Virus record (IMG/VR): IMGVR_UViG_3300042350_003801 | DNA from: a virus | Taxonomy: Duplodnaviria > Caudoviricetes | Direction: 5' to 3' (one strand) | Length of the DNA stretch: 64,000 nucleotides | Shown here: positions 1 through 64,000 of the stretch, one piece after another | Layout: each line of letters opens with the position of its first letter | Position numbering within the stretch: position 1 is the first letter of the stretch | Notes under the pieces: generated by a model | What the model saw: only the letters and a program-made list of their open reading frames with translations | Told to the model about the DNA's origin: nothing | Database searches by the model: none | Program-made: the position numbers and the translations under genes

Positions 1-86
1 TCATCTTCATCTAAGGTGTAGCTAAAGTGATATACTGGGAAATATCCAGTATCTGCTGATAGGTCTTTATAATAATCAAATTTCAT
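1..86 (-). CDS. hypothetical protein, 5' part only (MKFDYYKDLSADTGYFPVYHFSYTLDED..., runs off window)
   Basis: ATG at 86, open to window edge, preceded by a late-promoter-like ATAAATA. Confidence 0.5.
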   Translation of the reverse strand, partial: MKFDYYKDLSADTGYFPVYHFSYTLDED

Positions 87-111
87 TTTAGTTCCATTGG
101 TGACTTATTTA

Positions 112-143
112 TTAAAATGAATCCCCAACCGAAGTCGGGGATT
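112..143 (-). terminator. intrinsic terminator
   Basis: AATCCCC...GGGGATT stem around a CUUCGG loop followed by a U-rich tract on the minus strand. Confidence 0.75.
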
Positions 144-288
144 CTAAATGGTAATTCTCTAAGTTTTTCTAGAATTCTTAGAGAACGATGAATCTGATAC
201 TCAAAAGAGTAGAGCAGCGACGGTATGAAAGGGTTATCTCGCAAGGTGGCGATTTTAAATCACCGGGCGGGATACACTTTCCAATTCC
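112..288 (-). ncRNA. candidate structured small RNA
   Basis: AATAAATA late-promoter variant just upstream, several stems (GAAAG/CUUUC, GGUGAUU/AAUCGCC, UACUC/GAGUA, UUCUCUAAG/CUUAGAGAA), ends in a terminator, no ORF. Confidence 0.4.
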
Positions 289-355
289 TATTTATTATTA
301 AGACTTTCATCACAAAACAGGCAAAACTATGTGAAAGAATTTGGCTAAAAGCCAA

Positions 356-428
356 CGACCAATAGGAGATTTGAACTCCTGTAACCTACTAGACAGGTAG
401 GTGTCCTAGACCACTAGACGAATTGGCC
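356..428 (-). tRNA. trnD: tRNA-Asp(GUC)
   Basis: Cloverleaf GGCCAAT...ATTGGTC-G, anticodon arm CCTAC-CTGTCTA-GTAGG, T loop TTCAAAT; CCA not encoded. Confidence 0.95.
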
Positions 429-430
429 AT

Positions 431-479
431 ATCCAGACCGCCCCAAACGGTGCCGTCTACCGCTGACTTATTCCTGGAT
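431..479 (-). pseudogene. truncated tRNA-Pro(UGG)-like element (D arm and anticodon arm, no T arm)
   Basis: GTC-AGCGGTA-GAC D arm, ACCG-TTTGGGG-CGGT anticodon arm, closed by ATCCAG/CTGGAT; no TTC loop follows. Confidence 0.55.
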
Positions 480-499
480 GTGTCAACTATTTAGGTTGG

Positions 500-654
500 C
501 AGCGATGTGCTATTACGCCAAAAGAAACTGCATTTTTCCTCGCCACATCACTTACATATGCCACCTCTAAGGCCCGACATTACTAAGCATTTCGCAGTCT
601 TGGTGCATTTTCTACTCTTTAAAGGATGGCTGCTTCTAAGCCTACCTTTCGCTG
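500..654 (-). ncRNA. 23S rRNA GTPase-associated-centre (L11-binding, H42-H44) mimic RNA with 95-nt insertion
   Basis: GGCUUAGAAGCAGCCAUCCUUUAAAGAGU and GCGUAAUAGC match the recalled 23S 1062-1100 consensus; closing helix CAGCGA/UCGCUG; promoter upstream (TG-TATGAT overlapping GATAAATA, about 683-700). Confidence 0.8.
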
Positions 655-878
655 TTAATGAAAAGAAGTTTTGGGTATTTCCTTTCATTGCCTATTTATC
701 ATACACTAAAACTGGGGTTGCGGGAGAAGCGTGTGCCAGTTTGGGAGGTGTCTTAAATGTGGCTCCAATGTTTTTGAAACCTTGGTTACCTTAGGATATT
801 TAAGCGATTTTGTCAAGGGGTAGTGGACGGTTGGGGGAGTGTCTACTTTTTATTTTGATATTTTTTGATGGGACGTAT

Positions 879-1301
879 TCACTCTGGTATATTTAAATAA
901 TCTTCAGCCATATGTATTTTTACTTTTTGATTACTTTTCGGTTTGGATAATCTCAGTCCAAGCCATTTTTCACACTTGTTGGGGTTAACATAATAGCATT
1001 TATCCGTATCTGGACAATAAATGCACATTAAATCTAATTCATTTTTATCGTAATCTTTATGATGTGAGCCATTTCTGTCGGCCCAAGATGTTCCAAAACG
1101 TACATTAATTACGTTATTATTAGCCGCTCTATATTTAACTTGAACTCTTTTAAAAATGCCGTCTTTATACGCGACTAAATCAAAAGATTCGTGCTCTGTA
1201 TGCGGGGTAAGAATTAAATAACCCTTTTCATACAAATCAAGTTGGGCTTTTAACACACCAAGGTCGCCTTTATTTTTAGTATGGTGATACCTCATACTCA
1301 T
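879..1301 (-). CDS. free-standing PD-(D/E)XK homing endonuclease, I-Ssp6803I-like (PDDEXK_5)
   Basis: TKNKGDLGVLKAQLDL..GY, FDLVAYKDG..RVQVKY motifs; AAGGAG RBS. Confidence 0.8.
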   Translation of the reverse strand: MSMRYHHTKNKGDLGVLKAQLDLYEKGYLILTPHTEHESFDLVAYKDGIFKRVQVKYRAANNNVINVRFGTSWADRNGSHHKDYDKNELDLMCIYCPDTDKCYYVNPNKCEKWLGLRLSKPKSNQKVKIHMAEDYLNIPE

Positions 1302-1402
1302 ATTCTCCTTTATTAAGTTCGCATTTCTATTTATAAAAATGGGGAGGTTGAACCTCCCCGGAGCCTTAAAGGTGCGAACTTAATAAGGCATCTCTATTTA
1401 TA
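1302..1402 (-). promoter_or_regulatory. double late promoter with 14-bp complementary arms and an internal hairpin controlling the endonuclease
   Basis: TATAAATA at 1395-1402 and 1328-1335; inverted repeat 1310-1323/1373-1386; GGGGAGG/CCTCCCC hairpin 1341-1359. Confidence 0.7.
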
Positions 1403-1420
1403 GTAGAAGAATAATTTCAA

Positions 1421-1705
1421 CGAGAACGGCGTGACTCGAACACGCGACTTACTGCTTAGCTTACCACTACGGATTTCCCCGCCATTTCTGTTTGTGGTCT
1501 GGACCATCTCTTCATCTTATCTTACGACTTAGATGCTTCCCGTATGGCCTCTACACGTTCAGGATTTCTCCCGCTTCGCTCGGGATTGCCATAGTCTTAC
1601 GACTTTAGGGTTCCCCGAATTTGAGAAGTTACATTTATGAAGTTTCCCTCGTAAAGCTCCTATTTTCGAAGGCAGTTGTTCTAAATCCAACTGAACTACG
1701 TTCCC
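1421..1705 (-). tRNA. trnR: tRNA-Arg(UCU), intron-containing (exons 1669-1705 and 1421-1459)
   Basis: Joined exons give GGGAACG-TA-GTTC..GAAC-A-ACTGC-CTTCTAA-GCAGT-AAGTC-GCGTG-TTCGAGT-CACGC-CGTTCTC-G. Confidence 0.9.
1460..1668 (-). mobile_element. group I self-splicing intron, 209 nt, no ORF
   Basis: 5' splice after U, terminal G; P AAAUUCGGGGAA, Q GGCAAUCCCGAGC, R GUAGAGGCCAUACGG, S AAGAGAUGGUCC; P7 GGCCAU/AUGGUC; P1 CUU|C..GGAG with U-G pair; P10 UAG/CUA. Confidence 0.9.
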
Positions 1706-1837
1706 ATAATAAAACCCGAAATAACTCGGATTATGGTTTATTTAGTAAGAATCAAAAACACCCCAAATAACACAAAACGCTCCGGACGCTGAACCGGCAC
1801 AGTTAAGCACCTGAACACCTATTACAATAAGTCAGGC

Positions 1838-2101
1838 TTATTCATTCACTTCATCAGACAAATCAAAGGTTTTTCTAAACATATTGCGCCCATAAAAGAA
1901 AAGCTGTATCATTAAAACATCAAGAAGAACGGTAACAATGAATGCACCGGCAAGAGAGGATACATTATTATCGTTTACATAAACACTAACCGAGGAACTA
2001 ACTCCTTGGTCTAAAAAATAAAATAGTGGAATCCAAAGTAGAATAGCAAGAAATCGTTGTAGAATAATCATCGTTAAAATGCATAGGACGTGAATTTCCA
2101 T
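1838..2101 (-). CDS. small membrane protein (true start probably the ATG of MIILQR)
   Basis: ORF with two hydrophobic segments downstream of a promoter. Confidence 0.5.
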   Translation of the reverse strand: MEIHVLCILTMIILQRFLAILLWIPLFYFLDQGVSSSVSVYVNDNNVSSLAGAFIVTVLLDVLMIQLFFYGRNMFRKTFDLSDEVNE

Positions 2102-2168
2102 TCACCCGTTAAGAATAGCACAAAACCACAAGAACGGGGAAAACGTGTGTCAGTTCGTCAATTGTCAC

Positions 2169-2234
2169 AAAAAGAGCCCCGAAGGGCTCCAGTCAACTCA
2201 ACAACAGGAAACAGTTGGGCGCTTATCCCCAACT
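2169..2234 (-). ncRNA. candidate 66-nt small RNA
   Basis: -10 TATTCT at 2240-2245, hairpin AGUUGGG/CCCAACU, then terminator GGAGCCC-UUCG-GGGCUC-U5; no ORF. Confidence 0.55.
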
Positions 2235-2286
2235 CATTAAGAATAACACAAAACCACCAAAACGGGGAAAGCGTGTGCCAGTTTGA

Positions 2287-2727
2287 TTACTGGCTAATTT
2301 CTTCAAGATGTGGCGGAACAAAAGAAGCCCGAATACCCATAACGCCGCCCAACTCACTTTGAGCCTCGCTATTATCGGGTCTGAACTCATAATACACAGC
2401 ATTCTCAATAAGAACCCGCTCGGGTCTATACCGATACTCATCAAGTATCTGCTGGTTCTTCATTTTAGGTTTATGCATTCTCTTTTCTTCTCGTTCATAC
2501 TGCTCTATCGCAGAATCAACATCGTATTTTACTCTGCTGTTTAACAATTCAGGCGTTTTGATGATGTATTCATTTAACTCTTTCGGAGAGTATTTAGTGT
2601 TTCTTTGAATCTGGTCATTAAGAACCCAAACTTTCTCTTCAGATAAACCGGTGCAACGGGAAATACAGAAAACAATCGTTGTTAATGTCAGAGATATAAC
2701 TGTCCATCTAATAGCTTCTTTTTTCAC
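2287..2727 (-). CDS. hypothetical protein with N-terminal signal or TM segment
   Basis: 146-aa ORF in an operon. Confidence 0.65.
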   Translation of the reverse strand: MKKEAIRWTVISLTLTTIVFCISRCTGLSEEKVWVLNDQIQRNTKYSPKELNEYIIKTPELLNSRVKYDVDSAIEQYEREEKRMHKPKMKNQQILDEYRYRPERVLIENAVYYEFRPDNSEAQSELGGVMGIRASFVPPHLEEISQ

Positions 2728-2730
2728 CTA

Positions 2731-3261
2731 TCAATAAGAGCCAGGTTCTTGAAACACAGAGAGAAATACAGTTCCCTTCTTATAAAGTGGTAGAAGTTTA
2801 TCTCTTAGATCAATGTTATAAAGTCTTACACAACCTAGTGTGGGGTATAGTGGTTGTCTGGGTGCCCAGGCTCCTGGCCAAAATGCGGCAGATCCGCCAC
2901 CGTGAACCATAAGACCGGCTCTACCGTGACGAGCTTCCTGCCCTTCTAGTTCTACCATATCAAATGACATCCACCCATATGCCATTAGGGTGCGATCATA
3001 GCGGGGGTAATCGCCGTAAGTTGCATAATCATTGTAAAGCTGTCCTAGCTTATAAAGGCCAGGAACAGTATCACTTCCAGTTGCAGAAAATAGATAATCG
3101 CTACCTTGACCGCGAGCAAGAGCGGGGATTTCCCATAGAAGATTACCATAGAAATCGTATGCCTTTGCAGTCTCTACAATATCATTAACGACGATGTGAG
3201 TATCGCCAGGTTTAAATCCGAATTGTTTTGGACTTTTTCCAGGACCTACAGGTTTAGTCAT
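2731..3261 (-). CDS. L,D-transpeptidase (YkuD-like) domain protein
   Basis: MVHGGG...TLGCVRLYN His/Cys motif. Confidence 0.7.
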   Translation of the reverse strand: MTKPVGPGKSPKQFGFKPGDTHIVVNDIVETAKAYDFYGNLLWEIPALARGQGSDYLFSATGSDTVPGLYKLGQLYNDYATYGDYPRYDRTLMAYGWMSFDMVELEGQEARHGRAGLMVHGGGSAAFWPGAWAPRQPLYPTLGCVRLYNIDLRDKLLPLYKKGTVFLSVFQEPGSY

Positions 3262-3292
3262 AATTGCAGCATATTGAACTGTAATTATTTAT

Positions 3293-3790
3293 TTAATATG
3301 GATTGCCAGTGAAAACGACAAATAGAACAAAAAGAAAAACCGCAAATCCAATACCAGCAAAAATATTAAATTTAATTATTGGCACAAAAACAAATCCAAT
3401 AAAAAGAAAAATGCCACCCAAAGTGCCAGCAATTCCCAAAGTAATGCCCAATGCGATAAGAACTTTAGAGAAAAAAGGTTCCCATAGAAATTCAAGAATA
3501 TCCCAAATCTCTTTAAAAACAAAGACTATTCCGGTTCCACAAAAATTTAGGAATTTTTTACAAAGTCTAAGAAGGCCTTTACTTTTATCTCTAGGTGGAT
3601 TCTTATACTCACTAAAAATTCTAAAGTTTTCAATAGCAGTAGGATCAGCAGAATCTAGCCACTCTAAAAATTTCTCAGAGTCATAAGAGTTAATTTTTTG
3701 CCAATCTTCTTCAAACTCTTCAAAGTAGTCTGGATTATTTTTCAGGAATGCAGTTGTGATTGGTCTGGTGTGTTTCATTGGTGGTTTCAT
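3293..3790 (-). CDS. hypothetical membrane protein
   Basis: Hydrophobic C-terminal half. Confidence 0.6.
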   Translation of the reverse strand: MKPPMKHTRPITTAFLKNNPDYFEEFEEDWQKINSYDSEKFLEWLDSADPTAIENFRIFSEYKNPPRDKSKGLLRLCKKFLNFCGTGIVFVFKEIWDILEFLWEPFFSKVLIALGITLGIAGTLGGIFLFIGFVFVPIIKFNIFAGIGFAVFLFVLFVVFTGNPY

Positions 3791-3854
3791 AATAATACGG
3801 GCAAAGGGCTTCTCAAAAGAGAAACCCTTAACATTCCTAAATCAACCGTTTGAA

Positions 3855-4319
3855 TCAGTTAAGAACTTCAAGACGAACATCGGCAAGACCACTGGAGGTT
3901 ACTCCAAGATGACTTGCAATGCCTTGTCCAAGGTCTACAATACGGCCACCAACATAAGGTCCACGGTCATTTACTCTTGCAACGGCACTACGACCATTGT
4001 TAAGATTAGTGATGCGAACTCTCGTGCCAAATGGCAGGCTACGGTGAGCAACAGTAAAGGTTCCCGGTCGGTAAGTTTCACCATTAGCAGTGCGATTACC
4101 ATAGAATCCAGGACCATACCAACTTGCAACACCAGTGTATGCATAGGCAAGATTATGTTGAACCGAATGATTCTCCTCCATCATCCATTTATTCGTGTTA
4201 ATAGAAGTTTCAGGAGAAACATCTATAGAATAAGAACTAGAAGAAATTGCTCGTGCCTGAACTGGGGCTAGCAGAACTGCACCGGCAAAAAGGATTGAGA
4301 TAGTTTTGTTAATTTGCAT
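3855..4319 (-). CDS. rlpA: RlpA-like lytic transglycosylase (DPBB_1)
   Basis: GVASWYG..RTANGE..AHRSLPFGT.VRITNL.NG.S..RVNDRGPY..GRIVDL; signal peptide. Confidence 0.92.
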   Translation of the reverse strand: MQINKTISILFAGAVLLAPVQARAISSSSYSIDVSPETSINTNKWMMEENHSVQHNLAYAYTGVASWYGPGFYGNRTANGETYRPGTFTVAHRSLPFGTRVRITNLNNGRSAVARVNDRGPYVGGRIVDLGQGIASHLGVTSSGLADVRLEVLN

Positions 4320-4329
4320 TTAATTGAAT

Positions 4330-4398
4330 AGAACTCGACATCCAGGCTTGAGTACCGTCGCAACGCCCCCGTTCTAAAAGGCAGCACTCCCTGGCTCT
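4330..4398 (-). promoter_or_regulatory. structured 5' leader of rlpA
   Basis: Nested stems AGAGC/GUUCU, CAGG/CCUG, GAGUGC/GUACUC, GCC/GGC ending about 10 nt before ATG. Confidence 0.5.
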
Positions 4399-4476
4399 AG
4401 TAACACTTATTTCATTATGAAAAAGTATTTAGGATGAAATTAAACATCCTAATTAAGGATAACACAGTTTTAAGGC

Positions 4477-4623
4477 TTATGGGGCAGCAGTGGCCAGTTG
4501 TGGTTCCGACCACTCTTCCACGATTGCTTTTGTGTAATCAGGAAGATTTTTGTCCGTGAGATGTTTACAGCGTTCAGAAACCCACTTCTTGTTGGCTTCT
4601 TCAATTTTTTGTTCGTTGTTCAT
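4477..4623 (-). CDS. small hypothetical protein (48 aa, MNNEQKIEEANKKWV...)
   Basis: Translated by eye; below the ORF-track cut-off. Confidence 0.45.
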   Translation of the reverse strand: MNNEQKIEEANKKWVSERCKHLTDKNLPDYTKAIVEEWSEPQLATAAP

Positions 4624-4836
4624 AGTTATTTAAAATCTACAATGCAATCAAGAACGACGAAAATTTGGCAGTAACTACCAAACATAAACCGATTCCAAAA
4701 ATCAAGGCACTAACTCCTGCTGCAATTTTAATAAATTCCATCATTTGTGGTTAAAGGCATCACTAACATACATCATTTATTGGCCGATGGACCGTTCAGT
4801 GGACACTTCTTAAACTGTCCATAAATAGAAAGAAAA

Positions 4837-5295
4837 ATGTGGCTGTATAATAATCAAGTTCTTGAAACTGTTCCAGAAGGAATGGAGGGGTTTGTATATC
4901 TTATTGAGAACTTAACAAACAATAAGAAATACATCGGTAAAAAGCACTTCTGGGAAAGGAGAAAGGACCGTAAGACGGGTAGAAGAAAGACAAAAGAGAG
5001 CAGTTGGCAATCTTATATGGGGAGTTGCGATGAATTGATTGCCGATTATAAAGAACTAGGAAGGGTAAACTTCAGGAAAACTATTCTTTATCTTTGCCCG
5101 CATAAGAAATCAATGTCTTATTTTGAAACATTAGAGCAGTTCAAAAGAGATGTTATTATGCGCGAAGATTATTACAATACTAATGTTGAAGGCAAGTTTT
5201 TCACTTCAGAGAAAGACAACATTTACAGTAAGGTTTTAATATCTGAAACGGTTCAAGACCAATCTTCAAACATAAATCCACTTGCAGTTGAATAG
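4837..5295 (+). CDS. GIY-YIG nuclease family protein
   Basis: GFVYLIENLTNNKKYIGKK motif; CATAAATA late promoter upstream. Confidence 0.8.
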   Translation: MWLYNNQVLETVPEGMEGFVYLIENLTNNKKYIGKKHFWERRKDRKTGRRKTKESSWQSYMGSCDELIADYKELGRVNFRKTILYLCPHKKSMSYFETLEQFKRDVIMREDYYNTNVEGKFFTSEKDNIYSKVLISETVQDQSSNINPLAVE

Positions 5296-5696
5296 TGAAT
5301 CTTTGTTATTCCATTATGTTTAAGAAACAAAGTACATAGAGGACACGGGCGGGAGTTTCGGAGTTTATTACCACCGTGGCCTCCAACTCTTGCGATAATA
5401 ATTGTATCACCTTCCTCTTTCGCTCTTATTGTGGCCAAAATTTCGGAATGCAAAAACTGCTTTTTTGAATACACGTCATTATCGTGAATGCGACTTGCAA
5501 GAATAGCATACTTCTCTTGAATAGGATGAGTCTTTCTATCATAATTACAGGCAGCGGAGATAATTTTTCTTTTTTTAAGAAGTATACTTCCAACTCGTTT
5601 TTTAGAAGGAGATGCCATTGCAACCGAAATTGCACTATTAAGAATCTCCGGTTTCATTTGCGACGGGACTGCAATAATATCGCTCAAAAGATACAT
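5253..5696 (-). CDS. cytidine/dCMP deaminase-like zinc protein
   Basis: HSE and RPCPLC zinc-binding motifs. Confidence 0.8.
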   Translation of the reverse strand: MYLLSDIIAVPSQMKPEILNSAISVAMASPSKKRVGSILLKKRKIISAACNYDRKTHPIQEKYAILASRIHDNDVYSKKQFLHSEILATIRAKEEGDTIIIARVGGHGGNKLRNSRPCPLCTLFLKHNGITKIHYSTASGFMFEDWS

Positions 5697-5770
5697 CAGT
5701 TAGGCATTAAAAAAACACTCTAGCACAGTGTTGCGACCAGAGTGATTTAGGTGTGACAGTTTCTAAAGTG

Positions 5771-6940
5771 TCAGTCTTCTAGATAGTTGCTTGCAAACTC
5801 GGTTAAGGTTTCAGTGGACATATCCTCTAAGATAGACACTGCCTGACTTTCAGTTTCAGCATATCCTTCATTAATAAGATCTTCAATCATATATTGCGTT
5901 AGGAGATCGTAGTCTACTGACGCATTTACATTTTGCCGTTTCCTTGCACTACGAATTGCAGGGGCAACAGCCGAACCTTTAAGAGGATTACCGGCCTTAG
6001 ATGTAACTTGAACCCCCATTTTTGATCTAGTTCTTGATGGGAAGGCAGTAGGATTAACAGGAGCAGCGGGCCTATTGCTTAGACCCTGTAGACCCAATCT
6101 AGGCCGATTAGTTTCCGCAGAAGTAGCGGAACGAAGTCTTTGGGCAGCAGCGGAGGCTTTTGAAGTTGCAGGTTTTGCAAATACATCATCATTTGTGGCT
6201 CGGGCAGAAGCTCTGGCCTGCCGAGTTTGCTCCCTACCTGGAGTTCTGGGGGTTGGCTTGGTTAGAGGAGCCTTGTAGCCGCTTTTAGCGCCCTGATATG
6301 CGCCTCTAGCAGCATTGACTAGGCGTCTACCACCCCGGCCAACTCTTGCCAGAGCGGCTTGAGCTTTTCCTGCTACTTCACTACCAGTTTTCTTTAGTTG
6401 AGCCTTTCTATCTCTGATTTTCTTATTAGCGATTTCCATCGCACCTTTAACACTTCGCTTTGCACCACTAAGAGCGCCACGAATGGCAGCGGATCTAGAT
6501 GCACGCCGGGCTCTGGCGGCGGAATCTGAAGCAGAAGAAAGAGAACGTTTTGCAAGTTCAGAAGCAGATTCCAAATCTTTTGTGGCTTTTGCTCCAGATG
6601 CAGCTGCAGAAGTTTTAAAACGTGCGGCATCTTGGGCACTATAGCCACCCTTCAAGCCTCGCTGCGAAGATCTTCTTTGTGAAACTGACATTGCCTCATT
6701 AATCATCTCTAGAGATTCAGCGAGAATCTCATTATCAGAGAAAGTGGCTTCAAGAGTATCTACAGCCTCGTCTAGAGTATCACCATAATCCATAAATTCC
6801 CAAATTAGGGATTCCATTACCTCTTCAATTTCTTCTTGTTGAAGATAGTCTACGAAGCGAAGGTTATCGTAAAAACTGGCTTCAGTAAAACGGCTATTAT
6901 AAAGTTCACCGTAAGCCTCAGTTAGATGGTATCTAGACAT
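5771..6940 (-). CDS. probable virion internal/structural protein
   Basis: Acidic ends, basic Ala/Arg-rich middle, C-terminal DYD..LI.EGYA...A..I...MS motif shared with 17995-18399. Confidence 0.55.
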   Translation of the reverse strand: MSRYHLTEAYGELYNSRFTEASFYDNLRFVDYLQQEEIEEVMESLIWEFMDYGDTLDEAVDTLEATFSDNEILAESLEMINEAMSVSQRRSSQRGLKGGYSAQDAARFKTSAAASGAKATKDLESASELAKRSLSSASDSAARARRASRSAAIRGALSGAKRSVKGAMEIANKKIRDRKAQLKKTGSEVAGKAQAALARVGRGGRRLVNAARGAYQGAKSGYKAPLTKPTPRTPGREQTRQARASARATNDDVFAKPATSKASAAAQRLRSATSAETNRPRLGLQGLSNRPAAPVNPTAFPSRTRSKMGVQVTSKAGNPLKGSAVAPAIRSARKRQNVNASVDYDLLTQYMIEDLINEGYAETESQAVSILEDMSTETLTEFASNYLED

Positions 6941-6970
6941 ATTTTGTTTTAGGTTATATTCTCCTATTAT

Positions 6971-7138
6971 TTAGGAAACTTGTCCCAGCAACTTTTCCTC
7001 AAAGTCTTCCCAGTATTTGTCTGTTGCCTCTGTATTATCTTCGGGGCTTCCTAGATAATCAAACCAGAACTCTCCCGATTCGTGAAAGTTCTCCCAAAAG
7101 GCGGTTTTAATTTGGTCTAAAGTAAAAGTTTCTTCCAT
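6971..7138 (-). CDS. small hypothetical protein (55 aa, MEETFTLDQIKTAFW...)
   Basis: Translated by eye. Confidence 0.45.
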   Translation of the reverse strand: MEETFTLDQIKTAFWENFHESGEFWFDYLGSPEDNTEATDKYWEDFEEKLLGQVS

Positions 7139-7143
7139 TGTGT

Positions 7144-8334
7144 TTAAAGTTTAAAGTTTGCAAAGGCTGTAGGACTAACATCTTGTTTAATTCCACCAAC
7201 AACATAACTCGAGATATTCTCTTCTTGTGGTGGAACTTGTTCATTTCTACTATTTAACCATTTCTCGGTCCAGGGTAATGGATTATTCTTAGATGAAATA
7301 TCATACAGGGGTTTAAATCCAATGGCTCGCATTCTACGATTGGCAATCCATTCAATGTAATTGCAAAGTAGTTTTTCGCTGAGTCCGATCATTGATCCAT
7401 CTTTAAAAAGGTAATGAGCCCAATTTTTTTCTTCATTTACCGTATTTTCAAACATACGGTAACAAAGTGCTTCTTCTTCTCTGGCTATCTGAACCATATC
7501 TAGGTCATCGCCATTTCTCCATTTAGTGAGGATATTCTGAGTTAAGAATAGATGAAGTCTTTCATCAAGGGCAATTTTAGAAATAATTTTTGCCGAACCT
7601 TCCATTAGTTCGCGTTCGCCAAATGCGAAACTACAGGCAAAAGAGATATAAAAACGAATGCCTTCTAAAATGTTAACATTCATCACCGCCCGGTAAAGTT
7701 TCCGCTTTAGTTCATAAAGCTCTTGCTTTCCCAATGGAACTCCTTCATTATTAAATTTCCATAGTTCAGATGAACCATACTGTTGAGCAGAATTAATAAA
7801 ATCATCATAAGATGCAGTAACACTAGATGCTCGCTCTAGAATCTTCTCATCATCAATAATGTGGTCAAACACTTCTGACGGGTTGCTGGTATAGACATTC
7901 TTAATAATGTATGTATAAGAATAACTATGAACCATCTCCATAAACTGCCAGGCAATCATACAAGATTCTAGTTCTGGCAAAGAGCAATAAGGAATGAAAG
8001 CCATTCCTGGACCTCTTCCTTGAACTGAATCCAACATAATCTGATACTTCAGATTGGAAGTAAAAATATGCTTTTGATATGGAGAAAGTTTTAAATAATC
8101 AGTGCGATCTTTTTGAAGTGGAAACTCTTCTGGTCTCCAAAATGCACCCAGTTGATCCTGCGTAAGGCGATAAAATGCAGGATATTTATGGACATCATAT
8201 CTTTGAACTCCTAGGGGTTTCCCAAAGAACATTTTCTCTTTTGTTGTATCTACGTTTGTTGAATTAAAAACGGTCATTCCCGTAACCTCAGATGCTACAT
8301 CCTTCACAATAATCCTCTCCTTCACTTGTTTCAA
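7144..8334 (-). CDS. nrdB: ribonucleotide reductase class Ia beta subunit
   Basis: AFWRPEE, LDSVQGR, EMVHSYSY, EGIRFY, DERLH iron-centre motifs. Confidence 0.97.
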   Translation of the reverse strand: MKQVKERIIVKDVASEVTGMTVFNSTNVDTTKEKMFFGKPLGVQRYDVHKYPAFYRLTQDQLGAFWRPEEFPLQKDRTDYLKLSPYQKHIFTSNLKYQIMLDSVQGRGPGMAFIPYCSLPELESCMIAWQFMEMVHSYSYTYIIKNVYTSNPSEVFDHIIDDEKILERASSVTASYDDFINSAQQYGSSELWKFNNEGVPLGKQELYELKRKLYRAVMNVNILEGIRFYISFACSFAFGERELMEGSAKIISKIALDERLHLFLTQNILTKWRNGDDLDMVQIAREEEALCYRMFENTVNEEKNWAHYLFKDGSMIGLSEKLLCNYIEWIANRRMRAIGFKPLYDISSKNNPLPWTEKWLNSRNEQVPPQEENISSYVVGGIKQDVSPTAFANFKL

Positions 8335-11086
8335 TAGTATTAATCAAATTTTCTAGTTCGTTTACCTGTTCAAGTTCCACTTCAGCAGAATCAGAATCCT
8401 TCTTACTATCGTATGTATTATGATAATACAGCGTCTTGACCCCCATCTTGTATGCATAAAGAACTTCGCCGAGAATAAGACTCATTGGGACTTCCTTATC
8501 GGGGAACATCTCTGGATTGTATGCAGTATTGGCACTGATTGACTGGTCAATAAACTTTTGAAGAACCGCAACAATGTTAAGATAACCAATATTAGACGGG
8601 GCATCCCATAGTAGACTATAATTATTCTTTAAAGATGAATATTGTGGAACAATTTGCTTAAGTCTACGCTTAACCGATAGATGTTCTCTTGGCATTTCAA
8701 TACCATTTGGGGCATTTAACATCAGGCTTGATGATTCACCGGGCATCGCACAACTGAGAGTAGAATGTCTCAAGCCATATTGTATAATGTCTTGCCGCAG
8801 TTGTTCCCAATCGTGCTGTAGTGGAACCGAACAAATTTCATCAACATCTTTCTTGTAAGTATCAATAGGAAGAATACCATCTGCATACTTCGTTCTACCA
8901 AAGTATTCACAATGGCCGCGTTCTTGTGCAATCTTATTAGATGCCCTTAAAAGGAAGTATTGAATACTTTCACCCAGTCTATGGCAACTATCCCAGGCCG
9001 ATTGTTCGTGATAAGATTGACCAAGTTTAGCAAGATAGTGAGCCAGACCCATAATACCAATTCCTAGAGACCTTCTCGCCCTTGTTGAAATTTCCGCAGC
9101 CTTAACAAGATAATCTTGCCATTCAATCAACTCTTCAAGAGCCCTTACAATCAATTCACAGCACTCCTCTAGTTCCTTATCGTTTTTGATTGTTCCAACA
9201 TTCAGTCCTCCGAGAATACACAAAGAAATTTCTGCCAGTTCATCTTCAAGGCTTTGAATAGGATGAACCGGCAAAGTTACCTCGACACAGTTATGAACCA
9301 AAATTCCATTTGCAAAGAAGTTATGCGTTCCCTCTACTGTAATGTCATAGACTGGGATTTCTTCTTCTAGGTATTCAATAGTTCTATATTTATTTTTAAC
9401 TTTTTTAATTCCATCATCCCATAGAACAACTAGCTGATCTGTCCCCTGAATATCTTTTGCCTCAACATACCCACGATTTTCTGTGAAGACTTTATGCTCA
9501 GGTGTTAAAATAACCCGACCATCATTAAGAGACAATACTTTCGCGCTGGGAGATGTTTGAGCAAATGCTGTGATTGGACTCCAAACTCTTTCACCTTTTT
9601 CAGTATCGTAAGAAAGAACTTGAATTTTAGGAACATCGCTTTCTTTGCGAAATGAAACCTCTCTTTCTCTATCGAGAAAATAATCCTCCAACTCTCGAAT
9701 CTCAATTTCAGCACTGCATAGTTCCCAACAGGAACCAATGGATACTGGATACTCAATTCTAATTTTGGTGTCACCAGCAACACAGAGGTTGCTCATACTA
9801 ATATGGTCTTTAAAAGAACTATGAGTATTGCAATGGTCAATATTCATAATGTAAATGCGACCAGTTTCGCTTCTTTCTTTGAGAATATTCAAAATAAGTT
9901 CCTGGGCTTTTACTTTACGCTTAGGAATAGTCGGATCATTCTCATATTGAACATAAAGGTCATCAAAACGTTCAGTTCCAAACGATTCTTCTAGATTGGG
10001 AACGTGGTGAGGAGAAAATAGAGTAATTTCTCCATCTTGAATATAACGCTCATAGAATAGTTTTGAAATCTTGATTGCATAATCAATATTTCTCACTCTG
10101 TTTTCATCATTGCCCTTATTATTCTTAAGGACAATAATATCTTCAATCTCTTGATGCCAAATGCTAACGTATGCCGTCATACTCCCTTTTCTTACGCCAC
10201 CTTGATGGCAAGATTCAAGAGACGCCTGAAACTTTTTAAGATATGGAATCAAACCCGATGAAATAACTTTACCCTTACGAATTTTACTCCTAATGCCACG
10301 AATTTTACTAACGTCAATACCAACACCGGCTCCACCTGAAACGTATTTCATCATTGCTCCATCAGATGCAATGATGCTGTCAAGTGTATCATCTACATCA
10401 ATGAGACAACAAGATGCAGCCTGCTTATCTGGCGTTCTGACACTTGCCATTACGGGTGTGGGCAGATTAATCTTATGCTTACTTACAACCTCATAATAAC
10501 GCTTAACATATGATAGCCTTACATCTTTTGAATAATTTGCAAAGATTGTAAGAGCAATCATAATATACATAAACTGAGGCGTCTCGAAGACCTGTTTAGT
10601 ATCACGGTCTTGAACAAGATATTTATCTTCAGCCTGCTTAAGACCAGCATAGGTGAAAAGAAAATCTCGGTCGTGGTCAATGAAAGAATTTACGGTATCA
10701 ATTTCTTCTTTTGAATATTTGGTGTAAATATCTGCATCATAATATTCTCGGGCAATGCAAAAATTAATATGTTCTTCAAGATGTGGCATATCAATACGGC
10801 CACCGTATAAACGCTTACGAATAGAAAAAAGAAGCAATCTAGCCGCAACATATTGATAATTTGGATGGTCCAAACTGATTAAATCCGATGCAGACTTAAC
10901 AAGAATCTGCTGAATTTCATCAGTTGTAATTCCAGCATAAAACTGAAGACCAGAGTTCATTTCAATCTGCGAGGCAGATACATTGGCCAAACCAACGCAA
11001 GCACAATTCACCATATCGTGAATTTTTTCTAGCATCAATGGCTCAACATTGCCATTGCGCTTAACTACAGTAATACCATTGCTCAT
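8288..11086 (-). CDS. nrdA: ribonucleotide reductase class Ia alpha subunit with intein
   Basis: ATP cone, PTPV, SCCL, SNL-[intein]-CVE, C-terminal CEGC; ATG at 11086 overlaps the primase stop. Confidence 0.97.
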   Translation of the reverse strand: MSNGITVVKRNGNVEPLMLEKIHDMVNCACVGLANVSASQIEMNSGLQFYAGITTDEIQQILVKSASDLISLDHPNYQYVAARLLLFSIRKRLYGGRIDMPHLEEHINFCIAREYYDADIYTKYSKEEIDTVNSFIDHDRDFLFTYAGLKQAEDKYLVQDRDTKQVFETPQFMYIMIALTIFANYSKDVRLSYVKRYYEVVSKHKINLPTPVMASVRTPDKQAASCCLIDVDDTLDSIIASDGAMMKYVSGGAGVGIDVSKIRGIRSKIRKGKVISSGLIPYLKKFQASLESCHQGGVRKGSMTAYVSIWHQEIEDIIVLKNNKGNDENRVRNIDYAIKISKLFYERYIQDGEITLFSPHHVPNLEESFGTERFDDLYVQYENDPTIPKRKVKAQELILNILKERSETGRIYIMNIDHCNTHSSFKDHISMSNLCVAGDTKIRIEYPVSIGSCWELCSAEIEIRELEDYFLDREREVSFRKESDVPKIQVLSYDTEKGERVWSPITAFAQTSPSAKVLSLNDGRVILTPEHKVFTENRGYVEAKDIQGTDQLVVLWDDGIKKVKNKYRTIEYLEEEIPVYDITVEGTHNFFANGILVHNCVEVTLPVHPIQSLEDELAEISLCILGGLNVGTIKNDKELEECCELIVRALEELIEWQDYLVKAAEISTRARRSLGIGIMGLAHYLAKLGQSYHEQSAWDSCHRLGESIQYFLLRASNKIAQERGHCEYFGRTKYADGILPIDTYKKDVDEICSVPLQHDWEQLRQDIIQYGLRHSTLSCAMPGESSSLMLNAPNGIEMPREHLSVKRRLKQIVPQYSSLKNNYSLLWDAPSNIGYLNIVAVLQKFIDQSISANTAYNPEMFPDKEVPMSLILGEVLYAYKMGVKTLYYHNTYDSKKDSDSAEVELEQVNELENLINTIETSEGEDYCEGCSI
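9290..9784 (-). mobile_element. mini-intein in NrdA (165 aa, no endonuclease)
   Basis: CVAGDT...TPEHKVFT...VYDITVEGTHNFFANGILVHN/C. Confidence 0.93.
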
Positions 11087-12057
11087 TTTTTCTTCCATTC
11101 GTTAAAGTTGAGATTTGCTAAAAGACCAGTATAGATGTTTTCTTTAATTATCTGGTTTACATCCAAACCAGAAAGAACCATTAGATTAACGTCCTTTTGT
11201 TTTACGTTTTTGGGCCAGATTACTAATGGTAGATTTTGGGCAATGGTTCTTTCCATTCTATCAACAATCTCTTTATTTCTGGGTTCGTTATCGTAAATGT
11301 AAATTGGTTGTTTGATATTTAGTTTTGCTAGGTCTACATCCGCTCCACACATCGCAATGGAGTTACTGATAAAATAGGAATCAAATGGACCCTCAAGAAT
11401 GTAAACCGGTTCATTATTATCTATGCTATCATAATTGTATACCTTTGGGGCATTTTCATCTAGCATAATCGTGATATATTTAATTGTAGATTTACCCAAA
11501 GTTCTTCCCTGAATACCAATTAGCTCTTTATGGTAGTAAAGAGGAATGATTAGTCTTTCTTCTTCGTAAAACAATGCCCGTTTATTAAACGTTGGCTTTA
11601 AAGTGTTGACCCACTTTTTAAACTCTTTGGCATAATAAAACTTTGTTGCATCTATATTTCTAGATTCAAGATAAGACCTCGTTATTTCTTCTTCGGATGC
11701 TTTTGGTAGGTTTATTCTTGCTCTAAAAATTGGCTTGGGATTTTCAAACTTGGGTGCAGTTGTTACGAAGTTCTTACCGGTTAGTCCTTTCTTATATTTT
11801 GCTAAAGAATAGTCTTCATGTAGAGTGGGGTCTACTTGTTTTAGATAATTATTAAAAGAAACATTTATGCCACAGTTATGGCACTTATAGTTTGTGTTAT
11901 TTCCCTTTTCATAAAAGTAACCACGAGCTTTTGTTTTATTTTTCTGGGAATCTCCGCAGATATTACATCTACAATTATAGAGGCCGGGTTTTATCTTTTT
12001 AAATTTTTCTAAGCGTGTTGATAAGAGATTAATATAATAGTCGTCTATGGCATCCAT
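11083..12057 (-). CDS. 61: DNA primase gp61
   Basis: CRCNICGDS..CHNCG zinc finger, EGPFDS Toprim motif. Confidence 0.95.
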   Translation of the reverse strand: MDAIDDYYINLLSTRLEKFKKIKPGLYNCRCNICGDSQKNKTKARGYFYEKGNNTNYKCHNCGINVSFNNYLKQVDPTLHEDYSLAKYKKGLTGKNFVTTAPKFENPKPIFRARINLPKASEEEITRSYLESRNIDATKFYYAKEFKKWVNTLKPTFNKRALFYEEERLIIPLYYHKELIGIQGRTLGKSTIKYITIMLDENAPKVYNYDSIDNNEPVYILEGPFDSYFISNSIAMCGADVDLAKLNIKQPIYIYDNEPRNKEIVDRMERTIAQNLPLVIWPKNVKQKDVNLMVLSGLDVNQIIKENIYTGLLANLNFNEWKKK

Positions 12058-12468
12058 TCATCCCCTGTCAAGGACCCTTATCATAGCACGTTCCGCTGGT
12101 TTTGTCAAGTCCCCCTTAAAAAGGCCGATGATTGGAGGAAGGGCAATGAATAAAAAATTCAGGGCTAAAACGATACCAATGCCAATATTAACCTTATCCT
12201 GCAACCCTTTAATTACACCCAAAACCTCTTCTTTATCAGTATTCATTTTTGTAGTGAGCCCTCGTATCCCCTCTTCTACCTTTCGGTTAATATCATCTCC
12301 CCTTTGTTGCTGCTGTTCAATTTTTACTTGGTGGACAGCAAAAAGTTCACTGATTCTTACGTTTACCTTGCTAATTTCCGAGATTGCTTCTCTTAGCGTT
12401 GCCATCTCCTTTTCACTATTTTCCTGACTCCTTTCAAGTAGAGCCAAACGAACAGATTCTTCTTGCAT
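12058..12468 (-). CDS. hypothetical coiled-coil protein with C-terminal TM segment
   Basis: ORF track. Confidence 0.6.
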   Translation of the reverse strand: MQEESVRLALLERSQENSEKEMATLREAISEISKVNVRISELFAVHQVKIEQQQQRGDDINRKVEEGIRGLTTKMNTDKEEVLGVIKGLQDKVNIGIGIVLALNFLFIALPPIIGLFKGDLTKPAERAMIRVLDRG

Positions 12469-12529
12469 TGTGTGCTCCGTGGAGATGTTTATCTCACAAA
12501 AATATCCATAAAGTTATAACTATTTAGGG

Positions 12530-12763
12530 TCATAGTAACCCAGATGTGCGGAGCCATGCATCATAATGCCTCTTATAATTTTTACTTCTTCTATCAACTA
12601 AACCAGATTTTCTTTTCATTAAACCCATTACTGGGTCATATCCGGCTCTTGGGTCTTTTGAGTCTGCCCCAAATCCACCACCTTCTCCAGCAGAGTTAGC
12701 GGTCATTAAATCTTCTCGTATAATTACTATTACTCTATCTAGCGGTGTCATCTTCAATTCCAA
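12530..12763 (-). CDS. hypothetical protein
   Basis: ORF track; AGYDPVMG motif typical of T4-like cyanophage small proteins. Confidence 0.6.
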   Translation of the reverse strand: MELKMTPLDRVIVIIREDLMTANSAGEGGGFGADSKDPRAGYDPVMGLMKRKSGLVDRRSKNYKRHYDAWLRTSGLL

Positions 12764-13124
12764 GAAGTTCTCGTTTACAGTATTGGTCTTCTTCTAATTG
12801 GTGAATGTAACCTTTTGGATACTCTGGAAGACGGTTTAAAAATACAATAAATGTCTTAATCGTATTCCACATTTCAAAGTCGTTTTTAAATAATAACATT
12901 GGAGTCGTTGCCTCCCCAAAAATATTATAAAGTATCACAAAATGATTGAGTAGAAGATGAACTTTTAAATCCCCAGTTTTTTTATATTTTTTAAGAAGAC
13001 GTTTAACATACTTAAAGTGATTTAAGTCTTTATCAAAGTCTTCTTTTGTTATTGCCTGGGGATTTTCATAATTTTTTATGGCAAAAAGAAGAAAATTTTC
13101 TTCATTCAATTCATTAAATTGCAT
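12735..13124 (-). CDS. conserved T4-like hypothetical protein
   Basis: ELNEENFLLFAIKNYENPQ..HLLLNH..LYNIFG. Confidence 0.75.
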   Translation of the reverse strand: MQFNELNEENFLLFAIKNYENPQAITKEDFDKDLNHFKYVKRLLKKYKKTGDLKVHLLLNHFVILYNIFGEATTPMLLFKNDFEMWNTIKTFIVFLNRLPEYPKGYIHQLEEDQYCKRELLGIEDDTAR

Positions 13125-13131
13125 TTAGAGG

Positions 13132-13902
13132 TCAGGCAAAGATTGTAAGAGTTGTGGTGCCAATACCTACTCCAGAACCAAAAGCCCCCGCACCGCCAAC
13201 ATTGCGAATCATATCGGCAGTAAATGTGGAAGTTACTCCAACACCACCCGAGAAGTCTGTAATAACTCCAATAAAACCTCTACTGGTGTCAATCCTAAGA
13301 ACTGAACCAATACCAGTTGCAGGAGCAGTGAATGCAAAGGCAACACGATTGGTAATTTGGCCATTATAACTCGTGAATGTTCTAAATGATTGACCATTAA
13401 CAAAATTGGTTACGGTTGAACCGCTTGCAAATGAACGAGCAGTTGCAACAATTGGGGTGCCAGTTAGAGTGCCAGTAGCAGTAAATTGATTAATAAGCAC
13501 CGTTGCACCAGCAGAAACGTTTACAATTTCGTTAAAAACTAGATGCACAGAACCATTTCTACCGGTTCCAATACCAGAGGTGCCGCCAGCACCAATGGAA
13601 ATAGGCGAGGATAGGTTTGGGTCTTCAAAAAATACCGCTACAGGAGTTGCGAGACCAAGACCAGTAGTATTTGAACCAACACCAACGGTATTAAGACCTG
13701 CAACCGGCACTAGAATTTCATCATAATAAGAAGTGGAAAGGCCAGAATGATCGTTACTTCCATAGATACGATAAATCCAACCTCTTTCATCCGCAAAGCA
13801 GTTATGTGGTGTTTTGTTTTTGTCCACATCGCGCAGAAACTTAGGAATACCATACCGGTTGGCAGCGGTTTCAGTAGTTGTTGAAATTCCCCAGAGAGCC
13901 AT
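13132..13902 (-). CDS. probable virion structural protein
   Basis: MALWG start, Gly/Thr-rich beta-type sequence. Confidence 0.6.
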   Translation of the reverse strand: MALWGISTTTETAANRYGIPKFLRDVDKNKTPHNCFADERGWIYRIYGSNDHSGLSTSYYDEILVPVAGLNTVGVGSNTTGLGLATPVAVFFEDPNLSSPISIGAGGTSGIGTGRNGSVHLVFNEIVNVSAGATVLINQFTATGTLTGTPIVATARSFASGSTVTNFVNGQSFRTFTSYNGQITNRVAFAFTAPATGIGSVLRIDTSRGFIGVITDFSGGVGVTSTFTADMIRNVGGAGAFGSGVGIGTTTLTIFA

Positions 13903-13971
13903 TAATATTACCTTAAATAGTATTTGCTAAGAATTATTTATGCGAATTTTTTATTACAAAAAAGCGGAGAA

Positions 13972-14145
13972 TTAATCTCCGCTTTTGTTATTTTTAGTTG
14001 CTGCTATTAAAAAATTTCTGACAAATTGATAGACATTGTTTGCCTTAATTTTCTTGTTCTGGCCAAGAAATTCAGAGAAGGCAAAAAGCAACCCAAGAAG
14101 AAGCGTAATGCCAGAATTAAGAGCAATACAAGCGGCTAATGACAT
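13972..14145 (-). CDS. small membrane protein, possibly holin-like (57 aa)
   Basis: MSLAACIALNSGITLLLGLLFAFSEFLGQNKKIKANNVYQ; translated by eye. Confidence 0.45.
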   Translation of the reverse strand: MSLAACIALNSGITLLLGLLFAFSEFLGQNKKIKANNVYQFVRNFLIAATKNNKSGD

Positions 14146-14303
14146 CAGACTTTGAGTTCAGAACGAACGAATTGAACTAGAGCATTATCAATCTTGTTAT
14201 CAGTAGAAGCAGCATAACGCTCAAGAAGAGCAACTACTAGGGCACGGGCTTCCCTGGAATCCCAGAACCACTTAACAACAACGCCAGCGAATTTGGTGAG
14301 CAT
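14145..14303 (-). CDS. small hypothetical protein (52 aa, ...STDNKIDNALVQFV...)
   Basis: RBS AAGGAG; stop overlaps the next ATG. Confidence 0.55.
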   Translation of the reverse strand: MLTKFAGVVVKWFWDSREARALVVALLERYAASTDNKIDNALVQFVRSELKV

Positions 14304-14334
14304 AATTATATCTCCTTAGTTAGGGTATAATTAT

Positions 14335-14727
14335 TTAGGAGTTTTGCACTCTCCTCGCTGCCCGTTGCGCACTTCTTGCTCGGGCTTTTTCAGCTTTTTC
14401 TCTTTTCTCTTTCTGTGTAGGATCTTGTCGTTGGGCAGCTAGAATTTCGGCGGCTTTAGCTAATTTTGCATTTTTGTCTTGTTCAGCGGTTTGAGATGCT
14501 TGTTGGGCTTCTCTCTGTCTTTTAATGTCTAGCTGAGCCGCCGAGGCAGTAGTTCCGGTTCCAGCAGGTAGATTTGAAAGGCGTTGGGTTCTATCTTTCT
14601 CTTCTTTACTTCTTCTCGTTGAAGAGACATTTATTGTTCCGTGTGCTCCCCGTAGAAACCGCCCAGAGCCTTTAATATCTCTTTGAGATGCGTGAGCTTC
14701 ACCAAAAAACTGTTCAAATGTTTTCAT
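14335..14727 (-). CDS. probable head-internal protein with capsid-targeting sequence
   Basis: N-terminus MKTFEQFFGEA. Confidence 0.55.
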   Translation of the reverse strand: MKTFEQFFGEAHASQRDIKGSGRFLRGAHGTINVSSTRRSKEEKDRTQRLSNLPAGTGTTASAAQLDIKRQREAQQASQTAEQDKNAKLAKAAEILAAQRQDPTQKEKREKAEKARARSAQRAARRVQNS

Positions 14728-15971
14728 TCTTCTTTCTTATTAGGAAGACCTTTATGCTTAGTCGCGGCAAACTTACGAATTTCTGCCCCGGACATACCAT
14801 CAACAATTTCTAAAACTTTATCGCTGACTTTTGAGCGGGAAACTTCTCCGCGCTTAACGGAAAGTGCCAAGCCAAAGATTTTTTGCTGCTGCTCGCTTGT
14901 TGCTTTTTCTACAAGAAAGTCATATCTTTCAGTCAATTGGCCTAGAGTGCAATCAGAAAGGTCGTAGCCTTCATCCATTAACCGCTCAACCCATTCTCTA
15001 AATTCTGGCTTATAGAAAGCAGCCTTAAGAGCAGCCCCAATTTGTCCGCCAAATCCTTTACCAGAGGCTTTTGCTTTTTTGCTAGCTTCTCTTGCCCTAA
15101 TGTCTCTATCAATTCCTTCTCTTGCAGATTGGGCTAAAGTTGAAAATACTCCTCTTGTTACATTTTTAAGTTTCTCTTTATTTGCACCGGGAGCTTTCTT
15201 AGATTCAGGTTGCTGGCTTACTGCAGCTTTAACGGCTTCATCACCTTTACTTTGAGTCATCCTCTTAGCGAGGACTTCTTTATGTTTTTCCTTACTCTCA
15301 GCGTTTAGAGCTTTTCGTTTTGCCTCAAGAGCCTTAAGTTCAGCGGGAGTTCTTTTAGTCTTAGTTGCTTCAGTAAGAATACTATCTTCGGCAACATAGA
15401 GCACATACTCCAGAAACTTTTCTTCACCAAGATAATCAATAACCATTTCAAGGCCGTGTTCATTTAGACCTTTACTCGCAAAATATTCAGCAGCAAAGTT
15501 TGAGGTTTCTACAATAAATTCTTCAGATAATTCTTGAGTATCAATAATTGCGAACTTTTCAGTAACAGTGGGATTTATAGTAATCTTATTTTTAACTGGC
15601 TTTTCTGAAATTTGTTCCCGGCCAATATCTCTCACCTTTGGTTCTGGTTCAAGTTTTGAGATTACTTCATAGAGGTCATCTCTCCAGCTAGAAAATGACT
15701 CCGTTTTCATATCATCTTCTTTTTTACTCTTTTTCTTTTTATCTCCGTCTTCTGTTGCATCCCTAATTGCTCTATCTTTTACGCCAGCATATTCATCGGA
15801 TTCATCTTCAACTTCACCGTCGCCGTCATAATCTTTGCTTTTTTTACCAGTCTTTTTATATTTCTTTTCAAACTTTTCACCGTAATCTTTATCTTCTTTT
15901 TCTTCATTAAGAATCTGAGTAAGATAAATATTTTTCATTTCAGAAAAACCTTGAATAATGCGGTCAGACAT
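14724..15971 (-). CDS. probable virion internal/prohead-core-like protein
   Basis: Charged low-complexity protein; C-terminal QQKIFGLALSVKRG..KFAATKHKGLP. Confidence 0.5.
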   Translation of the reverse strand: MSDRIIQGFSEMKNIYLTQILNEEKEDKDYGEKFEKKYKKTGKKSKDYDGDGEVEDESDEYAGVKDRAIRDATEDGDKKKKSKKEDDMKTESFSSWRDDLYEVISKLEPEPKVRDIGREQISEKPVKNKITINPTVTEKFAIIDTQELSEEFIVETSNFAAEYFASKGLNEHGLEMVIDYLGEEKFLEYVLYVAEDSILTEATKTKRTPAELKALEAKRKALNAESKEKHKEVLAKRMTQSKGDEAVKAAVSQQPESKKAPGANKEKLKNVTRGVFSTLAQSAREGIDRDIRAREASKKAKASGKGFGGQIGAALKAAFYKPEFREWVERLMDEGYDLSDCTLGQLTERYDFLVEKATSEQQQKIFGLALSVKRGEVSRSKVSDKVLEIVDGMSGAEIRKFAATKHKGLPNKKEE

Positions 15972-15996
15972 ATTACGTTTATTAAGAACTTATGAA

Positions 15997-17223
15997 CTAT
16001 TTAGACTTTTTCTTGCTCTTTCTATAATTGGTCAAGAAATTTGTAATCTCTTTTGTATTCGTCATTTTCATTGCATACTTACGAAGAGAATCCGTTCCAA
16101 CTAAACGCTGGTCAGATGGAACACCAGAAACATCGGTCCACTCGGTAATGTCTTTAATCCAAGACTTAAACATTATATTATCTTCTGTGACACAAATAAC
16201 ATAATTTGGCCCACGTCTTGTAATTCTACCAACTAGACCTGTATTGAGATTCTCTACAATGTCTTCAATGTTAAAAATATTATTTTGGTAGTATTGCTCT
16301 TTTAGATTTTCATAATCAAGTTTAGGGGCGATTTTCCACATCTCTGCAACCGTTCCATCACCTTCAAGGCCACGTTGAACAGCGTGAAACAAATTCTCTA
16401 CTTCTTTAGGTGGCATTGTTCTGGGAATACCGGCCCGAAACTCAGTGAAGTCATCAGAAACTGCAGCTTTTCTTAATTTTGCAGATGACATACTTGTTAT
16501 ATCATCCGTTGAATCTGGATCTCTATTACCAGCAGAAATGACTTTAATTTCTTCAAAATTATAAATATCTTTTTCTTTATTGTGCTTATTTGCAAGTCGT
16601 TCAAATTCTGATACCCTATCGGCTCCTACAATAATATTAACTTTTTTAAAGCCATCTTCATAGATATTTCTTAGAACTTCATAAATGGTTGTTAATGAAC
16701 GGTCATTAACAATTTTCTTTTTAAATTCCGGGAACATCTTCCGCATATATTTAATCTTCTGCGGAGGATTCAAAGGATCTGTAGTGGTATTCTGCTGTCT
16801 TGAGGGATAGATTCTTAGTTCTCCCCCGGATGCAACCTGTTTTGCCTTATCAAAAACTTTTTTATGTCCAATTGTCGGTGGATTGAATCTTCCCAGGACG
16901 ATCGTGATTACCTTTTCGGTTTCCACTTCTGGTGCAGATTCCTGTTCTTTGGGGGCGGTAATGCCAGGGCGAATGCCGCCTTGAGCCGGTTTAACTTTCG
17001 GGGCTTCTCTTTCTGCTGCTGGATTTATTTTGGCTTCCGGTTTTTCAGGTGATGGAGACTTTTTCTGAACAAACTGAAGGTCACCACTTACTGTTTGGGC
17101 AATAAGTTTCCCGGCACGGTCAACCCAGCCACCATGCTTGTTTGAAATTAGGCCGAGTCTGGAGGCTTTTTCACTTGCTCGGCTTCCACGGTATTCTAGT
17201 AGAAATTCTAGAAATGTCTTCAT
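15997..17223 (-). CDS. cytidylyltransferase-like (HxGH) nucleotidyltransferase
   Basis: GRFNPPTIGH, VGADR, SAGNRD, MSSAKLR; N-terminus MKTFLEFLLE. Confidence 0.85.
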   Translation of the reverse strand: MKTFLEFLLEYRGSRASEKASRLGLISNKHGGWVDRAGKLIAQTVSGDLQFVQKKSPSPEKPEAKINPAAEREAPKVKPAQGGIRPGITAPKEQESAPEVETEKVITIVLGRFNPPTIGHKKVFDKAKQVASGGELRIYPSRQQNTTTDPLNPPQKIKYMRKMFPEFKKKIVNDRSLTTIYEVLRNIYEDGFKKVNIIVGADRVSEFERLANKHNKEKDIYNFEEIKVISAGNRDPDSTDDITSMSSAKLRKAAVSDDFTEFRAGIPRTMPPKEVENLFHAVQRGLEGDGTVAEMWKIAPKLDYENLKEQYYQNNIFNIEDIVENLNTGLVGRITRRGPNYVICVTEDNIMFKSWIKDITEWTDVSGVPSDQRLVGTDSLRKYAMKMTNTKEITNFLTNYRKSKKKSK

Positions 17224-17242
17224 TATATCTTATATTTACTCC

Positions 17243-17998
17243 TTATTTATTGGGGTTTTTAGGTTGAATACCAACAACTCTTTGTATCCTATTAGTTCCC
17301 GTTCTTAGTTGCCGTTGAGTTACGTTTGCTTCAGTTCTTGATGGGTTTCCTCTGGGACTAATTGAACGTTGCGAGGATTGATTATCCGCTTGAGATGGTA
17401 AACGTCTTACCGGTTTTACTGGGTTACCTGAGACTGATTCTGGCGGTTTAGTTGCTTGTTTGGATTTTTTCTTTTCAGTTGGAGCAGAATCTCTTCTAGA
17501 TAAATTATCAGACTCGTCTCTACTGTATCTCTGAGATGGGGTTCCACCCACTTTTGCACCAACATTAATAGTTGAACTAATGTTAGGATTGAAAACTTGT
17601 GAAGAGTTTTGACCGGGTTTCACTCCTTTAAAAGAAGTAGTTGTTGGGGAAAAATCAGATTGTGAGATAAGCGGTGAACCTCTCCCAGTTGTAACTTTAG
17701 AGTGAGGTTTATTTGGATTTTCTCCAGCCCTTGCTAGGATTTGATTAGCCGCTGCAGTTCTCCCCCTTTGACCCAATGTTGGTAGTTCTCCACCTCTAGG
17801 ATTCGGTCTATCTTTTTGAGCACCAGAAGTTGACCGATAAGGATCAACCGCTCTATTTTGTGCTCTTCTTGTTTCAATTTGTCCTCTGCGACTCGCTCGT
17901 TCTTCTGGAGATAGAGCCTCATTTAAAATATAATCAAAAAACCATCCCTGTTTTGTTGCGGCCCCCGCTTCGGTTAAGAAATCGTCAAAAGTTTTCAT
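17243..17998 (-). CDS. basic low-complexity probable head-internal protein
   Basis: N-terminus MKTFDDFLTEA. Confidence 0.55.
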   Translation of the reverse strand: MKTFDDFLTEAGAATKQGWFFDYILNEALSPEERASRRGQIETRRAQNRAVDPYRSTSGAQKDRPNPRGGELPTLGQRGRTAAANQILARAGENPNKPHSKVTTGRGSPLISQSDFSPTTTSFKGVKPGQNSSQVFNPNISSTINVGAKVGGTPSQRYSRDESDNLSRRDSAPTEKKKSKQATKPPESVSGNPVKPVRRLPSQADNQSSQRSISPRGNPSRTEANVTQRQLRTGTNRIQRVVGIQPKNPNK

Positions 17999-18399
17999 TT
18001 TTGCCTTTTAGTTTTTCCCTTTAATGCTGCACCAACCTTTGCTCTAGCTGAAGGCTGAATTTCAGCTAATCTCCGGGAAATAGACTGAATAGATGAATCA
18101 TCACCTTTCTGCATTGCAGTTCGCATTTGCCCGCGAAGTCTCGCAAGTTCTCCTGCAACTTCACTATCTTCAGATGCTTCAACGATAGAATCAATCCATT
18201 GCTCGCTCATATTAGCCATAAGAACCTGGGCATCTTCAATAGTATCGGCGAAACCTTCACCTAGTAGGTGTTCTAGAACTACGTCGTATAGGTCATATTC
18301 GTATGAGGTATTAAGTTCGCCCACTTCTTCACTAAGAACATCCTGGCGGTAAACATCACCATAAGATTGATATAGTTCCCAAAACTGACTGCCGTTCAT
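17995..18399 (-). CDS. probable virion internal protein
   Basis: YDVVLEHLLGEGFADTIEDAQVLMANMS motif. Confidence 0.55.
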   Translation of the reverse strand: MNGSQFWELYQSYGDVYRQDVLSEEVGELNTSYEYDLYDVVLEHLLGEGFADTIEDAQVLMANMSEQWIDSIVEASEDSEVAGELARLRGQMRTAMQKGDDSSIQSISRRLAEIQPSARAKVGAALKGKTKRQK

Positions 18400-18469
18400 T
18401 TGATTAGTTAAAATACTCTAACTATTTAGAATATTAAAAAAGGACAGCAATTTGCCGTCCTTTGGATTA

Positions 18470-18619
18470 TTATTGATTTGTTACAAATTTAAAAAATCTT
18501 TCCGCGACTGTAAGAATATCATCCACTGTGGCTTCATTATCTCCGTTTCTACCTTTTGCGATTTCTCTAGCCACGTAAATTATATCAAGTTTAAGTCTAT
18601 AGCGTTGTAGTTCGTCCAT
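18470..18619 (-). CDS. small hypothetical protein (49 aa)
   Basis: Translated by eye; GAGG RBS. Confidence 0.45.
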   Translation of the reverse strand: MDELQRYRLKLDIIYVAREIAKGRNGDNEATVDDILTVAERFFKFVTNQ

Positions 18620-18628
18620 TTTTTTACC

Positions 18629-18784
18629 TCAAAGATTTGTAAGTTGGTCAATTACTTTACGAATCCGAACAATCCGTTCAGGAGTGTGCTCGGTTCCATA
18701 GCCCCGTTGATGTTCAATAAGAACATCACGAATATCTGTTGCTTCTTCAGTTGTTAGATTCAGTTTGTGTGTTTGCGGTTTCAT
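18629..18784 (-). CDS. small hypothetical protein (51 aa, MKPQTHKLNLTTEEA...)
   Basis: Translated by eye. Confidence 0.45.
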   Translation of the reverse strand: MKPQTHKLNLTTEEATDIRDVLIEHQRGYGTEHTPERIVRIRKVIDQLTNL

Positions 18785-19427
18785 CTTCTACCTGTCCATA
18801 TCTTAGTTTATATTTATTGAATTTTTTATTTTTTAAAACACTGTATAGTACGCAATTTTTTAAATTTGAAAAATATTCTACCAATTCTTCCTTACTATCA
18901 AAAACGATACTATTAACCATATAAGGTTTATGATTATAAGAAAATGTTGAAGATTTTGAGAACCCAATAAAATAATCTTTGATGGCATCAATAATTTCTA
19001 ATGATTCTTCTCTAGAATACATCTCTTGATCCATAGAAGTTAAATCGCTCAAAAAAACTTCTAAATATTCTTCAAAATTTCTTGTGAAGTTATACTCTTT
19101 TTCCGGTAGGGGTTCATCTTCCCATTTTCCATCTAAAGTGGAATCGTTTCTAAGTGCTCGTTGTTTAATTTCTTCAAACTCTTTAAGGTCATTTGAAATC
19201 TTATCATTAATGACACACTGAATTTTGTAAACATTTGTAGAATAATCAATTGCAGTTTCATCCTCAAGAAGATGCTCAACAGTATTACCAATGTCACTAG
19301 CAAAATAACTATAAGCATCAAGAATAAGATTTGTAGTTAAACCATCTTTATTTTTTCTATCTAAAAATTCTTGTAGTCGTTTTTTAGACTCTTCTTCTAT
19401 ATGTTTTATGAATTCTTGAGCATTCAT
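18747..19427 (-). CDS. hypothetical protein
   Basis: ORF track, coupled to mazG. Confidence 0.65.
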   Translation of the reverse strand: MNAQEFIKHIEEESKKRLQEFLDRKNKDGLTTNLILDAYSYFASDIGNTVEHLLEDETAIDYSTNVYKIQCVINDKISNDLKEFEEIKQRALRNDSTLDGKWEDEPLPEKEYNFTRNFEEYLEVFLSDLTSMDQEMYSREESLEIIDAIKDYFIGFSKSSTFSYNHKPYMVNSIVFDSKEELVEYFSNLKNCVLYSVLKNKKFNKYKLRYGQVEDETANTQTESNN

Positions 19428-19834
19428 ACATCACATTCCTTACGGTTTTCAGAACGGCTTGCGACAAATGTTCCCTCGGGATAACGAGCCGATAGTTTTT
19501 CAAAGTTCATCTGAATTACCTCATCTAGAGATACACCTAATGCAGTACAGGCCATTTGAACGTAAAATTGCACATCTCCTAATTCTTTCTTCAATTTAGT
19601 AATATTCTCTTCGTTATATGGTTTGGATTGCCATAAAATCTTCTTTATAAGGTCGGTAAACTCCCCAGCCTCTGCAACAATACCGTGAGATGCGGTAAGA
19701 AGTTGTGGGACGCTTACACCTTGTTCTTGTAGTTCGTCAATTCTGGCCTTAAGAACTTCAACATCGGAAGAAGTCTTTGAAGTTACTTGAGTAACAAAAT
19801 TTGCATATTCAGTTGTGGTGATTTGTTGTGTCAT
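19424..19834 (-). CDS. mazG: MazG nucleotide pyrophosphohydrolase
   Basis: AEAGEFTDLIKK..KELGDVQFY..N.EKL..RYP. Confidence 0.92.
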   Translation of the reverse strand: MTQQITTTEYANFVTQVTSKTSSDVEVLKARIDELQEQGVSVPQLLTASHGIVAEAGEFTDLIKKILWQSKPYNEENITKLKKELGDVQFYVQMACTALGVSLDEVIQMNFEKLSARYPEGTFVASRSENRKECDV

Positions 19835-19845
19835 AATGTTTTCAA

Positions 19846-20307
19846 TCAGTTAGGATTAGTTGTTTCGGTATTAATAATTAAAAATTTATCTATAGAGATA
19901 TATTCAATTACGGGTGGTACTTCTAGTTTTTTTCCAGTATATTCGGAAATATCATTGAGTTCTTCTTGGGCCAAGAGTGATTTCAAAGTTCCCTCGCGCT
20001 CAGATTTTTCTTCAGGCGACAAAACGCGGCTATAATACCCAAAGAATCCATAATTATTGGAGCTATGGTTAGTATCACTATCGCAACGTAAAATTTGTTC
20101 TTCAATTCCAGACATAGTTGAGAACAAAAGTTTACTAGGTATCTCAATATTCAAATTATTTAATTTTTCGGCTAGATAATCTTTTTCTATTTCTTTTGTA
20201 GTTTTTGAATTTGGATGGTATTCAATTTCAAGATTTTCATTCTCATTGAAAGTGTCAAGAAGCATTTGTCGCGTTTTTTCAGAGATGGTATACATAATTT
20301 CAATCAA
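19846..20307 (-). CDS. hypothetical protein
   Basis: ORF track. Confidence 0.6.
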   Translation of the reverse strand: MIEIMYTISEKTRQMLLDTFNENENLEIEYHPNSKTTKEIEKDYLAEKLNNLNIEIPSKLLFSTMSGIEEQILRCDSDTNHSSNNYGFFGYYSRVLSPEEKSEREGTLKSLLAQEELNDISEYTGKKLEVPPVIEYISIDKFLIINTETTNPN

Positions 20308-20731
20308 AGTTAAAGTTTTTGAATTTGGATTTGAAGTCTTTCTTTTCTGGTTCTAAATCTACTATTTCTACAAGTGTGTCCTGGGCTTCTTGCTCTACAT
20401 CATACAGCCTCATCTTTGCCCTATCTATGCCAACCGTAAACCGACGATATGGGTCTAGTGCTCCGTAACGATTCTTGAGTTGTTTAACAAGAATCTGATT
20501 AAGACCTTCTAGTTCTTCGGTTGAAATAAGACCAAACATATAATCAACAGTATGTGTAATACCAATACTTTCAGATGTATCCGAGAGGTTTAAGTCTGAA
20601 CTGGAAATTGCACTATTATGAGTTAAAATATTATTAGCAAAAAATAAATTATCGCCAGATACCTCAATATCTATAGTTTCTTCAATTCCAATTTTCTCAA
20701 TAGAAACAATCTCATCTACAAAAATTTGCAT
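20300..20731 (-). CDS. 41: gp41 helicase C-terminal fragment with split-intein IntC (39 aa, 20615-20731)
   Basis: MQIF..IDIEVSGDNLFFANNILTHN/S then SDTSESIG..KQLKNRY..GIDRAKMRLYD. Confidence 0.93.
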   Translation of the reverse strand: MQIFVDEIVSIEKIGIEETIDIEVSGDNLFFANNILTHNSAISSSDLNLSDTSESIGITHTVDYMFGLISTEELEGLNQILVKQLKNRYGALDPYRRFTVGIDRAKMRLYDVEQEAQDTLVEIVDLEPEKKDFKSKFKNFNFD

Positions 20732-22047
20732 TTTTCATACTCCGTGAATTCCATTAAACTGAACATTTTTTCTAAGTCTTCTGTTATTTTCCAAGACCGA
20801 AGAATTAAAACATTGTAACCACGTTGCTCTGCTATCCATTTTTTAAAAAAATCTCTGTTATACTCAAAGTTGTTAATATTCTCTTTAGTGGCCATAAGTG
20901 TCGAATTGTAATCTATATCACTATGAAATTTAGCTCCATGATATTCTATTATTAAATTTGATTTTGGAATATAAAAATCATAGAAAAAGTATCTATTTTT
21001 GTTATATATTTTATGCTCATTTAAAGTTAGGAAAATTCCTATTTCGTCTTCTCTATAGAGACATTTTTTACCTCTTTTTTTTAAAATTTCATTTAATTTA
21101 TTAAAATAAAATAGAGATTCTTTTGAAAATTTAGAAATTTTTTTATTTCTTTCCCAGTGTATTTTTGATATGATTTCAAAAGATATATCTTCTGGGATAT
21201 TTCTTTTTTCATAGTATTCAATACACATCGGATTGGCTTCTTTATGTCTTTTAATGAATTCTTCGTATTTTATCCGGCCATCTTTTTCCCCATATCTTGC
21301 TATAAATGAATGAATTGAATTATTATCCCATCTATTGAGAATTTCTATTCTTATTTCATCGTAAGATGCTCCTTCATTTAACATTTTTTTAATAAGAGTT
21401 TCTTTATTTAAAGATTTGGATTTTTTGTCATTCAACTCTTTAAATTTTTTTAACCCTTCTTCCTCACCGTATTTTAAAATTTTGGCGTTTAATGTATTAT
21501 TTTCGCCCTGTTTTTTAGAAAAATCAATATAATGTTTTTCCCAGTCGTCACCATACCTTTTTTTAAATGCCCTTTTAGAAGTTCCGAATCCAGTAAAGTC
21601 CCAAAATTCTCTAAAAACTATGGGTCCTTCTATTTCACCGTGTCTTTTAATGCACATTTCAAGTGACATAGATTTTGATTTATTATATTCTTCATATTTT
21701 ATTTTTCCATCAATTTCCCCATATTTTGTAATAAATTTTTCCAGTGTTTGTTTGCAATTGTTATTTTTTTGTTCATATCTTCTTTTACCCTCTTCGTCAC
21801 CATACCTAAGTTTAGATGCTTCCAGAGATGAGGAATCTTTACTATATTTTAATAGTTCAATTGTTCTTCCGTAAATATTATCCAATCCGAGATTAATTTG
21901 TTTGGAAATTACTTTCATTCTAGAATGTATTGAAAATTCTCCTCTATTATGACATTCAACTAATTTTTTAAGGTCTTCTTCATACGAATCAATATTTTTC
22001 AGGCCGGACAAAATTTTTAATCTATCCATCAAATAAGGTAATTCCAT
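20716..22047 (-). CDS. free-standing Vsr/DUF559-like homing endonuclease between the split-intein halves
   Basis: Repeated (Y/H)GE..G motifs; C-terminal FYDFYIPK.NLIIEYHG..FH; ATG at 22047 follows late promoter CATAAATA. Confidence 0.75.
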   Translation of the reverse strand: MELPYLMDRLKILSGLKNIDSYEEDLKKLVECHNRGEFSIHSRMKVISKQINLGLDNIYGRTIELLKYSKDSSSLEASKLRYGDEEGKRRYEQKNNNCKQTLEKFITKYGEIDGKIKYEEYNKSKSMSLEMCIKRHGEIEGPIVFREFWDFTGFGTSKRAFKKRYGDDWEKHYIDFSKKQGENNTLNAKILKYGEEEGLKKFKELNDKKSKSLNKETLIKKMLNEGASYDEIRIEILNRWDNNSIHSFIARYGEKDGRIKYEEFIKRHKEANPMCIEYYEKRNIPEDISFEIISKIHWERNKKISKFSKESLFYFNKLNEILKKRGKKCLYREDEIGIFLTLNEHKIYNKNRYFFYDFYIPKSNLIIEYHGAKFHSDIDYNSTLMATKENINNFEYNRDFFKKWIAEQRGYNVLILRSWKITEDLEKMFSLMEFTEYEKCKFL

Positions 22048-22103
22048 TCTATTTTTATCGGCAACACAATTATTTATGTAAAACAATATTTGCGTCGCCG
22101 TAA

Positions 22104-23429
22104 TTATTGTTTTACAAACAATTTATCTCCAACCGATAAGCCACTGAGTATATTCCTTTCCCCCATAACAGTTGGAAAAATATGTTTATTTGAACAACGT
22201 ATCTTTTTACCAGATTTCGTTGTAATTTCGTAAACTTGTTGTTTCTCAACCGCAAAAACATTTTTAACTATAACCGGTTTTGTATGAGATTCAATAATGT
22301 CACCCACTCTAATGTCTTTTATTGTAACAATTTCTCCTGAAGATTTAGTGACGTTTGTGTTTAAACTCAAACACCTATTTGTTTGAGTTGCACTAATAAC
22401 CGGAACATCAAACTCCACGGCAATTGAACGCACTTCTTCTGCAATAGATTTTACGATTGTATAGCTATTTGCCTGGCCATTATTTTTATAACGGCTGGAA
22501 GCACAGATATTTAGATAGTCAACGATAATCACATCAGGAGTAAATGACTTCTTCAGTTTTAGTTCATTGATAAATGCCCTAAAGTGACCGGCGTGTGCCG
22601 ATACAGGAGGATACTCTTTAACAATTAATTTGCCTTGGGTTTTGGAAGATAGGCGCTTAACCTTTGAATCAAAATCAGATTTTGCAATCTTTGCGAAATC
22701 TTTAATGTCTACATCAAGAAGATTTGCATCAATTCTCTGAGCAATCTTTTTTTCCGACATTTCAAGAGTAATGTAAAGAACATTCTTACCTTGAAGAAGA
22801 TATGATGCAGCAAAGTGGCACATTACCAAACTTTTTCCTATACCCGTAGAAGCAATGAGAACCGTAAGTGTTTTAGCTAAAAGACCACCATCAGTAATCC
22901 TATTAAAATAAGACAAGTCAAACGGTAGTTTTTCTTCTTTTAGAATATAAGATTCATAACGAGCATCTGAATCTTCAAGATAATCGTGGCCAATATGACT
23001 ATCAAAACTTACGGCAAGAGCATCACTAAGAATTGATGGAATTGCTTCTTTTGTAAGTTTTGAGTCGCTACCATCCGCAATCTGAATACATTCACGAATG
23101 GCAAGATAAACTGCCCTATCTTTACACCATTGTTCAGTTGTTTTTAGTAGCCATTCTTTCTCTGCTGGTTCATCGGAGAGACCAGAAACAATCTCTACAA
23201 TATTTGCAAACGACTCCTCGTTTAAGTCGGTTCTTTTTTCCAACTCAATATAAAGAGATTCTTGAGTTGGAAGTGCATTGTATTCAACAACGAATGATGA
23301 AATTTCATCATAAAGGACCTTTTGCAAGGAGTCATTAAAGTATTCAGTTTTGATAAACGGAAGAACTTTTCTTGTGAAGTCTTCATTGTATATTAAGTTT
23401 CTAAGAATTAGTGCTTCAGTTGTTTCCAT
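22104..23429 (-). CDS. 41: gp41 helicase N-terminal fragment with split-intein IntN (89 aa, 22104-22373)
   Basis: ASTGIGKS Walker A, IIVDYLNI, SATQTNR/CLSLNT...CSNKHIFPT. Confidence 0.95.
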   Translation of the reverse strand: METTEALILRNLIYNEDFTRKVLPFIKTEYFNDSLQKVLYDEISSFVVEYNALPTQESLYIELEKRTDLNEESFANIVEIVSGLSDEPAEKEWLLKTTEQWCKDRAVYLAIRECIQIADGSDSKLTKEAIPSILSDALAVSFDSHIGHDYLEDSDARYESYILKEEKLPFDLSYFNRITDGGLLAKTLTVLIASTGIGKSLVMCHFAASYLLQGKNVLYITLEMSEKKIAQRIDANLLDVDIKDFAKIAKSDFDSKVKRLSSKTQGKLIVKEYPPVSAHAGHFRAFINELKLKKSFTPDVIIVDYLNICASSRYKNNGQANSYTIVKSIAEEVRSIAVEFDVPVISATQTNRCLSLNTNVTKSSGEIVTIKDIRVGDIIESHTKPVIVKNVFAVEKQQVYEITTKSGKKIRCSNKHIFPTVMGERNILSGLSVGDKLFVKQ

Positions 23430-23435
23430 TCATTA

Positions 23436-24476
23436 TCATTCTTCGGTTTCTTCTTCTTCGTTTTCTACATTTAAACTTGAGCCATACTTAAACTTTTTCT
23501 GGGCATAAACATCAATCTGTTCTAGAACATCTTGTGTGAAGAAAGTTTCAGGATTATTCATAATTTCTTTTTCCCAAAACTTCTTCTCACCAAAAACATA
23601 ACGATTTCCAACTCGTTCAATAATACCACCTTCTACTGCAAGAGGCAATAGTCCATAATAGCGGTCAAGACCACGTTCATCATAGAATAACCTTACCTCT
23701 ACATCACGATTTTCTCTGGATAGACGCGATTTTACTGTTTTAAATTTTAGAATAGCCCCAATAACTTCTGTTCCCTCTTTTTCCTTTGATTTTGAAATAA
23801 ACAAGATTGAAGATGCCGAAAATTTGAGACCTGAACCCCCCGACATATCTTTAGGGGAATACATTGACATTGAACTATAAAGGTGATTATTTACTATCAT
23901 AGGAACATTTGCTTCACCTAGCTTCAATGTTAACATCCTAAAAGCCCCTTTAATAAGTTGGGCCTTAGTCATATCCCTAGTATCCTTTTCATCTAAAGCA
24001 TCTCCAATCTCTTTATTGGTAGAGAGCATACCTAGGGAATCTAAAACAATAAAAAAGGGTTTTCGCTCCACTTCAGGTTTCTTCAAATACATATCAATAA
24101 TTTTAAGAGCCTTAGAGCGAAACTCTTCTACTGTTACAACATTACTGATAATCACTCTGTTAACATCAATTCCACGCTCTAATAGTAGAGTCTTATTGAT
24201 TCCAGATTCAGTATCAAAATATAGACAAATTCCTTCTTCATTTTTATTAAGGAACTCTTTAACTACATTTAGGGCAATAAATGTTTTACCACACGATTCA
24301 TCGGCAGCTAAGGCGGTAATTCTCTTTTGTGAAATCCCACCAAAAATACTACCAGAAATTAGGGCATTAAGAACATAGGAGCCGGTATCTAAGAAAGTCT
24401 CGGCTTCCTTAATTTCGGAAGCGAGTTGAGTATATTCACTTTTAATTTCTTTTAAAATATCTTTTAAAAAGTCCAT
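23436..24476 (-). CDS. uvsX: RecA-like recombinase UvsX
   Basis: ADESCGKT, YFDTE, DSLG, SGGSGLKF. Confidence 0.95.
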   Translation of the reverse strand: MDFLKDILKEIKSEYTQLASEIKEAETFLDTGSYVLNALISGSIFGGISQKRITALAADESCGKTFIALNVVKEFLNKNEEGICLYFDTESGINKTLLLERGIDVNRVIISNVVTVEEFRSKALKIIDMYLKKPEVERKPFFIVLDSLGMLSTNKEIGDALDEKDTRDMTKAQLIKGAFRMLTLKLGEANVPMIVNNHLYSSMSMYSPKDMSGGSGLKFSASSILFISKSKEKEGTEVIGAILKFKTVKSRLSRENRDVEVRLFYDERGLDRYYGLLPLAVEGGIIERVGNRYVFGEKKFWEKEIMNNPETFFTQDVLEQIDVYAQKKFKYGSSLNVENEEEETEE

Positions 24477-24483
24477 ACGTTAA

Positions 24484-26982
24484 TCATCCAAATAAAAAGT
24501 CTAGTGAACTTGTCTCTACTGTATTCCAACCGATAACATCCAAAATTGCCTTAAGAGGTGAAATGAATGTCTTTTCAAACTGTGTATTATAGTCTACAAA
24601 CTTATTTAACCCCAACTCGGTTGGAAATCTTTGAATGAATGCAATTGCATTTTCATTAATTGGGTTTGGCATTTTAAGATAACAGAACTTGATCTTTTCC
24701 CCGTCTTTAATCAAAGGGTATTTCATTTCTAGTTTCTTCTCTTTGATGTGTCTATTGTAAATCAGTGAGGCTCTAGATTGAATGGGTGTTCCTGATATGT
24801 AAGAGTTATTATGCGCTGCATATTTATTGACGTTGCTGACGCTTTTTGGGAATGATACCTCTTCTGGAGTAAGAGTAAAAAACTCTTTCTTGCAAACACT
24901 GATAAAATCAATAATGTCTTTATTGTCTCCATTAAGAATAAGTTTAATTCCTTCGCGGATTTTATTTCTGCAATAGGCCGGAGTTGAAGACTTAATTGCA
25001 GAGATTCCAGAGATAACAATCTTTGGTTCTGCAAATCTTAATCCTTCATTGTCCCAGACGTTCATTATGTAGTTCTTCTTTGCAACCCATAGCCCAGATG
25101 AGCAGAGTTTTTCTCTTTTCATACTGAGTTGTCTATCAAAAGATCCAAGGGTATCACAAATTTCATTAAATGAATTATCAATGCACTCTTGAACTTTAGT
25201 GGAGCAAACCTTATCCATAAAGTCAATGATTTTACTCATATCAACTTCTTTATCGCCAAAAATACGCTGAATTATCGGTTCAAAATTAACCATAATGGAA
25301 TCGGTATCCATTGCAATGGCAAAGTCAAAGTCTTGGGTTCCGGCAATCTTATTAAGAAAGGCATTCATCTTTTTCTCCAGCCAGCGAATAATTGCCTGAC
25401 CAGTGTAAGTGATTGCCTCTGCGTTTCTCAGGTCATAATATCTAAAATACTCACAACCTAGGGTGCCAAATGCCGAGTTAAGAACTGTTTTCTTTACGTT
25501 CTGATAATTGTTGTAAACGGTGATCTTTTTCTTGATTTCTTCTGATGGATTATTTTCATATTCAGCTTTGGCTGCTAACATCATCTTTTTATAGATAACA
25601 CGTTCATTATAAAGTTTTTCCATCAATTTTGGTAGAAAACCTTGTTGTGACTTATCATACATTGAACCATTAGCACATACGCTATATTCTGTATCATTTG
25701 TAAACTCCTCGGAAAGAATAGTGTCTACAGAAATATCAGTATTTCGTTGTCTTACAAGAGTCTCGGGACTGATGTTAAAGGTGCGAATAATTGAAGGATA
25801 TAGAGAATGAACGTCATATGTTACAACGTAATTAAACTTACCAACCTGGGTTTGTTTTACATATGCACCCTTGAACTTCTCGGTTTTTAGAGTTATCTCT
25901 TGCCTTTGTGGAATACATATATTCTCCTTTCTGAGGTAGTTGTAAATGATTGAATCCCACATTCTACTTTGAAAGAAAACATCTTCAAAGTTTACTCTTG
26001 TATCAAATGCCATTGCAAGTGATAATCCAATAAGACCCAAATGCTCTTCTAGTCTACTTACAAGTTCACAGTCTTTAATATTATAAAGCGTGAATGTTGT
26101 AAAGTCCTGAGTATAGAAATCAGCAAAAGTCTCATACTGTGTGTGGTCTAATTTTGAATCACCTAGAATCTCTTGGGCAACTGTATCTAGTCTATTATTC
26201 TCTAACTTAATTCCACTGAACTTTTTAAAGAGAGCAAGAAAGTCAAGGCAAGAAGTTCCAGAAATCTCATAAACATATTCTTCTCTATTTGAATTTTCAA
26301 CTCTTACTTTACGCTCTCTGATATACTTCCATACTGATAGCCTTTTTGCATCAGCCTCAGATAAAGTAACCGCAATCCTGCGAAGAAGATACGGCATATC
26401 AAAAAACTCGCAGTTAAACCCAGAGACAATATCTGGATAATCAGATTCCCAGAATTGGATGAACTGCTCTAGCAAGTCCATCTCATTTTTACACTCAAAG
26501 TAGATGTTATTTTCTACTTTTTCTGCAAACGGACGGCTACCCCAGGTATAGGTTTTCTTTGTTGCAAAATCTTGAATTGTAATAAGAAGAACTTCTTCTC
26601 TTACTTGCTCAACGTTAGGAAAACCATAAGTTGAAGTCGTCTCAATGTCAATGATGTAAATTTTCATCTTCTTGACATCAAACTCAATATTCTCTTCTGG
26701 ATAATTGTCCGAAATATATTGATTTATTGGAGAAATATCCCCATAGATTGAAAAGTTGTCAATGTCTTTATATTTGTTAATAAACTCTCTTGTATCCCTG
26801 ATGGTTCCAGGCCAAACTGGTTTTAGATAATCACCTTGTAGAGTTTTATATTTTGAGGGTTCTGGGCTTTTTAAAAATAAGGTAGGCTGATATTCAATTC
26901 TATTTTTAAAGGAAACTCCATCTTCATAACCCCGAACATAGATGTAGTTTCCTAGTTGCTTTACATTTGTATAAAATCTCAT
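24484..26982 (-). CDS. 43: family B DNA polymerase gp43
   Basis: DIET exonuclease, YDVHSLYPS, KTVLNSAFG, MDTDS motifs. Confidence 0.97.
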   Translation of the reverse strand: MRFYTNVKQLGNYIYVRGYEDGVSFKNRIEYQPTLFLKSPEPSKYKTLQGDYLKPVWPGTIRDTREFINKYKDIDNFSIYGDISPINQYISDNYPEENIEFDVKKMKIYIIDIETTSTYGFPNVEQVREEVLLITIQDFATKKTYTWGSRPFAEKVENNIYFECKNEMDLLEQFIQFWESDYPDIVSGFNCEFFDMPYLLRRIAVTLSEADAKRLSVWKYIRERKVRVENSNREEYVYEISGTSCLDFLALFKKFSGIKLENNRLDTVAQEILGDSKLDHTQYETFADFYTQDFTTFTLYNIKDCELVSRLEEHLGLIGLSLAMAFDTRVNFEDVFFQSRMWDSIIYNYLRKENICIPQRQEITLKTEKFKGAYVKQTQVGKFNYVVTYDVHSLYPSIIRTFNISPETLVRQRNTDISVDTILSEEFTNDTEYSVCANGSMYDKSQQGFLPKLMEKLYNERVIYKKMMLAAKAEYENNPSEEIKKKITVYNNYQNVKKTVLNSAFGTLGCEYFRYYDLRNAEAITYTGQAIIRWLEKKMNAFLNKIAGTQDFDFAIAMDTDSIMVNFEPIIQRIFGDKEVDMSKIIDFMDKVCSTKVQECIDNSFNEICDTLGSFDRQLSMKREKLCSSGLWVAKKNYIMNVWDNEGLRFAEPKIVISGISAIKSSTPAYCRNKIREGIKLILNGDNKDIIDFISVCKKEFFTLTPEEVSFPKSVSNVNKYAAHNNSYISGTPIQSRASLIYNRHIKEKKLEMKYPLIKDGEKIKFCYLKMPNPINENAIAFIQRFPTELGLNKFVDYNTQFEKTFISPLKAILDVIGWNTVETSSLDFLFG

Positions 26983-27347
26983 CCGTTAAGTAGTGCTTCG
27001 TATTTTGACTGTAGCACTGCATTTGGCTTAGCTAGTGTTAACATCTTATCAGAATTAATGACAAATCTATTTGAATCGGTATATTCTAATAGATATGGAG
27101 AAAGTGTAGAGAGATTTGCATCTTCTATAACAAATGGCTCAATCATAACCCATTCATTTTCTCCGTCTTCATCTACATTTTTAACTAGTTGAGTAATCAG
27201 AATAATATGTGGAAAAACTACAATCCAGGCTTCTACTTCTTTTTTTCTTTTTGGGAGTGTTATTTTCTTTTTCGCTTTTTCTCTTGTCGATTGCGGTGCC
27301 GGGGCAGCTTGTGGCATATTAACTTCAGTTAGCATTGTTTCAATCAT
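26979..27347 (-). CDS. conserved hypothetical protein
   Basis: ORF between hsp20 and gp43. Confidence 0.65.
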   Translation of the reverse strand: MIETMLTEVNMPQAAPAPQSTREKAKKKITLPKRKKEVEAWIVVFPHIILITQLVKNVDEDGENEWVMIEPFVIEDANLSTLSPYLLEYTDSNRFVINSDKMLTLAKPNAVLQSKYEALLNG

Positions 27348-27450
27348 TTCATTCTTGTAAAATAGTAAAAAAATAGCAGGGCGGTATCTGATATGTGCCA
27401 GATGCCCTGCTTTTAATTGGCAACGATAATTAGGGAGCAGCCCGTTCTAT

Positions 27451-27882
27451 TTAGAACCTATAGTCCTGTCTTTTTTCGTGCTCGGGCACGTGGCGATCAA
27501 TAGAAATGGTTAGAAGACCGTTAACAAAAGTTACAGTTTCAACTTTCCAGGTTTCTGGCAAAACTCTTGCCCATTTAAAGTTGCGAAGAGCAACTCCTCT
27601 TTCAATGTATGTATCGGTTGATTTTTCATTCTTGGCTCCTTCCACGACAAGTTTTCCACTTTCAGTGTAGACTTGGATTTCCGAACTATTGAAACCGGCA
27701 AGTGCAATTTCTACTCTACGTCGGGTATCAGATTCTTGAACAATATTAACTGGAGGGTAATTTGTATATGTCCCGGAAAGAGATGTTACTCTATCAAAGA
27801 AAGTATCAAATCCGAGAGAGTATCGGTCAATATCATCAAAAAATTTTGATAGATTGGCAGTTGCATAGCGCGTGATTGTCAT
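27451..27882 (-). CDS. hsp20: small heat-shock protein Hsp20
   Basis: NYPPVNI..EIALAGF..RGVALR.F..F.NGLLTI. Confidence 0.93.
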   Translation of the reverse strand: MTITRYATANLSKFFDDIDRYSLGFDTFFDRVTSLSGTYTNYPPVNIVQESDTRRRVEIALAGFNSSEIQVYTESGKLVVEGAKNEKSTDTYIERGVALRNFKWARVLPETWKVETVTFVNGLLTISIDRHVPEHEKRQDYRF

Positions 27883-27987
27883 TTGTTTCTCCTTTTAAGC
27901 GAGTGTTTTAATTGCAAGACCCCTAAGGCATCGTGCTACGCTTATTTAGCAGAAAATGATTGAAAAATAAAGTGAGGAAAGCCGCAT

Positions 27988-28440
27988 TCACCCGTTCGGT
28001 GTTTCCACCTTTGAGGTCTTCTTCTTTCCACCAATAGTGTATTTTGAAACCAATTCGTAATCCTGACGTTCTTTATATGTAAGAACCTTAATAAGGCTCA
28101 GAGGAGCCATATCTTCAATTTGTTCTGGTCTTACAATATTGATTAGTCCCCAATCACTTAAAAGTTTTGCAATCCTATTACGTCTCCGAACATCATCTTC
28201 AGATAGAGTGCAATACTTACCATCAAGAGCAAATAGTTCTTTATATGAAATGATATAGTATTTTCCTGACTTATGAAGAATGTGAGCACTCTGGTATAGT
28301 TTCTTTTCGTGCTTACTTGAAATACCTACACGCTGTAGGGTTTCTTTAACAACTAGAAAAGTATCTGGTTCATCAAGTGTTACTTCAATCATCAGAGAGG
28401 GATTCCAATCAACGTATCCCTCTTTATTCAATTCACTCAT
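27988..28440 (-). CDS. regA: translational repressor RegA
   Basis: DTFLVVKETLQRVGI..LYQSAHILHKSGKYYI..KELFALDG. Confidence 0.93.
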   Translation of the reverse strand: MSELNKEGYVDWNPSLMIEVTLDEPDTFLVVKETLQRVGISSKHEKKLYQSAHILHKSGKYYIISYKELFALDGKYCTLSEDDVRRRNRIAKLLSDWGLINIVRPEQIEDMAPLSLIKVLTYKERQDYELVSKYTIGGKKKTSKVETPNG

Positions 28441-28829
28441 TTTCTCATTCCACCTTTATTCAATCTTTGTTTGATAAAATTTATCTCTTCTCTATTTAGA
28501 AGTCTTAGGGCTTCTAATGCCCGTTTATCATTGTAACCATAATATTCTTTAATGGCGGCTAGATTCTCTGCATCTTCTTTTTTAACCCAAGGAGTGTATC
28601 TCTTTTTCTTTCTCAAAGAATGTAGATAAAAGGCATATTGCATATCCTTAGAGATATAAGGATATTGATTCAGTTCATTGGCAAACAGAATCGTATCAAG
28701 ATGCCCAGCAACACACTTATTGACAATATAAGGAGTATAGGAAGAAATATTTTCAGGAATCTCCTCAATAAGATTCTCTTTCGAGAAATTGATTGAAGTT
28801 AGCCACTGTCCTAAATCCGGTGCAGTCAT
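28437..28829 (-). CDS. 62: clamp loader small subunit gp62
   Basis: YTPYIVN..FANELN..YYGYN..ALEAL. Confidence 0.9.
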   Translation of the reverse strand: MTAPDLGQWLTSINFSKENLIEEIPENISSYTPYIVNKCVAGHLDTILFANELNQYPYISKDMQYAFYLHSLRKKKRYTPWVKKEDAENLAAIKEYYGYNDKRALEALRLLNREEINFIKQRLNKGGMRK

Positions 28830-29081
28830 TTAACCTAGATCTTGTAAAAAACCCGTTTCAAGAAATGCCTCTTGTTCCATATCAACAATAGGTGTTGCAA
28901 ACTCAATAGGAGGATTTGCAGTTTCAAACGTTTCAGTGCATAGACCAAAAAGTTCAATAAGGGTTAGAGTATCTGTTACATCAATTGCCTTTAGGTCTTT
29001 TTCAATTACCCAGTCTTGAAATAGGTCAATCTCTTTCCAGGGGTCTTCGGAATAACCCCACGGTGGTTTAATGTCATTCAT
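28830..29081 (-). CDS. hypothetical protein
   Basis: ORF track. Confidence 0.5.
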   Translation of the reverse strand: MNDIKPPWGYSEDPWKEIDLFQDWVIEKDLKAIDVTDTLTLIELFGLCTETFETANPPIEFATPIVDMEQEAFLETGFLQDLG

Positions 29082-29347
29082 TATGCAGCTCCAGTTTTTA
29101 GAAATTCGGGTAGACCCTTATAAAGGCTATAGGCATACTGCCGTTGCTCTTCGGTTAGTGAATCTTGATGCAGTTCACTAAACTCCCCGGCGGGCTCTTC
29201 TCCTAAAAGGTCCATAACAATGTTTGGCTTCCAGTTGTCATATGCAAAAGGATTCTGCCAAGTTGAGTCTTCGGTTAGATTGTTATAAAAAACTGTTGCA
29301 AGTGTAGCCAGGTCGTCGGTTTGATTTCGGTTCATAATTAACTCCAT
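29081..29347 (-). CDS. hypothetical protein
   Basis: ORF track. Confidence 0.5.
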   Translation of the reverse strand: MELIMNRNQTDDLATLATVFYNNLTEDSTWQNPFAYDNWKPNIVMDLLGEEPAGEFSELHQDSLTEEQRQYAYSLYKGLPEFLKTGAA

Positions 29348-29368
29348 TCGATTTCATAGTAAAAAACT

Positions 29369-30565
29369 CTATTGATTTTCTAGACGCTTCACAGCAGATG
29401 CTAAATGGTGAAAATCACCGCTCAGTCTTAATTCCGCTCCACGCCCGTAATCGGCGTACTCCGCCGATGAAATTTCTTTATCGGTTAGGCTGCGCCAACC
29501 TTCCTTTAAGATATTGATAGAGGCATTTAAGTCTCTATCATGTTTTGAGCCGCAAGACGGACAAGTCCATTCCCGAATGTTTAGAGGCATCTTGTCTTCC
29601 TTGTAACCACAAGAACTACAAGTCTTACTAGAGGGAAAGAAGCGGTTAATCTTAACCAAGACTTTTCCATACCAGTTGCATTTATACTCTAACATAGAAA
29701 CAAAAGTAGACCAGGCTGCATCAGAAATAGACTTCGCCAGTTTGCGGTTTTTCAGCATTCCAGAAACATTAAGGTCTTCAAGAACTATTAAATCAAATGT
29801 GTTCACTAAAGCGGTAGACACATTATGAAGAAAATAAATTCTTGAATTGGTAATGAATTCGTGTACTTTAGCAACTTTTATTCGTTGCCGGTTGTAACGA
29901 TTACTACCTTTAGTCTTACGACTTAAATGTTTCTGTGCTTTTTTGAGTTTCGCTTGGTTCTTGCGAAACCACTTGGGGTTGTTGATAACTTGACCATTTG
30001 AAAGAATGAACAAGTCTTTAATGCCCAAATCAATACCTACTACTTTACCCGTAGAGGGTATTGGATTGAGTTCTTGCTTAATCAAGATAGAGACAAAATA
30101 TTTTCCGGTTGGTGTTTTAGAAACAGTAATGCTCCTGAAGTCTGCTTCTTCGGGAATTTCGCGGTCAATAACAACTTTAACCCAACCAATTTTTTCAAGT
30201 CTAACTAAAGAGTTTTTTTGGTCAAGTTTAAACCTTTGATTATTGAGTCTAAAAGACTGCCTATTTGATTTCTTCTTGTATCTGGGTCTTCCGAGTTTAA
30301 CCTTTCGTTTCTTGTTGAAAAACTGTTTCTTAAATTCAATAAAGTCATCTCTTTTTTGTTGAAGGGTAGAAGCAGAAACCTCTTTAAGAAACTCAAATTC
30401 AGGAGTGTCTTTAAGCGTCTTCTCGGTAATAACTTCCTTGGAGTTGTTATTGAAGTTTTCAACAAGTTTATTCCAAACAAACCTGCAACAGCCGAAAGTC
30501 TTTGCTAGTAGAATTTCTTGCTCTTCAGACGGATAAATCCGAAACTTGTATGCTTTTAAGTGCAT
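29369..30565 (-). mobile_element. tnpB: TnpB RNA-guided endonuclease (IS200/IS605 family), solo
   Basis: [12 protein letters not shown], RuvC GIDLG / VLEDL / DRDLNASIN, CxxC-CxxC zinc finger. Confidence 0.93.
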
Positions 30566-30684
30566 CCGCTCTGTTTATTGGTTGGCAATACTATTTAGTA
30601 AAGTTTTATTTTATAAGGGGAGAATTGCTCCTCCCCACCTGAAAAGCGCCAACCAACCAGGCATCTTTATTTAGTGAAGTTTTA
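30566..30684 (-). promoter_or_regulatory. double late promoter with complementary arms and an internal hairpin upstream of tnpB
   Basis: ACTAAATA at 30668-30675 and 30592-30599; arms 30647-30657/30577-30587; GGGGAG/CTCCCC hairpin 30617-30636. Confidence 0.65.
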
Positions 30685-30729
30685 ACAACAAAAAACATAA
30701 TGCACAATATAATTTTCAAGTAAGTTAAG

Positions 30730-31677
30730 TTAACCAGAAAACTCCAATTCATACATAATTTCAGTTACACAAGACATCATATTGATTTCTTGGTCTGCAA
30801 CTTTCGTTGCTAAATCCTGGTATTTTGCCAGAATCACAATACAAGGAGGAATCGTTGCTTTAACGATTTCTTCATTTTTCCATAACTCATCAAAGATTTT
30901 TCTGATTGTAATGGATGGGTCGTTATCAATGTTCTGAATAACCCATTTTCGCACATTAGCATAGTTCTTGCTCTTGATGTGCTGAAATAATTCAATAACT
31001 GAAACATCGGATGTTGTTCCAAGAATACCAACATCAATGATACCGTTTCTTGCATATCCCTGAAGTTCTAGAAGTGTTCTCCTAAAATCAGGATAATATT
31101 TACCAACATAAGATGCAACAACTTTTTTGTCAAACTCAATATTCTCAGTTTCTAAAATCGTGCAAACACTCTTAAAGAATCGGGCAAGAATCTTTTGTTT
31201 TTCGTCAGACGGAAATGTGAAGTCCTTATTAATACACCTTGAGCACAGGGCTTTGTCAATTCGGTTCTTGTAATTACAAGTGAAGATGAAGACACAATTT
31301 GATTGAAAGTCTTCAATAAATGCCCGAAGTGCAAGTTGTGCATCGTGAGTGAGATTGTCGGCCTCGTCAATCAGTAGAAACTTCTTCCCGGTTGATAAAA
31401 GAGAAATCGTAGAAGCATATGATTTAACTTTATTGCGAATCACATCAATGCTTCTTTCTTCACTTCCATTAATCTTTATGAAGTCTCTACCTAGTTCATC
31501 TGCAAGCGCAAGCGTTACTGATGTTTTTCCAGTTCCAGACGGGCCAGAAAGGAGAAGATTTGGGACATTTCCAGAATCCCTCAGTTCAATAAAGTATGAC
31601 TTTAATTGTTCAGGAAGAATACATTCATCTACTGTTTTTGGCCTATGTTTTTCAGTGAAGAGGAACTCATTGTTCAT
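30730..31677 (-). CDS. 44: clamp loader large subunit gp44
   Basis: EKHRPK, GPSGTGKT, IDEAD, YPDFRR. Confidence 0.95.
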   Translation of the reverse strand: MNNEFLFTEKHRPKTVDECILPEQLKSYFIELRDSGNVPNLLLSGPSGTGKTSVTLALADELGRDFIKINGSEERSIDVIRNKVKSYASTISLLSTGKKFLLIDEADNLTHDAQLALRAFIEDFQSNCVFIFTCNYKNRIDKALCSRCINKDFTFPSDEKQKILARFFKSVCTILETENIEFDKKVVASYVGKYYPDFRRTLLELQGYARNGIIDVGILGTTSDVSVIELFQHIKSKNYANVRKWVIQNIDNDPSITIRKIFDELWKNEEIVKATIPPCIVILAKYQDLATKVADQEINMMSCVTEIMYELEFSG

Positions 31678-31693
31678 TATATAAATTGCGGGG

Positions 31694-32251
31694 TTAATCA
31701 AATAGTTCAACGTCTTCAATAAAGAATTTAAGGTCTTCTTCTGTCATAGAGACATCATTCTCCACCTTAACTTTAGGTCCAATAAAATCATTGATTCGTT
31801 GAATTCTTGTTTCAATGTCTTTTACATCAAGATTATGAAGTTCATAATTTCCGGTGAAGTCAAACAGTGGAACAAAGGTTAGAGAATCACCCCGTTCAAA
31901 GAGTTTGTGCATACCCATTAGTTCGTAAGTGGCAGCCCCGGCGGCGGCAACGACACGCCGATCGGAGGCGGCATACCCGGCGGCATACCAGGCGGCATTC
32001 CCGGCGGCAGCCCCGGCGGCATACCTGGCGGCATTCCCGGCGGCATTCCTGGCGGCATAGTAGGTGGCATAGTCGGGGGCATCATAACGGCGGGCAACTT
32101 CATCCCATTGGTTCTCGGTAAGACCATCCATAAACCACCAGAAGTTAAGGACGGTTTCGTAGTTTGGTCCTAGAAAATTCTGTGGATTTTTTAGGGCTTC
32201 AGGGTTTTGAAGTTCGTTGGAGAAGTTTTGATGTGCTTTGGAGTAGTTCAT
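31694..32251 (-). CDS. hypothetical protein with Ala-rich repeat
   Basis: [30 protein letters not shown]; locally GC-rich. Confidence 0.6.
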
Positions 32252-32940
32252 AAGTCGTTAAAAGAACTGTCAGGTTCTAGGGCAATAACATATTCAAGTT
32301 CTTGGTTTGCATTGCTGAACTTGGAAGCAAATCTACCGCCAGGAAAACGGGCGATATCCAGTTGATAAGAGCCAGGAAGAATCATAATGTTCTTCTCTAC
32401 GAAGTTAAGAGCGAACTCATTTTCAGTTGTTCCTAGAGTAATGTTGTAACTCTTTGATGTTGTTTCTTCTTTATTGTGAACAACAAGTTCTACTTGCCCT
32501 TCTGCACCAACAAGAGAAAGGTCAGTAAGAAAGTACATACTTGCAGCCTTACGAACACGTTCAATAACATCAGAATCAAGATTTACACTGAGAACAATAT
32601 CTTCAAAAGGAAAGTCTTGAGTAGGAATGTTAAGATTCTTAGTCAGTGAAAACAGGTCAGCATAATAAAACTTCATCTTAGTGTGTCCTTGGCTGACGAG
32701 AATATAATGTTCATCTGAAAAATCTACATCGGCGTCTTTATGGAGCGAGAAAATATTCAAAAATTGACGCAGTTCATAAATCGGAATATCACGGGGAAAT
32801 GTTTCGGCAACAGTAGTCTTGGCAAAAACATTACGCTCAGAGTTAATAGTTCGGATAACATTTCCAGGTGAAATAACAATAGAGTTATTAATTGTCGAAA
32901 AGTTTTTCAATAGTTCAATAGTTTCAGGAGAAAGTCTCAT
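32248..32940 (-). CDS. 45: sliding clamp gp45
   Basis: LS.ETI.LLKNFSTIN.S, IYEL..FL, Y.IALE. Confidence 0.93.
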   Translation of the reverse strand: MRLSPETIELLKNFSTINNSIVISPGNVIRTINSERNVFAKTTVAETFPRDIPIYELRQFLNIFSLHKDADVDFSDEHYILVSQGHTKMKFYYADLFSLTKNLNIPTQDFPFEDIVLSVNLDSDVIERVRKAASMYFLTDLSLVGAEGQVELVVHNKEETTSKSYNITLGTTENEFALNFVEKNIMILPGSYQLDIARFPGGRFASKFSNANQELEYVIALEPDSSFNDL

Positions 32941-33238
32941 ATTGTTCAGTAGTAGGTTTATCGTGATTTGAGAAATGAAATAGAAAGATGCCGAAATGAA
33001 TAATCTTTAGACAATCAGCCTTAGAAAGTCCGTTCTTCTTTCCATATCTGCTTGCATATTTGATAATGCTAGAGCGCGAAAATGGAATACCATCTCCAAT
33101 CGCTGAAATCAGGTCCATTGCCTGAACTCCATTTTCTCCAACATAATGAGCACCATATGTGCCAATTAAATATTCTTCAATCTGATTGAGGATTTCACCC
33201 TCGTTATATTTCCAAAAGTGCTGGTTTTTATCTGTCAT
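32924..33238 (-). CDS. conserved hypothetical protein
   Basis: WKYNEG..TY..HY..KYASRYGKKNG..D.LKIIH. Confidence 0.7.
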   Translation of the reverse strand: MTDKNQHFWKYNEGEILNQIEEYLIGTYGAHYVGENGVQAMDLISAIGDGIPFSRSSIIKYASRYGKKNGLSKADCLKIIHFGIFLFHFSNHDKPTTEQYETFS

Positions 33239-33306
33239 AAGTTTTCTTCCTTGAATAGTAATGTATCACTAAAAACACATTAGCGGTGCTTATGTGTGCC
33301 AGTTCG

Positions 33307-35028
33307 TCAAGTGGCACGGGCAATGCGGCTGAAGTTACCCTGCTTCTCAAATTCAATAACGTGCTCAAACTTTTCTGTCACTCCTTCTCGATGAGAAATA
33401 ATGAACGTATTAGTATCAGTAAAGACATACTTGATAATTTTAATGAATTCTTCCATACCAGATTCATCAAGTGAACTGTCTAAAATCTCATCAAAGATGA
33501 GCAGATTTGTATTAGTTGAGTTCTTGATTTTTACAAGTTCTCTAAACGTCCAAAGAATGCTAAGATTAATTCGTTGTTTCTGTCCTTCTGAGAATGAACT
33601 ATAAGAAAAATTATCATATAAAGGCGAGTTAATTGTTTCATTGAACTCTTCATCAAAGTTGAAGTTGATGAACATATCCATCGTATTGAGATACTTGTTA
33701 ATCAGCTGATTGATTACTGGTAGATACTTCCGAATAATTCTAGTCTTAACTCCGCCATCTTTAAGAAGACCACTCATATACTCATAATACTGCAGTGAAT
33801 CCTTCTTCTTAATAAAGTCAGATTGAATTTGCAGTAAATCGGTCTCAAGTTGAGATAGCTTTTCATTTTCGCTATTGCGATTTTGAATACTTTCTTGAAT
33901 GGATTCAATCTCCTGATTCAATTCAGAAATCTGCTTTTGAGCATGAGTGATTTGAATATTATGAGACTGAATCCTCTGATTAAGTTGTATAATTTGTTGA
34001 GATAGTTTTGTGAAAGTTCCTTGTTTTTCATCTTCTTTTTCAATTGCATCAGTTAGTTCTTTAAATGCAACAGTTAATTCCTCTGATGATTTTTGATACT
34101 CCCCGATTTTGGAGTGTTTGAAACCTTCGTCAATTTCTTGAGTGCAAGTTGGACAAACTGAATTTTCGGTAAAGAACTTAAGGTCTTTATTAATTGTTCC
34201 AATTCTCTGGGATAGTTTACCCTTTAAGGTTCCAAGTTTCTTAAGTTTTTCTCCAGACGAAGAAACATCAACGATTGTTTGGTTAAGTTCTTCTACTTTC
34301 TCTTCAATCTTTGTGTTATTTTCTAGGGTTTTATCAATGAAGTTTGTTAACTCTTCAATTCGTGATTGCTTTTCGTTGATTCTGTTGTTGCCTTCTTTTT
34401 CAATCCCTTCAATGAAACTTCTTTGCATTACTGCTTTTTCGTGAAGATGAGTCTCTGAAACGTTTAGTTGCTTCAGTTCATCTTTGATTGTCTTTAGTTT
34501 ATCTTTAAGAATAACATTCATTGAAGAGAAGATACGAATATCTAACAAGTCTTCAATAATTTCCCGTCTTGATGCAAGGGGCAATTGCATAAATGGCACA
34601 TAGTTACTGCTACCAAGAATAACAATTTGAATGAACGTCTTATAGTTCATCTTTAGAACATTTTGCTCAAACCACTTTTGTTGATCTACGGCAGAGGCAT
34701 CTTGCTCAATTAATTGCCCATTTCTATACAGTTCAAAAATATTTGGTTTAAGACCTCTTCTCACCATCCATTGCGTTTGGTTTGCTGAAAACTCTAGTTC
34801 AACTACACAGTCTTTTTCATTAATTGAGTTAATCAGTTGTGGAAGATTAACTGGTCTATATGCTTTCTTGAATAGGGCAAATGTAATAGATTCAATAACC
34901 GTTGACTTTGAACTTCCGTTTTTACCAATAAGAAGTGTTGTTGGGTTTTTATTCAGTTCAATCTCAACAAAATTATTACCAACGGAAAGGAGGTTCTTAT
35001 AGCGTACTTTCTCTAAGGTTATCATCAA
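33307..35028 (-). CDS. 46: SbcC-like recombination nuclease ATPase gp46
   Basis: GKNGSSKS, FSEGQKQRI, IFDE. Confidence 0.95.
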   Translation of the reverse strand: MMITLEKVRYKNLLSVGNNFVEIELNKNPTTLLIGKNGSSKSTVIESITFALFKKAYRPVNLPQLINSINEKDCVVELEFSANQTQWMVRRGLKPNIFELYRNGQLIEQDASAVDQQKWFEQNVLKMNYKTFIQIVILGSSNYVPFMQLPLASRREIIEDLLDIRIFSSMNVILKDKLKTIKDELKQLNVSETHLHEKAVMQRSFIEGIEKEGNNRINEKQSRIEELTNFIDKTLENNTKIEEKVEELNQTIVDVSSSGEKLKKLGTLKGKLSQRIGTINKDLKFFTENSVCPTCTQEIDEGFKHSKIGEYQKSSEELTVAFKELTDAIEKEDEKQGTFTKLSQQIIQLNQRIQSHNIQITHAQKQISELNQEIESIQESIQNRNSENEKLSQLETDLLQIQSDFIKKKDSLQYYEYMSGLLKDGGVKTRIIRKYLPVINQLINKYLNTMDMFINFNFDEEFNETINSPLYDNFSYSSFSEGQKQRINLSILWTFRELVKIKNSTNTNLLIFDEILDSSLDESGMEEFIKIIKYVFTDTNTFIISHREGVTEKFEHVIEFEKQGNFSRIARAT

Positions 35029-35284
35029 AAATCACAGGAGGGACAACAATATCGTCTGGTCTAATAATCGTATATTTTGTATTTGTTAATTCACAAGTTA
35101 TAAGAAGTTGCTTATCTTCATATTCAAAAATTTCAGTTTTAGGGTATCCACTTTCTTCAAGTTGCATTGCGAATCTTGAAACATCATCCTCTTCTTGAAA
35201 CAAATAGATTACCTTTTCTCCTTTTTCATTGATAACGGAAAAGGCACCTTTTTCTTCAGAACCTTTCATTGAAATTAAAAACAT
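34997..35284 (-). CDS. conserved hypothetical protein
   Basis: Between gp47 and gp46; DDIVVPP C-terminus. Confidence 0.65.
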   Translation of the reverse strand: MFLISMKGSEEKGAFSVINEKGEKVIYLFQEEDDVSRFAMQLEESGYPKTEIFEYEDKQLLITCELTNTKYTIIRPDDIVVPPVIFDDNLRESTL

Positions 35285-36330
35285 TAGACTAACTCACAAG
35301 CTTCTTTATGTATTTCGGAGAGAATAAGTTTGAGTTTTTCTTTATTTAAATCAATTTCACTTTCCTCAACGAATCGTTGAATTAATGTAAAGGTATCCTC
35401 ATTCTCTAAAGAAACATCAAACTCTTGTTCTACTTCTTGAGAATAGTTCTCAATAATTTTTAGGTCTGCAACTCCAACTGAATAGAAACTAGTAATAAAC
35501 TGGTCAAATAAAACATTATCGGATTTCTTTCTTACGATGACTTTAATGATTTTACCGGCATAAGAATCAAAGTCAAAATCTTCAATATCAGTATCTTCGT
35601 AATAAACGTAATCAAACAGCGAGTAAGGATTGTTTACATATGCGTGTTTAAGGGTTTCAGTATCAAAAACAACAAATCCTCTCTGGTCTCCTGCATCATT
35701 GAAGAACATTTCATAAGGGTTTCCGATATAGTAGACTGTTCCGTTATCTGAGCGAGTATGATAATGTCCAGTAAACACCTTTTTAAATCTTGAGAAAATA
35801 TCTGGGTCTCGTCCATCTTCCATTGCGGTTCCACGATTGACATAGAATCCGTTAAGTTCAAGATGGCCCATTACAACTTTTGCCTTAGTTGTCTCAATAA
35901 GTTTTAGCGTTTCCGCCTCGTTTTCTTGATTAATCCAAGGAACAAAAAGAACCGGGAGTTTATCAAGATTTACAATAGTCGGAGACGAGTAAGTTTGAAT
36001 GTTTGGATATTGATTGAGAAGTAGTTCAGGTGTATTAATCCTGTTTGTATTGCGGTAATAAGACGTATGATTTCCAACAATTGTATGAACCCGGCAGTTT
36101 AGGGCTTCTAGCCTATCATAAAAGTTAGTCTTTGCCCATTCAACAGTTGTAAGATCCAAGGTCTTTCGGTTATCAAATGTATCCCCCATATCAACAATGG
36201 TTGTGATATTGTTCTCTTCAATGAAGGGAAAGAACACATCATTATAGAACTTCAAGAAGTAATCGTGAAAGACTGTTGATTGTCTTTTGAATCCGAAGTG
36301 AGAATCAGAGAAGATAATGACACGGCTCAT
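35284..36330 (-). CDS. 47: SbcD-like recombination nuclease gp47
   Basis: SDSHFG, GDTFD, GNH, GHYH metallophosphoesterase motifs. Confidence 0.95.
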   Translation of the reverse strand: MSRVIIFSDSHFGFKRQSTVFHDYFLKFYNDVFFPFIEENNITTIVDMGDTFDNRKTLDLTTVEWAKTNFYDRLEALNCRVHTIVGNHTSYYRNTNRINTPELLLNQYPNIQTYSSPTIVNLDKLPVLFVPWINQENEAETLKLIETTKAKVVMGHLELNGFYVNRGTAMEDGRDPDIFSRFKKVFTGHYHTRSDNGTVYYIGNPYEMFFNDAGDQRGFVVFDTETLKHAYVNNPYSLFDYVYYEDTDIEDFDFDSYAGKIIKVIVRKKSDNVLFDQFITSFYSVGVADLKIIENYSQEVEQEFDVSLENEDTFTLIQRFVEESEIDLNKEKLKLILSEIHKEACELV

Positions 36331-36830
36331 CAGTAACGCATCCTTGAATGAACTGCATCTTTAATGCTATTGTAATCAGAATAGTTTGAATTATCTGAAT
36401 TACCATTGTCTTCAGTGAAGACCTGTTCGTAACCATTTCTTTCAAGTAATCTATCATACAGTTCTAGATTTCTTTTCTCTTGCTTGATTCTACGAACAAA
36501 TGCCCAGTAACAAATTTGTGTAAAATATGCAAATGGATTTTTGGTTACGTCTGGATTGAAGTTTAGAACATACTTTACACAATCAGTATAGCCATCTGAA
36601 ATCATTGAGTCTTTACTTGGGTAGTTCACGAAGTTTGGCTTGAAACTCAAGTGAGTAGCAATCTTCAGGAAACATTCACCAATATAGTTTGGAATACGAG
36701 GCTTTGGTCGGTTTTCACTTTCTGCTTCCCTAACTTGATCTTTGTATATAATCAGGGCATCATAGAAGTCGGAATTATTAACATAATGTACGACTCTCTT
36801 CTTTTTTCTCATTACTGATGTAGTAATCAT
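36330..36830 (-). CDS. 55: late sigma factor gp55
   Basis: HYVNN, NYIGECFLKIA.HLS.KPNF, NPFAYFTQI..AF.RRI..EK. Confidence 0.95.
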   Translation of the reverse strand: MITTSVMRKKKRVVHYVNNSDFYDALIIYKDQVREAESENRPKPRIPNYIGECFLKIATHLSFKPNFVNYPSKDSMISDGYTDCVKYVLNFNPDVTKNPFAYFTQICYWAFVRRIKQEKRNLELYDRLLERNGYEQVFTEDNGNSDNSNYSDYNSIKDAVHSRMRY

Positions 36831-37030
36831 TCATTCCTCTTTCGTTTTCTAATATTTTCAAGTAGTTCTTCTAGAGCGCGATTTTGTTCTCTCAATTTCT
36901 CGGTTTCTTCTCTTATCTTGATTTCTTCTTCTCTTAATCGTTTTGTTTCTTCTCTTAGCCTGATTTCTTCTTCTCTTAACGATAACGTCTTTTCTCTAAG
37001 AGCCCGTATGATTCTATTTGATTCAAACAT
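36827..37030 (-). CDS. small coiled-coil protein with LREE repeats
   Basis: ORF track; stop overlaps the gp55 start. Confidence 0.55.
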   Translation of the reverse strand: MFESNRIIRALREKTLSLREEEIRLREETKRLREEEIKIREETEKLREQNRALEELLENIRKRKRNE

Positions 37031-37068
37031 TTATCCGTCTTTTTATCTCATAGGAGACTAGCATACTA

Positions 37069-37205
37069 TCTTGATTTTGTCAAGCCCCCTATGGTATTGT
37101 CAGCATTTACTCACGTAGTATTTCTACCTATTGACAAACTCTTTAAAGTCTGCTACGCTCCGCTTTGTCAAAAGTGATAAACCAGTAGTATTCAATAATA
37201 TTAAA
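37069..37205 (-). repeat. 137-bp multi-TTGACA promoter block, copy 1
   Basis: Near-identical inverted copy at 40333-40470. Confidence 0.9.
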
Positions 37206-37219
37206 GAGTATTAAAGTCA

Positions 37220-37606
37220 TCAAGAACCATTGAAGATTCGTTCAAGTTTGTTCTTTGCCTCAGATACAGTGCCAACGTAACCCATAGTTGAACTAATCTT
37301 CTCCTCGTTATATCGGGTGTTCTCACGAGAAGCAACATATTTATTGTGCATTTTAATAAGTTCAGCATCCTCTAATTCGGACATAGTAAGAACATCCTCT
37401 TTATTAATAACGAAAATACCTTCATTACCAATCTTAATCCAAGGTTCTACTGAATATGCAGGACCACGTTTGGACTTAACAAATGAAATAGTAACAGGAT
37501 GGTATAAAAGGATAACTTCCTTACCATTTTCTTCTGTTGGACTTACTTGAGCAAAGAATTCTTCACCATTCTTTAACTTTACAACTGCATAAAATTCTTC
37601 TTCCAT
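37220..37606 (-). CDS. conserved hypothetical protein
   Basis: FYAVVKLKNGEE.FA. Confidence 0.7.
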   Translation of the reverse strand: MEEEFYAVVKLKNGEEFFAQVSPTEENGKEVILLYHPVTISFVKSKRGPAYSVEPWIKIGNEGIFVINKEDVLTMSELEDAELIKMHNKYVASRENTRYNEEKISSTMGYVGTVSEAKNKLERIFNGS

Positions 37607-39079
37607 TTAATCTCCTAACTTGATTGTTTTAATGTCATATTCAAATTCTTCTTCATTATAGTTTTTAACTCTATCCATAAAGTGTTTTAAGGTATAATTC
37701 GCTCTATTGTTGATGCTAATGTCATCGGCAATATCATATACCTTTGCTATTTTCTTATTGTGATTAAGTCTCAAAAGTCGTCCAATGCTTTGCATATTGC
37801 GAATACGTGACTTAAATGGTGAAGCAAAAATTAGATTGTGAAGATTCTTAATTGAAATACCTGTGCTAAAGACTCCGTAAGATGCAACAATAATGGCATT
37901 GTTTTCTCGCTCTGCGATGTTTCGGATTTCTTCTCTTTCGTCAGTATTTACTCCACCGTGAACAAAGAAGACTTTGTGGGTGGTTGTAGCGCTATTTATG
38001 GAATCAAAAAGAATCTTCCCGTGGGTCTCTACTCTTGCAAAAAGAATCAAGGTATTACCCTTAAGGTCTAAGGCCAGGTTTTTGATGAAGTTATTTCTCT
38101 TATCGTGTGAGATAAGATACTTTATTTCATCCTCGTATGTTTCAAAATACTTTGGTTGATGTTTTAGAACAAGACATTGAATATCAAGTTGTGATGCTCG
38201 TCCTTTTTCAATAAGTTCCTTCGTTCCAATTGCCTTATATGCTGGACCAAACAAACCAGAAATAACCCACTCGTGAGTCTTAGAGTCTTCTCCACCATTA
38301 GTTAGAGTACCAGTAAAACCGTAACGATACTTTGCCTGATGACAATTTTTCATTATAGAAGTAAGACTTGTTGCCTTACAACCGTGACACTCATCAACCA
38401 TTACACAATCAAAGTCTTCAAAGAAAGACTTCTGACAATTAATTAGTGATTGCCAAGTTGAAAGAGTGACTTCTGAATCATTATTTTTTTCGGCGCCATC
38501 GTAAATCATATGGCAGTGTTCTTCGGGGTTCCAGCCGTAAGATTGCCAATCGGAATACATCTGCCTTACAAGACCAGTTGTTGGAAAGATAACAAGACAC
38601 TTTCTTCCTTTACCAACGTGATATCTAATGATGGAGTATATGATATAACTCTTACCAGAAGACGTTGCAGAGACGATAGTTTTCCTATTATACCTCAGAC
38701 ACTCATATACGGCATTGACTTGGTAATCATAGGGTTCTAGGGCCGTACAGACGGCACTCATAAAGCCTTTGACACCCTCTACCGTGATTGCCTCATTGAC
38801 CTCAAAAGGGCTTCCATAGAACTTACTATGTTCAAAATCGTAAGTGTAACCGAGTGCTTTTAGTTTGGCAATAACCCTATCCAAAAGACCAGCATAAACC
38901 TCACCAGTTGCAACACTGAGTAATGTAACTTGACCATTCCATCCTTTACGATGCTTCTTCATAAACTTTGCACCACTTACTTCAAAGGTGAAATAGGGGT
39001 GAAGTTCATATAAAATATGAGGGTCACATTTTAATTTAATGTAAACTTCGTTTTTCTTGACTATTGTTACGTCGGCCAT
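37607..39079 (-). CDS. uvsW: UvsW helicase
   Basis: SATSSGKS, DECH, TGT, QSIGR.LR. Confidence 0.95.
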   Translation of the reverse strand: MADVTIVKKNEVYIKLKCDPHILYELHPYFTFEVSGAKFMKKHRKGWNGQVTLLSVATGEVYAGLLDRVIAKLKALGYTYDFEHSKFYGSPFEVNEAITVEGVKGFMSAVCTALEPYDYQVNAVYECLRYNRKTIVSATSSGKSYIIYSIIRYHVGKGRKCLVIFPTTGLVRQMYSDWQSYGWNPEEHCHMIYDGAEKNNDSEVTLSTWQSLINCQKSFFEDFDCVMVDECHGCKATSLTSIMKNCHQAKYRYGFTGTLTNGGEDSKTHEWVISGLFGPAYKAIGTKELIEKGRASQLDIQCLVLKHQPKYFETYEDEIKYLISHDKRNNFIKNLALDLKGNTLILFARVETHGKILFDSINSATTTHKVFFVHGGVNTDEREEIRNIAERENNAIIVASYGVFSTGISIKNLHNLIFASPFKSRIRNMQSIGRLLRLNHNKKIAKVYDIADDISINNRANYTLKHFMDRVKNYNEEEFEYDIKTIKLGD

Positions 39080-39516
39080 TATTGCCCACTCAGAAACTTT
39101 TGGTAATCTAAACTATTTTTAATTTGGTATGTTCTACTATGGAGCATCTTAATAATGTCCTGCAGAAAGGTAAGACTTACATCATAAATCTCACTCTTGA
39201 TGTTGATTTTAGAAACCTCTTCATCTGAATTGAGACAACTTACTAGGTGCTCTTTGTCCCTTACTTTTTTGTCTAAAGGATTTTCAATATAAACGTCTGG
39301 TTCTGCTTTTCCGGTGTAGTATTCATATTTTCTATGCCTGATTTGTTTTTTATCCTCTTCACACTTTTTCTTCAGTAAAAGTAGATTTGAATAAATTTCG
39401 TAATACTTGGCGTGTAGTTCTGGAATTCTCAGTGATTCGTTATGTAAATCATCTGGGTCAATTTTTGCATCTTCTTTCCACATTTCTTGAATCGCATAGA
39501 TATCAAGAATTTTCAT
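39079..39516 (-). CDS. uvsY: recombination mediator UvsY
   Basis: W..DAKID..SL.IP.LH.KY..YYTGKA..R.YQIKN. Confidence 0.9.
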   Translation of the reverse strand: MKILDIYAIQEMWKEDAKIDPDDLHNESLRIPELHAKYYEIYSNLLLLKKKCEEDKKQIRHRKYEYYTGKAEPDVYIENPLDKKVRDKEHLVSCLNSDEEVSKINIKSEIYDVSLTFLQDIIKMLHSRTYQIKNSLDYQKFLSGQ

Positions 39517-40067
39517 ATTAGTTCTCCCCTTGCATTTCTAATATCATAGTATGTATACTTCATTTTTACTTCGGCTGTGAAGTATTGTGAGTCTCCACTA
39601 GTGGCATCAAAAAGCAAGGAAGTTAAATCATAAGGCCACATATCATAAAATCTGACCTGTATATTTAATTTATTGTTACTTGAAAGAATAAATAAGGTTC
39701 CATCTGAAAATATGTTCAGTTGATTGGTAATATTTGTTTTCAGTTCCGGCCTTTCTTTCTGTAGATCATAAATTTGTTGTAAACTATAAGGAAAACCTAG
39801 ACCTCTTATCCAATTCTGAATTTCTGTATAGTTTGTCATATCCTCGTCAACCATAAACTTGAATGAGAAGTCTTGAAAGTCAATCATATCTCCGGGCTGT
39901 TTTATTGCCTTCAAGTAGTTCGGTTGATTAGCAACTCCAAGTGTTAATGATGGAATATTTCCGCTATTAGAAAAAAATGCTGCTTTAGGTGCTCGTTTAA
40001 GGGTAAACTTGAACTGATTAGGCGATAGAAAATTTCTATTTTCAATTGGTGAACACAAGTCAGACAT
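39513..40067 (-). CDS. 3: tail completion protein gp3
   Basis: NRNFLSP..FKF..VDEDMTNY.EI.NW..D.TL. Confidence 0.85.
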   Translation of the reverse strand: MSDLCSPIENRNFLSPNQFKFTLKRAPKAAFFSNSGNIPSLTLGVANQPNYLKAIKQPGDMIDFQDFSFKFMVDEDMTNYTEIQNWIRGLGFPYSLQQIYDLQKERPELKTNITNQLNIFSDGTLFILSSNNKLNIQVRFYDMWPYDLTSLLFDATSGDSQYFTAEVKMKYTYYDIRNARGELI

Positions 40068-40088
40068 TTTAATGTTCTTATACTGACT

Positions 40089-40307
40089 CTATTTATTTTC
40101 ACTCATATATGTTTGATATTTTTTCAGGATTTCTTCATCCACTGATTCTAAATTGCCTAATGGTGGTAGCCAATTTGTTGAGGTAATATAATCAGTAAAC
40201 TCATAGATGCTCACGGTGAGAGTCATCTTTTGCCTTGTAAATGAACTTAGGATGAATGCTCTTTGTTTAAGTTTTTCTGTTGAATACTTTTTAGAGTGGT
40301 AGTCCAT
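40089..40307 (-). CDS. hypothetical protein
   Basis: ORF track. Confidence 0.5.
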   Translation of the reverse strand: MDYHSKKYSTEKLKQRAFILSSFTRQKMTLTVSIYEFTDYITSTNWLPPLGNLESVDEEILKKYQTYMSENK

Positions 40308-40332
40308 TCGTTTTAGTTCGTCTTATATACTA

Positions 40333-40470
40333 TTTAATATTATTGAATAATAGTGGTTTATCACTTTTGACAAAGCGGAGCGTAGCAGACTTTAAAGAGT
40401 TTGTCAATAAGTAGAAATACTAAGTCAGCAAACATTGACAATACCATACAAGGGCTTGACAAAATCAAGA
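40333..40470 (+). repeat. 137-bp promoter block, copy 2 (inverted), upstream of the plus-strand island
   Basis: Matches the reverse complement of 37069-37205, including the core ACTTTTGACAAAGCGGAGCGTAGCAGACTTTAAAGAGTTTGTCAATA. Confidence 0.9.
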
Positions 40471-40599
40471 AGGTGTGGTAAGGTTACAGGAGTTAAATTT
40501 CTTCTCTTAACTATGGCCACCCTTTCGTCACTAGACCACTAACAAATTCTTCACGATGCCTTATTTTATAAGCCAACTCAAAAGAACCTTTTTCTGAGA

Positions 40600-40806
40600 G
40601 TGATGGCTCGTTTAACTGGCGGGAGAGTCGTTTTACATCAAAATCTTTGGGGAGAAGTTGGACAGACCATTGCATATAAAATGAACAACCTTCCAGAAGA
40701 CAACCTGTTTGCTTATGTGTATTTTTCAACTTCTGTTGGGCCAATGGCTCTATTACCTGACGGCAGTTGCACAAAGAGCTACATTAAACGTTGGAGGTTT
40801 ATGTGA
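40600..40806 (+). CDS. hypothetical protein
   Basis: ORF track; first ORF after the promoter block. Confidence 0.45.
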   Translation: MMARLTGGRVVLHQNLWGEVGQTIAYKMNNLPEDNLFAYVYFSTSVGPMALLPDGSCTKSYIKRWRFM

Positions 40807-40842
40807 TGAATTTATTATTGTAACATTGATGAATTTTAAATT

Positions 40843-41574
40843 ATGATTAACCTATACGCAACAAACGGTTTAATGTTCTGGTCTGGACGAGAAATTAAAT
40901 ACCGTAATTTTATTAAACAAACCTTTACCGATGAAATAGAAGCATTGCTTCGTTCAGAAAATCGTGCCTGGCAATTCTTTGAGATAGAAGCGCCTTTATT
41001 GATTCCCAGAGAATTGATAAATTCAAATTATACAAATGAGGATATTTGGGTTCAAGAGAATAACGAAGAAGAATTGGTTCTTCGTCCTGAAACCACGCCT
41101 TCTTCATATGCTTATGCTTGTCATATGCTTAATAGCAATATGATACTACCTCCATTCTGCGTTCTACAATCTGGTAAATCATTTCGCAGAGAACAAGATC
41201 AAGTTAGTAAGAATATGCGATTAAAGGAATTTTATCAACAAGAGTTTCAGTGCATTTATGCTGCTGACACTCTTAATGACTATCAAGAAAAAGTTCTCGA
41301 ACCTTTGAGAAAAATTTTTGAGAAAATAATTGGTAAGTCAACAAGAATTGTTGAATCGGATAGACTTCCTTCATATTCCGTGAAAACTATGGATATTGAA
41401 GTTGATAATGGTGATAATGGTGATAAATGGATGGAATTATGCTCCATATCAAAAAGAACAGATTTTCCTCAAAAAGTTAAATTCAATACGAAAAATGGCT
41501 CCAATGAAAAAGAAATGCTTGTATTGGAAATTGCCATTGGTTTAGATAGATGTGTTTACAATTATTTTAAATGA
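40843..41574 (+). CDS. minimal class II aminoacyl-tRNA synthetase catalytic domain, GlyRS-like
   Basis: LRPET, GKSFRRE..RLKEF.Q.EFQ (motif 2), WMEL.SIS.RTDF, EIAIGLDR (motif 3); no anticodon-binding domain. Confidence 0.8.
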   Translation: MINLYATNGLMFWSGREIKYRNFIKQTFTDEIEALLRSENRAWQFFEIEAPLLIPRELINSNYTNEDIWVQENNEEELVLRPETTPSSYAYACHMLNSNMILPPFCVLQSGKSFRREQDQVSKNMRLKEFYQQEFQCIYAADTLNDYQEKVLEPLRKIFEKIIGKSTRIVESDRLPSYSVKTMDIEVDNGDNGDKWMELCSISKRTDFPQKVKFNTKNGSNEKEMLVLEIAIGLDRCVYNYFK

Positions 41575-41927
41575 TGGACCTACAACACTTTTATCATTAC
41601 CTAACACCAGAAAAAATCTTATCCGAAAAATCTTTCAGCGATAGCGTATGGTTACACGCTAGCTCGGGGATTTTTTCCGTATCGTATAGCGATTATCTGA
41701 AGGCTTGGTCAGAACACGATTCCATTCATTACCTATTAAACCTTCCTTTTAACTTGAACGGCGAAAGAAAAGTCGCCTTTGTTGAAGCACATTGCGGAGT
41801 TGGATGGGCTCCTTATGGTGATGAATGTAGTCTCAATGTGCGCGATAAAATCAATTTTTTAATGCCAAAGAAATTTGGTAGATTAAAAATTCTTGAAACC
41901 GCTGAACAATTACGAGAACTTTATTAA
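41571..41927 (+). CDS. hypothetical protein
   Basis: ORF track. Confidence 0.55.
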   Translation: MMDLQHFYHYLTPEKILSEKSFSDSVWLHASSGIFSVSYSDYLKAWSEHDSIHYLLNLPFNLNGERKVAFVEAHCGVGWAPYGDECSLNVRDKINFLMPKKFGRLKILETAEQLRELY

Positions 41928-41928
41928 A

Positions 41929-42801
41929 ATGACACAAATTCAAAAGCCAATGCTTGCCGGGAACTATGATGCTTCTAAAGCAACGTTCCCGTATATTGCC
42001 ACACCAAAGATTGATGGCATTCGTTTTCTTATGGTTAATGGTGTTGCCGTCTCCCGCACATTTAAGCCTATTCGGAACAATTATCTGCAAAAAGCCTTAA
42101 GCGAAACTCTTCCCGATGGAGTGGATGGAGAAATCACAGTTGGAGATACCTTTCAATCTTCTACTAGTGGTGTAATGAGTATTGAAGGTGAGCCAGATTT
42201 TAAGGTTTGGCTTTTTGACTATGTTGACCCAAGTCAAGATGAAATTCTTCCATATTACTTAAGAATTCTTAACTTTCCAACGTTTCCCAATACTGGGCAG
42301 TATATTCTCTTATCTGGAACAACAATTAATAGTCAAGAAGAACTTGATGATTACGAAGAAATTTGTCTTGAAGATGGCTATGAAGGCATAATGCTCCGAG
42401 ACCCAATGGGAACTTATAAGTTTGGTCGTTCTACCGTAAGAGATAACATTCTTCTTAAGGTTAAACGGTTTCTAGACGATGAAGCAGTTGTTATTGATAT
42501 TGAAGAAAAGATGCACAATGAAAATGAGGCTCAAAAAGATGCCTTTGGTAGAACGAAAAGGTCTTCTTCAATTCTTGGTCTAGTTGGGGCAAACACAACG
42601 GGAACCCTTATTGTAGAAAATAAAGAGGGGCAAGTGTTTGGTATTGGTTCGGGTTTAAATGATCTAATGCGTGATGAAATTTGGAACAATAGAGAGAACT
42701 ACCTAGGCCGTCTTGTTAAGTATAAGTATTTTCCCCAAGGGGTTAAAGAATTACCAAGGCATCCTGTTTTTCTTGGCTTTCGTGACGAGGATGATTTATG
42801 A
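41929..42801 (+). CDS. ATP-dependent DNA ligase (compact form)
   Basis: PKIDGIR, YEGIMLR, LLKVK, F.IGSG, PRHPVF. Confidence 0.92.
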   Translation: MTQIQKPMLAGNYDASKATFPYIATPKIDGIRFLMVNGVAVSRTFKPIRNNYLQKALSETLPDGVDGEITVGDTFQSSTSGVMSIEGEPDFKVWLFDYVDPSQDEILPYYLRILNFPTFPNTGQYILLSGTTINSQEELDDYEEICLEDGYEGIMLRDPMGTYKFGRSTVRDNILLKVKRFLDDEAVVIDIEEKMHNENEAQKDAFGRTKRSSSILGLVGANTTGTLIVENKEGQVFGIGSGLNDLMRDEIWNNRENYLGRLVKYKYFPQGVKELPRHPVFLGFRDEDDL

Positions 42802-43819
42802 AATTTTATGATTTTGTTGTTAACTTACCGCCATCTATAGGGCATTTAAAAATTATTTTAGATAATAGAAAACGTGGGATAAACCGAAAAGACTTTCAAT
42901 ACTTTATTGCTTTTAGTGAACACGATGCGATTCATTACTTATGTGATCTTGGATTCAGTAAAGATGAAGAACTTATTGTGGCTAGGATTGAAGATGTTCT
43001 AGAGTGTGGATTTGGAATTTGGAGAAACAATACAGTTAAAGAAAGTTTGAGAGAAGTTGAATATAAAATTCCAGATTGGTTGACACATTCTATAATAAAT
43101 GAAGTTTCCAATAAAATTAGGAAATATTACTATGAAAAAGCCTAAAGAAAAAATCAAAGTCCAAAAGTCTCAAATTTATTATCTACACACTGAATTTTAT
43201 AAACTTGAAGATCTTAAATCTACTATTGAAACTTTGCTTTATGAAGGGTGGTATGGTTTAACAATTGGAAAAGACTATCACGATGACCCCGAAAATTTTG
43301 ATCCTTATGTTACCATTTATTGTGATAGGGATGAAACGGAACAAGAGTTCAACCAAAGAGTTAAACTTTATGAGATTCATAGAGATAATTTAAAAAAAAG
43401 TAAAATAAAAAGAGAAAGAGAAAAAGTTGAGCTAGAAAAAAGAGAACGACAACTTTTAGAAAAATTAAAATTAAAATACGAACCTATAAATAGCGTTAAA
43501 AATGACTATGACATTTAACGGCACTATGAATTTTGATGAATAATTTGAACTACCAGATTATTCTTATTATGGCCTCACTTTGAAAAATACTTGCTCTGCT
43601 TGTCCTGAGCAGTATGATGTATATTATGAAGATATTCTATGTGGTTATATGAGACTTCGGCACGGTTACTTTAGAGCCGAATATTATAAGACTCCAGATG
43701 ACTATGGTAAAATTGTCTATGATTGTGAACCAAATGGTGATGGTATATTTTTGGGTGAAGAACGAGAAGAACATCTAAAGAAAGGTGCCGAGGCAATTAT
43801 AAAACAAATGAGGTGGTGA
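42798..43819 (+). CDS. three hypothetical proteins (42798-43145, 43099-43518, 43580-43819)
   Basis: ORF track, co-oriented. Confidence 0.55.
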
Positions 43820-43830
43820 GAAGCTGTTTA

Positions 43831-43888
43831 GGACACTTCAACAACTGGCACAGAGGCCTTGACAGAACTGGTTGAGCCGTGTATTATT
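43831..43888 (+). promoter_or_regulatory. sigma70-type promoter with upstream palindromic element
   Basis: GGACACTT-N4-AACTGGCA, TTGACA, 17 bp, TATTAT. Confidence 0.8.
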
Positions 43889-46061
43889 AATTCAAATCGC
43901 GCATACCTTATGGGAAAAACTGAACAACATTCAATTACTCCGCCCCCAGAGTTGCGGTGCCAGTGGCAATCAGAATCGCCATTCAAAGTCATAAGCGTTG
44001 AGCGCGAAGACCATATGATTGACCGAGCAGCCCGTTGGGGGGCAGACCAAGAGTTGGAAGCGTGCTGTGAGTGGTTGGATTCGCAATCCTTGCACCTGGA
44101 TGGAAGTTATTTACGCACTGCCCGCCGACCTAAACCACCTTCGCTGAAGGAGCAAGCAATTACGAAACTACAAACTATCAGAGATAGTCCGTATCCGTGC
44201 AATTATCAAGAAGACTCCGACTGGGATACCATTCTCATCGCACTGGAGGCACTTCCTAATGACTGACAAACTTACCCCCGCAAAGAAAATATTGAACTCC
44301 GCCAATGGGGCTAGCTCGTGGAGTCCAGACGATTGCCTTAATGATGCTCCGTATATTACAATAGCTCTTCTTCGGGCTCTAGTAGAACAAGCAGGGTCAA
44401 CCAAACATTGGCACATAGACCAACTTAATGCAATGGCCACTGAATTAGAGGCACTTGTTGATGGCTGACCACACTCCCCTAAGCCCCGCCGCGCAGGCGG
44501 TGAAAGACCACTTCTTAGCCAACGTTCCAATCAGCCTGGAGCAAGGACTCGCCGCCGCCATCCGCACCGCTGCAGATAGAGCGGAATCTCTGATAGGCGA
44601 CATTGAACATCCGAAGTTTATAGAAGGCGTTCTAGCTGCATCATACTTTTTGGAGCATATCTCCTCCGAATTAGAGGCACTTACCAATGACTAAAGAACT
44701 TTCTCTTGCCTTAGATATTCTAAAAGACGCACAAAGTAAATCACCTTACATTATTCCTAGTGTAAACAAAAGAATTGTTGTCGCTACTCTTCGCTCTGCG
44801 GCTAAGCAACTTGTAGAAATTCCAGTAAACGATGCTTGCTTAAAAAATAGAAACGATAAACTTATCTATGAATTGGCTTTAAATGAATGTGCATTACATC
44901 TCCAAAGTATTGCTATTGAATTAATTAATTATGAACAACCTTAAATTATTTAAAGTTAATGTTACACAAGAATGGTCTGCAAAAGCAGAAGCATTTGTAT
45001 GGGCAACTTCGCACGTAGAAGCAGAATTTATAGCAAAAAAGAATATCGATTTAGACTCTTGTGATGCGGAGACATATGGTTTAGATGCACAAGCAGAAGA
45101 AAAATCTCCAATTCTTTTAAAAGAATTGAGAAATACTGTATATGTTTACTTTTATGCTCCCAATAATGCTGGTCAATACTGTGATGTCGATTATGAAACT
45201 TTCAAATCTTATATTACTCCAGAAGATCTTGAAAGAATAAGAATTGAAAAAATTGAAAAAGACAATGGCCAACTTTCCTTGATATTAAAACAATGACTTT
45301 TATTTTAAGACTTCTACTACAGATACCTTTGACTATCGTTCTTTTTTCGGGAGTTCAAGATGTTTTTGGAAGGACCGAATGGTGAATAACTTTTCCGATT
45401 GGTATGGTTCTTTTATTTCTTTATGATTTTGGTGAACTTATTAAAAACGAGGAAAAAAATGAAGACTGATTTCCGTGCTTTGTGTGTTGAGCTTGTTGCC
45501 GCACTGTGCAAGTACGATTTAGACACCGAGGAAGAAGTGGTGTTACTCGACCGAGCCCGAACCGCCTTGGCTGATGGGGTTGTGAGAGCGGAACCTACAG
45601 ACGAAGAAATTCTCCACTTTGTATACAATCAAGAGCCTGAGCCAATTCCTATGACTCGCCACGCCCGCAAGAATGAAACTTGCGGGGTAGTAGATGGATT
45701 GGTCACTTATAATTATTACCCCGAGAGTTGTATTAAAGGTAGTTTACAAACAACTGAAGATGGTAGTCTTCGCTGGGTTTTTACTGAATATCTTAATAGA
45801 TTTGATGGGGATGACCGAAGCATAGAAGTAGATGCAACTTCGGAAATTTTAGAACTGGCTAGATATTGTAATAGGGTAACGACTTCTGTAAAACCTGAGG
45901 GGCCAACAGATGAGGAGTGGGACGCACTGGTAGAGCGTGTCTGGGACCAATACGAGACAATCGGATATCAGGGAGAACGGATAATGCATTGCAGTGACTA
46001 TGGTAATGCCTTAGATATTATTCGCAAGGAACTTACCCGTTATAGTAGAGGAGAAAAGTGA
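43859..46061 (+). CDS. cluster of small hypothetical proteins (43859-44266, 44259-44468, 44455-44694, 44687-44944, 44931-45296, 45459-46061)
   Basis: ORF track, translationally coupled; WGADQELEACCEWL and DFRALC.EL motifs; locally higher GC. Confidence 0.6.
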
Positions 46062-47137
46062 TGTGTAGTAATTCTCAAGGATATTATGGTTCTAACAATA
46101 CACCCGAAGTTGATATTGACGATAGCAAATCTATCTTAGAACGTATTGCAATTATTTCTCACGGTGGAGGTTTGATTGGAATTGCAGATGAATTGTCAGC
46201 ACTTAACGAGATTCGCCGCCTTTCTCAGCCTTTTCTTGGCAATCAAGTGATCGAGGCACAGTTTTTAAATGCACCAATTGATAACAGAGGCTATATCGAT
46301 TTACGCCAAGTGCGCGAAAAAAGTCTCCCTGTGGCCACCCCTCCAGCCCCGCCAGTTGCCGAAGAGGTAGAAAAACTTGTAAAATGGCTGGAAAAATACT
46401 CAAATTCTGCTTGGCCACGTCCAGATTATGAAGAGCAGACTATTATTTACTGCCAAGAAAGGGAGGTCTTTGATAGACTTACTATGGCAGCTCATCTTTT
46501 GAAGCAAAATATTGTAGTAATTCAGCCAGCCGCAGTCTCTCCAAGAGAATTCGTTCTTGAGGAAATGACAGCGGAAGATGGAAGCTCTCTTGGTTGGTAT
46601 GTCAATCATTCTGACTTCTATTGTGATATTGTGAAAGAAGATGGTGTTTGGGGTATTTACTTTAGGGATAAGAATACTGAACAAGAAGTATTCGAGGAAC
46701 AAAGTAATACTTCGCTCGCCTCACGTGTATTGGCAATGTGTAAAAAGCGGGATTGGTCTCTTCATTGGACTGCCCGAGGTGCATACTTACATCTTGAGGC
46801 ATCCGAGTTAATTGAGTCGCTTCGCGGAAAGCGTGGAGATCCAAAATCTGAGGCAGCCGATGTATTGTTAGTTTTAATGAGCATTACCGAAAATGCTGGA
46901 ATCGCTTGGTCGGATGTTTTGAAACAAGTAGAAGAAACTTGTTCGCGGTTAGAGGTTTGTGATCAATATGCCAGTGAAGAGAGACTTACTCAAGCTGGGG
47001 AAATAGATCATTTAATAGGTTGGTTGAGAGAAAATGCAAACGATGAACGTGATATTGATAACGGTGGCAATGCTGCTGCCGCCAATATTCTTGACCGTAT
47101 TGCTGATATTCTTGAACAGCGAGGGATGCATAGATGA
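46058..47137 (+). CDS. multidomain protein with MazG-like NTP pyrophosphatase domain
   Basis: LHLEASELIE..SEAADVLLVL. Confidence 0.55.
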   Translation: MMCSNSQGYYGSNNTPEVDIDDSKSILERIAIISHGGGLIGIADELSALNEIRRLSQPFLGNQVIEAQFLNAPIDNRGYIDLRQVREKSLPVATPPAPPVAEEVEKLVKWLEKYSNSAWPRPDYEEQTIIYCQEREVFDRLTMAAHLLKQNIVVIQPAAVSPREFVLEEMTAEDGSSLGWYVNHSDFYCDIVKEDGVWGIYFRDKNTEQEVFEEQSNTSLASRVLAMCKKRDWSLHWTARGAYLHLEASELIESLRGKRGDPKSEAADVLLVLMSITENAGIAWSDVLKQVEETCSRLEVCDQYASEERLTQAGEIDHLIGWLRENANDERDIDNGGNAAAANILDRIADILEQRGMHR

Positions 47138-49602
47138 AAATTTCTTATATTTTTCAAAAGACAGATTTTGATGGAGGGTTGCAGACTTGGAAATATTCTG
47201 GCTGCAACAAATATGATGCAATAGATAGTGCCCTCCAGACTGGCTGGAGTTATCCTCGCTGGTGGCAGTGGTGGCGGAGGAATGACTGCTATCCCGTCCT
47301 AGAGCCAGTAGAGTTTGAAGAGAATTTTAGTTCCTGTATTCCTTCTACTCAAACACCAATATCAGTAAATGATAGACTACCAGGGCCAGATGATTTTGAT
47401 ATGGATGGGCGGTGCTGGTGGTTTGATTCTTACTATGAAATGTGGAAACTTGATTCAAGATGGACCTATTGTAACGGAGAATTAATGTATACTCACTGGC
47501 TACCTCACTACGCTATTCAAAATCCATCTTCTAATAAAAACAAATGAAACCTGATTATCGCGCTCTGTGTGAAGAACTTATTAAGGCCTGGGATGAACAC
47601 GGTGGCTGTGCAATTCCTTATCACGAGGCTTGCTGGAGTCTAGCTATAGACCGTGTGCGTAAAGTTCTTATTGATAAGGATGCAGCACCAGGAGAAGTAA
47701 AACCGTGAATCTTCCGCCGTGGATTGAGTATAAAAATTGGTTCTTAATCGCTTTGATTTCCGCCAGCGAGAGGCTATATCCAGAAAAATTATTTCAGACA
47801 GTATAGAAAGTAAAGTCGAGTTTCGGGAATACGTTGATCATATAAAAGACTGTATGGTATACGATCTTAGTTCTTATCTATACGGCAGGGTTGTAGATGG
47901 CTTTATTGTTCAGAGACCCGCTTCTTGGTTTGAGTCCTGGAAGGAAAATGCTTACAAACGGGGATATCTAGGTCCGTGGGCAAAGAGCTTATGGCCCGTT
48001 AGTTATGAACGTGAAGAAATTAAAGTTATTGAGGCATTTCCAGACATTATACAGAACGAAAAATATAAGACTGTAGTTATGCGTTATATTGAACCTCATC
48101 CATTTTATTAATATGAACAACAACCGCGTTTTCCAAAAACAACCGATGAAACCTGATTATCGCGCTCTGTGTGAAGAACTTCTCAAACATCTTGAATGGT
48201 ATATTGAAGAAGATGAAACTAATGAAAATGAAGAAAATGCTTATTGGTTAAAGGGTAAGCAAGATGCAATGAAAGTTGTTTCTAAAACTAAGAAAGTATT
48301 TTTGGAGAACCAGTAATGACAACACAAGAAGAAAAAGAATTCCAATACGAATCTGAATGGTTTGGCCCAGAGTGGGACGAGTGGTATAAAGAGCATACTC
48401 CTTATAAACAATATTTAGAAAAAGAATTATTGAGAAAAACGAATGACAACACAAGAAGAGTTTTTTGATTGTCTTATTGATTATATTGATGCTGCTATTG
48501 ATGAAAAAGTTGGCAGTTCTTACTATCCAGAGCACGATATAGCAAAGAAAGAGTGGACTAAGAAAGATTTAAAAGAATCTTTATTAAAATTTTCTACAGA
48601 GTTACCTCACGGAAGCTAAAAATTATGACTAAATTTTCGCCTTTCAACATTGAAGTTCTACTTCATTGTTATTATTCACCTAAAGTACATCCAAGAGAAG
48701 ACACACCAGCAGTGCAAACATCTTATAGATTTTTAGAGTGTTATGGTCTTATTGAATCGCAATGTTATATGATCGGTACTGATACAACAAATTTAAGTAA
48801 ATATAAAACAACTGAAAGAGGAAGAGCGCACATTAAACAATTGTGTAATCTCCCTTTACCAATTTCTGTCTGGGCTGATGGTAATGGTAAACTTATTGAG
48901 TTGAACTGATTATGGATAAATTAGATAGATGGGAGTTCCTATTGCAAAAATGGGACTACAAAAATGGCCCGCCTCCTGGATCTTATTGGTCAAGAGTTGA
49001 AAAAGTTATTAAAAAGAGGCGGAAACAAAAGCAAAAATCTATAGATGATATCAAACTAGAACTTAACGAAAATTTTGACCAGATTGAAAAGAATTATAAA
49101 GAGAAGTGTATTTTATCTAAGGCACGAGCAGACAGAGAGTTTGAATGGTTTTGTAATCAACAAACACGAGATTTTGAAACTGCAAAAACTACTGGGAGGT
49201 TTCCGGTAAGAATAAGTTTAAATTGCGGTGAAAGCCTTACTGGTTCATTTTTAGTGACTTCCGGTACTGGTGCTACTTGGACATACTCACACTTATACAA
49301 TATAAACAAGACTAGTAAATCAAAAGGATATTGGTTGATTAAACCAGAATTGAGAGTCTATTCCGAAAAGAAACCAAACGTTCTGATTCGTCGGTTTGCT
49401 AAACTATTTGATTTTGAGTGGGTCAATGGATGAGCAAACTTTTTGTAAACAATGTGGCTCTGAACTTGACCCAGATTGTTGTTGGTGCGGTAATTTAATT
49501 GAAGGCCATCATTGGTCTGATGGCCATTTTCCAGTCCCTTGGGGCTGCACTTGCTATTATGTTAATCTGAGCGATTCTTTTAATATTGATTTAAAAGATT
49601 AA
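47134..49602 (+). CDS. cluster of hypothetical proteins (47134-47547, 47544-47708, 47737-48111, 48089-48316, 48625-48909, 48912-49433, 49396-49602)
   Basis: ORF track plus one ORF read by eye. Confidence 0.55.
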
Positions 49603-50457
49603 TCATTTACGGTATTTATCAAATAGGTGTTTAAAAAAATTTAAACGATATTTACCACCACCAATAATACATCTTAATAAACCTTTAATACTTTTTTTAG
49701 TTTTATAATCTTCTTCGTTCTGCTTTCTTTCTTCCTGCACTACTTTTTTAGAGCAAAACTTTTCGGTTGTTCTACCCCTCCAATTAAGACCAATTCCTGC
49801 CTCACTTTCAAGATGAATTAATACAATTTCAGGTAGAAGTTCTCTTTTTTCTCTGGGCCATTTTTTGCAATGAAGAACGTCAGTTCTATCTGCAAATCCG
49901 TGTTTATCTGGATATGCAGTTACTCCTGATGCTCCAGGGTTCCAGAGTTGAAAATAACCAATAGGTTCATAACCACCGTGATAAGTTTTATATTCACAGA
50001 CTCTAACTCCAACTGGAAAACGAGTTAGATGCACGAATATCCAGGCATCTTGAATGGGGCTAGGTGAGCTTTCAAATTCCTTCCATTCATCATAACTTGG
50101 ACACATTAATCTATCCGCGCCATAAATCTTACTAGAATCTAAAGGGAGAGCCTCTAAAATAGACCTTGTTTGGGGTGGTAAATAAATATCAGCATCTAGA
50201 TGAACAACCCAACCATCTAAATTTAGATGTTTAAGACCTTCATTAATTCCTTTTCCTTTATTAAACTTGTCTTCATTTTCGTAAAAAGCGTTAGTTTGAA
50301 TGCATTTAACATTGTAATACTCGCAAAGTCTTTTTGTTTCCAGGTCTTCATAATCGGTAACGACTACTAATTGGTCAAATTGATTTTTAGTGCTGGGTAA
50401 AGTATGAGCCAAAAAATCGGAATAATTAACACAAACAATAACTGCTTCTAATTTCAT
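49603..50457 (-). CDS. glycosyltransferase family 2-like protein
   Basis: VIVCVNY.DFL..TLP, FNKGKGIN.GL, HLDADI; start at MKLEAV after GATAAATA. Confidence 0.8.
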   Translation of the reverse strand: MKLEAVIVCVNYSDFLAHTLPSTKNQFDQLVVVTDYEDLETKRLCEYYNVKCIQTNAFYENEDKFNKGKGINEGLKHLNLDGWVVHLDADIYLPPQTRSILEALPLDSSKIYGADRLMCPSYDEWKEFESSPSPIQDAWIFVHLTRFPVGVRVCEYKTYHGGYEPIGYFQLWNPGASGVTAYPDKHGFADRTDVLHCKKWPREKRELLPEIVLIHLESEAGIGLNWRGRTTEKFCSKKVVQEERKQNEEDYKTKKSIKGLLRCIIGGGKYRLNFFKHLFDKYRK

Positions 50458-50491
50458 CTTAATACAACAGACTACAAGATTATTTATCTTA

Positions 50492-51994
50492 ATGTCACTT
50501 CTTAAACGGGTAATACAAGACAATTGGATTGGCAGACAATTTATTAAGATTGCAACAAATGCCAGTCTTAAAACTCAGATTGAACATCAAACATCTTTTC
50601 TTGATGGATATTATCCAAATATAAAACTAAAACAACGGGCATTTGTTCTTCTGAATGATTTAACAGAGGAGCAACTGCCTTATTGTCGTTGTGGTTGCGG
50701 CAGAAGGGCCAGTCTTAATAGAGAACCCGATAAAGGGTTCAGTAAGTATTTTAACGAGGATTGTCACAGAAGAGCACCAAAGATTTCTGATAATGCCCTT
50801 GAAAAACTTTCCAATAAAGATTGGCTATTTGAGCAGAGAATAACGCTCAAGAAAGCCATTGGGACTATTGGAGATGAACTGGGTGTCTCACACGTTTCCG
50901 TTGATAAGTGGTTAAAAAAGCACGGGATTAAACAACTTAAAATTTCAAGAATACGCAATTTAGAAGGTTATAGTGTTATTGATGATAAAGAAAAACTTGT
51001 AAATCTTTACGATTCTGGTTTAACGTGTCAACAAATAGCCGAGCCTTTAAATGTAACAAGGGGCGCTATTGCCAGAACTTTAAAAAGTTATGGGGTTAAA
51101 TTGAGACCCTCAAACTCTTACGAAAGAACTGTTAAGAAAGTCAGTGGAGAAGAGCAAGAACTTATTGATTTTATTGGGGAAATATACAAAGATGAGATTT
51201 TAACTTCTAATCGTTCTGTTCTTAATGGACGAGAACTTGATATTTATCTACCCAAACATAATCTTGCAATTGAATATAATGGCCTCTATAGTCATTCTTA
51301 TAAACCTTGGGAAGAAAGGGAAAGTCTTATTAAGGGACCAAACTACCACTTATCTAAAACCGTTGATTGTGAAAAATTAGGTATTCAACTAATTCACATT
51401 TTTAGCGATGAGTGGAACTACCGGCAGGCAATCGTTAAGTCTATTTTAAAAAGTAAGTTGGGTATCAATGAACGGATTTATGCCCGAAAATGTTCTATTG
51501 TTGAAGTTGATATTGATAGCAAGAATAAATTCTTAAATGATAATCATATTCAAGGTGAAGATAAATCCAGTATTAAACTTGGCCTGGAATATGAAAGAGT
51601 TCTTGTATGTTTAATGACTTTTAATAAGTCAAGATTTAATAAAAAATATGAGTGGGAATTGGTGAGATTTTGTAATACTAGTGGTATTAATGTTGTTGGT
51701 GGGTTTAGTAGATTGTTGTCTTATTTTAGAACTAATTTTGGGGGTTCTATTATTTCTTATGCTGATAGGCGTTATTCTGATGGTGGGGTGTACTTTAAGA
51801 ATGGATTTGAGTTGATACGTGTTAATAAGCCTGGGTATTATTATGTTGATAAGAACTATTTGATTCGTCATAATAGAATGAAGTTTCAGAAGAAACTTAT
51901 CGGAGCTTATGATTGTACTGAGTATGAAAAAGCCAGGGAAATGGGATTCAATAAGATATTTGATTGTGGTAGTTTGAGTTTTGGGGTGAATTAA
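50492..51994 (+). CDS. Hef-like/DUF559 homing endonuclease
   Basis: CRCGCG, HTH-like repeats, ELDIY.P..NLAIEYNG, IHIFSDEW, IYARKC, SYADRRYS.G, IFDCG. Confidence 0.8.
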   Translation: MSLLKRVIQDNWIGRQFIKIATNASLKTQIEHQTSFLDGYYPNIKLKQRAFVLLNDLTEEQLPYCRCGCGRRASLNREPDKGFSKYFNEDCHRRAPKISDNALEKLSNKDWLFEQRITLKKAIGTIGDELGVSHVSVDKWLKKHGIKQLKISRIRNLEGYSVIDDKEKLVNLYDSGLTCQQIAEPLNVTRGAIARTLKSYGVKLRPSNSYERTVKKVSGEEQELIDFIGEIYKDEILTSNRSVLNGRELDIYLPKHNLAIEYNGLYSHSYKPWEERESLIKGPNYHLSKTVDCEKLGIQLIHIFSDEWNYRQAIVKSILKSKLGINERIYARKCSIVEVDIDSKNKFLNDNHIQGEDKSSIKLGLEYERVLVCLMTFNKSRFNKKYEWELVRFCNTSGINVVGGFSRLLSYFRTNFGGSIISYADRRYSDGGVYFKNGFELIRVNKPGYYYVDKNYLIRHNRMKFQKKLIGAYDCTEYEKAREMGFNKIFDCGSLSFGVN

Positions 51995-52755
51995 TCTTCT
52001 ACCTTGAAGACTTTGTAGCCCTTATATTGCCGCAATTTACCGTGTGCAACATTTGTCATATTACCTTGGTCCAGTCCGTTTTCCTTGCAATATTTCGTCA
52101 AATTAATTACAATTTCTTCTTTTCCTTCTGGAGTTATAACTAACCATTTTTTCTGATTGGCCTCTCTAACTCTCTGCTTTTGGAAATCTGTTTGGGGTTT
52201 TCCTAAACGTGCCTGTCTTGTTTTTTCTATTGCTTCTTGTGTACGCTTTTTTCCAGTTTTTGCTTTACTTAATTTTGCCTTTGTTTCTTCTGATAATGGT
52301 TTTCCTTTTTGGGGGTGTACGAACATTTCTGTGGCATACATTTTCTTTTTGGTTTCACTCATTTTCTTTTTAGATTTTTCTGAGTGTTTTTTCCCCCACC
52401 AAGGATGGTTCTCGCCTTTTAATGAAGGTGGCCGCCCTGATTCTAAAATATTTAATAAAATTCCATTTTCATCAAAACCAACTCTTCCATATTTTTTTAT
52501 TTGACTTTCTTCTATTAAGTATGCTTCTTCTTCGTTTAAATTTTCTGCAACTTTTGTGATAATTGGTATATTATTATCGTCAATTAAATTTCTAATATAT
52601 CCATTTAGTCTCTTATTAAAGGCGTATTCTTTTTTGTCAGTCAGGTGTTGTTTACATCTAGAACCACAACCCTTTCCGATGTAAAATATTCTATTTGTGA
52701 TTGGATTTATAATGTGATAAACATAATATTTGGCTTCGTCTTCGTCTGGCTTCAT
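51991..52755 (-). CDS. GIY-YIG (Seg-like) homing endonuclease with NUMOD3 repeats
   Basis: YYVYHI..IFYIGKG..R; GKKHSEKSKKKMSE, SEETKAKLS. Confidence 0.85.
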   Translation of the reverse strand: MKPDEDEAKYYVYHIINPITNRIFYIGKGCGSRCKQHLTDKKEYAFNKRLNGYIRNLIDDNNIPIITKVAENLNEEEAYLIEESQIKKYGRVGFDENGILLNILESGRPPSLKGENHPWWGKKHSEKSKKKMSETKKKMYATEMFVHPQKGKPLSEETKAKLSKAKTGKKRTQEAIEKTRQARLGKPQTDFQKQRVREANQKKWLVITPEGKEEIVINLTKYCKENGLDQGNMTNVAHGKLRQYKGYKVFKVED

Positions 52756-52798
52756 TGTTAAAAATTTAATGTGGCGTACTATATAGGTCTGCCGCCAA

Positions 52799-52826
52799 TA
52801 AAAAAGAGGGCCATTGAGGCCCTCTT
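52799..52826 (-). terminator. gp23 terminator
   Basis: AAGAGGGCC-TCAAT-GGCCCTCTT followed by T tract. Confidence 0.85.
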
Positions 52827-52847
52827 AGGATAAATGTCAGCGTTTGC

Positions 52848-54263
52848 TCACATCAAGTTGGCGACGCGAACCCGGCGGTAGTAACGATTAGAGTTAATCA
52901 GTAGTCTACCTAGACCTTGGTTAGTACCTTCAGCGAAGGGGTTAGCAACTAGACCGTAGCGCGTCTTAAAGCCGATCCTCGGGACAAAATTATCCTGACC
53001 AACGGCGCGAACCATTTGGAGTGGCACATATGGAGCATAAAAAATTCCACAGTCGTAAGGAGAATTGCCCTTATAACCAACCACATAATACTGGTTGGAA
53101 TCTACGTTAGCAGAATAAGGGTCAATATAAACGCGGAACTTACCCATTAGAACACCAGCAAAAGTATTACCGGTATCATCAACGTTAAGGTTAGCGTTTA
53201 GGGCAGGAGTGTAATCAAGTACACCAGCCATAGTTAGCGCAGAGGCTACGTCGGCTGAGCACATAATCACGTTACCCTTCCCACGACGAGTACGCTGAGC
53301 GATAGCGTTAGCATCACGCTCAATCTGGAATAGAAGACCTTTGAACTTCTCAACGGACCAACGGCCATTTGAGTCAACATCAAGGTCAAAAATACCTTGC
53401 GTAGCAACGTTAGTTGCAGCACCCTGTTCAGCCACCTTATAGATGGTGCGGATTACTTCGCAGTTGATTTCAGATAGAATCTCAGTAGAGAGAATATTAG
53501 CAAGTTCGGCTTCGGCACTTAGACCGTGAATAGCCTTAAGGTCTTGAGCAAGTTCAAGAGTGTATTCAGCCTTTAGAGCGCGGCTCTTGGCTTCTACTAG
53601 AACTTTCTCAATAGAGAAGCTCATCTCGTTGAATTGGTCACCGGTAGCATAGCCTAGGGCTTCTGCATCACCAGTTCTCATACCTTGACCGGTCTGATAT
53701 GCGAGTGAAGAAGCAGTACCAACTGGGTTAAGTAGACCAGGGTTAGAACCACTGTTACGATTGTTGGTAGTACCCATACCAACGTTACCATCGGTGAAAC
53801 CGGCATTAACGTTGAAGCCGCTATCTTGGCCAGAGAAGGTGGTGTCTACTTCATCAAAGAAGGTTTCAGCACCGCGCTGGTCAGTATAACGTGAGCGCAT
53901 TGCAAAGATTAGTCCGGTAGGACCAGTCATAGGCTGTACGCCAGCGAGGTCATAGGCAACCAGATTAGGCATTGACCGACGAATCAGTGAGATTAGTACG
54001 GGGTCAAAACCGGCAACTGGGCCGCCAGCAGTGGCGCTGCCGCTGAAACCGCCACTAGTACCGGCAGCATTGCCAATAGTGGGGGCTTCAAATAGCATAC
54101 CACGAGAAAAGTCTTGCTCTTCGCGGAGGTATTTTTCTTGGTTTTCTAGCAGTTGAGCGGTTACTTGTCTGCGGTGAGAATCCTTGATTGGATCAAGGCC
54201 ATCATAGTTGAGAAGGGGTGACCACTTTTCCTGCAATTGTTCCGATGATTCGTTTAGAAACAT
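52848..54263 (-). CDS. 23: major capsid protein gp23
   Basis: EKWSPLL, FDPVLISLIRRSMPNL.AYD.AGVQPM.GPTGLIFAMR, GIFYAPYVPLQ. Confidence 0.98.
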   Translation of the reverse strand: MFLNESSEQLQEKWSPLLNYDGLDPIKDSHRRQVTAQLLENQEKYLREEQDFSRGMLFEAPTIGNAAGTSGGFSGSATAGGPVAGFDPVLISLIRRSMPNLVAYDLAGVQPMTGPTGLIFAMRSRYTDQRGAETFFDEVDTTFSGQDSGFNVNAGFTDGNVGMGTTNNRNSGSNPGLLNPVGTASSLAYQTGQGMRTGDAEALGYATGDQFNEMSFSIEKVLVEAKSRALKAEYTLELAQDLKAIHGLSAEAELANILSTEILSEINCEVIRTIYKVAEQGAATNVATQGIFDLDVDSNGRWSVEKFKGLLFQIERDANAIAQRTRRGKGNVIMCSADVASALTMAGVLDYTPALNANLNVDDTGNTFAGVLMGKFRVYIDPYSANVDSNQYYVVGYKGNSPYDCGIFYAPYVPLQMVRAVGQDNFVPRIGFKTRYGLVANPFAEGTNQGLGRLLINSNRYYRRVRVANLM

Positions 54264-54306
54264 TTGCTTTTACCTTTTGTAGTTTTGAATTTGATTAATG
54301 TTAAAA

Positions 54307-55461
54307 TCAGTTTTTGCGGAACATATCGGCCGCTCTGAGATATTGTGACATTGAATCTGAGACGGACTCAGGTGAATAGTCATAACCTTCAGATAGGGTT
54401 TCCGTTACCACATGCTGGGCTACTCTACGAATTGGGAAATAAGATTCCCTTAGAGTTTCCAACTTACCTCTATAAGTTTGCTCACCTTCAAACTCAACAC
54501 TTTCAGCAAGTGTGGCGAGCTTCTCTTTCTGAGTGGCCGCTAGACCTTCAGATACTTCATCAAGGATTCTATCTGCAACCGACTCGGAGAGTCTTTGGTT
54601 TAGGCGGATATTCTTCTCAATTTGCTCGTTGAGTTTTTCTTCCATTTCATCTAGTTTTTCTACCATGCCTTCCAGCACATCATACTTTTCTTCAGGCATT
54701 TGCACATAATGTTGTTCACAAAGTCCCTTAAGACCTTCCAGGAAGGACTCGGTAACCTTAACTTTAATACCAGTCTCAACTTGGAGACGGTTTTCTTCTA
54801 GCCATTCTTCGGCTACATACTCTAGATAAGCATCTACACGCTCTTCTAGTTCTTCTTTGATCGTTTCTACTTCTTCAAGAAGTGCCTGCTCGTATTGGAC
54901 TTCTAGAGCCTCTTTAAGTTGAGCAGCGCGAGTCTTAAGAGCGGCTTCAAAGATGGTGCGAGCTTTTTCTTGAAACTCTTCAGAAAGTTCTTCACCTTCG
55001 ATTAGAGCATTGACATCTTCATCAACATTGAACTCTTCTTCGTAGACTTCCTCTTCTTCTACTTCGTCTTCACCTTCTTCTAGTTCTTCTACCTCTTCGT
55101 CTTCAAGTTCCTCTTCGGATTCTTCATCTTCTAGAAGTTCTTCATCTTCGTCATCTAGTGATTCTTTTACTGCACCACTAGCAAGATGAGGAGTAGATTC
55201 AGCGGCTTTTGCGCCACGAGTAACTACATCGCTAACTTTAGAAATACGACCAGCTGGGTCTTTAAACTTTGCCGAATCGTCGTCGTTTTTATAGTTTTCT
55301 GGGGTGGGACCACCTAAATCTTCCCAACCCGCAGATTGCCCATCTGGAATACCAGTGGTTAGCTTTGGCATCGGTTCAGCTGGCTTTGCACCACTGTTTA
55401 CTGCAGTTCTTGACTGAGGATTCTTTGCGTCCATTTCTTGTAGATTCTTACCACGAGGCAT
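54307..55461 (-). CDS. 22: prohead core scaffold gp22
   Basis: Acidic; KARTIFEAA, YLEYVAEEW, L.ESVEF. Confidence 0.92.
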   Translation of the reverse strand: MPRGKNLQEMDAKNPQSRTAVNSGAKPAEPMPKLTTGIPDGQSAGWEDLGGPTPENYKNDDDSAKFKDPAGRISKVSDVVTRGAKAAESTPHLASGAVKESLDDEDEELLEDEESEEELEDEEVEELEEGEDEVEEEEVYEEEFNVDEDVNALIEGEELSEEFQEKARTIFEAALKTRAAQLKEALEVQYEQALLEEVETIKEELEERVDAYLEYVAEEWLEENRLQVETGIKVKVTESFLEGLKGLCEQHYVQMPEEKYDVLEGMVEKLDEMEEKLNEQIEKNIRLNQRLSESVADRILDEVSEGLAATQKEKLATLAESVEFEGEQTYRGKLETLRESYFPIRRVAQHVVTETLSEGYDYSPESVSDSMSQYLRAADMFRKN

Positions 55462-55536
55462 TTTAATCTCTCCTTTTGAAACCTTGTAATTTGTTTATTC
55501 TATACTTATTTAGTAAAGTATTGCTTTTCAGCGCAC

Positions 55537-56184
55537 TCAAATACTATTTAGAAAACTATTAAATAGTTCTAGTTTTTTCTCTTCAAGTTGACGAGATTCT
55601 ACTAGTTTGTTAATATTTTTCTTAGTATCTTCAATAAGCCATTCATTTTTGGTCACATCGTAATACCATTCTCTACCTTCCATAATACCTTCTACAAATG
55701 CAGAAGTACAAGAAGGATCGTGAACAATATCGGCAACGGTTGAGAACATAAGGTCATCGCCAACAATATTCACCCCTTCATTAGTTGCTCTTAAAGAACC
55801 AACGGCTCTTGAAGAGACTCCAAAAACGACACCTTCCTCGTGGAGGTTTTTTACAATATTGCCCATTGGGGTATTTGTAATAGATGCTCTACCATAGAAG
55901 CAGTTACCCTTTCTAGTGATAGATTCAATTATGTGTGACACTCTTTCATAGTTAATTGCAGGCGAGGCCGGATGACCAAGTTCTCCTACAGCCCTCTTCT
56001 TATTAACAAAGTTTTCAACATAGAAGTTAATGGCATTATTAAGAGTTTGAATGGGATAAACTCGTCCATTTCTGTTTTTTGTTTCGGCTTCACAAAATAC
56101 CCCTTCAATGTATAGTTTCTTCTTACCGTTTACACTTTCGGTGAGCATTTTCACATTTTGAGCTTCTTCCGTAAAAAGTTTCAT
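55537..56184 (-). CDS. 21: prohead protease gp21
   Basis: LYIEGVF..NRNGRVYP, GELGHP, GVSSRA.GS, D.V.DPS. Confidence 0.95.
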   Translation of the reverse strand: MKLFTEEAQNVKMLTESVNGKKKLYIEGVFCEAETKNRNGRVYPIQTLNNAINFYVENFVNKKRAVGELGHPASPAINYERVSHIIESITRKGNCFYGRASITNTPMGNIVKNLHEEGVVFGVSSRAVGSLRATNEGVNIVGDDLMFSTVADIVHDPSCTSAFVEGIMEGREWYYDVTKNEWLIEDTKKNINKLVESRQLEEKKLELFNSFLNSI

Positions 56185-56217
56185 TAATTGTGCTTATTAG
56201 TATGAATTATTTATTGT

Positions 56218-56571
56218 TCAACAACGTTTGAACTTAAAAAACTTATAAATTCTTACTATTTCCAATGCGCAATAACAAATGTATGCCTTATAGAGTTCAA
56301 TTTTATCTAATTCAATGGAGTTTTTAAAAAAATTTTTATTTCCATCTAAAAAACTATATTTACCTAAATCCGCCATTTCCCATTCATAATCGTGAATGAT
56401 GCTAGAATATGTAATATCATTTGGATGTAGAAACCACCAAAAAGACCTCGGAACGCTTCCAAGGTCTGATTCGTAACCACAAGGAATTACTAAACCTTTT
56501 CTTATTTGCCAATCCTTTAACAGGCGAACCTTATTATTTGGTAATATTTGAAAGACTGGCAGTTCTGACAT
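56218..56571 (-). CDS. DUF1353-like protein
   Basis: IP.GYESDLGSVPR.FW..IIHDY. Confidence 0.7.
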   Translation of the reverse strand: MSELPVFQILPNNKVRLLKDWQIRKGLVIPCGYESDLGSVPRSFWWFLHPNDITYSSIIHDYEWEMADLGKYSFLDGNKNFFKNSIELDKIELYKAYICYCALEIVRIYKFFKFKRC

Positions 56572-57194
56572 TAATCTGGTCTAGGTAAATAATCCGCAAT
56601 AATGTTAATAAACTCCTGGGGGAGATGACAACCTATTGCGAGACTAATTGTATCTTCTACTACGCTAGGATAAACCTCAACAAACCGCATCAGTTCTCTC
56701 CAGACAATTCTAAAACTACCAAAGTCTCCTATTTTAGTCATATAAAATGATGCCGGAAATGCCGATGCAACCAACGGATTTATTTGTGCAGCGGCAACGA
56801 GAAGATTAATAATAGCAGTATTTCTTAAAACAACTTTCTCGAAAAGATCCCATTTGGGTTCTGGAATTGGAGGAGGCTCCGGGGCTGGAGGGGGTCGTCG
56901 TGACTTTAAATATGCAATTTCATCTTCATCCATATCAACGATGTGGAACTTGAGTTCTACGCTATCCCAAATAAACTTTTGAATTTCTGGGTCGTAATCA
57001 AAAAGTTGGGTTGGATCTTCAGGATTTTTAGCAACCGGATATATATAAGGCCCCGTCCATCCTAGTTCATTAATCTGACTGGTATTCAGAATTTTCATAT
57101 CTGTGCGAACTACACCGTTATCAAATCTCCAATAGTCAGGAAGACCTTGTGGAAAATCCCCACCGGGGGGGCTATAAAGTTTGTTATTTTGCAT
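56571..57194 (-). CDS. hypothetical protein, possibly fibre-associated
   Basis: ORF track; Pro-rich linker. Confidence 0.55.
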   Translation of the reverse strand: MQNNKLYSPPGGDFPQGLPDYWRFDNGVVRTDMKILNTSQINELGWTGPYIYPVAKNPEDPTQLFDYDPEIQKFIWDSVELKFHIVDMDEDEIAYLKSRRPPPAPEPPPIPEPKWDLFEKVVLRNTAIINLLVAAAQINPLVASAFPASFYMTKIGDFGSFRIVWRELMRFVEVYPSVVEDTISLAIGCHLPQEFINIIADYLPRPD

Positions 57195-57227
57195 ATTAAT
57201 TTATTTCTTTATGTGACTATTTAGCAA

Positions 57228-58208
57228 TTAAGAATAGCATAAACCTTTACAGGTTTTTTCTGGAGCAAAAGTCGCTAGAGATTTCTTTGTATTTTTCTCT
57301 ATTCTTTCAATAATTTCACCGCAGGCAGTTTCAATTTCTTCTTCTGTGAACTTAACTCTTGGTTCATTCAGACGAGTTGCCAGTTGTGAATCCATTCCAC
57401 AGATTCTCATTGGAGAGGGGTAAAACGGAACATCCCGCTCAATGATATGAAACACATCTGGATAAGAAATATTAACTTTATGGGTTCCAGTAATAAAGAC
57501 TGATGCATCTTGATTTACTGCTCTTGCAATATGCTGACCACAACTATCACAACCGATAAAATAATCTGCTGCCTTAATGACCCCCGCCCATTCTCTTAGA
57601 TTTGGGTCTGGCAATGGAATGAATGTCTTACCATCATAGAAATCTTTTTCTCCCATAAAGATGATGTTGTAATTTTTTGAAAGAATGGATATAATCTGCT
57701 CAAATGACTTATCTGAAAGTGAGCGATAAGTTGGGTCAAAGACACCCATCGGACAACGATTGGCACTTCTACCATAAGGCTGAATAACGATTGTTTTTGA
57801 CTTTTTTTGATGCTCCTTTGCCTGGTAAACAACTTCGTGACCTTTAACAATCTCTAAATCTGAAAGATTTAGAGATAATTCTGGTAGGTCAGAATGGTCG
57901 GTTGTTCCATTGATCTCTTGGTCAAATGCTTCCATCAAAGAGATTTCTTGACGGTAATATGCCGGAATTTTATAAGGTTCTGGCGTGATAATATTTGTGG
58001 CATCCCAGAAATATCTTTCAAATGTTCCTTTTGTTTCAGGATTGAAGGTTCTATTTTGAAGTTCTGAAATGCCCCAGGTCATAAAGTCCCAACCGTGAAC
58101 CATTACATACCATTCTTTGTTTGAGTGAAGTTGATGATATTTTAGTAGGGCCGGAATTGCAGTGATTGCTCTCCCCAATCCTCCGTCAATAATGATAATC
58201 GTGCTCAT
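57228..58208 (-). CDS. GT9 (heptosyltransferase-like) glycosyltransferase
   Basis: DGGLG..I.A.PA, IVIQPYG, FIGCDS..QH.A.A. Confidence 0.7.
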   Translation of the reverse strand: MSTIIIIDGGLGRAITAIPALLKYHQLHSNKEWYVMVHGWDFMTWGISELQNRTFNPETKGTFERYFWDATNIITPEPYKIPAYYRQEISLMEAFDQEINGTTDHSDLPELSLNLSDLEIVKGHEVVYQAKEHQKKSKTIVIQPYGRSANRCPMGVFDPTYRSLSDKSFEQIISILSKNYNIIFMGEKDFYDGKTFIPLPDPNLREWAGVIKAADYFIGCDSCGQHIARAVNQDASVFITGTHKVNISYPDVFHIIERDVPFYPSPMRICGMDSQLATRLNEPRVKFTEEEIETACGEIIERIEKNTKKSLATFAPEKTCKGLCYS

Positions 58209-59923
58209 TGATATAGAACTCTAAATGATTTTTTAATTTTTTTCTTTTGAACGATATAATTTCCAATCACGAGATAGTCAATATCTAAATTTAAAAATGA
58301 CTCAACTGCGTGTTTTGGTGATTCAACAATAGGTTCGCCATTATCATTGAATGATGTATTTAGAACTACAGGAATACCTGTTTTTTCTTTAAGTTTTTGA
58401 AGTAAAAGATTTGTCTGAGGATGAAGTTCTTGATTGACTGTTTGAATTCTACAAGTATAATCAACGTGTGTAATTGCCGGAATAATGTGTGCCTTGTCTC
58501 CTCTTACTGTCAATGAATACAACATATAAGGAGACTTATAATCTTCATAAAAGTATTCATTGAGATGTTCTTCCAGAATGATACCAGCAAAAGGTCTCCA
58601 ATATTCCCGGTGCTTCACTCTTGAATTGAGAATGTCTTTGTTTTCTTTTCTGGTTGGGCTCATTAAGATTGAACGAGATCCCAGTGCTCTTGCGCCAAAT
58701 TCAGAACGATTTTGAAACCAAGCGATGATTTTATTTTGTGCAATATAATCAGCGGCTAAAGAACATAGTTCCTCAAAGTCTTCATATTTTGTGAATGTGA
58801 CTTTATGTTGGGTAAGTTCTTCTTCTATTTCTTCATTAGAGTATTCTTTACTTAGAAGTGCAATATTTTCGGGAAGTTCAATAGTTTCATTATTTTGAAA
58901 TGCTCCAAAAAGGGCGGCACCAAAATGAAGTCCAGTATCACTCGGGTATGGAGGAATGTGCATATTTTGCGCGAATTGATTATTACGAACTGCACTATTT
59001 CCAAGAACATTCAAAAATGACCCACCGGCAAGACATAGATTGTCTTCAAGATAAGACTTTGTTTTAAGTTCACCGACATAATCAACAAGAGCAGTTTCAA
59101 AGTTTTTTTGGAGAATATATGCCTGTTCGTCTGCGGTTTTTAGAATGGAGTGGGACTTGGAATCAAATACAACATAAGGAACCTCATTGTAATGAATGTC
59201 TGATGAAAGTTGATATTCTTTATACTCTTCTTTGTATGGAAGATTTCCATAGGCGGAAAGACCCATTATCTTGCCGTCCCAACTTTCTCTATACTTTTCA
59301 TCAAAGGCATCAATGGTTTTTCTGACTTTCTTGCAGTATATTTTATGTGATGCATGGTGATAATATGAACCAAAATTATTAGTTCCTGGAATACCATTGA
59401 AGAATCTAAAGATTCCTTTTTCTTTGTTAAAGTATCCAATTGAATTAGTTTCTGCCGTTAGGGAATCTTCTTGATTATAAGAATATATTACCGAACCTGC
59501 ACCATCTAGAGTTATAAATGTTCCTTCATTAAAATCCGATGAAAAAACTGATGAGGCAGCGTGAGATAGATGATGCGAAATTATTTTGAAGGTAGCATTA
59601 GGAAACAGAGATTTGATTTTATCCTCAATGATTCCTTCTTTGAGTTGACAGTAAAAGTATTCCAGGCACATTGATGGAATACAAATCAGATGGATATCTT
59701 CTGCAGTGATATTACCCTCTTGGAGGCAGTATTCAATGGAGTTGATGGGGAAGTTGCCATCGTGCTTGATGCGGGTTAAACGCTCTTCAGAGATGCTACA
59801 GATGTGCTTCCCGTTGATGAGAAGCGTTGCCCCGGCATCGTGAACCCAAGTTAGATTTTGATGGTCATCATATGATTGGTTTGCATCCCAATCAAAGGCA
59901 CCATAAAGACCAAGAATAATCAT
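58205..59923 (-). CDS. carbamoyltransferase (NodU/CmcH family)
   Basis: HDAGA, SEERLTR.KH, HH.SHA, LDGAG, GK.MGLSAYG, E.GARALG.RS, LNTSFN..GEPIVE. Confidence 0.93.
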   Translation of the reverse strand: MIILGLYGAFDWDANQSYDDHQNLTWVHDAGATLLINGKHICSISEERLTRIKHDGNFPINSIEYCLQEGNITAEDIHLICIPSMCLEYFYCQLKEGIIEDKIKSLFPNATFKIISHHLSHAASSVFSSDFNEGTFITLDGAGSVIYSYNQEDSLTAETNSIGYFNKEKGIFRFFNGIPGTNNFGSYYHHASHKIYCKKVRKTIDAFDEKYRESWDGKIMGLSAYGNLPYKEEYKEYQLSSDIHYNEVPYVVFDSKSHSILKTADEQAYILQKNFETALVDYVGELKTKSYLEDNLCLAGGSFLNVLGNSAVRNNQFAQNMHIPPYPSDTGLHFGAALFGAFQNNETIELPENIALLSKEYSNEEIEEELTQHKVTFTKYEDFEELCSLAADYIAQNKIIAWFQNRSEFGARALGSRSILMSPTRKENKDILNSRVKHREYWRPFAGIILEEHLNEYFYEDYKSPYMLYSLTVRGDKAHIIPAITHVDYTCRIQTVNQELHPQTNLLLQKLKEKTGIPVVLNTSFNDNGEPIVESPKHAVESFLNLDIDYLVIGNYIVQKKKIKKSFRVLYQ

Positions 59924-60531
59924 AAAGTTGGGAAATTCATTTTGCCTTTGGGGAGGGCAATAATATTGAAGGATATTGAAATTCGCTCTTCGTCGTGATT
60001 ATTGGTTTCCACTGAATGAGGAAGGTATGCGGGCCATAGAAGAACGGCTCCTTCTTGTGGTTCAATGCGGAGCATATCACCAGTGAATTCATTTTTGGTT
60101 TGCGTTAATGCACAACCACTCCAAAGACGATTTAGACCCGGATTAAAGACTACTAGACGACCACTTTCGGGTGGTGCAGAAAGATAGAAGACGCCAGAGA
60201 ATGTTTGGTCGTGAATGTGCTCATTATTCATTGCCTGGCGAGTATTATTAAAGTTTACCCAGGCAGAAGTTAGAAATACATCACACTCAATGAAGTTGAG
60301 GTCTTCTACTGCTTGAAGTGCCATTGAGCATATGAACTCCAATAGAGGGCGAAGTTCTGGAACTCCTTGAAGTGTATCAGGGGAGTGGTAACCCGCAATA
60401 TTTGATTTTGCGATGGATGGATTATTTTCTTTGAAAGCTCTTACTGCTTGAAGAAAGGTTTCTTTTTGTTCTTTAAATTCAGGTAGCTCAGAACTCCAGA
60501 AAGGAGTTGAATAAATTGGCAACACTGTCAT
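59920..60531 (-). CDS. 2OG-Fe(II) oxygenase (TIGR02466-like)
   Basis: W.NFN, H.H..FSGVFY, P.YL.HSV, RISISFN. Confidence 0.88.
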   Translation of the reverse strand: MTVLPIYSTPFWSSELPEFKEQKETFLQAVRAFKENNPSIAKSNIAGYHSPDTLQGVPELRPLLEFICSMALQAVEDLNFIECDVFLTSAWVNFNNTRQAMNNEHIHDQTFSGVFYLSAPPESGRLVVFNPGLNRLWSGCALTQTKNEFTGDMLRIEPQEGAVLLWPAYLPHSVETNNHDEERISISFNIIALPKGKMNFPTL

Positions 60532-60732
60532 AATATGGATTTTGTAAAGACTTTTTATTTAGGGGATTAGTTTTGCGTAGTGAGACATCTTTAAATTGTT
60601 TTTAATTACAAGTCTTTCTTTAGAAAAGAGTGTTTTGGTAAACATTTAGTTATTAAAAACTCTGAAAATCGTGTGGAAGGAGTCTCTGTTCAGTTGCTAG
60701 AACTGACCATTCTGCTCATTATGAATGACGAA

Positions 60733-61066
60733 CTATTTAGTTGACCTCAACCAACCTGATGCCTGTTTAATGCACGGTTGACTTACTTCAATAAAAAGAG
60801 AAAATTGTTTTCGGTAACGATATTAATATCTTTGCTCATTCTTACTAAAAAACATAAAAATCTAGACTAGAAACTAATTCATCTAAATCCTGCCTCTTGT
60901 CTTTATGTCTTGCTGCACGGCAGAGCAAAGCAGCACAATCTAAACAAACATTTTGAATTCTTGTTCCTAGAGTGAATTTGTATTCTCTAGGAAAATTTTT
61001 AACTATTATAAAAACTCTTTTATTTAATTCCGAAATATCTCTGTAGATTTGCAAACTTTCAATCAT
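60733..61066 (-). pseudogene. avd: Avd-like four-helix-bundle DGR accessory protein, disrupted by two 1-nt deletions
   Basis: LQIY..V.NFPREYKFTLG.RIQ; adding one T and one A restores ..FLVRMSKDINIVTEKQF..IKQASGWLRSTK (111 aa). Confidence 0.75.
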
Positions 61067-61107
61067 TTTAAAAACTCCAGCAAAATACAAATTTCAAAAT
61101 TCAAAAT

Positions 61108-61605
61108 TCAAAGAAAAACACACCGGACGGAACGCACACACCAAGCGTTGGTTTTGCCGAGGCTGCTCTGGATACCATTAGTGAAGCTGAGGCTACAAGC
61201 GCCGGCCGCATTGCTCTCGCTAGAACTCCAATAGATCGTAGACGAATAAGTATCCCAAAAGGCGCGATTATTATATGCAGTAAACAATATATTCTGATCC
61301 GGTATAAACCAGTCGCAGGGATTAAACCCACAACAAATCAAACGATTACACACGTTAGGCCAACTGGAAATGCAACACAGTGAGTTCCCTCCGCCAACAA
61401 TTAAAGTGTTATTCCAACACCCACTTGCCCATTGGTCTCCTATTTGAGTATAAGCGGGGGCAACAATCCACGCTTGTCCACCCGCACGACGATAAACCGC
61501 TGAACCGTCGCCCAAAATGGTCCCCAAAGGACAGATACGAGCATAATAATCTGCCGCTTCTTTTGATCTTAACCACCAAGTTGTTGGTCCGATTACTACT
61601 GACAT
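61108..61605 (-). CDS. C-type-lectin-fold (DUF1566-like) putative DGR target protein
   Basis: WFIP..L, YWSSSE..A..F..G..K..CVRSVR C-terminus; 15 of 25 codons in the variable stretch end in C. Confidence 0.75.
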   Translation of the reverse strand: MSVVIGPTTWWLRSKEAADYYARICPLGTILGDGSAVYRRAGGQAWIVAPAYTQIGDQWASGCWNNTLIVGGGNSLCCISSWPNVCNRLICCGFNPCDWFIPDQNILFTAYNNRAFWDTYSSTIYWSSSESNAAGACSLSFTNGIQSSLGKTNAWCVRSVRCVFL

Positions 61606-61616
61606 TTTTATTCTCC

Positions 61617-64000
61617 TTAGGGAACTAGTGCTATGATTCCGGTTCTTACTAAACCGTCTGTTCCTCTTACTCTTACCGTAAGAGTGTTGTTGTTTGTAAG
61701 TTCAAAACTCATTGTTCTATTTATTGTCGGTGCCGATGTTGCTTCTAAACCAAACGTTGTAATACCCGTAATTGTGGCATTACCTTGAACGTGAAGAGTT
61801 GATGTAGGAACTGATGTTCCAACCCCAACGTTACCATTTCCGTTAACTTCAAAAATTGCAGTAATAGTTGAGCCTATAGATAAGTTAGTGGTAGAACCAA
61901 ATCCAACAACTGGGCTATTTACGCTAAAAAGACTACCAGAGACATTATTAGTAAGACTTAAAATCTGGTCAGGTATGCGCGTAGTGCTTGCGGTTCCAGT
62001 ATAAAAGTTAAGAGAACCTGTATCTCCAGTTGTAGGCGATACTATAATATGGTTTGTGGTTGGTGAGTTTGATAAATCACTAAATGGCTGCCTCGGTCTA
62101 ATCGGACCAAAGATTGTTACATCCCCATTAATTCTTTGTGGTGATACTGCTAGGACATTAAACGGCGTGGTAATGGCAGTATGTGCAACCCCTAAAATAA
62201 CACTACCTCTTACATCAAGTTTTGCACGAATTGATGTACCTATACCGACAATAGTATTACCTGCTCTGTCTATCCTAAATGATTGTTCTATAAATTCTGT
62301 GGGTCTGAATCCGCCATATTCTATAAAAGAATATGGTTTTGGAGTATAGTTTGAAACTACGAATAAATCGTCATCAAAGTTATCATTTAAGGTTAAAATT
62401 TGATTACCATAGCCATTAAAAATTAAAGTTCCATTATCTCTTGCATATGCCTTTATTTCTACTGCATTAGTGTTTGCTACACCAGAATAATTAAATTGAG
62501 TAGCAATTCCAATAAAAGTTAAAGATGGTCCAGCACTTGTTGTTGTTCCAATTCCAGAACCTGCCGAGAGTTTTAAATTGCCGATAACGTCAATTTTGCT
62601 GGTTGGATTTGTAGTTCCCAATCCAACAAAACCTGTGGATGGGATAAATACAAAACTGTTTGTTCCCGATGTAGTAATACCTATACTAGAAACTCCAATA
62701 TTGCTAGCAAATGTTGGATATGTTGGATATGTTGGATTTGATGTTAGAATTTGAGTTACTACTGAAAATGCCCCAACATCCGTTAATTTACTACCATCTC
62801 CATAATAGGTTACAATTCCAGAAGCAGCGGTGATAATACCTGTAGAGATTTGAACTAATCCCAGAGTAGAAATACCAGATACCCTTAAAGAAGATACGGA
62901 TGCGATACCCCCTATTACGTTTGTTGAAATGCCGGAATTTTGAGCATAGGTTGCAATTCCTGCAATTGTAGAGTAACCCGATACTGAAACATAATCAGCA
63001 ATTGTAACTGTTGCTATACCATTTGAACCTGGATTAGCAAAAGCGACTACATTGGGGCCTGTAAAATTTACTGAAGTAATGCTGGATGCAGTTCCTACTA
63101 CGTTTCCTTCATCTCTAATTGTAATGCCGATGAGATCAACCGCCGCTGCTGAGGTTAATGGTGCCCAATAGGGGTCCAGGCCAGTACCATTTGTAATAAG
63201 AACTTGACCAGTTAAACCTGGGGCTAAAGATGTAGTTATCCCTGGACTCTTTTGAAACAGAATAGAACCCTGAACGCCCCCTATAATATTTCTTGCGGTT
63301 ATCGCAGTACCACTTAGATTGCCGACAAAATTTGTGGCGGTGACAATACCCCCCGAAATTTGAGCGCCACTAATAGATGAAAGACCGGTTACATTTAAGG
63401 ATGTTACGGCGGCAATTCCACCGATTACATCTGTTGATGTATCAGAAATTACTGCATATGTTGCAGCATTTGCGTTTCCCGTTAAATTTCCAACAAAACT
63501 AGTTGCCGTTACTATTCCCGCTGTAATATTAGGAGTTCCGGTGAGGCTCTCAGCAGCCGCTGAGGTGCCAGCCGTTTGAGCATAGTTCGCAGTTGTTGCG
63601 CTATTTGCAAACCCAGCATTTTCAGCATAAGTTATTGTTCCAGCAATACCACCAGCGCTAATGCCAGTCAACCCTGAACCATCCCCGATGAACCTAGTTG
63701 CAGTGACAATACCACCTGAAATTTGAGCGCCACTAATAGTTGAAGGACCGGTTACATTTAAGGATGTTACAGCTGCAATTCCACCAATTACATTATATGC
63801 AACCCCAGCATTTTCAGCATAAGTTATTGTTCCAGCAATACCTCCAGCGGAAATGCCAGTCAACCCTGAACCATCCCCGATGAACCTAGTTGCAGTGACA
63901 ATACCACCTGAAATTTGAGCGCCACTAATAGTTGAAGGACCGGTTACATTTAAGGATGTTACAGCTGCAATTCCACCAATTACATTATATGCAACCCCAG
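61617..64000 (-). CDS. tail fibre-like protein, 5' end outside the window
   Basis: GIVTAT.F.G.. and YA..AG repeats, VGVGT..PT..L.V.G; frame open to the window edge. Confidence 0.85.
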   Translation of the reverse strand, partial: GVAYNVIGGIAAVTSLNVTGPSTISGAQISGGIVTATRFIGDGSGLTGISAGGIAGTITYAENAGVAYNVIGGIAAVTSLNVTGPSTISGAQISGGIVTATRFIGDGSGLTGISAGGIAGTITYAENAGFANSATTANYAQTAGTSAAAESLTGTPNITAGIVTATSFVGNLTGNANAATYAVISDTSTDVIGGIAAVTSLNVTGLSSISGAQISGGIVTATNFVGNLSGTAITARNIIGGVQGSILFQKSPGITTSLAPGLTGQVLITNGTGLDPYWAPLTSAAAVDLIGITIRDEGNVVGTASSITSVNFTGPNVVAFANPGSNGIATVTIADYVSVSGYSTIAGIATYAQNSGISTNVIGGIASVSSLRVSGISTLGLVQISTGIITAASGIVTYYGDGSKLTDVGAFSVVTQILTSNPTYPTYPTFASNIGVSSIGITTSGTNSFVFIPSTGFVGLGTTNPTSKIDVIGNLKLSAGSGIGTTTSAGPSLTFIGIATQFNYSGVANTNAVEIKAYARDNGTLIFNGYGNQILTLNDNFDDDLFVVSNYTPKPYSFIEYGGFRPTEFIEQSFRIDRAGNTIVGIGTSIRAKLDVRGSVILGVAHTAITTPFNVLAVSPQRINGDVTIFGPIRPRQPFSDLSNSPTTNHIIVSPTTGDTGSLNFYTGTASTTRIPDQILSLTNNVSGSLFSVNSPVVGFGSTTNLSIGSTITAIFEVNGNGNVGVGTSVPTSTLHVQGNATITGITTFGLEATSAPTINRTMSFELTNNNTLTVRVRGTDGLVRTGIIALVP
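63612..64000. repeat. 192-bp tandem repeat (64 aa), at least two near-identical units
   Basis: CCCAG recurs at 63612, 63804 and 63996 with matching intervening sequence. Confidence 0.9.

Follow-up and report, generated by a model that had tools for sequence, protein, structure and literature searches.

The gene at positions 40,843 to 41,574 of the window, by which we mean the whole 64,000-nucleotide stretch of viral DNA analysed here, encodes a stand-alone class II aminoacyl-tRNA synthetase core of 243 residues, whose closest relative by sequence, profile and predicted structure is the α2-type glycyl-tRNA synthetase (GlyRS). It almost certainly encodes a real, intact enzyme, the best reading of which is, tentatively, an anticodon-blind and probably glycine-specific tRNA ligase.

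A minimal class II core resembling α2-type GlyRS

The open reading frame starts with ATG and the coordinates include its stop codon; the annotated start appears correct, as the N-terminal MxxLY aligns with that of the homologues. The original prediction of a stand-alone core fits exactly with these boundaries and with the Pfam profile PF00587 (class II core of G/H/P/S/T type), which covers residues 69-238 with an E-value of 1.8e-15 and 57.9 bits, above the curated cutoff of 29.3. This places the protein in subclass IIa, and motifs 1-3 as well as the two catalytic arginines are present. An anticodon-binding domain had been predicted to be missing; consistently, no Pfam family of this kind (e.g. 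PF03129) matched the 243-residue protein at E≤1, and the frame continues for 7 residues past R236, the arginine of motif 3. The insertions found in GlyRS are also absent. The features discussed below are as follows.

40308..40842, no strand: divergent intergenic region of 535 nt, between leftward late/replication genes and a rightward unit led by the core gene
40843..41574, plus strand: gene of the GlyRS-like minimal class II core (open reading frame, PF00587, AF2 model, closest folds)
40972..41007, plus strand: motif 1, residues 44-55 (F.EIEAPLL.P; strand with E49 and P51), predicted dimer interface (conservation, homodimer model)
41074..41133, plus strand: LRPETT strand and the next helix, residues 78-97, with E83 (HMMER alignments to GlyRS)
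41155..41262, plus strand: motif 2, residues 105-140, two strands and a loop, with R115, E117, Q132, E134 and Q136 (profile-to-PDB alignment)
41356..41406, plus strand: family signature SDRLPxYS...T.D.E, residues 172-188, corresponding to the L.HYA..T.DIE strand of GlyRS (alignment to GlyRS)
41428..41466, plus strand: W.E..S.S.RTDF segment, residues 196-208, where α2 GlyRS has W.EL.GIA.RTDF (alignment to 8u2q and 1b76)
41515..41571, plus strand: motif 3, residues 225-243 (E229, A231, G233-L-D-R236), short C-terminal helix and protein end (alignment, model)
41571..41927, plus strand: downstream 118-residue frame, overlapping the core-gene stop in ATGA (context only)

The AF2 model, with a pLDDT of 95.1 and a pTM of 0.92, adopts the class II fold of an antiparallel β-sheet with flanking helices, and ends in a helix of residues 234-242. 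Structural similarity search against the PDB found 68 representatives at Z≥8, and the 50 listed all belong to class II synthetases or to known paralogues of these. The top 15 Foldseek matches are all GlyRS, and VIA-align gave Z-scores of 23.8 and 21.9 against GlyRS, with an rmsd of 2.2-2.4 over 227-231 residues. The core is further predicted to form a homodimer via motif 1, with a modelled interface composed of residues 46-55 and 2-18. The homodimer model scored 0.80, compared to 0.23 for the best control, with at least 94% contact agreement among runs and a partner pLDDT of at least 84. Among proteins solved as pairs, 20 of 30 reach the mark set for this score, as does 1 of 23 among those solved as single chains; the pass may owe something to the resemblance of the core to class II dimers of known structure.

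The sequence searches point to the same relatives, in keeping with the predicted resemblance to α2-type GlyRS. The best NCBIfam match is the GlyRS model PRK04173 (E=2.8e-16; HisRS, 1.4e-8), and the best PDB sequence matches are the bacterial α2 GlyRS entries 8u2q, 8sld and 8t5n at E-values of about 1e-11, with the RPET, SFRxE, EFxQxE and W.EL...RTDF segments all inside the alignment. The curated GlyRS cutoffs are not reached, at 59.4 versus 312 bits for PRK04173 and 29.7 versus 243.3 bits for TIGR00389. Against the PDB, the family profile matches GlyRS at 4.6e-19, followed by ProRS (1.3e-6), SerRS (1.6e-5) and PylRS (2.8e-5), and VLELSFGVDR of Nanoarchaeum equitans GlyRS aligns at motif 3. The values for SerRS and GlyRS give no indication of descent from methanogen-type SerRS.

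Compared to α2 GlyRS of known structure (T. thermophilus 1ATI/1B76, Mycobacterium 8SLD/8U2Q, N. equitans 5Z5E and human 2PME), the phage core shares the class IIa fold, motifs 1-3, the segments RPET, SFRxE, EFxQxE, W.E...RTDF and E..G.DR, three glycine-pocket glutamates and both catalytic arginines, in addition to the predicted motif 1 dimer. By contrast, it lacks the ~140 residues of insertion domains and the C-terminal anticodon-binding domain of these enzymes.

Family distribution and active-site conservation

Homologues number about 2,000 at E≤1e-3, with lengths of about 210-290 residues, and the best 120 span 230-325 residues. They form 159 clusters at E≤1e-10, and among the best 150 none exceeds 352 residues; a search for longer or fused relatives of 427-2000 residues found none, which is weak evidence. 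Phage members, mainly from jumbo and huge phages, are 39-95% identical to the window protein over 95-100% of its length. One clade is chromosomal in Alphaproteobacteria (Rhizobium, Phenylobacterium, Devosia and others), with 52-62% identity to the window protein and the NCBI name “aminoacyl-tRNA ligase-related protein”. The window protein bears the full set of family signatures (ETT, SFRxE, F.Q.EFQ, SDRLP.YS, E..S.S.R.D and E.A.G.DR), and the identical gene recurs across several metagenomes. Since the relatives are phage-borne family members and the identity to cellular GlyRS is only about 20% across the aligned core, the gene was not recently copied from a host. A non-host origin had been held probable from the sequence, on the ground that cyanobacteria use GlyRS of the α2β2 type.

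Conservation was counted over 212 unique family sequences. In motif 1, E49 is kept in 205 of the 212 and P51 in 196. The LRPETT strand has E83 in 211 and T84 and T85 in all, and motif 2 is invariant at R115, E117, F130, Q132, E134 and Q136. P176, Y178 and D184 are likewise found in every sequence, with S172, D173 and R174 each in at least 203, and the downstream segment keeps E198, S201, R205 and D207 throughout. Motif 3 has E229 in 212/212, R236 in 211/212 and A231 in 209/212. Judging from these sequences, the active site is under strict selection.

The profile-to-PDB alignment equates E83, R115, E117, E134 and E229 with Glu188, R220, E222, E239 and E359 of T. thermophilus GlyRS, respectively. 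Its glutamates E188, E239 and E359 reportedly form the glycine pocket (a finding ascribed to Arnez et al. in 1999), and their counterparts in the family are kept in 211-212 of the 212 sequences. The motif 2 loop, which in class II synthetases contacts the acceptor end, is highly conserved and equal in length to that of GlyRS. Glycine specificity is nevertheless not certain, since two departures from GlyRS are fixed in the family, Ser361 being replaced by Ala231 (209/212) and Glu241 by Gln136 (212/212).

tRNA linkage and the proposed function

Gene neighbourhoods were compared at 72 non-redundant viral and 80 bacterial loci. At 24 of the 72 phage loci, the core gene has a co-oriented tRNA gene no more than 500 nt away, compared to 12.8±2.6 expected from random placement in the same ±10 kb, with a maximum of 23 in 2000 trials. 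In total, 369 of 371 tRNAs are co-oriented with the core gene. tRNA-Gly makes up 10 of 51 near and 29 of 320 far tRNAs (Fisher p=0.045), a weak enrichment among phylogenetically non-independent loci. Two thirds of the phage loci and the bacterial homologues, the latter sitting among housekeeping genes, are without tRNA linkage. The window protein clusters, with support of 95-97, with versions embedded in tRNA arrays (loci L006, L007 and L008). Relatives at 80-84% identity have an RNase P protein gene 1-3 kb away and a class I synthetase 5 kb away, and in phage Phosso the genes of CysRS, peptidyl-tRNA hydrolase and an RNA ligase are near the core gene.

The window itself is T4-like phage DNA with UvsW, UvsY, gp43 polymerase, gp23 head protein and RNR genes, most like cyanomyoviruses, in which the core gene lies between uvsW/uvsY and DNA ligase. 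A megablast of the 10 kb around it against phage records returned no match. The only tRNA gene of the window is a tRNA-Asp 40 kb away. The 535-nt upstream region holds no tRNA by ARAGORN relaxed to -ps85, and Rfam gave no E-value below 1.9 there. A small frame of 67/68 residues at 40600-40806 within it is called by other pipelines, and a 67-residue gene is also called in identical contigs. Several TTGACA words can be read in this region; a consensus scan found 12 promoter sites versus 11±4 expected, and we claim no promoter as these stay at chance level.

In the mechanism we propose, a homodimer of the bare catalytic core of the α2-GlyRS lineage would be catalytically competent, bind ATP together with glycine (or another very small amino acid) and form the aminoacyl-adenylate. 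The amino acid would then be passed to the 3' end of a tRNA via contacts with the acceptor end only, and expression in the phage would run from the divergent intergenic region along the rightward unit. We infer dimerisation, glycine specificity and tRNA as the acceptor with unequal strength: activation of glycine is likely, whereas tRNA as the acceptor is close to an even call. Charging through the acceptor stem alone, one of the activities originally suggested, gains indirect support from the tRNA-gene linkage in related phages. Against tRNA charging, the core stands alone, with no further domain that could hold a tRNA, and stand-alone class II cores of similar size that have been characterised (HisZ, AsnA, EpmA and the amino acid:carrier-protein ligases) are not known to charge tRNA.

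The Phosso-like lineage of huge phages offers a more specific setting. Its core gene adjoins a CUA suppressor tRNA with a G73 discriminator, and its motif 2 loop reads REI(V/I)Q in place of REQDQ. A crude ORF-coverage test of TAG recoding in the phages with a linked CUA tRNA found no TAG-specific gain, and thus did not reveal which amino acid would be inserted. A related system is PylSc, the catalytic fragment of PylRS (e.g. D. hafniense 2ZNI), which matches the fold of the window protein at a Z-score of 16.7. PylSc is a class II core of ~270-290 residues that charges tRNA without reading the anticodon and has a natural CUA suppressor tRNA as its partner. However, PylSc belongs to another subclass and has a large hydrophobic pocket, and its tRNA-binding helix bundle and C-terminal tail are absent from the phage core.

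If the core charges tRNA, few natural enzymes with that activity may be as small. A bolder proposal, which we hold to be doubtful, is that the family comprises the smallest aminoacyl-tRNA synthetases in nature, dimers of ~240-residue subunits that recognise only the acceptor end of a tRNA and serve phages as a portable charging module, blind to the anticodon, for their own tRNAs. The Phosso-like core and its adjacent tRNA(CUA) would in this case be a natural orthogonal pair that places glycine or a different small residue at UAG. Truncated synthetase paralogues are already known as a kind, and our literature search found no description of one that is GlyRS-derived, this small and phage-centred. 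No experimental work on any family member was found, and the papers on GlyRS-like paralogues or truncated phage synthetases and on XbC2, Brevundimonas and Caulobacter phages gave generic annotation only. A report on tRNA-dependent DNA momylation describes a phage enzyme that consumes Gly-tRNA-Gly, and does not mention the family of the 243-residue core. Another virus-encoded synthetase stripped of accessory domains is the mini-AlaRS of Tupanvirus (PMC10036535). That enzyme belongs to a different synthetase family, keeps a dedicated tRNA-recognition domain, is much larger than 243 residues and serves a virus of a eukaryotic host.

Charging of tRNA by the family would provide a natural test of whether a bare class II core and an acceptor stem (the “operational RNA code”) suffice for specific aminoacylation, a compact anticodon-blind enzyme for genetic-code engineering, and a view of how large phages free their tRNA sets from host synthetases. 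If something else is glycylated, a new modification pathway would exist in phages and rhizobia. In both cases, a function would be assigned to about 2,000 proteins that databases now call “glycyl-tRNA synthetase” or “aminoacyl-tRNA ligase-related”.

Alternative readings and related systems

The main rival to the tRNA ligase, a possible though rather unlikely one, is a ligase that transfers a glycyl- (or other small aminoacyl-) adenylate to a non-tRNA acceptor, be it the thiol of a carrier protein or CoA, a protein side chain, a small metabolite or a nucleic-acid base. Stand-alone class II cores are known to work in this way; EpmA, for example, modifies a protein side chain of EF-P. A parallel is given by the amino acid:carrier-protein ligases (Bll0957, Bll6282 and Atu2573), truncated SerRS homologues of ~300 residues from Alphaproteobacteria, occurring in Rhizobiales, that have no tRNA-binding domains, some of which prefer glycine. 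The fold of Bll0957 (3mey) is close to that of the phage core, with a Z-score of 20.5 over 217 residues, and the housekeeping context of the bacterial clade, as well as the lack of an adjacent tRNA in the window and at most phage loci, would suit such a function. However, the genes of these ligases adjoin those of their carrier proteins, whereas no protein partner (e.g. a carrier protein) is conserved among the frames of at least 50-70 residues at the 72 phage and 80 bacterial loci. Moreover, these ligases derive from methanogen-type SerRS, and the phage core family is far nearer to GlyRS than to that lineage. The co-oriented tRNA arrays and the neighbouring RNase P protein gene also point to tRNA.

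HisZ, AsnA and EpmA/GenX are likewise stand-alone class II cores without anticodon domains, and match the phage core with Z-scores of 18.1, 14.3 and 13.9, respectively. They come from the HisRS, AspRS/AsnRS and LysRS lineages, catalysis has been lost in HisZ, and none has the GlyRS motifs.

It is improbable that the core is instead a synthase of Ap4A or related dinucleoside polyphosphates that manipulates host stress signalling during infection. Ap4A synthesis has been reported for human GlyRS, the complex of which with Ap4A (2zt5) is among the structural matches, and the ATP-binding residues of the family are invariant. Yet the glycine-pocket glutamates, which bind the amino group of glycine and would be needless for a pure condensation of ATP, are as invariant as the ATP site, and the neighbourhoods give no hint of nucleotide signalling, nor did the PADLOC defence models match.

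Scarcely likely, too, is a non-catalytic binder, whose synthetase fold would serve only to hold a partner in a regulatory or accessory role, as in HisZ (with HisG) and the GlyRS-like accessory subunit of mitochondrial DNA polymerase gamma. The fold is indeed shared, with Z-scores of 18.7 and 17.4 for the polymerase gamma accessory subunits (5c53_C and 8d33_B) besides that of HisZ, and the position of the window gene between uvsW/uvsY and DNA ligase might tie such a binder to replication or repair neighbours, or it might sequester host tRNA or GlyRS. That replication-gene context, however, is peculiar to the phage of the window and not family-wide. Synthetase-like pseudo-enzymes have lost catalytic residues, whereas R115, E117, R236 and the amino-acid pocket are kept in 211-212 of the 212 sequences here. 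The HisZ model of NCBIfam scores 19.4 bits, far under its cutoff of 271.65.

The missing anticodon-binding domain and the loss of all canonical GlyRS insertions could suggest that a full-length GlyRS gene has broken or decayed and left this functionless remnant. Such a reading is effectively refuted by the same architecture in ~2,000 phage and bacterial homologues, in which the ends are conserved and the active site is invariant, by the recurrence of the identical gene in several metagenomes, by the search at 427-2000 residues that found no longer relatives, and by the unrelated helical product of the downstream frame. The latter was also considered as a detached anticodon-binding domain of a split gene, and this was rejected. 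It has no Pfam, PHROG or PADLOC match and was not found beside family members in other phages; its 18 homologous clusters all belong to this phage lineage, and its model (pLDDT 84) is all-helical, with a best PDB match at a Z-score of 4.0.

A catalytic core derived from GlyRS

The gene under study is an ORF with an ATG start:
40843..41574 (+ strand): gene encoding a 243-residue GlyRS-like core

Its product has the defining features of a class II catalytic core, scoring 57.9 bits (cutoff 29.3, E = 1.8e-15) on PF00587, the Pfam model of that core. In NCBIfam it best matches the GlyRS equivalog PRK04173 (E = 2.8e-16), followed by HisRS (1.4e-8), and the top PDB sequence matches are bacterial alpha2 GlyRS (E of ~1e-11), in whose alignments all GlyRS-like segments named in the original prediction are present. 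It departs from canonical GlyRS in score (59 bits on PRK04173, far under the 312-bit cutoff), in the anticodon domain and at two pocket positions. The predicted lack of an anticodon-binding domain was confirmed, as no such family was matched in Pfam and the ORF stops seven residues past the motif 3 arginine.

The AlphaFold2 model, built from a 64-sequence alignment, has a pLDDT of 95.1 and a pTM of 0.92. As claimed from sequence, alpha2-type GlyRS is the closest relative by Foldseek, VIA-align and family profile. The first 15 Foldseek matches in the PDB are all alpha2 GlyRS, followed by ProRS. The VIA-align ranking, which is independent of Foldseek, is led by N. equitans GlyRS (Z 23.8, RMSD 2.2 over 231 residues) and human GlyRS (Z 21.9), followed by ProRS, the amino acid:carrier-protein ligase Bll0957, ThrRS and SerRS at Z 19-20.5, and at lower scores by HisRS and HisZ (~18), PylRS (16.7), AsnA (14.3) and GenX (13.9). 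The family profile gave 4.6e-19 for GlyRS versus 1.3e-6 for ProRS, 1.6e-5 for SerRS and 2.8e-5 for PylRS. Identities as a SerRS-derived amino acid:carrier-protein ligase and as HisZ were both rejected. Aligned to archaeal GlyRS, the 243 residues cover positions 12-385, so that ~140 residues of GlyRS insertions are absent. Altogether, the protein is a new, GlyRS-derived variant among stand-alone synthetase cores, with a putative function.

A homodimer via motif 1 and the N-terminal arm was predicted with a score of 0.80, against 0.23 for the best control. Among proteins with solved structures, 20 of 30 pairs and 1 of 23 single chains attain this mark. Contact agreement between runs was at least 94%, with a partner pLDDT of at least 84. 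This result may reflect the likeness to solved class II dimers.

The family-profile alignment maps the following residues to T. thermophilus (Tth) GlyRS:
E83: Tth E188
R115: Tth R220
E117: Tth E222
E134: Tth E239
Q136: Tth E241
E229: Tth E359
A231: Tth S361
R236: Tth motif 3 arginine

Among 212 unique phage and bacterial family sequences, R115, E117, E134, E229, R205, D207, E198, S201, T84, T85, Q132 and Q136 are invariant, whereas E83 and R236 are kept in 211 and A231 in 209. Tth E188, E239 and E359 make up an acidic pit in which the ammonium group of glycine is bound (reportedly described by Arnez et al. in 1999). The conservation of their counterparts E83, E134 and E229 argues for a substrate that is glycine or about as small; the fixed Ser-to-Ala (A231) and Glu-to-Gln (Q136) changes cast some doubt on glycine specificity.

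An intact member of a large family

The protein belongs to an uncharacterised database family, on which no experimental or comparative paper was found in the literature. A word-indexed search of proteins of 133-426 residues retrieved 1,986 homologues at E<=1e-3, the best 120 of which have 230-325 residues and many of which come from contigs of 100-570 kb. When 1.84 billion representatives were searched exhaustively with phmmer, 159 clusters emerged at E<=1e-10, with none of the best 150 exceeding 352 residues. Given ~2,000 homologues and no relative of 427-2000 residues found, the possibility raised with the original prediction, a broken fragment of a longer gene, falls away: this is a real, intact, conserved enzyme gene, and a whole one within a large family. 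Family members P0121, P0122, P0129, P0132, P0139, P0087 and P0092 (306-352 residues) have a variable 65-90-residue insert, devoid of Pfam domains, just before the LRPETT strand, at what we take to be the site of the first insertion domain in canonical GlyRS; some also bear C-terminal tails.

Cultured carriers are jumbo phages, including Sinorhizobium phage Phosso (61% identity), Xanthomonas XbC2 (50%) and phages of Brevundimonas (~41%) and Caulobacter (~39%). The gene is also present, unannotated, in two "uncultured phage" records of ~635 kb each. Annotations vary from "hypothetical protein" to "serine-tRNA synthetase".

A prokaryotic genome scan found members of 52-58% identity in chromosomes of Rhizobium, Shinella, Labrys, Phenylobacterium, Caulobacter, Devosia and Pseudaminobacter, labelled by NCBI "aminoacyl-tRNA ligase-related protein". 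They adjoin housekeeping genes (gltBD, lytic transglycosylase, MlaD, D-Ala-D-Ala carboxypeptidase), with no shared neighbour found among the bacterial loci. In the unrooted family tree they make up a single clade, with support 94, that lies nested among those of phages. The chromosomal loci are L091-L168 (Rhizobium, Phenylobacterium, Devosia, Caulobacter, Shinella, Labrys), with Rhizobium members in at least two contexts, beside gltBD or beside MlaD/GGDEF/PBP5-type genes. The Gammaproteobacteria MAG contig L089 is probably a mis-binned phage fragment, because its protein is identical to that of L012, a 455-kb viral contig; the short "Alphaproteobacteria MAG" contigs L090 and L129 may be of the same kind.

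tRNA linkage and the acceptor

We scanned 80 viral loci with 10-kb flanks using ARAGORN, 72 of which remained after dereplication at 90% identity. A tRNA gene lies within 500 nt in 24 of the 72 and within 2 kb in 38, compared to 12.8±2.6 (maximum 23 in 2000 trials) and 21.4±2.8 (maximum 31) expected for placement at random within that ±10 kb. Almost all tRNAs (369/371) are co-oriented with the mini-synthetase gene. Gly is the commonest tRNA within 500 nt (10/51 versus 29/320 farther away, p=0.045), and CUA-anticodon tRNAs are enriched near the gene (6/51 versus 6/320, p=0.002). In the family tree, the window's protein clusters at support 95-97 with those of loci L008, L006 and L007, whose genes each sit inside arrays of 14-18 tRNAs. 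In relatives of 80-84% identity, an RNase P protein gene lies 1-3 kb downstream, and 5 kb upstream a class I synthetase is encoded. Phages of this type also encode adenylosuccinate synthetase, and two of their loci contain:
L085 11770-12069; L087 13747-14052 and 4362-5330: RNase P protein-like gene (PF00825), 322-residue class I TrpRS/TyrRS-type protein (PF00579)

Against a tRNA acceptor stand the lack of any tRNA gene found by ARAGORN near the gene in the window, the lack of linkage in two thirds of phage loci and in the bacterial clade, and the lack of an extra RNA-binding domain in the protein. Weighing these against the linkage, we give charging of a tRNA by the mini-synthetase close to an even chance. 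Transfer of the amino acid to a non-tRNA acceptor, which the unlinked loci would suit, is the main rival but less likely, and its carrier-protein form is weighed against by the finding of no protein neighbour conserved across family loci. Remaining readings fall well below.

In the most probable single reading, which we put slightly short of even, the enzyme would activate glycine and hand it to a tRNA without reading the anticodon. Its nearest functional analogies are PylSc, a class II core that is blind to the anticodon, and a mini-AlaRS of viral origin (PMC10036535); both keep extra tRNA-binding elements. Phage Mu Mom hypermodifies DNA using Gly-tRNA-Gly, so phages can use Gly-tRNA beyond translation; PMC13219725, which reports this, gives no link to the mini-synthetase family.

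For Phosso, as for eight viral contigs related to it, the sole tRNA within ±10 kb has a CUA anticodon and lies 53-1875 nt upstream of the mini-synthetase on the same strand, in a syntenic order:
L001 (Phosso) 1582-4753; L020-L025, L027, L029: module of CysRS, 200-residue protein, tRNA(CUA) with G73, mini-synthetase

Eight of the nine members form one clade with Phosso close by, so the linkage is essentially one evolutionary event. Locus L053 is a second CUA case, with the tRNA on the opposite strand. The CUA-linked tRNAs have discriminator G73, compared to U73, the known bacterial tRNA-Gly discriminator (PMC9976931), in almost all listed phage tRNA-Gly genes, and the motif 2 loop of this clade's enzymes is distinctive, reading REI(V/I)Q rather than REQDQ. 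No sign of TAG recoding was seen in the flanks of these loci. A natural suppressor pair of Phosso-like enzyme and tRNA(CUA) is a lead, not evidence.

Phage setting of the window

The window is phage DNA, encoding UvsW, UvsY, a tail-tube protein, gp43-type DNA polymerase, gp41-type helicase, SbcC/gp46, RNR, a gp23-type major head protein and a carbamoyltransferase. Its UvsW is closest to cyanomyoviruses, with 62% identity to Synechococcus phages B3 and B23 and ~57% to many marine Synechococcus and Prochlorococcus phages; no near relative at the DNA level was found among phage records. Identical 243-residue proteins occur on metagenomic contigs of up to 250 kb with unchanged gene order. No homologue was found among hundreds of Synechococcus/Prochlorococcus phage records in the collection (377 records named Synechococcus matched the window UvsW), which argues for an accessory acquisition in this phage lineage.

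The mini-synthetase gene opens a rightward block, after a 535-nt divergent intergenic region, and is followed by a 118-residue ORF that overlaps it by ATGA, by the gene of a small ATP-dependent DNA ligase and by numerous ORFans. Further features of the window are:
41571-41927 (+) and 42798-43145 (+): paralogous ORFs of 118 and 115 residues, flanking the ligase gene
41893-42801 (+): small ATP-dependent DNA ligase of 290-302 residues (PF01068 and PF14743, phrog_114), in the T4-like cyanophage backbone
37220-37606 (-): 128-residue ORF adjoining uvsW, with an Sm-like domain (PF16243) recorded in the identical metagenomic contig L169
355-429 (-): tRNA-Asp(GTC), the sole confident tRNA gene of the 64-kb window
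58205-59923 (-) and 15997-17223 (-): auxiliary-type genes, Nol-like carbamoyltransferase and cytidyltransferase

The ligase start is ambiguous, either TTG at 41893 or a later one giving the 290 residues called in identical contigs. The paralogous ORFs (BLASTP E=1e-7) have the SEHD.IHYL motif in common, and their family, confined to the window's phage lineage (18 clusters), has an all-helical predicted fold that matches nothing in the PDB above Z 4.

Follow-up and report, generated by a model that had tools for sequence, protein, structure and literature searches.

Results

Organization of the locus

All of the relevant genes at the locus were called as open reading frames (ORFs) on the minus strand of the window, meaning the whole 64,000-nucleotide stretch of DNA that was analysed. 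Read along that strand, the locus begins with a tail-fibre-like structural gene (61617..64000), the ORF of which continues past the edge of the window and comprises 883 aa in the full contig (L002 gene table). This ORF is long and repeat-rich and has a weak PHROG match to a baseplate wedge/tail family (E 1.4e-9); its designation as a fibre gene draws in part on its position and repetitive sequence. After a gap of 11 nt there follows an intact ORF with a strong AAGGAG ribosome-binding site (61108..61605, minus strand), which encodes a 165-aa stand-alone C-type-lectin-like protein of the DUF1566/Lcl_C type, the target of a diversity-generating retroelement (DGR). Codons ~120-162 of this gene (61118..61249) constitute an orphan variable repeat (VR), as defined by the match to the template repeat (TR) of a relative, L001, and the 22-nt block at the 3' end of the VR (61118-61139), identical to the end of that TR, is presumed to be an IMH-type homing signal. 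Three TTTTGAA-type direct repeats (61090..61113) overlap the stop codon of the target gene and lie in the spacer before avd.

Beyond these repeats lies an avd pseudogene (60736..61090), recognised by a bAvd match and carrying two 1-bp homopolymer deletions. It is followed by the conserved avd-TR spacer (60604..60735), which is 98-100% identical to L001 8876-9004 and is normally found directly upstream of a TR. Here it runs into a deletion junction (60603..60607) with AATT microhomology at 60604-60607, and from position 60603 the sequence consists of the last codons of a reverse transcriptase (RT) gene. This 3' remnant (60559..60603) encodes KNNLKMSHYAKLIP followed by a stop codon and was assigned by translation and by a tblastn match to RT residues 329-348. 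A 2OG-Fe(II) oxygenase gene (59920..60531; Pfam 2OG-FeII_Oxy_5, E 1e-21) comes next and is the conserved downstream neighbour of the cassette in every relative; between it and the 81-aa ORF that remains of avd (60845-61090) lie about 310 bp in which no ORF was called. The oxygenase gene and the genes for a carbamoyltransferase and a 326-aa protein (57228-60531) accompany the locus in each of the six closest relatives, and in one relative, L027, an extra sulfotransferase gene is inserted among the conserved downstream genes.

Genes for Gp23, Peptidase_S77 (the gp21-type protease) and T4_CASP are located 5-8 kb from the locus, and the DNA polymerase is of the T4 type, with 50% identity to cyanomyoviruses and 2681 T4-like matches. 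These core genes of the T4 type (for the gp23 capsid protein, the gp21 protease and the DNA polymerase) mark the carrier, a freshwater phage, as a T4-like myovirus, and by analogy with its T4-like kin it is presumably lytic. Searches of GenBank phages (50,697 records) with the locus and with the target, by megablast and tblastn, returned no close match, and an exact 43-mer search of IMG/VR was likewise negative.

[quoted passage not shown]

From the letters of the DNA and its ORFs, an earlier sequence-only reading had described a small C-type-lectin-fold gene directly after the fibre gene, and gene order, Pfam, structure prediction and structural comparison all agree with that description. The only Pfam match of the 165-aa protein, to Lcl_C/DUF1566, is weak (E 1e-3; 19.6 bits against a gathering score of 34.9). 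An AF2 model, built from an alignment of 33 homologues of 37-81% identity, reached a mean pLDDT of 88. Its best Foldseek match in the PDB was 8q4e, the C-terminal domain of Legionella Lcl (E 9e-6; TM 0.67 by target). Dozens of C-type lectin-like domains ranked next, among them snaclec and NK-receptor domains. Taken together, the weak Lcl_C match and the AF2 and Foldseek results indicate that the lectin fold holds. The gene is intact and presumably functional, and its fold, its position and analogy with known systems suggest that the protein is probably a receptor-binding adhesin that acts with the upstream fibre.

The C-terminal codons of the target gene form a genuine variable repeat

An excess of C-ending codons had been noted in the last 40 or so codons of the lectin gene, a stretch that was said to look like a DGR VR. 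Such codons make up 17 of the 42 in 61108-61233 and 18 of the 42 in target codons 121-162, against a background of 16% both in the rest of the target gene and in 9456 codons taken from 20 long ORFs of the window (binomial p=3e-5 for codons 121-162). When the cassette of L001 was compared with the window by blastn, its TR matched 61249-61118 at 81%. In this comparison, which uses the TR of a relative, the cognate TR of the window itself being deleted, TR adenines account for 17 of the 22 mismatches (Fisher p=1e-6), and only 5 of the 91 non-adenine positions differ. The VR of L001 shows the same pattern against its own TR, with 21 of 23 mismatches on TR adenines. Between the two VRs there are 28 nucleotide differences in 20 codons, and all 20 of these codon changes are non-synonymous. 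Outside the VR, codons 1-50 of the two target genes are identical, and 7 of the 11 changed codons among codons 51-102 are synonymous. As adenine-specific mismatches and exclusively non-synonymous VR codons are the signature of a DGR, the stretch in the window is therefore a genuine VR, in accord with the sequence-only reading.

The VR lies at the C-terminus of the lectin-fold target, where it covers the C-terminal strands of the protein and has a conserved VR(S/A)(V/F)RC motif at its end. The GC-rich VRSVR segment that had been pointed out at the end of the stretch is present, and a GC-rich 3' block of 22 nt is common to the VR and TR ends. The short repeats of TTTGAA type were also correctly recognised; they take the form of a (TTTTGAA)x3-type array at 61090-61113 that is conserved in L001, L025, L026 and L024. 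Folding of the repeats and the region after the VR was no better than that of shuffled sequence (z=0.47), and a BPP-1-like hairpin after the VR is therefore unsupported.

An intact cassette occupies the same position in a close relative

The target protein, used as a query against IMG/VR, led to IMGVR_UViG_3300034198_008044 (L001), which is syntenic with the window. Across avd and the spacer behind it the two sequences are 98.5% identical, and their oxygenase proteins are 95% identical. At the same position L001 carries a complete cassette, consisting of a 165-aa target, a 119-aa Avd, a TR and a 349-aa RT, followed by the oxygenase gene. The identity of the Avd protein is given by matches to bAvd (E 9e-16) and to the PHROG 'Avd protein of DGR' (E 3e-19), and that of the RT by matches to RVT_1 (E 7e-17) and to the PHROG 'Reverse transcriptase' (E 1e-74), together with IGNLTSQ and YMDD motifs in the translation. 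The lack of a TR in all relatives had been named among the findings that would speak against the sequence-only reading, and L001 has one at about 9015-9149.

Deletion of TR and RT and frameshifting of avd

An avd gene had been reported to follow the repeats. The homology to avd was upheld, but the gene is not intact. Alignment with three intact relatives and with an independent Logan assembly revealed two 1-bp deletions in homopolymers, the first reducing T6 to T5 at 60856-60860 and the second reducing A5 to A4 at 60809-60812. The first avd ORF (60845-61090) accordingly ends after 81 aa and matches bAvd (E 4e-9) over profile positions 6-62 of 107 only. As a result of the two slips, avd is scattered over three frames within 60736-61090, as seen by tblastn with the Avd of L001.

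The same reading had stated that neither TR nor RT follows avd. The TR and nearly all of the RT gene are indeed absent, but 14 C-terminal codons of the 349-aa RT persist at 60559-60603. Relative to L001, the window lacks 1141 bp (9005-10145), comprising the TR and RT codons 1-334. The left end of this deletion is in the conserved spacer directly before the TR and the right end is at RT codon 334, and a 4-bp AATT microhomology is common to both. An imperfect 17-nt direct repeat around the AATT (L001:8999-9016 and L001:10140-10157) brackets the TR-RT unit, an arrangement that could predispose the cassette to repeated loss. A DGR-clade RT, a TR and an intact avd, the features of a functional DGR, are all missing from the locus, whereas a DGR-clade RT is present in the relatives L001, L006, L025 and L026.

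The lesions and the VR consensus recur in other assemblies

The identical target protein was found on 6 contigs, among them a JGI contig of 208,660 bp and a contig assembled by Logan from SRR27419728, the latter with the same two avd indels and the same junction. Contigs from four runs of four studies (lake metagenomes released 2020-2024) were compared over 60500-61700 and showed no difference across the junction or the VR, two of the four runs possibly being the source sample and contigs being consensus sequences in which minority variants are hidden. The comparison shows a stable VR consensus, which falls short of an absence of all variation.

The cassette has been lost repeatedly among relatives

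Intact cassettes are present in L001, L025 and L026 (the last with three tandem targets), as well as in the more distant L006 (two targets). At least two further relatives carry remnants with breakpoints other than that of the window: in L024 nothing but the initial 201 bp of the cassette is left, and in L005 avd residues 9-67 are joined to RT residues 289-347. L027 has no cassette at all, its three targets abutting the oxygenase gene directly, and ten more distant loci are similar. In a tree of the oxygenase, one tight clade (support 100/100) contains three intact loci, two remnants (the window and L024) and the cassette-free L027. Given these mixed states within a tight clade, the element must therefore have been lost at least 3 times among very close relatives.

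Tandem amplification of the target to 2-3 copies was seen in many relatives, with the DGR present or absent (L026:3417-5030, L027:2966-4492, L006:777-1807, L012-L019). In L026, the VRs of all three target copies match the single TR. As the target survives each loss and is often amplified, it therefore has a function independent of the DGR.

Search for a TR or RT outside the cassette

No TR was found in the 64-kb window by an adenine-tolerant scan, which returned A-rich chance matches only, and no repeats relevant to a TR were seen near the locus. Neither tblastn with 120 DGR RTs nor an HMM built from them detected an RT in the window or in 7.6 kb beyond it. In all, about 72 kb around the target was covered, of a genome of roughly 210-250 kb.

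A database search with the RT of L001 defined an RT clade of ~57 clusters with 59-94% identity, some of them carried by contigs 170-247 kb in length. None of the 120 top-ranking RT clusters was located on the 208,660-bp contig or on one of 250,336 bp. The GenBank phage records searched contained no RT of this clade; the best matches there, at up to 41% identity, belonged to Burkholderia phages of 45-57 kb, which include Magia, a phage described as temperate.

Discussion

A recently inactivated DGR

We conclude with high confidence that the locus is a recently inactivated DGR in a T4-like freshwater myovirus, in which TR and RT have been deleted, avd has been broken and the VR has been orphaned. 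The sequence-only reading had left a choice between a fossil DGR and a remote target served from elsewhere. The former is borne out by the intact cassette at the same locus in a relative, the mismatches at TR adenines, the scars of loss and the identity of the VR across lake metagenomes. The locus is a degenerate member of the canonical DGRs and does not represent a new kind of system.

The ancestor carried a canonical target(VR)-avd-TR-RT cassette between the fibre-adjacent lectin gene and the 2OG-Fe(II) oxygenase gene, as still seen in the relatives. According to the established DGR mechanism, an Avd-assisted RT would have copied the TR RNA with errors at adenines, and the cDNA would have homed at the GC-rich 3' block and replaced the last ~42 codons (~120-162) of the lectin gene. 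A deletion between short direct repeats sharing AATT took the TR and 334 of the 349 RT codons, and avd was broken by two homopolymer slips. The orphan VR would keep the last variant written and change by ordinary mutation only. With TR and RT lost and avd broken, one receptor-binding variant has therefore probably been frozen. The VR of the window differs from the TR of L001 at five non-adenine positions, at which the three TRs compared agree, while the VR of L001 itself has 2 such differences; the five differences fit drift after freezing.

Alternative explanations

It could be argued that a second DGR elsewhere in the genome (with RT, Avd and TR) continues to diversify the VR, the local cassette being redundant debris. 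Non-adjacent targets are known in phage genomes (PMC5758913), the VR retains a perfect 22-nt match to the TR end, the presumed homing signal, and the stretch searched amounts to about 72 kb of roughly 210-250 kb. However, that stretch around the target contains neither RT nor TR, none of the best RT clusters of the clade falls on either of the two long contigs, and the VR is identical in the contigs of all four runs (2020-2024), with the identical protein on 6 contigs. A remotely served target is therefore regarded as quite improbable, and the option is unnecessary.

A second alternative, also very improbable, is that kin supply the missing functions, the VR being rewritten from time to time, or the cassette being restored by recombination, on co-infection with a DGR-positive sibling of the L001 type. 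At the 3' end of the VR and in the flanking spacer the window is identical to L001, and DGR-positive and DGR-negative siblings with flanks of 94-99% identity occur in related lake metagenomes. Against it, the VR consensus of the contigs is invariant across samples, and the VR of the window contains non-adenine substitutions, which fresh homing would erase. If this explanation were true, loss of the cassette would not be a dead end.

That errors of assembly or sequencing produced the deletion and the frameshifts, or that the bias towards C-ending codons is merely the ordinary composition of a lectin gene that never had a DGR, deserves practically no credence: homopolymer indels are a frequent sequencing error and VR/TR repeats can confuse assemblers, but the artefact is rejected because independent assemblies and runs contain the same two indels and junction, the junction lies at AATT microhomology away from the VR/TR repeat (which rules out repeat collapse), and chance is contradicted by the adenine-specific mismatch pattern (p=1e-6) and by avd and RT remnants that are recognisable by homology.

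Comparison with known systems

A close counterpart of the cassette is the DGR of Bordetella phage BPP-1 (mtd-avd-TR-brt), the mechanism of which is summarised in PMC5758913. The intact relatives share with it the order of a target with C-terminal VR, avd, TR and RT, the adenine-specific differences between TR and VR, a GC-rich block common to the VR and TR ends, and a lectin-fold target encoded with tail-fibre genes. However, BPP-1 is a temperate phage of 42 kb, whereas the carrier here is a large T4-like and presumably obligately lytic myovirus, and its target, the 381-aa Mtd, contrasts with a small 165-aa stand-alone domain of the DUF1566/Lcl_C type. Moreover, no hairpin was detected after the VR of the window, the element in the window is dead (TR and RT deleted, avd frameshifted), and the RTs of this clade are at most 41% identical to those of cultured phages.

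Among DGR targets, those with DUF1566/Lcl_C domains (e.g., of the Legionella LdtA type; 8q4e) are closest to the window protein, providing its best structural and only Pfam match and likewise having a C-terminal VR. The window protein differs in being phage-encoded directly after a fibre gene, in having no lipoprotein signal and in a Pfam match below the gathering score. In position only, it resembles the adhesin gp38 of T4/T2-type phages, encoded by a small gene directly behind a large fibre gene (the long-tail-fibre gene 37). By analogy, both plausibly set receptor specificity through hypervariable segments, but gp38 varies by recombination and point mutation, with no retrohoming.

The sequence-only reading assigned most reported DGRs to temperate phages, a view that is dated. 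It agrees with Benler 2018 (PMC6199706), where DGRs were found in temperate phages only, but Cook 2021 (PMC7981956) found them to be widespread on predicted lytic phages. Roux 2021 (PMC8144416) provides a catalogue of viral DGRs targeting lectin-fold tail proteins, and DGRs are also treated in newer papers on crAss-like phages. The DGRs of virulent and uncultured phages in these sources (Cook 2021, PMC7981956; Roux 2021, PMC8144416; crAss-like phages) resemble the present case in the absence of lysogeny genes and in lectin-fold tail targets. However, the surveys consulted catalogue intact elements, and describe neither a T4-like carrier nor alleles that range from intact through decayed to absent among near-identical genomes. 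A non-exhaustive search of the literature found no T4-like DGR carrier, and the IMG-based catalogue of Roux may well include the intact relatives.

Implications

A canonical DGR does occur in T4-like myoviruses, which are absent among the DGR-bearing cultured phages in the copy of GenBank searched. The locus and its relatives offer a natural example of the death of a DGR, with near-identical genomes in which the element is intact, partly deleted or missing and with breakpoints known to the base. Such a series permits hypervariable and fixed receptor-binding proteins to be compared in the same lakes with respect to fitness, host range and persistence. For annotation, it cautions that a VR-like signature and an avd-like ORF need not mean an active DGR.

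A broader and rather doubtful proposal is that large T4-like aquatic myoviruses possess a DGR clade of their own (about 57 RT clusters, not in GenBank phage records) with a fibre-adjacent lectin target, that it is repeatedly switched off by small deletions, and that orphan VRs, which retain a perfect homing signal, may be rewritten, or re-armed through recombination, in co-infection with DGR-positive siblings. If true, strictly lytic phages would be polymorphic at the population level for receptor hypervariability, with an on and an off state.

Further sequence features of the cassette

Codons 103-120 of the target gene (61246-61299), upstream of the TR-templated part, differ between the window and L001 at 12 nt in 9 codons, 7 of them non-synonymous. 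At 8 of the 12 differing sites the window has A (e.g., AAT AAT vs TGT TGT). The TRs of all four intact relatives begin only at ~codon 120 and thus fail to account for these differences, the A bias of which could go back to an ancestral TR of greater length or could reflect selection.

The TR contains an (AAC)n tract (L001:9095-9125) of variable length; L025 has 3 units, L026 has 4 and L001 has 5. Compared with the VR, the TR is accordingly longer by 3 nt in L001 and shorter by 3 nt in L025. This suggests either that the TR has slipped since the last homing event or that the RT slips on the tract. Finally, the avd-TR spacer contains a small hairpin (TCAGTT / AACTGA; window 60690-60706), the loop of which is inverted in L025 (L025:4895-4915), where one stem mismatch is also repaired, so that base pairing is preserved despite the flipped sequence. 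This hairpin may belong to the DGR RNA or to its promoter or terminator.
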